This document shows, in pieces, positions 1 through 31,376 of a stretch of DNA of 31,376 nucleotides. Made by a program: the position numbers and the translations under genes. The stretch lies in IMG/VR virus record IMGVR_UViG_3300021375_000107, positions 1 to 31,376 of that record, one strand, 5' to 3'. The notes beneath the pieces are model-generated. The model saw only the letters and a list, made by a program, of their open reading frames with translations, did not search any database and had not been told where the DNA came from. This DNA is from a virus. Its lineage: Duplodnaviria > Caudoviricetes. Numbering within the stretch: the stretch's first letter is position 1; every line of letters begins with the position of its first letter.

Positions 1-447
1 ATTACCATCCGAATATAATCCTTCCTGCATAGCAGAAGCATATTCAATTTTACTTTTCTTATATGCTTTAAGTTGTGCTGCTAAATTTGTAAAACTATTG
101 TTAACATTTTGCATTTGATCAACGTATAGCATGTAGTCTGGGTCTGTTGTATCATCAAACGCGGCCGCATTTTTAGCAGCCTCCGCGTATATTGATCTTT
201 GACCAAGCAGAAAACTTCTCATAGCTGCTGTCTCCTCTGGTGTAAAGCTAGTAAAGTCCATATCGGTTTTCATATTCCGCATGTAATTATTAACTTTAGC
301 CTGTACAGCTTTATTTTCATCTACCCTAGCAGGTGTCTGTCTATTGAAACTTCCTGAGTCAACAAGCCCTTGCTTAACCGCTCCAGCAACATCTAAAAAT
401 TTCTTACCCGTTAAAGCAGCCCCTTGTATTAGTGCATTGTTTGCCAT
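1..447 (-). CDS. Partial (N-terminal 149 aa) putative ejection/internal cargo protein; runs off the left window edge
   Basis: Not in the ORF track. Hand-translated from ATG at 447 with no stop to position 1: MANNALIQGAALTGKKFLDVAGAVKQGLVDSGSFNRQTPARVDENKAVQAKVNNYMRNMKTDMDFTSF...QEGLYSDGN. Helical, Ala/Gln/Asn-rich. It lies downstream of the tail genes, where podophage ejection proteins usually sit. Confidence 0.75.
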   Translation of the reverse strand, partial: MANNALIQGAALTGKKFLDVAGAVKQGLVDSGSFNRQTPARVDENKAVQAKVNNYMRNMKTDMDFTSFTPEETAAMRSFLLGQRSIYAEAAKNAAAFDDTTDPDYMLYVDQMQNVNNSFTNLAAQLKAYKKSKIEYASAMQEGLYSDGN

Positions 448-453
448 GTTATC

Positions 454-864
454 TTAATTGTTTTTTCTTAACTTAACCTTAGTAGAATTAACTTCTGGCC
501 TACCTATATTAGGCTTTACTGGCATTGAGTTTTCTATCGGTTTAATTGCTCTTGGTTTTGTATAGCTAGGTTTTATAGAACTAGGTTTGTTATAACCAGG
601 ACTTCTATCAACATGCGGTACATAATACCTATTATAATTCCATCGCCAGTCTTGATTGTATTGATACCTAAACGAATTACGATTTATTAATTCTTGTATT
701 CTTCTATCAAGCACTCTAAATTTAAAGTCCCTAACTGGCACGGCGAGCGTATCTCCTGCTTCTGTTATTGTTAGTATACTTTTAATTTTATAATTTGAAA
801 AATTATATTTACTACCACAAGATGTAAGTATTAATACTAACGCTATGATTATTATTTTTTTCAT
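454..864 (-). CDS. Putative lipoprotein, function unknown
   Basis: MKK, a hydrophobic stretch and a lipobox LTS|C (MKKIIIIALVLILTSCGS); Tyr/Asn/Trp-rich middle and Pro/Lys-rich low-complexity tail. Confidence 0.75.
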   Translation of the reverse strand: MKKIIIIALVLILTSCGSKYNFSNYKIKSILTITEAGDTLAVPVRDFKFRVLDRRIQELINRNSFRYQYNQDWRWNYNRYYVPHVDRSPGYNKPSSIKPSYTKPRAIKPIENSMPVKPNIGRPEVNSTKVKLRKNN

Positions 865-881
865 AATTAAATTTTATTATA

Positions 882-1526
882 TTATTTACCCCCTAGTAAA
901 TTACCTAGAAAACTTCCCTCACCTTTTTGATCAGCTATACCAGGTAAACTAGGTACTATTGATCCAGCTGCTCCAGCAACTCCACCAATTATTGATTTAG
1001 TGGCTGCGTCTCTAGCTGCATTAGCAGCCCCGAGTCTTTGCTGGGACATACCTAACATAGTTTCTGTTTTATCTTTTTCAGCAGCTCTAGACTCGTAAGC
1101 ACCTTGAAGTTCTTGCCTTTGTAATTGTCCAGCCATTTGTCTTTCGGCCATTTGGTTCGAGGCTTCTTGTTGTCCAATACTTGCGGATGCAGATTGCGCA
1201 TTTGCAGTTTGTTGTTGAGCAAGTGATTGTGCTAGTGCAGCTATGCCAGATCCACCAGCAGCACCAGATAGCTTATCCATAGTGTTAGCCATACCAGCTT
1301 GTTGTTGTTGATTAACAAAGTCTGCTTGCTGTGTGTTAACCGTTAGGTCTTCCATAGTATTTTCTTGGTTAACCGCTAAATTAGATGTGTCCAAGCCTTC
1401 CATTCTCTGCTTGTTTCTATCAAATTCCCTCTGAGCTTCTCTCTGTTCTCGTTTTCTTTTGCCGCTTCCTATGATCCCTCCGGCTATCCCCGCGAGACCT
1501 TGTACGGCACCTAACATTGGTATCAT
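882..1526 (-). CDS. Putative ejection/DNA pilot-like internal virion protein
   Basis: Gly/Ala-rich hydrophobic helices at both ends (GAVQGLAGIAGGIIG; IIGGVAGAAGSIV) flank a Gln/Ala-rich coiled coil. This architecture is typical of podophage ejection proteins, and the gene follows the tail genes. Confidence 0.65.
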   Translation of the reverse strand: MIPMLGAVQGLAGIAGGIIGSGKRKREQREAQREFDRNKQRMEGLDTSNLAVNQENTMEDLTVNTQQADFVNQQQQAGMANTMDKLSGAAGGSGIAALAQSLAQQQTANAQSASASIGQQEASNQMAERQMAGQLQRQELQGAYESRAAEKDKTETMLGMSQQRLGAANAARDAATKSIIGGVAGAAGSIVPSLPGIADQKGEGSFLGNLLGGK

Positions 1527-1548
1527 ATGTATTGAATTGTTTTATAAG

Positions 1549-1566
1549 TTATTATTACGTATTATT
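1549..1566 (-). promoter_or_regulatory. Candidate late promoter motif AATAATACGTAATAATAA (copy 1)
   Basis: Identical 18-mer at 26508-26525; core GTAATAATAA also at 15150-15159. Each copy overlaps an upstream stop codon and precedes a gene start. Confidence 0.5.
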
Positions 1567-1900
1567 TACTACTTTCAAATATTTCAGAACCAACTAAAAA
1601 CAATTCTGCATAATCCAAGGAATCGTTTTTTAATTGCATTTCCGCATAGTAGCCTTTTAATCCGCTTGTATTTACGTTTGCTGTTTTACTAAACAATATA
1701 AAACTAGTAACAGTTGGTCTTGTTTGTGTGCTTAGTATATTACAAACTATTGATTTAGCATTAGGTATAGCTGTTATTTCACCTATTAAAACAATATCTT
1801 TTCCATTTATATCGTTAGTGTAATATGCTGTATCCCCTACTTGAACGGAAACATTCAATGGTTGAGGAAATGTTAATGTTATAGAATCTATTGCCGCCAT
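1562..1900 (-). CDS. Virion tail protein resembling the detached C-terminal segment of a muzzle/stabilisation protein
   Basis: Motifs ITLTF..PLNVSVQVGD and SGLKGYYAEMQLKND...ELFLVGSEIFESSK, which I recall at the C-termini of crAss-like stabilisation proteins (not searched). Confidence 0.5.
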   Translation of the reverse strand: MAAIDSITLTFPQPLNVSVQVGDTAYYTNDINGKDIVLIGEITAIPNAKSIVCNILSTQTRPTVTSFILFSKTANVNTSGLKGYYAEMQLKNDSLDYAELFLVGSEIFESSK

Positions 1901-1911
1901 AAGTTTATTTA

Positions 1912-2250
1912 TTAAGGTGTGTTGCAGCTAGAGCATTGACTATAAGGTCCGTTGCCTCCGTTGCCAGCTTCATCAATTTTGTAATTTGGGGGTGTTGATG
2001 ATTGCGCTAAAATTTCTGCACAAATGATTGATCCATTTGCAGAAGATTTAATCCAAACAACATTTCCAACAGAATAGTTATATTGCAATACTATTGAAGA
2101 ACTACCGCTAAAACCGCTAACAGGGTCTAAATAATATAAAGCAACTTGCCCGCATGCTTGAGCTCGCCAAGATGTAAAACAAGATGGGCAATTCTGGCTA
2201 AGTTCTAGCGTTCCGCCAGAAGCTGTTGTTAATTGTCTATATGTTGCCAT
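1912..2250 (-). CDS. Small Cys-rich tail-associated protein
   Basis: N-terminus MATYRQLTTASGGTLELSQNCPSC is paralogous to the N-terminus of 2262-2519; ends CSSCNTP. Confidence 0.7.
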   Translation of the reverse strand: MATYRQLTTASGGTLELSQNCPSCFTSWRAQACGQVALYYLDPVSGFSGSSSIVLQYNYSVGNVVWIKSSANGSIICAEILAQSSTPPNYKIDEAGNGGNGPYSQCSSCNTP

Positions 2251-2261
2251 ATTAATTTATA

Positions 2262-2519
2262 TTAAGGTGTTGTACAAGTGCCAGCGTCAGTACTGTAATA
2301 TCCTGCTGCAGCTATTGTTGTTAGAGCCGCGTCAGAATAAAGCAATGTTGCCGTAGCGAAAGTAGCTCCTGCTGCTACATACACTGTAGCTGTAGTAGAT
2401 GTGCCACAACACACTGTGTTTGCTGTAGTAGCATAACACAAGGTTAATTGAGTTGAGCAAGTTGGGCATGTCTGCGACGAGCCTAATGTTCCTCCTGTTT
2501 GTTGTCTGTAATTTGCCAT
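2262..2519 (-). CDS. Small Cys/Thr-rich tail-associated protein
   Basis: MANYRQQTGGTLGSSQTCPTC followed by a CC...FATAT..Y.D...AAAGYY module that is also present at the C-terminus of 2526-3995; ends CTTP. Confidence 0.7.
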   Translation of the reverse strand: MANYRQQTGGTLGSSQTCPTCSTQLTLCYATTANTVCCGTSTTATVYVAAGATFATATLLYSDAALTTIAAAGYYSTDAGTCTTP

Positions 2520-2525
2520 GTTTAT

Positions 2526-3995
2526 TTATTGTTTATAAAATCCATCAGCCGCAGGGTTACCTGAAGCATCTAGTACTGATGTTGCTGTTAAAAATGTTTG
2601 TCCACTTGCTACAAAATAAGTTCCGCTTGAAACTGAGCAACAAGCCGCGTTAGCTGTTGAACCAAAGCTTAATTGAACCGGTACCAAAGCGCCCTGTATG
2701 TGCTTATCTAAATCTAAAATACTTAACAAGCTGGGTGTGCCTGTTCCGTATATTGTAACGTCAAGTACAGCGGTTAATGTTTTAGTTGCTGGTACGTTGT
2801 CTATTGTTATTGCTTGTGAGTTTACATTAAATTCATAATTAGGAAACACAGAAGCTTGATTTGTCCAATTTTGAACATTTATAGGATTAGAAATAACAAA
2901 GTTTGCGGTAGATGTGGCTGCTACTGTATATGTAAAATCCTGATTGAATGTTTCGTTACCTGGAATAAAAGTATTAGAATCAGCAACACCAACAGTTACG
3001 TTTGAATTTGTACTTGTAAACCCAAAAGATAAAGACGTATCTATATATTGATTAACTACAATTGTTGATGATTGCCCGTTTGGTGTATCAAATGTGCTGG
3101 ATAAATTACCAGTTAAAACAAAAGTATATGTTTGATTTATAGTAGTTGGCGGAAATATGACGTTAACTAAAGCTTGCCCAGTTGAATCTATTGTACCGGA
3201 GGTATTAACTATGTTAGTGTTGCCTGGTGTCGCTGTGCAAACTAAAGCCCAATTAGCCCCAGTTATTCCATTAATTGTAAATGTTCTAGTTGCTCCACCA
3301 ACATTAACATTACTAGTGTTAAAAACCCAAGATTGTATTTCAACCGGAGGGCTATATATATCAATAGCATTAGCCGTTAAACAAAATTCATCTCCGGTAA
3401 CATTGTTGACTGGAAAAGTATAAGTCACAGTAAACACTATACTTATTAATTGATTACTGCTATTGTATGTTTTAGAACTAGTAATAGAGTAGTTATTTAT
3501 ATTACCTATTGTCAATGCCAATATAGGTTCTACCTCAAAATAGTAACCTGTGCTTGCTATAACACTTTGCGTCAATACTGTTGCTGTTGTATCAAATTCC
3601 CCTGACCCACTATAGCTAGCTGGTAACTGTCCTGCTTTTGGAAAAGATATATTAGATGTGCCGCAAGCTTTTATTGTACCTGCTAAAGTTACAGGTGTTT
3701 GCTCAGCGTATCCCGAAGCACATATATCAATCAACACGTCATTTGCTGGCATTACACTTGGTGAAATATAATTAACAACACAATTTATATTAGCCCCGTC
3801 TTGCGAAAAAGTAACGCTACTGACATAACTAGGCAATGGCGCTGTGGCTGAAAAATTACTAGCAGTTACAGTATAACCAGGATCTGGTGTTATTAAAAGT
3901 ACAACAGATGGATTATCTTGCGTCCAATCAACCCCAACTACCTCTGGAAAACTTACTATAGTTACTGAAAAGTTATTTATATTTATTGATGCCAT
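2526..3995 (-). CDS. Beta-rich (Ig-like) tail/adhesin structural protein
   Basis: Thr/Ser/Asn/Val-rich, with repeated beta-sandwich-like segments (LITPDPGYTVTASNFS; VIASTGYYFEVEP) and a C-terminal Cys module. Confidence 0.65.
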   Translation of the reverse strand: MASININNFSVTIVSFPEVVGVDWTQDNPSVVLLITPDPGYTVTASNFSATAPLPSYVSSVTFSQDGANINCVVNYISPSVMPANDVLIDICASGYAEQTPVTLAGTIKACGTSNISFPKAGQLPASYSGSGEFDTTATVLTQSVIASTGYYFEVEPILALTIGNINNYSITSSKTYNSSNQLISIVFTVTYTFPVNNVTGDEFCLTANAIDIYSPPVEIQSWVFNTSNVNVGGATRTFTINGITGANWALVCTATPGNTNIVNTSGTIDSTGQALVNVIFPPTTINQTYTFVLTGNLSSTFDTPNGQSSTIVVNQYIDTSLSFGFTSTNSNVTVGVADSNTFIPGNETFNQDFTYTVAATSTANFVISNPINVQNWTNQASVFPNYEFNVNSQAITIDNVPATKTLTAVLDVTIYGTGTPSLLSILDLDKHIQGALVPVQLSFGSTANAACCSVSSGTYFVASGQTFLTATSVLDASGNPAADGFYKQ

Positions 3996-3997
3996 GC

Positions 3998-6900
3998 TTA
4001 TATTATTTCTCCTGTTAATACGTTTATGGTTACCGCGCTATTGTTTGGTTGTCTTTGTGAATATATTTCAACACCAGATTTAAATACCTGTAAGTAAACA
4101 CCGTCCCCATGCGTATTCAACCCTCCCCCTGCATTAAATGTGTCTGCTATTAACCCAAAAGAAACAATCTCAGGATTTGGTCCTGTTGTATTAGCAACTA
4201 TATTATTAGCAGTTGCTTGATCTATAGTTATTAAATTATATCTATCTTTAATACTGAATGAATCTGTACTTAATATGTATTTTTGATAAGGCGCGGATGA
4301 GCGTAATTCTGTGCTTGTAACTCCTTGGGCTACTGCTGAAGGAATTGTCGCTGCTCCTTGAACATCACCCGTCGGACTATCAGCAAACCCGTTTGCATCT
4401 AAAGTATATGTGTCATATAATCCTGTAACACCTAAATTGTTACCTACATACGCCCTAGCTATATCTGTTGTATTACCAACTATTCTATAAGTACCTCTGT
4501 TACAAGCATGATTAGCTGAAACAGTATTTGTCATTGCGGTTACTTGACCTGTTGTTGGGTCTGTATAACTTCTAGCGGTTTGTGCTCCCCTTGTTGTAAC
4601 TAAAAATTCTAGATCTAATAAAGCTGCTTCAATTGTGTCACCAGTTACTTGTTGTGTACCTGTATTTCCATCAGGATCGACTACAGTCATTGTAAAATCA
4701 ATAGCTCCTGCGCCACCAGATACCGTACTAGGGGGTATATACCAATTTCCACTACCATCATTTAATGGAGCAGGTTGATTCATCCAAGATGGCATATTAG
4801 TTTGTGGTAAAGCTATGAATAATTGTGATGGTGTGTGGTCAGGATCATCAATACCTATAGGATTATATGTCCAAACATCACCATCAACCAATCCTGTTAA
4901 AGCCGGATGATTTGTTGTAAAGTAAGGATTTTCTGCTACAGGTAAAATATTTATAGATATAGTTGCCGGATCACTACAAACCCCTGCACAACAAACCTCT
5001 ACTGTAAACGATCCAGCGTCACCATAGAAGTTTAAACTAGGATTGAAAGTAAATGAGCCACTGCTCTGTAAAACCAGTGTTCCGCTGTTTGTTGCATCAT
5101 TTATTAAATTAAATGTAGCACCAGTAGCACAAGTATTTGTATCAGCTATTTGGAATGTCCCTAATGTATCTTCAATTCCAGTAAAAGATTGATCATTAAG
5201 CAATGGAGGTATGGTTGCTGTAAAGCAAGTATCATCTAAAGATGTTGTTACAGTAAAACTAGTAGGAGTAACATCTCCTGTAATAGAATTAGCTCGTCCA
5301 ATGCCTTGCACATTAAATTCATGAGAGTCCACGTTGTTATCACAATTTGTATTAAAAAATGTGTCTAATCCTTTTATATAATTAAAATACTTACCTTCTT
5401 TGTCTAAAAATTCTTTAACCTTACCTTCTTGTAAATCTGTAACAATAGAATTAGCGTACCAACCTTTTGTTGCAGAAAAGTCATTTGGATTTAATTGTTG
5501 TGCTTGTACTTGAGCTAATGAATAAGTTTTTTGACTTGGTAGCACTTTATAAATATATTCTTTAGAATTAGTTCCGCTGTAATTTAATGTTTTAAATCCT
5601 TTTACTGATGCAGGATTTTCGTTAAATATAACATTGAATGAACTTTCATAGTAATCACCTAAAGTTTCATCACTAGGTCCTATATTATAAAAGTTATTGT
5701 GCGAAGTATTAATGTTATGCTCCCAAAGTCTACCGTCTTTAAATGTATAATACTTACTATTTAAAAATACACTAGCCTCCGGTATATATGTTTTTCTAGA
5801 AGTCCAACCGTTAACTGGTGCTTCTTTAAAAGATATAGTTGTGCTAGTTGTAGGTTTTGTGTTTAAAAATTGATTACAAGTAGGATCTGGGTTTGTTCTA
5901 TCAAACTCACCAGCACCTAAAGTTTGTTGCCAATACGGAGAAAGCGTTGAAAGCGAAACATTATAGTTCCTTCTGTCTGCATCCCATCCACCAATAATTT
6001 TATTATTTAACTTTAAATTGTCCGCAAAAAAGCTATGCATCCCATAATCAGATATCTCAGTTATCCCGTCTGCAGATAATCTTATTACAGTACCTCTATT
6101 TGCATCTGTATAATACATTCTAAAACCAAACTCTGCAAAAGATTCTGGATTAGTTGCAATACCAAATTCTCCAGAAAAAGTTATAGTTTGTCCTAGTACA
6201 GCTTGATTAGATGTAACATTTGCACTGCCATCAGCGTTAAATAAAGCATCCTTGTTAGCTAGGATCTTCATGGACTTATTTTCACATAGAGTAACTAAGT
6301 TGGTGTCTCTAGAGAATAGTTTTTGTATGCTGCCGTATTCAGGATTAACGTCTTTAGTTATAGATTCAGCTTGTATAAATTGGTTTAAACCATTAACACC
6401 AGATGTTGAATTGTATATTTGAGAAAATATTAACCCATTACCTCTATGTTCTTCATTATACGGTTCATCTAATGTGGCTGAAGCTTTAACACCGTTTTCA
6501 ATAACAGGCTGATTAAAGTCATCTCTTATACGATCCGACTCTACACCATTTGCAAAAGAATAACAGTTAAAAAAGTTTAATGTATGCTCAACACCATGCT
6601 GTGTTGCTGTTTCATAAGAGCCCGGCACTTCGTAATATATATCAAGTTCGGCTGCTTCTTTTGGTTCTGTTTCAAATATAGCTGGATTAGCTGAAGTAAA
6701 ACCTTTGTCTTCTGGGTTTAAAGTTAAAAACTCCATACCAACATAATTGCTGTTATTAGAACAAGTATAGCTTGTTAAGCCGCCGTCAACTACTGGGTCC
6801 CATTGAAGACCGCCTGAACCTTCAATTGGTTTTATAGTTAACTTATATCTTCTTAAAGTATTTAAACTATCTCTATACATTACATTTGAACCAGCACATG

Positions 6901-9769
6901 CATAAGTTCTAACGACAGTGTCATCAATACTTGTGATTCTGTATATAGTGCCATTAGGATCACCGTTCTCCGGTTGACTGCTTAGGCTACCGCCCGCATC
7001 TATAAATCGGAATAAAGAACCAACGGAATTTAGGGCATCGTGCAAAGCAGGATATTTAACCTCCATAGACCTACTGCCACCATACTTACCACCACCAGTC
7101 CAACTAATTTCAATTGTACCTTCTGTTGCCCCTAATGTCGTACCGTTACCTTTTCTAGCACAATCTGTTTTTACTCTGTCAATAAAAAGTCTGCTGTCGT
7201 TTCCTTGTGCATCATCGCACAACCAATTATGAGAACTGCGATGCCAATCCCTTCTCCTATCTTTAGTAGCATCTAAATAATAACAAAACCCTAAAGCTTT
7301 TCTTATATATTGATCATCAGTAGCTCTTGCCGCTAATATATTTTCAGTAAGCACCACATCCTGATTTACTTTAACAAAAAATCTACCTGTAAATTCCGGT
7401 TTATTTTGAATTTCAATTTCAGCTATTTCTAATTGTAATCCGTCTACAGCGTATGTCCAGCCATAAGGATCTGTTGATGTAAAGTTCATATCTGCCTTAA
7501 AAACAGAAGATGACGTTAAAGTGTAATGTTCATTACCGCTTATATCTATTTTTCCAATAGATCCTATTTTATACCAATTGCTAATATTAAAACCATCAGT
7601 GATTCGCATAACTAATCCAGATGTACTAGCAGACTCTACACCAAATACTTGGTTAAAACCAGGGTGTTCAGAATCATTATCTGATACCTCAACAGCAATT
7701 TCAACTCCTCCTTCAATAGGAAAATACCCATTTGGAAACAACAATTGGGAGTTTCCATCATCTCGGGTCATTGTGCCTTTACTCAGTTTAGTTTCTTTTA
7801 AATATTGAGGCGCTTCGTTTTCAATAGCTATAATTTTATATCTAGCTTTTTCTGTCACAGGTTCATCGCTGTCATGCTCTTTTTTGAGTATAATAAAAGT
7901 TTCTTCATCTACTTTATTTCTTTCTGCTGAAGGAAAAGATAACCAAACATTCCCATCTTCTGCGTCATAGTATCGATCTAAACATAGGTTATAGTATTCT
8001 TGGGATGTTTCTTTTATGTAATACTTAAAATTAGGAAATTGTGTTTGCTGATCGTAATAGGGAACAGAGCTTGCTATCCTCGCTTTAATTTTATTTGACT
8101 TTTGGGCATCCTGCTTTTCAATAACAGCAGTCGCTTCCTTACTTGTAAATACAGGTGTTGTTCTTCCGTATTTATCCATATAAGCAACGCCAACTTGGTA
8201 AGTTCTAATAGATTTAACAGATTCAGCTACTGTATTATTACCAATTATTACACTTGAAATTGGTTCGCCATCAGGGGTTAATATATCTAAAGAGTCTGTG
8301 GCTACATCAATAACTGTTTGAGTAGGATTACCTAAAGAATCAATTAAATTGAAATTCTGTGTATAATTACCGTATATTAGTCTGTTCGCAGATATTTCTT
8401 GAGCCAGCGCTTTTCTAGGTACATTATCATATGGCCTTAACAATTGATTAGCGTTTACAACCGATGTTATAATCTCTGTTTTAATATTGAAAGAGTTAGA
8501 AAGCCACTCATCATCCGTGTTAGTGAAAGAATCAACAACGTAGACATTGGCATTGTTGGTGGCTTTATATAATATGTCTACCTCAACTACATCAATAGGT
8601 ATGTTGGACGGTACAAAATTAGATATCGTTAGTTGTCTAATATTATTAACCATCGCTAAATTATAACCCTCTTGAGGGGAATAATTAAAATCCCCTGGTA
8701 TAAAAGCAGGATTGCTAAAAGGTGAAAAAGCAGAAATTTCATTATTTTCGTACTTGTATCTATAACCAAATCTGGCAAACCTCATCTCAAAAAATGGTGT
8801 TTCTTGTTCTAATACTACGTCATATAATTTAGGAGTTGTTGTTTGATTTTCTATACCAACCCCAACAGAATTAACAATTACTACAGCACCTGTTTGATTT
8901 TGTCCACTTCCTATTATGGATTGAACAGTACATCGCGATATTGCATCGTTATCCAAGGGATCATTTTCTGACCATGAAAAAAGCAAAACGTCGTCAACTT
9001 TAAAATAAGGTGGTGTGTTTCCAAGCCAGGTAAGTGTTTGTGGTCCGCTTTCGCTGTTCAGCGGAACAACTTCACCGTTAATAGTTTCTGCAAAAGAAAA
9101 TAATGTTTGAGTTTCCACAGTTGCAATTTCAGGCGGGTTTGTACCGTCTATGGTTCTATCTGTAGAATATGCTTCTATAGTTGGTGGCTGTAACGGGTAT
9201 TTTTTTATTACAGTTAAATCAGACTCTATAAAATCTCTACCGTATATTTGGGAATGAGTTAAAAAGTTTACTGGAGGAACCCAGTCTTTTATAATTATTT
9301 TTTTAGGTTCAGTTTGATTATCTGTCCATATTAACATACCATCAAGCACATTAACACCTGTTATTAAATAGTCTTTACTAAACTTTAAAATATTTTGTGT
9401 ATCTACAACTAACGGCAAAGTAACCGTTGTTACAGAATTATAAGAAGCAATAACACTAATATTATCTGAAGCTATGAACCAATATATTTCATCTGAATTT
9501 TCATCAGATACAGCGCCAATACAAATTGGATTACTCAAATCACTTATATAATCACTAGTCCACGAAGTAAGCTTACCTGTAGTTTCATTTAAGTATTTAG
9601 ATTTCTTTTCTCTATTACCTTTTATATTTTGAAACGAACCAACCTGTGAGTTATCAGAGGAAGCTATCTCTAAATTTAAAGCATCGCGATATTCACCGTT
9701 AGGAACTAATCTCTCATCGAGATCTTTATTCATTTTCCCATTGGTAAATGTATGTATTAGTTCTGCCAT
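3998..9769 (-). CDS. Tail muzzle/stabilisation protein (crAss-like, P22 gp10-related) with C-terminal Ig/cadherin-like extension
   Basis: N-terminus F..GKMNKDLDERLVPNGEYRDALN; internal motifs RFGYRYKY..NEISAFSPFS, PRKALAQE..NRLIYGNY, RTYQVGVAYMDKYGR and FNCYSFANGVESDRIRDDFN; follows the ring protein genes. Confidence 0.8.
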   Translation of the reverse strand: MAELIHTFTNGKMNKDLDERLVPNGEYRDALNLEIASSDNSQVGSFQNIKGNREKKSKYLNETTGKLTSWTSDYISDLSNPICIGAVSDENSDEIYWFIASDNISVIASYNSVTTVTLPLVVDTQNILKFSKDYLITGVNVLDGMLIWTDNQTEPKKIIIKDWVPPVNFLTHSQIYGRDFIESDLTVIKKYPLQPPTIEAYSTDRTIDGTNPPEIATVETQTLFSFAETINGEVVPLNSESGPQTLTWLGNTPPYFKVDDVLLFSWSENDPLDNDAISRCTVQSIIGSGQNQTGAVVIVNSVGVGIENQTTTPKLYDVVLEQETPFFEMRFARFGYRYKYENNEISAFSPFSNPAFIPGDFNYSPQEGYNLAMVNNIRQLTISNFVPSNIPIDVVEVDILYKATNNANVYVVDSFTNTDDEWLSNSFNIKTEIITSVVNANQLLRPYDNVPRKALAQEISANRLIYGNYTQNFNLIDSLGNPTQTVIDVATDSLDILTPDGEPISSVIIGNNTVAESVKSIRTYQVGVAYMDKYGRTTPVFTSKEATAVIEKQDAQKSNKIKARIASSVPYYDQQTQFPNFKYYIKETSQEYYNLCLDRYYDAEDGNVWLSFPSAERNKVDEETFIILKKEHDSDEPVTEKARYKIIAIENEAPQYLKETKLSKGTMTRDDGNSQLLFPNGYFPIEGGVEIAVEVSDNDSEHPGFNQVFGVESASTSGLVMRITDGFNISNWYKIGSIGKIDISGNEHYTLTSSSVFKADMNFTSTDPYGWTYAVDGLQLEIAEIEIQNKPEFTGRFFVKVNQDVVLTENILAARATDDQYIRKALGFCYYLDATKDRRRDWHRSSHNWLCDDAQGNDSRLFIDRVKTDCARKGNGTTLGATEGTIEISWTGGGKYGGSRSMEVKYPALHDALNSVGSLFRFIDAGGSLSSQPENGDPNGTIYRITSIDDTVVRTYACAGSNVMYRDSLNTLRRYKLTIKPIEGSGGLQWDPVVDGGLTSYTCSNNSNYVGMEFLTLNPEDKGFTSANPAIFETEPKEAAELDIYYEVPGSYETATQHGVEHTLNFFNCYSFANGVESDRIRDDFNQPVIENGVKASATLDEPYNEEHRGNGLIFSQIYNSTSGVNGLNQFIQAESITKDVNPEYGSIQKLFSRDTNLVTLCENKSMKILANKDALFNADGSANVTSNQAVLGQTITFSGEFGIATNPESFAEFGFRMYYTDANRGTVIRLSADGITEISDYGMHSFFADNLKLNNKIIGGWDADRRNYNVSLSTLSPYWQQTLGAGEFDRTNPDPTCNQFLNTKPTTSTTISFKEAPVNGWTSRKTYIPEASVFLNSKYYTFKDGRLWEHNINTSHNNFYNIGPSDETLGDYYESSFNVIFNENPASVKGFKTLNYSGTNSKEYIYKVLPSQKTYSLAQVQAQQLNPNDFSATKGWYANSIVTDLQEGKVKEFLDKEGKYFNYIKGLDTFFNTNCDNNVDSHEFNVQGIGRANSITGDVTPTSFTVTTSLDDTCFTATIPPLLNDQSFTGIEDTLGTFQIADTNTCATGATFNLINDATNSGTLVLQSSGSFTFNPSLNFYGDAGSFTVEVCCAGVCSDPATISINILPVAENPYFTTNHPALTGLVDGDVWTYNPIGIDDPDHTPSQLFIALPQTNMPSWMNQPAPLNDGSGNWYIPPSTVSGGAGAIDFTMTVVDPDGNTGTQQVTGDTIEAALLDLEFLVTTRGAQTARSYTDPTTGQVTAMTNTVSANHACNRGTYRIVGNTTDIARAYVGNNLGVTGLYDTYTLDANGFADSPTGDVQGAATIPSAVAQGVTSTELRSSAPYQKYILSTDSFSIKDRYNLITIDQATANNIVANTTGPNPEIVSFGLIADTFNAGGGLNTHGDGVYLQVFKSGVEIYSQRQPNNSAVTINVLTGEII

Positions 9770-9775
9770 TCAGTT

Positions 9776-10699
9776 TTACGATTTAATCCATTTGGATTGA
9801 TTTCTCATTACTTGTGCCATTAGATCTGATTTTAATTCTGATAAACGAATTTTAGCATTTCTTCTAGCTGCCACCATTTCTTTTTTAAACCTTTGGATAG
9901 CGTATTCTTGTGTGTTGGCTCTTACTGATAATATAGCGTGGGCTATGTATTTATATATTGCATCAATAGCAAACTTATGTACCGTCATGTCTTCATCACA
10001 TCCTAAACCATCACTTATATATTTTAAAGTTACGATTTTTCCAACTAAATTTGAGCTGAATCTTATCATACCTTTCTTTTGGTCTATATAAAATACACCA
10101 TTAGCCTGTGTTTGTTCTGGATTCAATCCATATCTACCTCCATAAGCATATAAGTTTAAAAGATCAGGGTTATTTTGCCAAGCATTCCATCCATTTTCAG
10201 AATCACCCAAGGGATATCTACTGTTTTCTTGCCATCTCCTTAATGTTTCAGATGGTTGCGGGTATGCAACCTCTCCGTTTTCATCAAATATATATTCGTA
10301 TTCACCGTCTTGTGCATAAGGTAATGGATTACTAGTTAGATCTGTTCTGTATATTATTCTTTCAATACCTTTATTATCTACCCAAGATAATTTAGTATAG
10401 TTAATATAATCCTGAGGCATAACCATATATAAACCAGGAGGACACTCAATTTCCACTGATTTTTCTTGCGGTAAAGTATCAAAGCTAAACTCTTGTATAG
10501 CTTGTTGAGCATGGAATGCAACATCTGTTCTCTTAACTTTTGTAATTATTTTTTCTTCTCCAACATAAATAACCATAAAATTATTTATGATATCTGATAT
10601 GCTCACAAATTGATAGCCGCCGTAATTTTCATCATTACTGTCCCAAACACCGTCTGGTCCTAAATAATATTCTTCCTGTGTTTTATTTATTAACGCCAT
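9776..10699 (-). CDS. Tail ring / head-tail connector structural protein
   Basis: Lies between the capsid module and the muzzle. Motifs RTDVAFHAQQAIQEFSFD, MPQDYINYTKLSWVD and LKYISDGL fit crAss-like ring proteins. Confidence 0.65.
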   Translation of the reverse strand: MALINKTQEEYYLGPDGVWDSNDENYGGYQFVSISDIINNFMVIYVGEEKIITKVKRTDVAFHAQQAIQEFSFDTLPQEKSVEIECPPGLYMVMPQDYINYTKLSWVDNKGIERIIYRTDLTSNPLPYAQDGEYEYIFDENGEVAYPQPSETLRRWQENSRYPLGDSENGWNAWQNNPDLLNLYAYGGRYGLNPEQTQANGVFYIDQKKGMIRFSSNLVGKIVTLKYISDGLGCDEDMTVHKFAIDAIYKYIAHAILSVRANTQEYAIQRFKKEMVAARRNAKIRLSELKSDLMAQVMRNQSKWIKS

Positions 10700-10702
10700 C
10701 TA

Positions 10703-11455
10703 TTATTGTTTTTCTTGTTGTGTAGTTTGTACCTCTATACTATTAGCAACCTGATACATTTGTATTTCTTTTGTAGACAAACCAGCGAAAGCTAATATCT
10801 TAATAACTAATTCAGTTTCTTCAGATTCGTGTAATTCAAAGTTAACAGCAGTAGTAGCATCGTATAATGCTTCGCCGTATACCATTTGATATCCCCACGC
10901 TACCTCTGACGGTACTTTTATATAATTACATGTTACACCAGTAGTTAACTCTCCAGCGGAACCATATACCTTATAGCCAGCATCGCTAGCCACAAAAACA
11001 GGTCTTGAGTTAGTGGGTTTTAAATACTCAGATTGATTAATCATTAAGTATTCATTGTAGTTTGTACGCTCCGCTTCAACAAGGGTTGTCGTATTTACTA
11101 CAGTATTTGGTGTTGGATATAATGAAAGGGATGATACTGTGTTTGCATAAACAATAGTACCTAATCTATATAGATCAGCGGGTGCTGTCCAATAGTTTTG
11201 GGCGCTATAAGTCATAGCCCCATTTTTTTCGAATATGTTAATCTTTTCATTAAGGATGTTAAGCATATCGGAAAACTCGGTATCATTACCTGGTACTCTT
11301 CCAAACTGATTAATATCATAAAAGTATTGTTCGAATATATCTAATTGAGCTTGATTAGCAAATAGATTAAATTCCTGAGGAGTAACATACCCTCTTTGCT
11401 CTTTATTAAGTATTGCTAATACTCTTTGATATACAGTATCTACGCTTACAGCCAT
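10703..11455 (-). CDS. Tail tubular/ring protein (P22 gp4-like adaptor)
   Basis: VYQRVLAILNKEQRGYVTPQEFNLFANQAQLDIF N-terminus, P.DLYRLG and NYIKVP..V.WGY; synteny with the capsid and tail genes. Confidence 0.7.
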   Translation of the reverse strand: MAVSVDTVYQRVLAILNKEQRGYVTPQEFNLFANQAQLDIFEQYFYDINQFGRVPGNDTEFSDMLNILNEKINIFEKNGAMTYSAQNYWTAPADLYRLGTIVYANTVSSLSLYPTPNTVVNTTTLVEAERTNYNEYLMINQSEYLKPTNSRPVFVASDAGYKVYGSAGELTTGVTCNYIKVPSEVAWGYQMVYGEALYDATTAVNFELHESEETELVIKILAFAGLSTKEIQMYQVANSIEVQTTQQEKQ

Positions 11456-11477
11456 AATTTATTTTTTATTATTATAA

Positions 11478-11505
11478 TAATAGGCCACCGTTTAGTAGCC
11501 TATTA
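11478..11505 (-). terminator. Stem-loop downstream of 11520-12326
   Basis: Minus strand TAATAGGCTAC-TAAACG-GTGGCCTATTA: 11-bp stem with one G-U pair, followed by AT-rich sequence but no clean U tract. Confidence 0.55.
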
Positions 11506-11519
11506 CTATAAGGTGACTA

Positions 11520-12326
11520 TTAAAGTCTTTTTTCAATTGCTTTGTATATTTCCATACCTTCATCTGTTTTAAAGAACGCAGATAGAGCTGAATAAGGATG
11601 CTCATCAAACGGTACAGTCATTACTTTACGACCATTTCCACCATAAGTGAAAGTTCTTTGATCTTGTGATAAATTTAATATTCCTGCTTCGACGGCTTTA
11701 ATACCAAAGTTTCTTAACTGAGTATTATCATCTGTCGCTAACTCAAGGAATAGTTGGGGATTTTTTCTAGCAAATATTAATACATCTCTTTTCAATTCGG
11801 ATGATGATAATGTATTTACTTGTTCTCCAACTTCTACACGTAATATAGCCTCGGCATCTTCTAAAGATAATCCTTTAGCCATATTCAATGCTTGTAATTC
11901 AAACTCAATCCATTCTACTTCATTAGTAGCAACTTGTTGAGGTTTATATTCTTTATATATTAAACCCAAATCTGGGTGATATAATGATAGTAATTTTTGT
12001 AATGCAACATCTTCTTTTTTCACTGATAACTTACCATTTCTAAAAATGATTCTCCCCATTATAACTTGACCTTTTTGTTCGTCAACGAATGGTGATCTTT
12101 GGTTGGTTGCGTATCTTAATTCCCTTTGATACCCTTTTTCTTCATCAAACCAAAGTAGTGATTTAGCTCTTGAATGTGCTGTTGCTATAGAATATACCAA
12201 AGGTTCTTTACCTGTGACAAGTTCATACAATCTATCTTTAATTACCCAAGTATCTTTTTTTACTTCAGGTATTTTTACTTTTTGAGGTGCAACCTCAATA
12301 GCTTCTGCTTGTGCTTTTTTAGCCAT
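11520..12326 (-). CDS. Conserved phage protein downstream of the major capsid protein, function unknown
   Basis: 268-aa ORF with a well-formed AT-rich leader. Motif RELRYATNQRSPFVDEQ and a helical C-terminal half. Confidence 0.7.
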   Translation of the reverse strand: MAKKAQAEAIEVAPQKVKIPEVKKDTWVIKDRLYELVTGKEPLVYSIATAHSRAKSLLWFDEEKGYQRELRYATNQRSPFVDEQKGQVIMGRIIFRNGKLSVKKEDVALQKLLSLYHPDLGLIYKEYKPQQVATNEVEWIEFELQALNMAKGLSLEDAEAILRVEVGEQVNTLSSSELKRDVLIFARKNPQLFLELATDDNTQLRNFGIKAVEAGILNLSQDQRTFTYGGNGRKVMTVPFDEHPYSALSAFFKTDEGMEIYKAIEKRL

Positions 12327-12362
12327 GATATAATATAATATAAATGTTAATAAGAGTAATAA

Positions 12363-12389
12363 TTACCCCCGTCAATTCAACGAGGGTAA
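12363..12389 (-). terminator. Stem-loop downstream of the major capsid gene
   Basis: Minus strand TTACCCTCGT-TGAATTG-ACGGGGGTAA: 10-bp stem (one G-U), 19 nt after the MCP stop, followed by TTATTACTCTT. Confidence 0.65.
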
Positions 12390-12408
12390 CCACTACTTGA
12401 TAGTTAGC

Positions 12409-13866
12409 CTAAGCTTTTAATAATACGAAGTTGTTCGCTGCTTGAGTACACATTGTTCTTTCTGATAAGAAATGCACATTCATAACATCCGTGTCGCTTG
12501 TATAGTTTCCGCCAACTGAACCAGTCACCCAAGATTTTAATCTTCTGTCATCAGCTTCAGAAGCTCTGTATCTGATGTGTAAGAAAGGTCTTGAAATGTT
12601 TTGCCCTAATTGTTGGTCGTAAACTGTAGAAGTTCCAGCCGGTACAATAACACCTTTAATATCGTTAATTAATCCACGAGTTGTAGAATCATTTAAATAT
12701 TTCCAGTCTGTCTTGTAGAAATCGTAAGCTCCTCTTCTGAATCCAGAGAATCCAAGGTTTAGTGCCATATCTTCAGAGTTGTCAAATACACCGTAAGATG
12801 TACCTCCAGCTCCGTAAGAATTTTGAGCAGCTAACATGTCATCAATACCTAGAGACGTAGCTCTATCTAAGAACATCATGTTTTCCTCAATAGCTCCCTG
12901 CTTATCTAGCTCTTGTAAGATTGTATCAAATGCGTCGATCCCTGTTCCTGCACCTACTGTTGCAAAATCAGTTCCTGACCATACTAATCCTCTTTCTTCT
13001 AGTGTAGAGAATAACCCTTGCATACCTGAAAGTGTAGCTCCTGCCGCATTCGTAAATGGAGTAGCTGCATTTTCTGCTTCAACCATACTCATTTCTAAGT
13101 AGTCTTCGAATCTAATTCTTGACTCATGCTCAGATTTTAAGTACCATAAGTATCCACCAGTTCCTATTTCAGTAGTAACTTCAACCCATCCAATTTGAGC
13201 AACGTCTGAACCGTTAACCTCATACTTGTCTCTTAAGATGATTGGTTTGTTACTGAAAGTTGTAAAAGATGCATCAACTGAATTACCAGCTAATGAAGAT
13301 CCTTTTCCATATTCAGAACCAAATACGAATAAGCTTAAGTTACCGTTACCATTTGTTGCTCCTTGTAAAGCCACTGTAAGGTTTCTGTTTGCGTTATCGT
13401 ATACTTCAATAGCGTAAGTCTGAACGCCACCTGCTAAAGCCCCTACAGACTTAACAAATGCTTTGTTAGTTACATTACCTTTAGCAATAACGATAGTCAT
13501 ACCAGGTCCTAATAATGGAACTTTTCCATCTGCTCCTGGAGAAGGTAAACCGATAGTTTGAGTACCAGCTGCTCCTGCAGGTGCGTTAGATACTGCTGTA
13601 TCGTAAGCTATGTGTAATCTTCCTTGTTCTGACCAAACTACTTGATCTGATGCCATAGGCATCTCTGCTCCTACCATTCTTAAGAATCCAGTGATAGTAC
13701 GGTTACCGTATCTCTCTACTTCTTTCTCGTAAACTTCAGGTAAAAATTGTTGAGTCCAGCTCATATCTGCTAAAGATAAATAGTTATCTCCAAACAGCCC
13801 CTTTACTGGTCTCGGTGTAAGGTGGTTTAAATTTGCCAACGTTGCTGGCGCTACATCAAATGCCAT
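12409..13866 (-). CDS. Major capsid protein (HK97 fold, crAss-like)
   Basis: 485 aa, following portal and scaffold. Motifs QQFLPEVYEKEVERYGNRTI.GFL, WSEQGRLH, LNLGFSGFRRG.YDFYK.DWKYLND and VHFLSER; followed by a stem-loop. Confidence 0.88.
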   Translation of the reverse strand: MAFDVAPATLANLNHLTPRPVKGLFGDNYLSLADMSWTQQFLPEVYEKEVERYGNRTITGFLRMVGAEMPMASDQVVWSEQGRLHIAYDTAVSNAPAGAAGTQTIGLPSPGADGKVPLLGPGMTIVIAKGNVTNKAFVKSVGALAGGVQTYAIEVYDNANRNLTVALQGATNGNGNLSLFVFGSEYGKGSSLAGNSVDASFTTFSNKPIILRDKYEVNGSDVAQIGWVEVTTEIGTGGYLWYLKSEHESRIRFEDYLEMSMVEAENAATPFTNAAGATLSGMQGLFSTLEERGLVWSGTDFATVGAGTGIDAFDTILQELDKQGAIEENMMFLDRATSLGIDDMLAAQNSYGAGGTSYGVFDNSEDMALNLGFSGFRRGAYDFYKTDWKYLNDSTTRGLINDIKGVIVPAGTSTVYDQQLGQNISRPFLHIRYRASEADDRRLKSWVTGSVGGNYTSDTDVMNVHFLSERTMCTQAANNFVLLKA

Positions 13867-13872
13867 AATAAA

Positions 13873-15123
13873 TTATTTTAAATGTTTAAAAGTTTTAATT
13901 CGTAATTTTGAATCGGCACTTCCTGAATCGACTGATCTAACTGTAAACCCGTTGGCAGTTTTAACTTCTTGATGAACGCCTCTCGCTCCCATCTTTACGT
14001 TTTTACTTTTTGCCATACTGTCTTTCATAGCGTCGGCTTTGCCTTGCTCATAAAAGTGATTTGCAATTGAGTCTGCATTCATAGCTGTGAATAATCCTTT
14101 GTGATAACCTTTGGCATCTGACATTTCGTTTTTTTCATTCAAGAACTTCTTGACAAAATTGTTAATATCGCTTTGGTTTTCTTTAACGGAATTAGCATCT
14201 TTAACTTTAAAACGGTATTTTTTGTCTCCGACTTGATAATCAAAACCTTTGAAATCATCACCAAAAACATTACTCGTTTTATTTAAAAACACTTCTGTTT
14301 GCTTCTCAGCTACTCGAGTTGCCTCCTCGTTTTCTTTTGTATAGCGATTGAAAAAATCTACCGCTTTTTGTTGCTCAGGCGCTAATTTAGAACCCGATTT
14401 TATTTCTTTATAATATTTAGACTTTAAACCGTCTAAATGGTTTTTAGCTTTAGCTAATTCTTCTCTTTGTGATATCTTCTTACGTCTTATTTCTCTTTCA
14501 TCATCAACTTCTTCGTCATAAGAAAATTTATCTTCCATAAGGAAATCAATGTCTTCTTTATCTAAATGAGGTCTAGTGTTTTCATAGTACTCTCTTAGTA
14601 ATTGATTCTCATTTAAAGAGCTATAGTCTTGATTAAGCTTTACATAATCCTCTAAACTTCCGCCGGTTTCTTGCATAAACTCTACAACTTTCTGTATGTT
14701 TTCTGGCAAAGGCTCTGCGGTGTCTTGTGACTGTTGAACAGCTTGTTCTATTTCTTCTTTTAACTCTTCTGTTTTTTCTTCAACCTCTTCGTCTGTTATT
14801 TCTTCAAGAACGGATTCTTCAGCTTGAACGGGCTCTGGTTGTTGTGGTACTTCTTTTTCCACTTCTTGTACAGGTTCGGCTTGTTTATCTGAAGCCACGT
14901 CTGTTGTTTCTTGCTCTGTATTGGCATCTTCTTGTGGTTTATTAAGTTGAGTTAAATCTAATTTAATACCGCCACTTTCTTCGTTTATTGAAACCGGTGA
15001 ATCAACTTTTGGCTGAGGTTCAGCTTTAACTTCTTCAGGAGCTTCTTTAATTTGTTCAGCTACTGGTTCTTTTTTTTCAGGGGCTTTAATCTTAAAGCTA
15101 CCTTCTGTTTTAATTTCTGACAT
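13873..15123 (-). CDS. Putative capsid scaffolding protein
   Basis: Highly acidic Glu/Gln/Pro-rich N-terminal half, LPENIQKVVEFMQETGGSLEDYVKLN and a coiled coil; located between portal and MCP. Confidence 0.7.
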   Translation of the reverse strand: MSEIKTEGSFKIKAPEKKEPVAEQIKEAPEEVKAEPQPKVDSPVSINEESGGIKLDLTQLNKPQEDANTEQETTDVASDKQAEPVQEVEKEVPQQPEPVQAEESVLEEITDEEVEEKTEELKEEIEQAVQQSQDTAEPLPENIQKVVEFMQETGGSLEDYVKLNQDYSSLNENQLLREYYENTRPHLDKEDIDFLMEDKFSYDEEVDDEREIRRKKISQREELAKAKNHLDGLKSKYYKEIKSGSKLAPEQQKAVDFFNRYTKENEEATRVAEKQTEVFLNKTSNVFGDDFKGFDYQVGDKKYRFKVKDANSVKENQSDINNFVKKFLNEKNEMSDAKGYHKGLFTAMNADSIANHFYEQGKADAMKDSMAKSKNVKMGARGVHQEVKTANGFTVRSVDSGSADSKLRIKTFKHLK

Positions 15124-15149
15124 GATAAAATATTATATAATTGTTACTA

Positions 15150-15159
15150 TTATTATTAC
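15150..15159 (-). promoter_or_regulatory. Candidate late promoter core GTAATAATAA upstream of the scaffold/MCP genes
   Basis: Matches the core of the 18-mer at 1549 and 26508; overlaps the portal stop codon. Confidence 0.4.
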
Positions 15160-17585
15160 CTAGGATCAAAAGCACCTAAGCCAAATCCACCTCCCATTGT
15201 GTCATTTCCTCCAGATTCGAAGTTAGTCGGCGGTGTATCGTTTTTTCTTTGAGCAATCATTTCACTTTGCTGCGTACCTTGTATTCTTGTACGTTGATCT
15301 TTTCGATCTTCTATTTCTTTTTCTTTGTCTTTAGCATTCTGAACTTCTATGCCTTTAAGCTGCATGTTGTATTGAAATTCCAAAGCCATCAATTCTTTTT
15401 TAGCACCAACTTCAACACCTATTCTTTGCTGCTCAATTTGACCCTTTAATTGCTCTAATTGAGATTTAGTTTGAAATAATGCTTGATCTTTTTGTATTTC
15501 AGCCTGTGCTGCTACTTGTTGGGCTTGCGCGTTTGCTTGAGCTTGAGCCTGTATATTTGCTTGCTGTTCTTGTTGTAATCTTTCTTGACGTTTCTTTTGC
15601 CTAACTTTCAATAATTGATTAGCCAGTTTTATATTCTTAACCTCTCTTATATCTATAGCATCAGATAAATCAATTAACCCAGCTGATAATGCTTGTTGTA
15701 CATTGTTTTCTAAAAGCTGTTGCTCTTCTTCATCAGGTGTTAATTCTAAAAATATACCAAAATCGTGTAAGTGCAAATCTTTTAATTCATCTAAAGTAGC
15801 TACATTAAACCCACCTATTTTTTGAATGAATGATTCTTTTGCTGGATGGTATTCAAGTATATCAGATATTCTTAAAGATAAACATTCTGCTGTTTCTCTT
15901 GTTAAATATAAACCTGCATCAAGTATATGTCTTGTTGCCGTGTTACTATTAGCTGCTGCTAATTTTTGAACACCCACTAAAGCTCTTGAATCTGGCGTAC
16001 TGCCATCTCTTGCTTCATTTAATCCGGTTACATCTCTTATCATTTGTAAATAATAATTGTAAGTAGATATAAGCGTTTGCAGCTTTTGGCCTCCGCTTCC
16101 GGTTTGAACTTCTTGTATTGGCACTTTGCCAGGGTTCATATCGCCCTCTTGTGTAAATGACCTACCTATTATAGATCCTGTTTGGAAAAACATATTAAGC
16201 GCTTCCTGGGGATTATAATTTGTGCCATTGCCTAAATCAACTTCATTTATACCATCAGCATCTAAATAAACACCGTCTGGTATCATTCTTTGTAATACTT
16301 GTTGCAATTTTAAATGTGTTAATTGTATCATATCAGCAAAAGCAGTACAACGACTTACTATTGATTCTATTCTACCTTGATACATTCTAGGAGCTGTTAT
16401 AGCGTAATTCATTTTAACTTTTGAACTATCACTTTTTGGTCGCATCATATTCTTAGCCATCTCCCATTTAAGTAATATATCAGTTCCCAATACCATTACG
16501 CCTTCATATAAGACTTCAAGTGACCTAGACATTTTACCAAATTGCTCCTCGTACATTTCAATAGGCGGATTGAATTGATCATCTCTTGCTATTATTTTTG
16601 ATGCACCTGTTGCAGTCTCTTTTACTTTATAAACTTCATTCATGTAAGTTTTGTAATTAAAGTAAAGTATCTGAACTATGTTTTGATCTCTATTATTATT
16701 GTTTGTATTACTTATGTTATTATTCCAAACTCCATAATTTTGTGATCCCTGTGATTGTATCTGGTCCATCTGCTCTTCAGACAGGTCCGGAAACTGCTTT
16801 TTAAGCTCGTTTAAGGGCACGAATTTAACTTCGCCTGCATAATATATATCTTGAAAATAAGGGTCCTCTGTGTAAGAATAAATTAAATAAGCCGGATCTA
16901 CATATTCTACTGTTACACCTTCAGCTTCTGTAAAATTATTTTTAACAGCACCAATACCAAGAGTGGTTATGTCATAGTAATATCTTTTCTTTGTTAAGTC
17001 ATATCTATTTTCATCAAACATAACATTCAAGGCTTCTTCTTCTGCTATCTCAATACCTTGCTTGTAGCTAAGCTGCATGTGTAAATCCAACTCCTCCTCA
17101 GAATCTGGTAATTTATCTGGATTGTTTTCAAATAAGTTTATACCAAAATTTTCTTGTGCAAATACATTCAACTCTTCTGTTTGTAGATCTCTTATAATAG
17201 ATTCCATATACCTAGTTCTTTTGCTAACTCCATATGGATCTTGAGAATAAGCAGTAAGATCAAAAGACCTATCAGCTATACCATTAACAACTATATCAAC
17301 AAATTTTGACAATATTGGTACTGGTTTCCAATCTAAATTAAGATAAGATAAATCGCCATTAATAGACATTTCATCTTTGTATTTTTGTATAGGCTGTTCA
17401 CCTCTTGCATATAGCCTTAAGCTATGGAATGTGTTTTGATTGCTTCTGAATCTAGTTACACCAGAGTTGTTCGAGAACCACTCATTTTGAATTGCTCTTC
17501 CAACTTGGAGCCCGTAGTCTCGTGACATCTTCTCAGAGTCACTTGCGACTTGACTTGGGAAAAAACTATTTACTACTCCTGCCAT
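15156..17585 (-). CDS. Portal protein
   Basis: 809 aa directly after terL. Motifs LRLYARGEQPIQKYK, SYLNLDWKPVPILSKFVDIVVNG and IRDVTGLNEARDG; Gln-rich C-terminal coiled coil (barrel). Confidence 0.88.
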   Translation of the reverse strand: MAGVVNSFFPSQVASDSEKMSRDYGLQVGRAIQNEWFSNNSGVTRFRSNQNTFHSLRLYARGEQPIQKYKDEMSINGDLSYLNLDWKPVPILSKFVDIVVNGIADRSFDLTAYSQDPYGVSKRTRYMESIIRDLQTEELNVFAQENFGINLFENNPDKLPDSEEELDLHMQLSYKQGIEIAEEEALNVMFDENRYDLTKKRYYYDITTLGIGAVKNNFTEAEGVTVEYVDPAYLIYSYTEDPYFQDIYYAGEVKFVPLNELKKQFPDLSEEQMDQIQSQGSQNYGVWNNNISNTNNNNRDQNIVQILYFNYKTYMNEVYKVKETATGASKIIARDDQFNPPIEMYEEQFGKMSRSLEVLYEGVMVLGTDILLKWEMAKNMMRPKSDSSKVKMNYAITAPRMYQGRIESIVSRCTAFADMIQLTHLKLQQVLQRMIPDGVYLDADGINEVDLGNGTNYNPQEALNMFFQTGSIIGRSFTQEGDMNPGKVPIQEVQTGSGGQKLQTLISTYNYYLQMIRDVTGLNEARDGSTPDSRALVGVQKLAAANSNTATRHILDAGLYLTRETAECLSLRISDILEYHPAKESFIQKIGGFNVATLDELKDLHLHDFGIFLELTPDEEEQQLLENNVQQALSAGLIDLSDAIDIREVKNIKLANQLLKVRQKKRQERLQQEQQANIQAQAQANAQAQQVAAQAEIQKDQALFQTKSQLEQLKGQIEQQRIGVEVGAKKELMALEFQYNMQLKGIEVQNAKDKEKEIEDRKDQRTRIQGTQQSEMIAQRKNDTPPTNFESGGNDTMGGGFGLGAFDPR

Positions 17586-17589
17586 ATTA

Positions 17590-19800
17590 CTATTTTATTA
17601 TTTTTGATGTTGATCCTTCGATTTGATATTTAGCAAATCTTATATTAATTGGTGCTCTTTCCATTCTGATATTTGGTCTATATAAATCTTTGTGACAAGC
17701 CATAATAGCAAGCCCTGAGCTAATAGCGGCATCAAATTTTGTTCTGTTATTTATATCGAATTTGGCCCAGTCTTGTAATGTTTCATTAAAATACATTGTT
17801 CCATATTCGTTTTGGTCGTTTAAACCTACGTGCTTATCTATATACATTTCAATAGCAGCAGCGTGAGCTTGTTTAATGTCTTCACTTGAATTAGGTATTC
17901 CACCTATTTCTCTTTCGGTTACAGATAGCTTGTTCCACAGTTTATCAGGACGATTCATTGAGTAACCTCTATAACCTCTTCTTTTAAAATAATATAAAAG
18001 CCTTGGTTTGTTGTTTTCACAAAGAAGCGGCATACCATAAAATACACAAGCCATCAATACGTCTTCAAAAAATATTTCAGCTGTTTGAGGCCTTGCTACA
18101 TATTCTAAAAAAAATGTGCTTGGTGGAGCGTCTTCCATACTAAACTTAGTTAAGCCGTGTAAGGCGCCTTTGGATCCTCTGCCGTCTGTTGTTCCTGATA
18201 TATCATAGCTATCACAACCAAAAGCACCCATATGCTCATTACCAGGCCATTTAATACCATTCTTTGATATCTGTCTATTTTGTATATCGTAGTTAGGTAT
18301 CCAGCTTATTAAAAATCTTCCATTTGGATTTGGTGAAAAAATTACTTTTGAATCTTTAATACCATTTTCCCATTGGAAACTCCCCTTTGTTAAAACATTG
18401 CTATTCCCTAAGTCTTCGTTATAATCTATTTGTTCGTATATTTTTGCTAAATTAAATATACTATTTTTAGTTTCATCTCTAAAAGCATGCTCTTCTGTTC
18501 TTGGAAACTGTCTATAAAATTCGTTTAAAGCATCTTGATCACCTTTTAAACCTTCAACTTCATTGTTCCAATGCTCTATTACACCTTGATCTATTTCGTC
18601 CCCATGAGGCCCGACAGTTTTGTCTTTTGGTGTGTTGAATACAGGTAACCCATAAGAATCAATGAATCCCTCGTAGTTCCATTCCATAGGTATGAACAAA
18701 CTATATAATCCCGAGCGAGTCTGTCCATTGGCGTTTCTTTTTGTAACATCTGAACTATTATATAATTTTTTAAAATTGTCCCCTCCTTTATCTAAAGCAT
18801 TTGATGTTGATCCCATCATACACTTACCAATAATTCTAGATCCTAACCTTAATGTTGTTTTAGTAACCCTCCAATTGTTGAGGATATTATTGGGTCTTTC
18901 CCATTTACCGCTTTCATCGTGGACGAGTAGCTTAAGTTTTTCTCCGTCATAAGCATTGTCCCCTGTATTCTTCCAATCGATGGTTGTGTCCAGGCCAGCA
19001 AGTATTTCTCTGGATTCGTTGTTATCAAGTTTTCTTCTTGTAAATTTAGACGCGGGTACACGATAGGCAAGTTCAGTTTTTGGTCTGTCCATACCATCTT
19101 GTATTGGTTTAAAGAAAAACGGGAAGTTAACACTGATGGGTACAACCTTGTCGGTAAACATTTTTTTTGCATCAGAACCAGACTTGGATAATATACCAAA
19201 TCTTGAGTCGCTTGATATCGTAGCCATGTTAACTGTTTCTCCTGAGGCCATAAATGAGAACCCACTACGTCTGTTTTTAAGGTAGGCCATACCGTAGCAT
19301 CTTCTATCTGCTTTGCAAGCTTCCCAGAATATATAGAATAATCTATTTGATTCTCTAAAATCTGGCTGCCCAACATCAATCTTGGACCACTGCAAGTACA
19401 TAAAGTGAGTACCAGTAATGTAAGTATCCACACCCTTATTATTGAACCAGTGACCGTATTCTCTTTTATTGAAATTTTCATCTATATATTTCCCCCAAGT
19501 TTTTTTAAATCCTTCAGGATAATCTCTCCAATCAAAAATACTTTTAATACCTTTTAATTGTTTAGGATATTCTTCAGGTGTCCATTTATCTGTAGCTTTA
19601 CTAATTTTGCCAGGTGACTTGGGTAATGCTATTTTAAGATTTTGTATCTTATATACTTCACCTATTTGTCCTGTTTTGCTTATAACAACTACATCGTGTT
19701 CTTTATTATAACCGTATTCCCATTTTTTGCCTTTATTTAATCTAGATAAAGTAGTGCGCTTTATAGGTTCTATAATTTCGTATAAAGTTTGTTTATACAT
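17590..19800 (-). CDS. terL: Terminase large subunit
   Basis: Walker A-like LKNRRSGFS, Walker B LLVHDESGKW, coupling motif GSTSN; RNase H-like nuclease residues FGCDSYD and KFDAAISSG. Confidence 0.92.
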   Translation of the reverse strand: MYKQTLYEIIEPIKRTTLSRLNKGKKWEYGYNKEHDVVVISKTGQIGEVYKIQNLKIALPKSPGKISKATDKWTPEEYPKQLKGIKSIFDWRDYPEGFKKTWGKYIDENFNKREYGHWFNNKGVDTYITGTHFMYLQWSKIDVGQPDFRESNRLFYIFWEACKADRRCYGMAYLKNRRSGFSFMASGETVNMATISSDSRFGILSKSGSDAKKMFTDKVVPISVNFPFFFKPIQDGMDRPKTELAYRVPASKFTRRKLDNNESREILAGLDTTIDWKNTGDNAYDGEKLKLLVHDESGKWERPNNILNNWRVTKTTLRLGSRIIGKCMMGSTSNALDKGGDNFKKLYNSSDVTKRNANGQTRSGLYSLFIPMEWNYEGFIDSYGLPVFNTPKDKTVGPHGDEIDQGVIEHWNNEVEGLKGDQDALNEFYRQFPRTEEHAFRDETKNSIFNLAKIYEQIDYNEDLGNSNVLTKGSFQWENGIKDSKVIFSPNPNGRFLISWIPNYDIQNRQISKNGIKWPGNEHMGAFGCDSYDISGTTDGRGSKGALHGLTKFSMEDAPPSTFFLEYVARPQTAEIFFEDVLMACVFYGMPLLCENNKPRLLYYFKRRGYRGYSMNRPDKLWNKLSVTEREIGGIPNSSEDIKQAHAAAIEMYIDKHVGLNDQNEYGTMYFNETLQDWAKFDINNRTKFDAAISSGLAIMACHKDLYRPNIRMERAPINIRFAKYQIEGSTSKIIK

Positions 19801-20075
19801 TACTTAGATCTTTTTTCAGCAAACCCCCCGAATGAAGTTGTTTCAACTTCTTTTTTAGGCTTATTATCTAATATTCTTTCTTCTTCCTCAATGCGGTTAA
19901 GTATTTCGAAAGCATCAAAAATTGCAAGCTTTTTAGTAGCTGCAGCATTTTTTAATCTATCAGCGGATATATCATCATCTGAATCAACAATATCTTCTTT
20001 AGCTACTTTAATAAGTTCCTCAACTGCTCTGTGCCCAGCCTGGATTATATTCTTCTTCGTTTCCTTGATGTTCAT
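19800..20075 (-). CDS. Putative terminase small subunit
   Basis: 91-aa helical protein coupled to terL by a TAATG overlap; ADRLKNAAATKKLAIFDAFEIL, ending GFAEKRSK. Confidence 0.55.
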   Translation of the reverse strand: MNIKETKKNIIQAGHRAVEELIKVAKEDIVDSDDDISADRLKNAAATKKLAIFDAFEILNRIEEEERILDNKPKKEVETTSFGGFAEKRSK

Positions 20076-20613
20076 ATTTGATTGTAATTGAATTGACGGG
20101 TACTCGGTATAACCTCTGCCCTTCTATTATAAATTCATATTCTGAATTCGGTCTAAACCCTATCAATTGCTCTTTTTCAAATTCACCATTCGAGTATTTT
20201 ACAATACCAACTAATGGCCTTTCATCATTTACAGAAAACATTTTTGTTTCTTTTATAGGCATAACAAATACAAAGCCGTCTAAAGCTTTCCATTCGTTAT
20301 TTCTTTTATAAGCATACACTTGATCTGGTTGAACTAAATATACATTTTCACTTAAATAGTTTTTACTATCTTTCTCTTTACCTCTAACATCTCTAAATCT
20401 TCTAAACACATTGTGATGTACAATAACATCGTCGCCTTCTTTTAATTCCTTATATACTGTTACTAGTGGTAAACTTAATACAGTTCCTATTCTATTCACG
20501 TATTCGTGATTTTGTAATTCTGTATTTAATAATAGCTCTTGTCCTTCTACTTCTTTTTTTCCAGTTGACCTACTGCCCTTCGGTTCAACTAGGTAATTGA
20601 ATACACTGTGCAT
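20020..20613 (-). CDS. GroES-like co-chaperonin with an apparent tandem GroES fold
   Basis: First half YLVEPKG...ELLLNT...RIGTVLSLP...LKEGDDVIVHH; second half FVFVMPIKE...LVGIVKY...LIGF...EFIIEGQRLYRV. Both follow the Cpn10 strand pattern. Confidence 0.55.
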   Translation of the reverse strand: MHSVFNYLVEPKGSRSTGKKEVEGQELLLNTELQNHEYVNRIGTVLSLPLVTVYKELKEGDDVIVHHNVFRRFRDVRGKEKDSKNYLSENVYLVQPDQVYAYKRNNEWKALDGFVFVMPIKETKMFSVNDERPLVGIVKYSNGEFEKEQLIGFRPNSEYEFIIEGQRLYRVPVNSITIKYEHQGNEEEYNPGWAQSS

Positions 20614-20847
20614 TTACCATGAAAGATCATATTCCACGGATATAGACATGTTTTTGTTAAAATCTTTCCAGGGCATTAACATATCTTTTTTTGTAATGTA
20701 GATAGAGTACTTTTCTTCTTCCTCTACAATATGGGCTATAGTATGACCGCCATACACTTCCTGTCCAACAGCATAGTGCATAGCGTCATTCTTATAGTCT
20801 TTTCCAACACTGATTTTTCTAATTACTTGCTGGGACATCTTGTTCAC
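20614..20847 (-). CDS. Conserved hypothetical phage protein (true start may be Met at 20838)
   Basis: IRKISVGKDYKNDAMHYAVGQEVYGGHTI...PWKDFNKNMSISVEYDL; its stop abuts the next ATG. Confidence 0.7.
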   Translation of the reverse strand: MNKMSQQVIRKISVGKDYKNDAMHYAVGQEVYGGHTIAHIVEEEEKYSIYITKKDMLMPWKDFNKNMSISVEYDLSW

Positions 20848-21097
20848 TAATTTCCCCCGTAGTTAAATCAATATTTACTGGCCCGTGCTCTTTTTCTAAG
20901 TCGGCTTGCAGTTTTTGTAATTCACCAACTACTCCTTGTAATTGAGATATCAATCCAGCTTTATGCCCTTCAATACCACCAATCTGCATTTGTATTTGGT
21001 TTTGTTTATTTACTGTTTCTTGCAATGATTTTAATTGCTCTTCAGAAATTGACTTTACTTCTTTGTGATCTACGTCTACTGTTTTTAATTTACTCAT
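20819..21097 (-). CDS. Small coiled-coil hypothetical protein
   Basis: Heptad-rich, ending ELEKEHGPVNIDLTTGEIS-like (LEKEHGPVNIDLTTGEI). Confidence 0.7.
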   Translation of the reverse strand: MSKLKTVDVDHKEVKSISEEQLKSLQETVNKQNQIQMQIGGIEGHKAGLISQLQGVVGELQKLQADLEKEHGPVNIDLTTGEISEQDVPASN

Positions 21098-21108
21098 AAT
21101 GATTTAAT

Positions 21109-21264
21109 TTAATTGTTTGGTTTTTGTTTATATGGAAATGCTTTATTTAACATTTCTTTTCTATTTGCGCATCCGCAATCGCCAGGTAGTTTATCTACTA
21201 GCTTCTTTATTCCGGTTGCTTTGGTTATTTTTTCTATGGTATCCCCTAATCCTTTTGATTTCAT
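21109..21264 (-). CDS. 51-aa protein with a DCGC motif (not in the ORF track)
   Basis: Hand translation MKSKGLGDTIEKITKATGIKKLVDKLPGDCGCANRKEMLNKAFPYKQKPNN*; fills the apparent gap on the coding strand. Confidence 0.75.
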   Translation of the reverse strand: MKSKGLGDTIEKITKATGIKKLVDKLPGDCGCANRKEMLNKAFPYKQKPNN

Positions 21265-21349
21265 TTGATAAATATATTAATAATAAAACTAAAGGTAAAT
21301 TTAAATGTGGCTCACCACACATTCCTGTAATGTGATTTAGCAATTCCAT
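21191..21349 (-). CDS. 52-aa possible membrane micro-protein with H-x3-M-CGEPH motif (not in the ORF track)
   Basis: Hand translation MELLNHITGMCGEPHLNLPLVLLLIYLSNEIKRIRGYHRKNNQSNRNKEASR*. The start overlaps the upstream gene's end, and the 3' end overlaps 21109-21264 by 74 nt. Confidence 0.45.
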   Translation of the reverse strand: MELLNHITGMCGEPHLNLPLVLLLIYLSNEIKRIRGYHRKNNQSNRNKEASR

Positions 21350-21696
21350 TTACGTCTTGCTGCTTTGCCTCTTTCGCCAGTCCAACCTCTGGATCTTGCG
21401 CAGAATGATTTACGTCTTTTAGCCGCTTTGCTATCTGGATCTAGTTTTGATGGTGGTGTTGTTACTGCTGTTTTTAAATTACCACCAGTTTTTTTATTGT
21501 AATTAGCGACACCTTTAGCTGTCATGCCGCCTCCAGCATCTTTTCCAGTACCTCCGCCTTTTTTAACTTCAGCGTAGTTACCAGATTTTTTATTACGCTT
21601 AGGTGCGTATGATTTTGATTTTGCCTTTTTAAGAGGACTTGCGTATCTCTCAGTCGTCATTAGAGCTGGAGAACAAGGTTTCATTTTAAATGCCAT
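21337..21696 (-). CDS. Small basic protein, DUF6321-like, with MAFKMK leader
   Basis: GGMTAKGVANYNKKTGGNLKTAVT...RRKSFCARS...ARRKWNC domain, preceded by MAFKMKPCSPAL...SPLKK. Confidence 0.7.
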   Translation of the reverse strand: MAFKMKPCSPALMTTERYASPLKKAKSKSYAPKRNKKSGNYAEVKKGGGTGKDAGGGMTAKGVANYNKKTGGNLKTAVTTPPSKLDPDSKAAKRRKSFCARSRGWTGERGKAARRKWNC

Positions 21697-22622
21697 TATT
21701 TAAAGTAGTTTTTCTTCATTGGTGACTTTGATTTAAAAAAGTTTGGAGAACTTTTTTTGTCTGGTGATTCAACAATAACCCCTCCGGCCTTAATAACAGC
21801 TTTTTGGCCTTCGTAAGTTTTAGATACATCTGGTAATTCCATATCTCTGGAAGCACTATCAAATGTTCCAGTTTTTAATGGGTCTTTGCTCATTTCAACT
21901 TGTCTAGTTCTAGCTGTCATGTTTTTATTAAAAGCATCTAACTCTGCGTAATTTTCTTCTACCTTAGCTTTTTTCCTAGCATTTCTAACTGCTTCCCTGC
22001 GCTTTTTACCTTTAAGTTTAGTTGTTTCTTGGAAATTACCATCTTTGTCTATTCTACCACCACCACTAGCTGCTAGTTTAGCCGCTTTTATTTTAGCCTG
22101 ACGGACATCCTTACCGGATTTTTTAATTGACCTACTTTGCTGCCTAACTCTCCAAGGCGACATTGCATCCATTTTATCTCTTGTTTGGGTTGCGGTAAAT
22201 TTTTCTTTTTTATCACCTGGTATTACTTCATCTGGTTCACTTTGCCCAGTGTCTACCTGATTTCTTGGCGCATTAGGATTATCCTTAGCCCATTGTTTCA
22301 TTTCATCCGTAACTGTAATCCCTTCTGCTTCTAAATCTGCAAATGTTTTATTTCTAGTTATTTTTTTCCCTTTAACAATTTTATCGCCGGTTGACTCTGA
22401 TTCTAATACACCTACTTTCTGCTTTATTGGCGACTCAGTTTTTTTTTTCATTGAGTAACCTCTTAGCTTACTTGGTGATGGAATGTCTCTAGTTTGATTA
22501 TCCCCATGCACACCAGCTGGGCCTACATTTAATAAAGGTTCTTTTACACCTTTCTTTTGATTAAATAAACCAGATTCTACTCTTGCAGTAATCGGTATGT
22601 TCTTTTTTCCTTTTGTTCCCAT
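21696..22622 (-). CDS. Basic low-complexity protein with multiple SPxK motifs (putative internal head protein)
   Basis: Lys/Arg-rich; contains SPSK, SPIK, SPDK and SPMK; TAATG-coupled to the next gene. Confidence 0.7.
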   Translation of the reverse strand: MGTKGKKNIPITARVESGLFNQKKGVKEPLLNVGPAGVHGDNQTRDIPSPSKLRGYSMKKKTESPIKQKVGVLESESTGDKIVKGKKITRNKTFADLEAEGITVTDEMKQWAKDNPNAPRNQVDTGQSEPDEVIPGDKKEKFTATQTRDKMDAMSPWRVRQQSRSIKKSGKDVRQAKIKAAKLAASGGGRIDKDGNFQETTKLKGKKRREAVRNARKKAKVEENYAELDAFNKNMTARTRQVEMSKDPLKTGTFDSASRDMELPDVSKTYEGQKAVIKAGGVIVESPDKKSSPNFFKSKSPMKKNYFK

Positions 22623-22636
22623 TATAGTTAGTTATG

Positions 22637-23050
22637 TTATTTTGTTAGATCCGCCGCTTTAGGTTCCTCTTTTTCTTCAAAGATTTTACCTACTTCAGCC
22701 CCTGCATCTACAAATTTTTTGCCAGTTAATGCAGCGCCAGCTACTAAAGTTTCGTTAATTTTGAAAGGTGAAGATTTTGATTTTTGTGTTATTGGATTCA
22801 TTTTAGCAGGACTAGCTAAATCACCACCGTATCCATCTTGAAAATACGCTTCTCCACCGTAAAAATTTTTCTTTTTACCTGGAGACGAAAGTCTTTCTTG
22901 AAAAGATGCTTTAGCTTGCTTCAAAGAAACTTCTTCTCCTCCAACACCTTGTCTTGGTCCTGGATCAGATTTTTCTTGAAAACCACTCGCGTTTTGTTTA
23001 GACTCTATTTTATTAAGCCTACTTGCTTGTCCTCTATATGTAATTGCCAT
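22637..23050 (-). CDS. Small SPxK-segmented protein carrying a copy of a cargo-protein N-terminal motif
   Basis: Contains SPGK, SPAK and SPFK; the last segment INETLVAGAALTGKKFVD matches the N-terminus of ORF 1-447. Confidence 0.72.
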   Translation of the reverse strand: MAITYRGQASRLNKIESKQNASGFQEKSDPGPRQGVGGEEVSLKQAKASFQERLSSPGKKKNFYGGEAYFQDGYGGDLASPAKMNPITQKSKSSPFKINETLVAGAALTGKKFVDAGAEVGKIFEEKEEPKAADLTK

Positions 23051-23052
23051 AA

Positions 23053-23406
23053 TTATGATTGTTTATATGCTTCGTCCTCCCATTCAAAATCAGGATGCCC
23101 CTCATTCATTTCAGACCGTTTGTATACTTTCATAGGAGATTTAGTGTCTCTTTTCCAAGTTACAGAATCTTCTGTGTATTGTAACCTACCGGTGGCTAGT
23201 TGATCTAAATGAACTTTTTCGTGAGCAACAGCTTTTTCTATCTTTTTATCAGATAATTTTGAACTAACAAAAATAGTTCCATCTCTATTAGCTTCAGCTT
23301 CAACCCCTTCTTCCAAATCATCTTTTAAAATGACAGGAGTACCAAACTGGGATGTTTTTTCATGTATCCCAAATACTTCTGAATGAGGTTTTAACTTAAA
23401 TGCCAT
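23053..23406 (-). CDS. Zincin-like HExxH metallopeptidase with MAFKLK leader
   Basis: AEANRDGTIFV...AVAHEKVHLDQ, with a downstream WEDEAY providing a candidate third zinc ligand. Confidence 0.75.
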   Translation of the reverse strand: MAFKLKPHSEVFGIHEKTSQFGTPVILKDDLEEGVEAEANRDGTIFVSSKLSDKKIEKAVAHEKVHLDQLATGRLQYTEDSVTWKRDTKSPMKVYKRSEMNEGHPDFEWEDEAYKQS

Positions 23407-23810
23407 TATCCTTTATATCCAGATTTAGAAGCTGCTTGTGCATTTTCCGCGTAATGCTTTCTTGCTTTAGCACTTAATTTTTGGTTTGAAGCTTCTTTAA
23501 TATCATACTTCATTCCTTTATTCATTTTAGCTGGTGATTTACCTTGTTTAGCGGCAATTGCATCCACTATTTGTTTTGGTAAATTCTTTTTTTGCTTAGC
23601 TGTTTGCTTAGCAGGTGATTCGTAATCTTTTTTTGATTTACTTTCGTCACCTTTTTTACCACCATACATTTTTGCAGGTGATTCGTAATCTAATTTACTT
23701 TTAGATTCATCTCCTTTTTTACCGCCGTACATTTTAGCAGGTGACACAGCTCCACCTTTTCTTGCTCCAATTTTGTTTGGACCAATACCTTTAAATCCTG
23801 AATATCCCAT
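23406..23810 (-). CDS. Small basic SPAK-repeat protein
   Basis: Four SPAK motifs and a 21-aa tandem repeat SPAKMYGGKKGDESKSK[L/K]DYE. Confidence 0.75.
   Translation of the reverse strand: MGYSGFKGIGPNKIGARKGGAVSPAKMYGGKKGDESKSKLDYESPAKMYGGKKGDESKSKKDYESPAKQTAKQKKNLPKQIVDAIAAKQGKSPAKMNKGMKYDIKEASNQKLSAKARKHYAENAQAASKSGYKG
23608..23745 (-). repeat. 63-bp coding tandem repeat (about 2.2 copies)
   Basis: gcaggtga recurs at 23611, 23674 and 23737 (period 63); copies are 20/21 identical in amino acids. Confidence 0.85.
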
Positions 23811-23826
23811 TTTTAATATTTATTAG

Positions 23827-24267
23827 TTATCTATTTTTATCTTTTATCATATCGTCAATAGCTTTATTATAAACCTTGTCTGTATATGTTTTGTTTTTAT
23901 AAAATTTACTTCTTGAAGATGTTGGTAAATCTTCTTCTGCTAATAGTATTCTGTATATCCTATTAATTAAATTTTTACATTTAAAAGATGTTGTATATAC
24001 AGTGAACTTTTTTGTTGTTCTGTTTCTTTGACTCCATACATCGATCCAACCTCCAGTTCTTAATCTTTCCCATCTAGCTTTATCCCAAGAGTATGTGTAC
24101 ACACCTTCTATAAAATCATTACGTGTAAAATGCTTTTTACAATCTAAATAAAATAGCAATTCAAGATCTGCATCTTTTATGTCATAAGTTTTACAAGCCC
24201 ATTTTCTAACAAGCCTGTAATACTTAAATAAATTCATTTCTCGCAGATCTTTTGAAGTTAATCTCAT
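23827..24267 (-). CDS. Putative winged-helix (MarR-like) DNA-binding protein
   Basis: DIKDADLELLFYL...FTRNDF...WERLRTGGWIDVW...VYTTSFKCKNLINRIY fits the wHTH helix/wing pattern. Confidence 0.5.
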   Translation of the reverse strand: MRLTSKDLREMNLFKYYRLVRKWACKTYDIKDADLELLFYLDCKKHFTRNDFIEGVYTYSWDKARWERLRTGGWIDVWSQRNRTTKKFTVYTTSFKCKNLINRIYRILLAEEDLPTSSRSKFYKNKTYTDKVYNKAIDDMIKDKNR

Positions 24268-24521
24268 TCTACTAAAACAACATCATTGATGGTAATAACG
24301 TGGTACATCTTATCACCCCATTCAATACCATGACCTGCATGTTTGTCGTATCTTATAATGCTATCTTTTTTTATATAATCTACTTTATCACCAGAGCTTA
24401 TAACTTTTGCCTTTAAGTACCTAATGTCTTTATTTTGACTTTCAGTTAATTCAAGACCACCTACTGTCTTCGGCGCTTCTTTTATTTTATCAATAACGAT
24501 GTAATAATTAATTGCTTTCAA
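24264..24521 (-). CDS. groES: Co-chaperonin GroES (Cpn10)
   Basis: MKAINYYIVI...KTVGGLEL...AKVISSGDKV..IKKDSIIRYDKHAGHGIEWGDKMYHVITINDVVLV; overlaps the groEL 3' end. Confidence 0.88.
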   Translation of the reverse strand: MKAINYYIVIDKIKEAPKTVGGLELTESQNKDIRYLKAKVISSGDKVDYIKKDSIIRYDKHAGHGIEWGDKMYHVITINDVVLVE

Positions 24522-26112
24522 GAGTTCTTACGTTTGAGATTATACAATCAGCCGATACAATAGTTGTCGCTACACTTATTGCATTCTTTAAAGCCGCTTT
24601 AGTTACTAATACTGGATCTATAATTCCACTATCAATCATATTCTTATAACATCCGCAAGTGGCATCAATACCAACACCTGCCCAGTCTCTATCATTTATG
24701 TCTTTATTACTTTCGACATATTCTTTAGGGTTTAAAGCATCATCAAATCCAGCGTTTTTTAATATAGTATGGTAAGGTGCTGTTATAGCGCTTAGTAATA
24801 TATCGTAACCTTCATCTTGTTTTACTATAGTCTGTGAAGCGTTAAGTAAAGCAACGCCGCCTCCTGGAACAATGCCTTCTGCTAATGCAGCTTTAGTTGC
24901 ATGCAATGCATCATCAACTCTATCTTTTTTTTCTTTGAGTTCAACCTCTGAATCCGCACCAATGTAGATTACACCAACTTTTCCAGTAAGCATCGATAAT
25001 CTTTCTTGTAGCTTCTTTTTAATCCAGCCGTTTTTTTCTTTTTCTATTTTTCTTTCTACGTCTTTAATTCTTTCAGCTACAGGTTCTGTAACTTCATTAA
25101 TTTGCAGCGTAGTGTTTTTATCGTCTGTAACGGACTTAACGACTTCACCTAATACATTTACATCTATTAAATCTAAATCATCGCCTAACTCCTCGTTAAC
25201 AGCTGTAGCACCAGTCAGGATAGCTAAATCTTCTATAGCATCTTCTTTAGTTGGTCCAAATCCAGGTAAATCTACAATATTTACTTTTATATTGCCTTTA
25301 ACTTTATTAGCAAGCAGTGTGGCATATGGTTGTTGGTCTACTGGAGCAACAATTAACAAAGAACGTTTGCTTTTTACAACATGTTCTAATATACCCTGTA
25401 TTCTTCTTACATTAGGTATTGCTGAACTTACTATTAACACATAAGGATTTTCTAATACTGCTGTACCTTTTTCTTTATCTGTTATTAAGTGAGGTGATTT
25501 AATACCTGAATTAAATTGTGTACCCTCAACAAACTCAACATAAGTTTCATTTGTAGGGGAATCTTCCATTAATACGACTCCGTTTCGTCCAACTTTTTCA
25601 TATGCTTCTCCAATTTTATCTCCAAGTTCTTGGTCATTGTTACAGCTAATATATGCAACTTGATTAAGCATTTCACCTTTAACCTCAGTGGAGGTAGTAT
25701 CAAGATAGTCCATAATCTCTTTAGCACATCTTGTAACTCCTTCTTTAATATATCTAATTGATTCTTCGCCATCGTATTCGTTTAGTTTATTTAATAGTGA
25801 TTGAGCAAGGACGATAGCCGTAGTGGTACCGTCACCTGCTTCTTTCACTGTATTACTAGCAGCTTCTTTTATCAAAGTAGCTCCTATATTTTCGACCGGG
25901 TCCATTAAGACTACGCTTTCCGCAACGGTTACACCATCTTTTGTGATTACCGGTCTGCCCATAGCGTCTTCGTATATAACGCATTTTCCAGAAGCACCTA
26001 AGGTGGACTTCACTGCGTCGGATAATTTAGAAACACCGGACATGATTTTATTTCGTGCATCATCGCCGAAATTCAGATCTTTAACAATCTGACTAGGTAA
26101 ATTAAATTCCAT
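24508..26112 (-). CDS. groEL: Chaperonin GroEL (Cpn60)
   Basis: Motifs AVKSTLG, ITKDGVTVA, AGDGTTTA, PGFG, ELKEKKDRVDDALHATKAA, GIVPGGGVALL and GIIDPVLVTK; no GGM tail. Confidence 0.96.
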   Translation of the reverse strand: MEFNLPSQIVKDLNFGDDARNKIMSGVSKLSDAVKSTLGASGKCVIYEDAMGRPVITKDGVTVAESVVLMDPVENIGATLIKEAASNTVKEAGDGTTTAIVLAQSLLNKLNEYDGEESIRYIKEGVTRCAKEIMDYLDTTSTEVKGEMLNQVAYISCNNDQELGDKIGEAYEKVGRNGVVLMEDSPTNETYVEFVEGTQFNSGIKSPHLITDKEKGTAVLENPYVLIVSSAIPNVRRIQGILEHVVKSKRSLLIVAPVDQQPYATLLANKVKGNIKVNIVDLPGFGPTKEDAIEDLAILTGATAVNEELGDDLDLIDVNVLGEVVKSVTDDKNTTLQINEVTEPVAERIKDVERKIEKEKNGWIKKKLQERLSMLTGKVGVIYIGADSEVELKEKKDRVDDALHATKAALAEGIVPGGGVALLNASQTIVKQDEGYDILLSAITAPYHTILKNAGFDDALNPKEYVESNKDINDRDWAGVGIDATCGCYKNMIDSGIIDPVLVTKAALKNAISVATTIVSADCIISNVRTLESN

Positions 26113-26141
26113 TTTATTAAATTTTAGTTAAGTATAATATA

Positions 26142-26459
26142 TTATTTAAATGTTTTTACCACTTTCGGTCCAGATATATAATCTAGTTTTCTTTGGTAAT
26201 GATCGACAGACCCGTCAATTGCGCTTTCAGCACCTTCAAGGGTTTCTCGTCTGGTTACATCTATCCACTTTTCACAGCAAGTGTCTTTCTCTGGATCACA
26301 AGCACAATTTATGTCTTTGATTTCTGTTTGAAAAAATCCGTTTGGTAATTGCGTGATTCTCCAGTTTTTCTTTTCTGCTGCATGCTTCCAAGATTCAATG
26401 GTTTTTTCTGTTGGTTGTGGTTGACTACTCCACGTACTAGTCTGGTAAAATAGTGTCAT
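26142..26459 (-). CDS. Conserved hypothetical phage protein
   Basis: KKNWRITQLPNGFFQTE...WIDVTRRETLEGAESAIDGS, with a Cys-rich loop CACDPEKDTCC. Confidence 0.7.
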   Translation of the reverse strand: MTLFYQTSTWSSQPQPTEKTIESWKHAAEKKNWRITQLPNGFFQTEIKDINCACDPEKDTCCEKWIDVTRRETLEGAESAIDGSVDHYQRKLDYISGPKVVKTFK

Positions 26460-26507
26460 TGGTTTTGGTTTTAATTAACATTGGTTTCATACCTCTCTGG
26501 TATGGAT

Positions 26508-26525
26508 TTATTATTACGTATTATT
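26508..26525 (-). promoter_or_regulatory. Candidate late promoter motif AATAATACGTAATAATAA (copy 2)
   Basis: Identical to 1549-1566; followed by a CATACC/GGTATG hairpin (26488-26504) and a leader with AACCAA repeats. Confidence 0.5.
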
Positions 26526-26913
26526 CTTCGTCGTTAACTTCTTCTTCCTCTTCTACTGGCGGTACCGGTGGTGCTGGGTTTTGCCATGTAAAATATAAGT
26601 TTTCGTTTACTGGTGTAATTTGGGACTGTATCTTCGCAGCTATTCCAGCTTGAATTGCAGGTATATCTAATGATCCTTCTAACCATCCGATAACTATGTT
26701 TTCAAAAGCCTCTGTATCTTCGTAAGGTACAAAAGGATCTCCAGCCACGTAAGTATAGCTTTGTGTTCCGATACTAGTTGATGAATAAGTTTTTCCTCCA
26801 GATTCTTCAGAGCCAGTGTACCTCCAATGTACCGTGTATATTACATTGTCTTCACCCTCTGCTTGAATGTGAGCGTTCATTTGTGGGATGTCCCATTTGT
26901 AAGTAATTGCCAT
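26521..26913 (-). CDS. Tail fibre-associated small protein (possible fibre assembly factor)
   Basis: TYKWDI..M...DNVIYTVHWRYTG...FVPYED...VIGWLE pattern, of a type commonly seen next to phage tail-fibre genes; acidic tail. Confidence 0.55.
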   Translation of the reverse strand: MAITYKWDIPQMNAHIQAEGEDNVIYTVHWRYTGSEESGGKTYSSTSIGTQSYTYVAGDPFVPYEDTEAFENIVIGWLEGSLDIPAIQAGIAAKIQSQITPVNENLYFTWQNPAPPVPPVEEEEEVNDEE

Positions 26914-26931
26914 TTTGTTTTTGTTTAATTT

Positions 26932-27441
26932 TTATTTATTTATTAAGGGAAAAATAATTTTTCCATTATCTTCCAAATATTCCTTGTAAAGTTTTTTTAA
27001 ACTTTTTTGAATTTTTAAAGTTACGTCTTTTTCATTCCACCATAAATCAAATATTATTAAATTATATTTTTTTGAAGGAATATAGTTATATGCATCCGCT
27101 TCTATTATATTTATAGAATTGTCTAAATAGTCTACATAATCAATAAGTTCTTTATTTTGTTCTATAACATCTACAACACTACAGTTTTTTATATGCTTTG
27201 CATAATTAGGCAATAAACCCATACCTAACCCCATTATTAATATTTTATCAAAAACAGCGTTTTCATATAATTTATTTATTTTTTTACAATTTAAACAATC
27301 TCCTAAAAAAATTCTTCCATAATACTCTTTGTTTTCTATCCAATCACCATTAGCAAATGTCATTTTAGAAACTCCATTAACTTTAGTTACTTTAAAAGTT
27401 TTGCCGTTATATTTTTTTATTTTAGTTTCTTTTATTTTCAT
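26932..27441 (-). CDS. Class I SAM-dependent methyltransferase / spermidine synthase-like protein
   Basis: Motif I KILIMGLGMG, acidic motif II VDVIEQNKELI, NIIEADAY and KYNLIIFDLW. Confidence 0.75.
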   Translation of the reverse strand: MKIKETKIKKYNGKTFKVTKVNGVSKMTFANGDWIENKEYYGRIFLGDCLNCKKINKLYENAVFDKILIMGLGMGLLPNYAKHIKNCSVVDVIEQNKELIDYVDYLDNSINIIEADAYNYIPSKKYNLIIFDLWWNEKDVTLKIQKSLKKLYKEYLEDNGKIIFPLINK

Positions 27442-27442
27442 A

Positions 27443-28939
27443 TTAACATATTGACGTTGATGTTATTTCACCTGTATTGTTTGCAACTGTAAACTTAACG
27501 CCGTTAAATAAATTATCCCAAGCATAATTACCATTAGTTAATGGCGTAGTACCAGAAGAATTTGTGTAGACATTGTCACCAACGCTAAACCCTGTAAAAT
27601 ACCTTGTAGCACTCATTGTTTGACCACAAGCAAAAGCTGGTTTAGGATAAGCTAATTGAGTTGCAAGTCTTGCGGTAAGTGTTGTGCAAGTAAATAAAGA
27701 AGCAACAGCACCCGCAGTCCCTGTTATTCTAATTCCACCGTTAGAAGATGTTAAATAATAACCAGCCGCTAACACTGTTGTTTGAATTTGATTTATATAA
27801 CAAGTATCACCAACCCCTGGCCCAGTTGAAGATCCATTATGATAATACGTTTGATTAATTGTAGAAGAACACGCATTCGACTCGCTTGCTTGAACAGTAG
27901 ACGAACTAAAAGATTTAATTCCTGACGTACAATCTTTATCGTACCCATACCAGTCTGAAAACTTGTAGGGAGTAAAAGCGCCATTGTCATCACACGCAAC
28001 AGTTATATCAGCTTCTACATCCGTTGTATCATATGTTGTATTCCAAGTTCCGCCTGTTTGAACTGCTAACTCTCTCCAAGGGTATCTTACTGTTCCGCTT
28101 ACTGTAATATTAGAATTAACACCTAATCCTAATACAAATACTTTAATACCCCTAAATATAGAGGTGGCTGCTAAAACCTGTAATGCATCATAATCTGCTT
28201 GCGTAAAAGCATCATCCCCTCCACCTGGAGGAGCATCAGTAATCATAATAATATATTTAGCTGCAGTTGATCTAAAATCATTTACAAAATTTGTAGAATT
28301 AATAACCAATCCAAGGCCTATGTCCATTGGCTCTGGTGTACCCTGACCATTCCCTAATTGAATACAAGAACTTCCTGATACGCCTCCATCTAAGTTATCT
28401 ACCGCTGTTGTAAATGAGGTTCCGTTGTTTGTACTAGATGTGGGAAACATTTCCCAAGCAGTTATTATCTGATACTTCCCTGTACTACCTTCGTTATTAT
28501 ATTTTTGAGCTGTTGGTAAACTAGTATACTGAGTACAACTTCCATAATTTGGAGTTGCAGTAGTCATTTCATCTACAGTAATCATTGATAATCTGTAGTT
28601 ACTGCTTGACTCTGTGTTTATATGTGCTATTACAGAAGTAGCTCCATTTTTAACTTCAGTGATCTCACCACTCATACTACCAGTATAATCAATAATAAAA
28701 CATACATCTAACCCTTGTGAGCAAGGTTCGGTAGCGTCATTTGTTAAACTGCCTGTAGGATTTGGTAAGCAATCTCTATTTATTGTAGGATAATTTAATG
28801 TTGATCCTTTAGCTTGACCACCATTTACTATATCAAATAAAGACACAGTTCCTACGTTTTGACTACCATTGTAATCACCATAATAAGCTTCCCTTGCTAG
28901 TTTTTCTAAATAAAGTATTCCTGATGTTGGTACAGCCAT
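27443..28939 (-). CDS. Tail-associated protein with a von Willebrand factor A domain and two C-terminal Cys-bounded repeats
   Basis: MIDAS-type LDVCFIIDYTGSM, PEPMDIGL, YIIMITDAPP and IKVFVLGLG; C-terminal repeats AC...TYY...VGD..Y...T..L..GYY...C. Confidence 0.8.
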   Translation of the reverse strand: MAVPTSGILYLEKLAREAYYGDYNGSQNVGTVSLFDIVNGGQAKGSTLNYPTINRDCLPNPTGSLTNDATEPCSQGLDVCFIIDYTGSMSGEITEVKNGATSVIAHINTESSSNYRLSMITVDEMTTATPNYGSCTQYTSLPTAQKYNNEGSTGKYQIITAWEMFPTSSTNNGTSFTTAVDNLDGGVSGSSCIQLGNGQGTPEPMDIGLGLVINSTNFVNDFRSTAAKYIIMITDAPPGGGDDAFTQADYDALQVLAATSIFRGIKVFVLGLGVNSNITVSGTVRYPWRELAVQTGGTWNTTYDTTDVEADITVACDDNGAFTPYKFSDWYGYDKDCTSGIKSFSSSTVQASESNACSSTINQTYYHNGSSTGPGVGDTCYINQIQTTVLAAGYYLTSSNGGIRITGTAGAVASLFTCTTLTARLATQLAYPKPAFACGQTMSATRYFTGFSVGDNVYTNSSGTTPLTNGNYAWDNLFNGVKFTVANNTGEITSTSIC

Positions 28940-31311
28940 TATTTAATCTTTTTTTTAAGATGTTCTATTTCTGCTTTTAATTCTTTTATAGCTTCAAGTA
29001 ATATTGGTGTTATACCTTGGTGTCTCATTGACAACATACCGTCTGAGTTTTCTCTTACAAGCTCTGGTACAACTTTTTGTACATCTTGTGCTATAAAGCC
29101 TATATCTTCTTTTATATTTAATATACTATCAGACTCTTTCCAATCAAATGTAACACCTTGTAATTTAGTTACTTTATCTAATGCTGATTCAATTGGTTTT
29201 ATATTTTCTTTTAATCTAACATCAGAGGGGCTACCATAACCTATAACATCTCCGGCGCAAGTTAATTTATCGTGTACAAATCTTGCAGACTCAATCATAT
29301 TAGTACCATCATAATTTCTTATAGATAAATTATGAGATGAAAGTGTAAGTCCAACACCAGATTGATCATATATAGATGCATCTGTACTTGTTGGATTAGC
29401 TCCATTACCACTAAATATAATTTTAGCGCCACCGTTGTTAAGAAGCTTTAATTCTCCACCTGTGGACATTGAAAAATTAGTTGACATAAAATTTAAAACA
29501 TCAGGATTATCCCCTTCATCTAATCTTAACAACTCACGGCCACCAGTGTAAATTCTAAAATCATCTGCTGCGCTCCAACCTAAATATGAGTTTGTGTCTC
29601 CTAAATGTTCTAAGTATCTTGCTATTTGTAAATCACCATCAGCTTTCAGCCTCATTCTTTCAACCGATCCATCTGACTCGAATACTAAATCCATAGAATT
29701 CGCGTCTTTTGCTTCGCCATATATTTCAAAATCTGTATTAGCACCACCTGTCATACATCTAAATAACATACCTATTTGGGTCCCGGTCTCGGTGGCGTTA
29801 TTGTCTAAAATTAAAGCAATATTTTCTGCTTGTGCAGTGTTATCTTTAGAAACATGCAAAGGCACTGCCGGTGCATTTTCCATAATACCAACTCTTCCGT
29901 CTCTTCTAATAGTTATACCGCCTGCAGTTCCCCCAGATCCATCTCCGTGTATTTTAAGCAAATTATCTGCGCCTGCTCCTGCTCCATCGTGCTCTATAAA
30001 GAAACTTGCATCTCCAAGTATAGCTTCTGAAAATATAATTTTATTTGTTGTAGTTGCTGCGTTTGCTGCTAAAAGCTCTATAGTACCTTTACCCGCTTCA
30101 GATTCAATTGTTAATTTACTACTAGGGTTTGTTACCCCGATCCCTACGTCGCCTGCGGAATCAATTGTTACTTTTTGATCATCACTAGTATATAATTTAA
30201 TTTCTTTAGCCTCTTGGTTATTAATTATAAAATCACCATCAGCATCAATCCCTATAACCGTACCATCAGTTGACTGCTCTCCAGTTGTACCATTTGTAAA
30301 TTGTTGATAAACTGATGTTAACGCAGTCGAATTAGACAAGCCTAATCTAAAGTTAGGAGAAACTGTTCCGATTCCTACATTACCACCAGCTGTAAATCTT
30401 GTGTTAAAATTATTGGAACCAGTATTTAGGTCAATATGTCTATTATAACTATTATCTGTAGCAAAGTCAATACTCTGCATATTAGTTGAATCTACTCTTC
30501 CTTGTATTCTAACTGTTGTATTTTTCCAATCGGTCTCGTCAGCAGTTCTTATTTGCTTAAATAACAAATCCCATCTACTACCCATTAAAACTAAATTAGT
30601 GACAAAATCATCTTCATCATTACCTAAACCTGAGTCTTGCACCAACAACCTACCTTCTTCTGTTGTAGATCCTATACTTACGTTTCCTGATGTTTCATGA
30701 ATAGTAAGCCTTGTATCATCGCCTGCATCTCCACCAATAGTTTCTGCAATTTTAAAACCAACCCCCTCATCGACAATTAAGTCAAATGCAAGATTGTCAT
30801 TATCCGAATCTTCAAGTCTTATAGTGGCAGCACCAGATTGCTTAACGTGTATTGGTCTTGCAGCCGTATTACCTGCGCTTGAATCACCTGCCATAAATTG
30901 ACCAATAACTCTCGCCTGCCCATTAACCTGTAATTTGTTAGGGGCAGATAAAGAGGTAGAGTTAACGCTGACAGCTTCGTTTAAACTAATTTGGCTAGAT
31001 GTTATAATCATAGATTGAACAGTACTCCCGCTTGCTTTAAAAGCTATTTGACCAGTTGTATTATTAATAGTAAAAGCACCTGAGCCATTACCTGACATAA
31101 CCACATCTGTAGAACTACTTTCTAAATATAAATCGCCCGTTAAAGGATAATTTGACCCAGCTGAAAGTGGTAAATAAGGACCGTTGCCTATAGTATTCGC
31201 ATCACTCCAATTTATACCATCCGCTGTTGATATTAATACTTGACCCGCAGCTCCAGTGTTATTATTACTGTCTGCTAAATACTGCGTTGAATATGTTTTT
31301 CCTAATCCCAT
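28939..31311 (-). CDS. Tail fibre protein with C-terminal peptidase S74 intramolecular chaperone
   Basis: Repeated G[ND]V[GS]IG..P shaft motifs; C-terminus PSDVRLKENIKPIESALDKV..LQGVTFDW...IGFIAQDVQKVVPELV...LLEAIKEL (cleavage Ser near 29226). Confidence 0.88.
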   Translation of the reverse strand: MGLGKTYSTQYLADSNNNTGAAGQVLISTADGINWSDANTIGNGPYLPLSAGSNYPLTGDLYLESSSTDVVMSGNGSGAFTINNTTGQIAFKASGSTVQSMIITSSQISLNEAVSVNSTSLSAPNKLQVNGQARVIGQFMAGDSSAGNTAARPIHVKQSGAATIRLEDSDNDNLAFDLIVDEGVGFKIAETIGGDAGDDTRLTIHETSGNVSIGSTTEEGRLLVQDSGLGNDEDDFVTNLVLMGSRWDLLFKQIRTADETDWKNTTVRIQGRVDSTNMQSIDFATDNSYNRHIDLNTGSNNFNTRFTAGGNVGIGTVSPNFRLGLSNSTALTSVYQQFTNGTTGEQSTDGTVIGIDADGDFIINNQEAKEIKLYTSDDQKVTIDSAGDVGIGVTNPSSKLTIESEAGKGTIELLAANAATTTNKIIFSEAILGDASFFIEHDGAGAGADNLLKIHGDGSGGTAGGITIRRDGRVGIMENAPAVPLHVSKDNTAQAENIALILDNNATETGTQIGMLFRCMTGGANTDFEIYGEAKDANSMDLVFESDGSVERMRLKADGDLQIARYLEHLGDTNSYLGWSAADDFRIYTGGRELLRLDEGDNPDVLNFMSTNFSMSTGGELKLLNNGGAKIIFSGNGANPTSTDASIYDQSGVGLTLSSHNLSIRNYDGTNMIESARFVHDKLTCAGDVIGYGSPSDVRLKENIKPIESALDKVTKLQGVTFDWKESDSILNIKEDIGFIAQDVQKVVPELVRENSDGMLSMRHQGITPILLEAIKELKAEIEHLKKKIK

Positions 31312-31376
31312 TTAATATGTATTTCTTACTATGTTAACCCATTCGTATGTTGATGCGCCTGTTTGCATGCACATAT
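31312..31376 (-). CDS. Partial C-terminus of an upstream (probably tail fibre/structural) gene
   Basis: Open frame ...MCMQTGASTYEWVNIVRNTY* whose TAA directly abuts the ATG at 31311. Confidence 0.6.
   Translation of the reverse strand, partial: MCMQTGASTYEWVNIVRNTY

What the first reader, a model, noticed from the sequence alone, without database searches (positions are those of the whole stretch)
22706..22738. An SPxK-delimited segment duplicates the N-terminus of a cargo-region protein 22 kb away (GAALTGKKF.D)
Seen: after SPFK, ORF 22637-23050 reads INETLVAGAALTGKKFVDAGAEVGK. The unlisted ORF starting at 447 begins MANNALIQGAALTGKKFLDVAGAVK (match at 391-423). Ten of 11 residues are identical, yet five of the shared codons differ synonymously (GGC/GGG, GCA/GCT, ACT/ACG, GGC/GGT, AAA/AAG), so the peptide is conserved rather than the DNA. 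Cleavage after SPFK would leave the motif 7 residues from the new N-terminus, the same offset as in the 447 protein after Met removal. Inference: this is a shared docking or targeting peptide (e.g. for portal or capsid interior), with the small protein acting as placeholder, competitor or adaptor for the ejection protein. It is independent support for SPxK being a cleavage site.
Basis: partly seen in the sequence, partly recalled or inferred. Interest (0 to 1): 0.85.

Follow-up and report, generated by a model that had tools for sequence, protein, structure and literature searches.

The report
Phage copies its ejection-protein docking tip
A widespread group of uncultured marine phages keeps a small separate gene that repeats the first 25 or so amino acids of a protein that likely builds the DNA-injection tunnel, and because the two copies share lineage-specific changes in deep branches, the spare copy likely acts as a stand-in that shields the tunnel's partner inside the phage head until infection.

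Summary
The match is real and more than chance (0 of 300 shuffles), and it is family-wide. ORF 1-447 is the cut-off start of a ~405-430 aa ejection-type protein, second gene of a pore/tunnel/giant cassette. ORF 22637-23050 carries the same ~27-aa motif (N..L[VI].G[AE]-spacer-F.D) after SPxK. A profile search of 1.84 billion proteins finds it almost only in these two settings. The copies share peptide, not codons. They co-vary at depth (20 lineages, p=1e-4) but not phage by phage: own cargo is the best match in 3 of 20, and the main clade alone is not significant. The window's 10/11 identity reflects two near-consensus copies. Three relatives carry leader+SPxK directly in front of an ejection protein's usual start, and spacing matches Met-removal in 37 of 40 internal copies. 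This supports, but does not show, cleavage after K. Best guess: a leader-tagged peptide that occupies the tunnel protein's site on the pore protein; portal docking is the main rival. The partner is untested.

The parts
22679..22759 (-).
   Evidence: an HMM built from cargo N-termini only finds this copy as the second hit in most genomes
22760..22771 (-). SPFK, the SPxK joint directly before the motif; inferred cleavage site
   Evidence: an SPxK-like K lies 4 residues before the conserved Leu in 37 of 40 internal copies
22772..22798 (-). Basic PIT-containing leader segment (NPITQKSKS) before SPFK
   Evidence: P[IV]T within 12 aa upstream in 104 of 107 pattern loci; minimal genes of 58-63 aa are just leader plus motif plus short tail
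22637..23050 (-). 137-aa small gene carrying three SPxK joints and the motif; its first ~80 aa are optional in relatives
   Evidence: no Pfam or PHROG family
364..444 (-). N-terminal copy of the motif in the cargo protein (ANNALIQG...FLD...VKQGL)
1..447 (-). First 149 codons of a ~405-430 aa tunnel-type ejection protein, crAss cargo-2-like (cut by the window edge)
   Evidence: full length in relatives; fold neighbours in BFVD; ESM feature neighbour PF25712 at 0.90; synteny
882..1526 (-). 214-aa helical protein with hydrophobic ends, in the position of the outer-membrane pore ejection protein; proposed partner
   Evidence: directly upstream of the cargo gene in 37 of 40 contigs; profile hits elemo gp87 'structural protein' E=3e-5; all-helical model; weak T7_gp14 hit in 2 of 23 members, best E 0.055
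23053..23406 (-). 117-aa HExxH (HEKVH) metalloprotease-like gene directly upstream of the small gene; candidate SPxK protease
   Evidence: PHROG 87 metallo-protease E=0.0018; homologue in 41 of 41 contigs that cover the cluster
21337..23810 (-). Five-gene SPxK cluster between the GroEL/GroES block and the terminase block
   Evidence: 13 SPxK in 815 aa against 1 in 9,405 aa elsewhere in the window
15156..17585 (-). Portal protein; main rival partner
   Evidence: PHROG 6547; crAss001 portal gp20 E=1.5e-4

Best explanation
The small gene encodes a leader-tagged copy of the N-terminal motif of the phage's likely tunnel-forming ejection protein, and this copy is likely loaded into the prohead, would be cut after SPxK, and would then sit on the likely outer-membrane pore protein (ORF 882-1526) as a placeholder or chaperone at the site the tunnel protein's own N-terminus uses. 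Shown: both copies, their conservation, the fixed spacing, the leader fusions and loose co-variation. Inferred: ejection-protein identity (about 0.85), a shared binding site for both copies (about 0.75), cleavage after K (about 0.6), the pore protein as partner (about 0.5 given a shared site).
For: Motif restricted to two settings among 94 profile hits from 1.84 billion proteins: 33 with a cargo core, 34 after SPxK, 19 N-terminal without a scored core, 8 other of which 2 are unrelated repeats. F.D/N, which was not in the DNA pattern, follows at spacer 6 or 8 in 101 of 107 loci. The motif is the gene's constant part; minimal genes are 58-63 aa and the tail is variable and acidic, so there is no conserved payload. 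Own-genome score 49.1 vs 41.4 across, 20 lineages, p=1e-4; deep lineages alone n=7, p=0.018. Matching derived features: spacer 6 to 8 plus GE in both copies of G010/G020/G025; N to D plus upstream Tyr and a longer offset in both copies of G029/G030; GE/GN in G028, G052, G059. G046 and G060 score best with the cargo of their nearest genome among 39. Leader+SPLK sits directly before the motif on the cargo-position gene in G057 and G071, and before the usual start of the pore-type protein in G073. In DEV the gp72 N-terminal helix 25-54 binds gp73 64-93 (PMC11445570); in T7 gp15 solubilises gp14, which may be present in 8-20 copies, and gp15's far N-terminus likely associates with gp14 (PMC8954989).
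Against: Co-variation is not phage-specific: own cargo best in 3 of 20; main clade p=0.07, and p=0.39 without two lineages; node contrasts 12 positive and 7 negative of 19 (sign p=0.18, Wilcoxon p=0.049). Spacer lengths differ within a genome in G024, G050, G028, G029, G030, G052, G055, G056, G059. Three of 5 unpaired small copies (G063, G062, G034) do not score best with their nearest cargo. G047 and G054 have no recognisable copy in the cluster. In G057-type proteins 450-550 aa and another SP[FLM][HM]Q joint lie between motif and core. One G073 copy has no leader. Cultured relatives lack both the motif and the SPxK cluster in the regions read, so neither is needed for this virion plan. In N4 and DEV the tunnel protein is seen on the portal before ejection.
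Confidence: 0.38

Rival explanations
1. Both copies dock on the portal (wing or crown) or in the tail-ring lumen. The free peptide fills the spare sites of a 12-fold ring or holds them until the cargo arrives.
For: N4 gp51 forms a helical hairpin at the portal wingtip and DEV gp72 surrounds the portal; crAss001 gp45 has a 32-residue helix inside rings R1/R2. Two conserved half-sites with a variable 4-12 aa Gly-rich spacer fit a hairpin. The motif is separable from the core in G057-type proteins.
Against: The portal-bound parts in those structures are not the extreme N-terminus (DEV residues 95-503; crAss gp45 425-552). The portal averages 83% column identity while the motif spacer varies widely.
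Confidence: 0.27
2. The small protein is an adaptor: its motif pairs with the cargo's motif and supplies in trans the PIT/SPxK loading leader that the cargo has lost.
For: Cargos of G057 and G071 carry leader+SPxK in cis, while window-type cargos have none. Direct pairing would explain co-variation.
Against: G057 has the leader in cis and still keeps a stand-alone motif-like ORF at 5512-5733. G073 has a copy without a leader. The pore-type and giant proteins mostly lack the leader too.
Confidence: 0.12
3. The peptide is ejected or expressed as a decoy that blocks tunnel assembly of superinfecting relatives, or absorbs a host factor that recognises the ejection protein.
For: It mimics a surface of an ejection protein; it lies among modular SPxK cargo-like genes; the match is to the clade consensus more than to the phage itself, which suits blocking relatives.
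Against: No signal peptide or membrane anchor is evident; the gene is chained to late structural genes; a decoy under host pressure should change faster than seen (118 synonymous vs 37 amino-acid differences over 12 close loci, not independent).
Confidence: 0.12
4. The copy is a relic of a duplicated 5' end of an ancestral leader-bearing cargo gene, or the motif only improves recognition by the protease or loading machinery and binds no structural site.
For: G057 and G071 show the likely ancestral leader-motif-cargo layout; equal spacing could be inherited; the copy seems lost or degenerate in G047 and G054.
Against: Invariant N, L, G, F, D across lineages with 54-100% MCP identity to the window while flanks are free; 37 of 41 clusters keep it; other SPxK modules do not carry the motif; shared derived changes need coupled selection.
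Confidence: 0.11

Closest known systems
Podovirus ejection cassettes: T7 gp14/gp15/gp16, N4 gp52/gp51/gp50, DEV gp73/gp72/gp71
   Same: Small hydrophobic-ended gene, medium helical gene, giant gene in that order; the medium protein's N-terminal helix is the part that binds the pore protein in DEV.
   Different: No significant sequence or fold match to the solved chains; the passages read describe no second gene copying the tunnel protein's N-terminus.
Crassvirus cargo protein 2 (crAss001 gp46; Pfam PF25712)
   Same: Same place after muzzle and first cargo, before giant cargo; crAss-like portal and muzzle; fold neighbours among crAss-like phage proteins; ESM neighbour at 0.90.
   Different: 0 of 17 homologues hit PF25712; the upstream cargo is 214 aa, not the 90.8 kDa gp45; no SPxK cluster is described in the sections read.
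T4 capsid-targeting sequence on internal proteins IPII and IPIII, with prohead protease gp21
   Same: Small non-structural proteins with a shared N-terminal tag, a phage protease nearby, and a tag that also appears on larger ejected proteins.
   Different: Variable-length basic leader ending in SPxK, repeated internally, beside an HExxH protein; no gp21 homologue was found among the window's genes; the processed product here copies another virion protein.
Cultured relatives: Flavobacterium phage elemo (Elemovirus), Maribacter phage Panino; marine Flavobacteriaceae phage group 2 with GroEL (PMC5332604)
   Same: MCP 43-46% identical, same structural gene order, GroEL/GroES, pore-type homologue.
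   Different: No SPxK cluster and no motif hit in the regions read; only an xD[FW]G start of the cargo helix resembles the motif's right half, judged by eye.

Membership tests
T7 gp15 / N4 gp51 / DEV gp72 periplasmic tunnel proteins | Middle gene of a small-medium-giant ejection cassette after the tail genes | tested here: met
   Pore-type gene adjacent in 37 of 40 contigs; a 2,483-3,009 aa gene in 13 contigs where it was whole
T7 gp15 / N4 gp51 / DEV gp72 periplasmic tunnel proteins | Fold shared with solved tunnel proteins | tested here: inconclusive
   Model pLDDT 70, helical; best VIA Z 6.7 (rmsd 4.4, 106 aligned) to unrelated bundles
T7 gp15 / N4 gp51 / DEV gp72 periplasmic tunnel proteins | Packed in the virion, ejected, N-terminal helix binds the pore protein | not testable with these tools
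   Needs a cultured member, proteomics and cryo-EM
Crassvirus cargo protein 2 (PF25712) | Match to the Pfam model at its threshold | tested here: not met
   0 of 17 members of A3 list PF25712 at E up to 5
Crassvirus cargo protein 2 (PF25712) | Remote likeness by language-model features or predicted fold | tested here: inconclusive
   ESM score 0.90, 176 shared features, family on 36% of that cluster; BFVD best E 3.8e-4 with low TM, crAss-like rows from E 0.01
T4 CTS-tagged internal proteins | Conserved ~10-aa N-terminal targeting sequence | tested here: not met
   Leader before SPxK runs from 12 to 129 aa in complete small genes and 4 to 18 aa on cargos of G071 and G057
T4 CTS-tagged internal proteins | Tag is enough to load a foreign protein and is removed by the prohead protease | not testable with these tools
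   Definition from PMC9958956 passages; needs reporter fusion and N-terminomics
SPxK-leader system noted earlier by this scan | SPxK ends a basic leader in front of an independent module, with an HExxH gene beside it | tested here: met
   13 SPxK in 815 aa vs 1 in 9,405 aa; protease homologue in 41 of 41 clusters; leader fusions
SPxK-leader system noted earlier by this scan | Cleavage at SPxK | tested here: inconclusive
   Register equals Met removal in 37 of 40 internal and 41 of 51 N-terminal hits; no cut observed

The most novel reading that the evidence does not exclude
An abundant uncultured marine phage group has evolved a dedicated, protease-released peptide mimic of its own ejection protein's N-terminus, which caps the pore protein or holds its docking site inside the head and so sets the order of ejectosome assembly: a regulatory component of DNA ejection with no described counterpart.
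Probability: 0.4. Interest if true: 0.85.

Novelty: new variant of a known kind. Interest (0 to 1): 0.66.

Why it matters
How ejection proteins are loaded, kept soluble and released in order is an open question for podoviruses and crassviruses. A natural 27-residue copy of the tunnel protein's tip marks out which segment is the docking element and gives a ready probe: two synthetic peptides and three candidate partners. The natural fusions of leader+SPxK to the usual starts of two different ejection proteins also give the clearest indirect sign so far that SPxK ends a removable tag, which could be used to load chosen proteins into phage heads.

Tried and rejected
Complex prediction of portal 1-665 + pore-type protein + 36-aa peptide gave no answer (score 0.00 in 2 of 2 runs, controls not folded); it bears neither way. 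Recent DNA copying or gene conversion: rejected, same codon 114 of 229 vs 100.5 +/- 7.2 expected and 46% across genomes. Strict phage-by-phage matching: rejected. Host-protein mimicry: none of the 94 profile hits suggested a cellular family; the library has no names, so this is weak. Fold searches of the cargo model in PDB: no match at E 0.001, no Z of 8; sequence search of PDB gave one hit at E 1.3. tblastn of the small protein against GenBank phages gave only E 6-8 noise. ESM Atlas for the small protein: best 0.84, unnamed clusters. RNA-library contigs cover parts of both stretches but cannot show transcription, strand or start, so expression from ATG 447 is untested. Long metagenome contigs could not be read further than the 600-base flanks, so they gave cargo N-termini but no pairs. 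An RNA polymerase motif D[FYL]D[GI]D was absent from 13 of 13 whole giant proteins, so I do not call them vRNAP. The cargo N-terminal HMM does not score G057-type N-termini significantly; that link rests on the left half of the motif, synteny and a weak core match. The AGY-serine scan gave 12 loci; 2 of those I looked at (L478, L482) had no motif hit.

Full report
1. Observation. The match is as described. After SPFK (22760-22771, minus strand) ORF 22637-23050 reads INETLVA-GAALTGKKFVD; the ORF from ATG 447 reads M-ANNALIQ-GAALTGKKFLD. Ten of 11 residues agree and 5 of the 10 codons differ synonymously. The exact 9-mer is the longest word shared between any two of 32 ORFs, and 0 of 300 shuffles reached that length.

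2. The phage. The window is a whole 31,376-base viral contig. All main genes lie on the minus strand: tail fibre, GroEL, GroES, the five-gene SPxK cluster, a second GroES-like gene, terminase, portal, likely scaffold, major capsid protein, two ring-type proteins, muzzle, then ORFs 882-1526 and 1-447. The capsid protein is 43-48% identical to elemo, Panino and a spring-water podovirus; the portal matches crAss001 gp20 at E=1.5e-4. It fits the uncultured marine Flavobacteriaceae phage group 2 with GroEL of Nishimura et al. (PMC5332604, passages); the host is inferred.

3. The 447 protein. In relatives it is 360-450 aa. It follows the 214-aa hydrophobic-ended gene directly in 37 of 40 contigs (the window's clade has a 136-aa gene inserted), and a 2,483-3,009 aa gene follows it. 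This small-medium-giant order is that of T7, N4 and DEV ejection cassettes (PMC8954989, PMC13434306, PMC11445570; passages) and of the crassvirus cargo block (PMC10172136, parts 2-4 of 7 of the main text). Its model is helical (pLDDT 70; residues 1-37 under 50). BFVD neighbours include a Gundel_1 protein (E=2.4e-3) and crAss-like proteins; ESM features place it near PF25712 crAss cargo 2 at 0.90, but 0 of 17 homologues hit that model. I therefore call it a likely tunnel-type ejection protein, not a member of PF25712.

4. The motif is a family feature. The shared element is about 27 aa: N..L[VI].G[AE], a 4-12 residue spacer, F.D, then an amphipathic stretch. An HMM built only from cargo N-termini picks the small gene as second hit in most fetched contigs. 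A DNA pattern for SPxK[IM]N..L[VI].G gave 107 viral loci; 101 continue with F.D/N at spacer 6 or 8, which the pattern did not contain, and 104 have P[IV]T just upstream. The smallest genes are 58-63 aa: leader, SPxK, motif, short tail. The tail is variable and acidic. Of 41 fetched contigs that cover the cluster, 37 have a copy above 10 bits; G029 has one recognisable by eye, G057 has a motif-like ORF outside the interval, and G047 and G054 have only a short PIT-leader ORF with at best a degenerate copy. Among 1.84 billion proteins the profile gave 94 hits: 33 with a cargo core, 34 after SPxK, 19 N-terminal without a scored core, 8 other, 2 of them unrelated repeats. Elemo (whole record), Panino (15-64 kb) and the spring phage (1-45 kb) show neither motif nor SPxK cluster.

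5. Co-variation. Thirty-five contigs (20 lineages at tree distance 0.05) carry both copies. Own-genome score is 49.1 against 41.4 across genomes, p=1e-4 by permutation; deep lineages alone (n=7) p=0.018. But the main clade gives p=0.07, falling to 0.39 without the window and G010 lineages, and own cargo is the best match in 3 of 20. Node contrasts are 12 positive and 7 negative of 19 (sign p=0.18, Wilcoxon p=0.049); 10 of 11 nodes deeper than 0.15 are positive against 2 of 8 shallower ones, a split I chose after seeing the data. Shared derived states are clear in a few clades: GE and spacer 8 in both copies of G010/G020/G025, nested among spacer-6 relatives; Asp for Asn, an upstream Tyr and a longer offset in both copies of G029/G030; GE/GN in G028, G052 and G059; NNTL..GAGD in G051. 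Of 5 small copies without a cargo on their contig, G046 and G060 score best with the cargo of their nearest genome among 39, while G063, G062 and G034 do not. Spacer lengths disagree within nine genomes. Codon identity at identical residues is 114 of 229, close to the cross-genome 46%, so this is not recent DNA copying. The spacer-6 form also occurs in the deep branches G034 and G062, so the window's 10/11 identity reflects two copies near the consensus. The pattern suits two ligands loosely tracking one site, not a lock-and-key pair.

6. SPxK as a cut site. In the profile hits 37 of 40 internal copies have exactly 4 residues between an SPxK-like Lys and the conserved Leu (32 strict SPxK), and 41 of 51 N-terminal hits have 4 residues between Met and Leu; the Ser-Pro was not part of the profile. 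Three relatives show natural fusions. In G071 the 450-aa gene between the pore-type homologue and the giant gene starts MSKK-SPLK-MNLQLVQGA (hhalign to the cargo family E=3e-4, probability 39%, the aligned part includes the motif). In G057 the gene in that position starts with an 18-aa basic leader, SPLK and INSTLVKGA; about 15 of its 35 homologues show this start by eye, then 450-550 aa, a second SP[FLM][HM]Q joint, and a core with a weak match to the cargo core (E=7.5e-4, probability 25%). In G073 the pore-type protein (64% identical over 173 aa) starts with an 8-aa leader and SPLK before its usual N-terminus. An HExxH gene lies in all 41 clusters, and 12 of 13 giant proteins also carry HExxH. 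Against: 12 of 99 cargos have 4-9 extra N-terminal residues, four profile hits are one residue longer, one G073 copy has no leader, equal spacing may be inherited, and the MAFKMK starts of neighbouring genes could be read in another register. Cleavage after Lys is likely but not shown.

7. Mechanism. Shown: two conserved copies, no conserved payload behind the free one, fixed register, leader fusions, loose coupling. Inferred: the leader loads the small protein into the prohead, the HExxH protein cuts after SPxK, and the freed peptide takes the site used by the tunnel protein's N-terminus. For the partner I favour the pore protein: in DEV gp72 residues 25-54 bind gp73 64-93, in T7 gp15 keeps gp14 soluble in the head, its far N-terminus likely meets gp14 after ejection, and gp14 may outnumber gp15. 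A spare tip would cover surplus pore subunits and prevent early assembly. The portal or tail lumen is the main rival, since N4 gp51 and DEV gp72 sit on the portal before ejection, though by non-terminal parts. An in-trans loading adaptor, a decoy and a relic are less likely for the reasons given under rivals.

8. Known or new. Ejection cassettes and tag-loaded internal proteins (T4 CTS, PMC9958956 passages) are known. Seven literature searches (listings only except the papers cited above) showed no SPxK tag in phages and no stand-alone copy of an ejection-protein N-terminus; the library lacks most subscription papers, and I did not open supplements, where virion proteomics of cultured relatives could bear on the cargo assignment. 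Earlier notes of this scan describe the SPxK leader and protease on other genomes; sequence look-ups with both proteins returned nothing.

9. Verdict. Observation confirmed; interpretation partly supported. A real, conserved, apparently undescribed element of an uncultured marine phage group, with an untested partner. Interest 0.66.

Noticed in passing
L492:2284-2922 (G073): The pore-type ejection protein carries an 8-aa basic leader plus SPLK in front of its usual hydrophobic N-terminus, a second ejection protein with the tag.
   Followed up: partly
L491:1243-1551 and L487:1264-1641 (G073): A complete 71.5-kb genome has two stand-alone motif copies, one after SPFK and one at an ORF start with no leader, near an endolysin-like gene.
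   Followed up: partly
L456:6047-8725 (G057) and P0001-P0035: Cargo-position proteins of 650-1,090 aa with long Cys-rich or low-complexity inserts between the N-terminal motif and the core, with several SP[FLM]x joints; looks like a polyprotein.
   Followed up: partly
window 454-864: 136-aa ORF with a lipoprotein-type signal (LTSC) inserted between pore-type and cargo genes only in the window's clade (3 of 40 contigs); an RNA-library contig lacks it (joint 476-892). Candidate exclusion lipoprotein.
   Followed up: no
L134 / G047:11134-11274 and G054:21033-21191: Short PIT-leader ORFs with QEVTID[AG]AGKI in place of the motif; the G054 cargo is also the only one with Ala at the otherwise invariant Gly.
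   Followed up: partly
L133-L136:3001-3243: An 80-aa form of the small gene stops exactly before the SPxK+motif module.
   Followed up: partly
L075:11246-20275 and 12 other contigs: Giant cargo proteins (2,483-3,009 aa) have an HExxH motif near residue 740-1,000 in 12 of 13, a polynucleotide-kinase-like PHROG hit in one (E=1.6e-6), and no D[FYL]D[GI]D motif.
   Followed up: no
L070:19287-19854; G002:30869-31441: Further SPxK genes lie directly after the giant cargo gene, far from the main cluster; the same modules sit inside the cluster in other genomes.
   Followed up: no
window 21337-21696: DUF6321 / PHROG 10346 module after SPLK; the PHROG match is to the C-terminal end of a 525-position profile, so the module also occurs in longer proteins elsewhere.
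   Followed up: no
window 1912-2519 and 3700-3995: Cys-rich small ORFs share N-terminal and C-terminal repeats with each other and with the end of the 489-aa ORF (BLAST E 2e-4 to 6e-4); likely fibre or decoration modules.
   Followed up: no
window 24264-26112 and 20020-20613: GroEL followed by GroES, plus a second 197-aa GroES-like gene before the terminase block.
   Followed up: no
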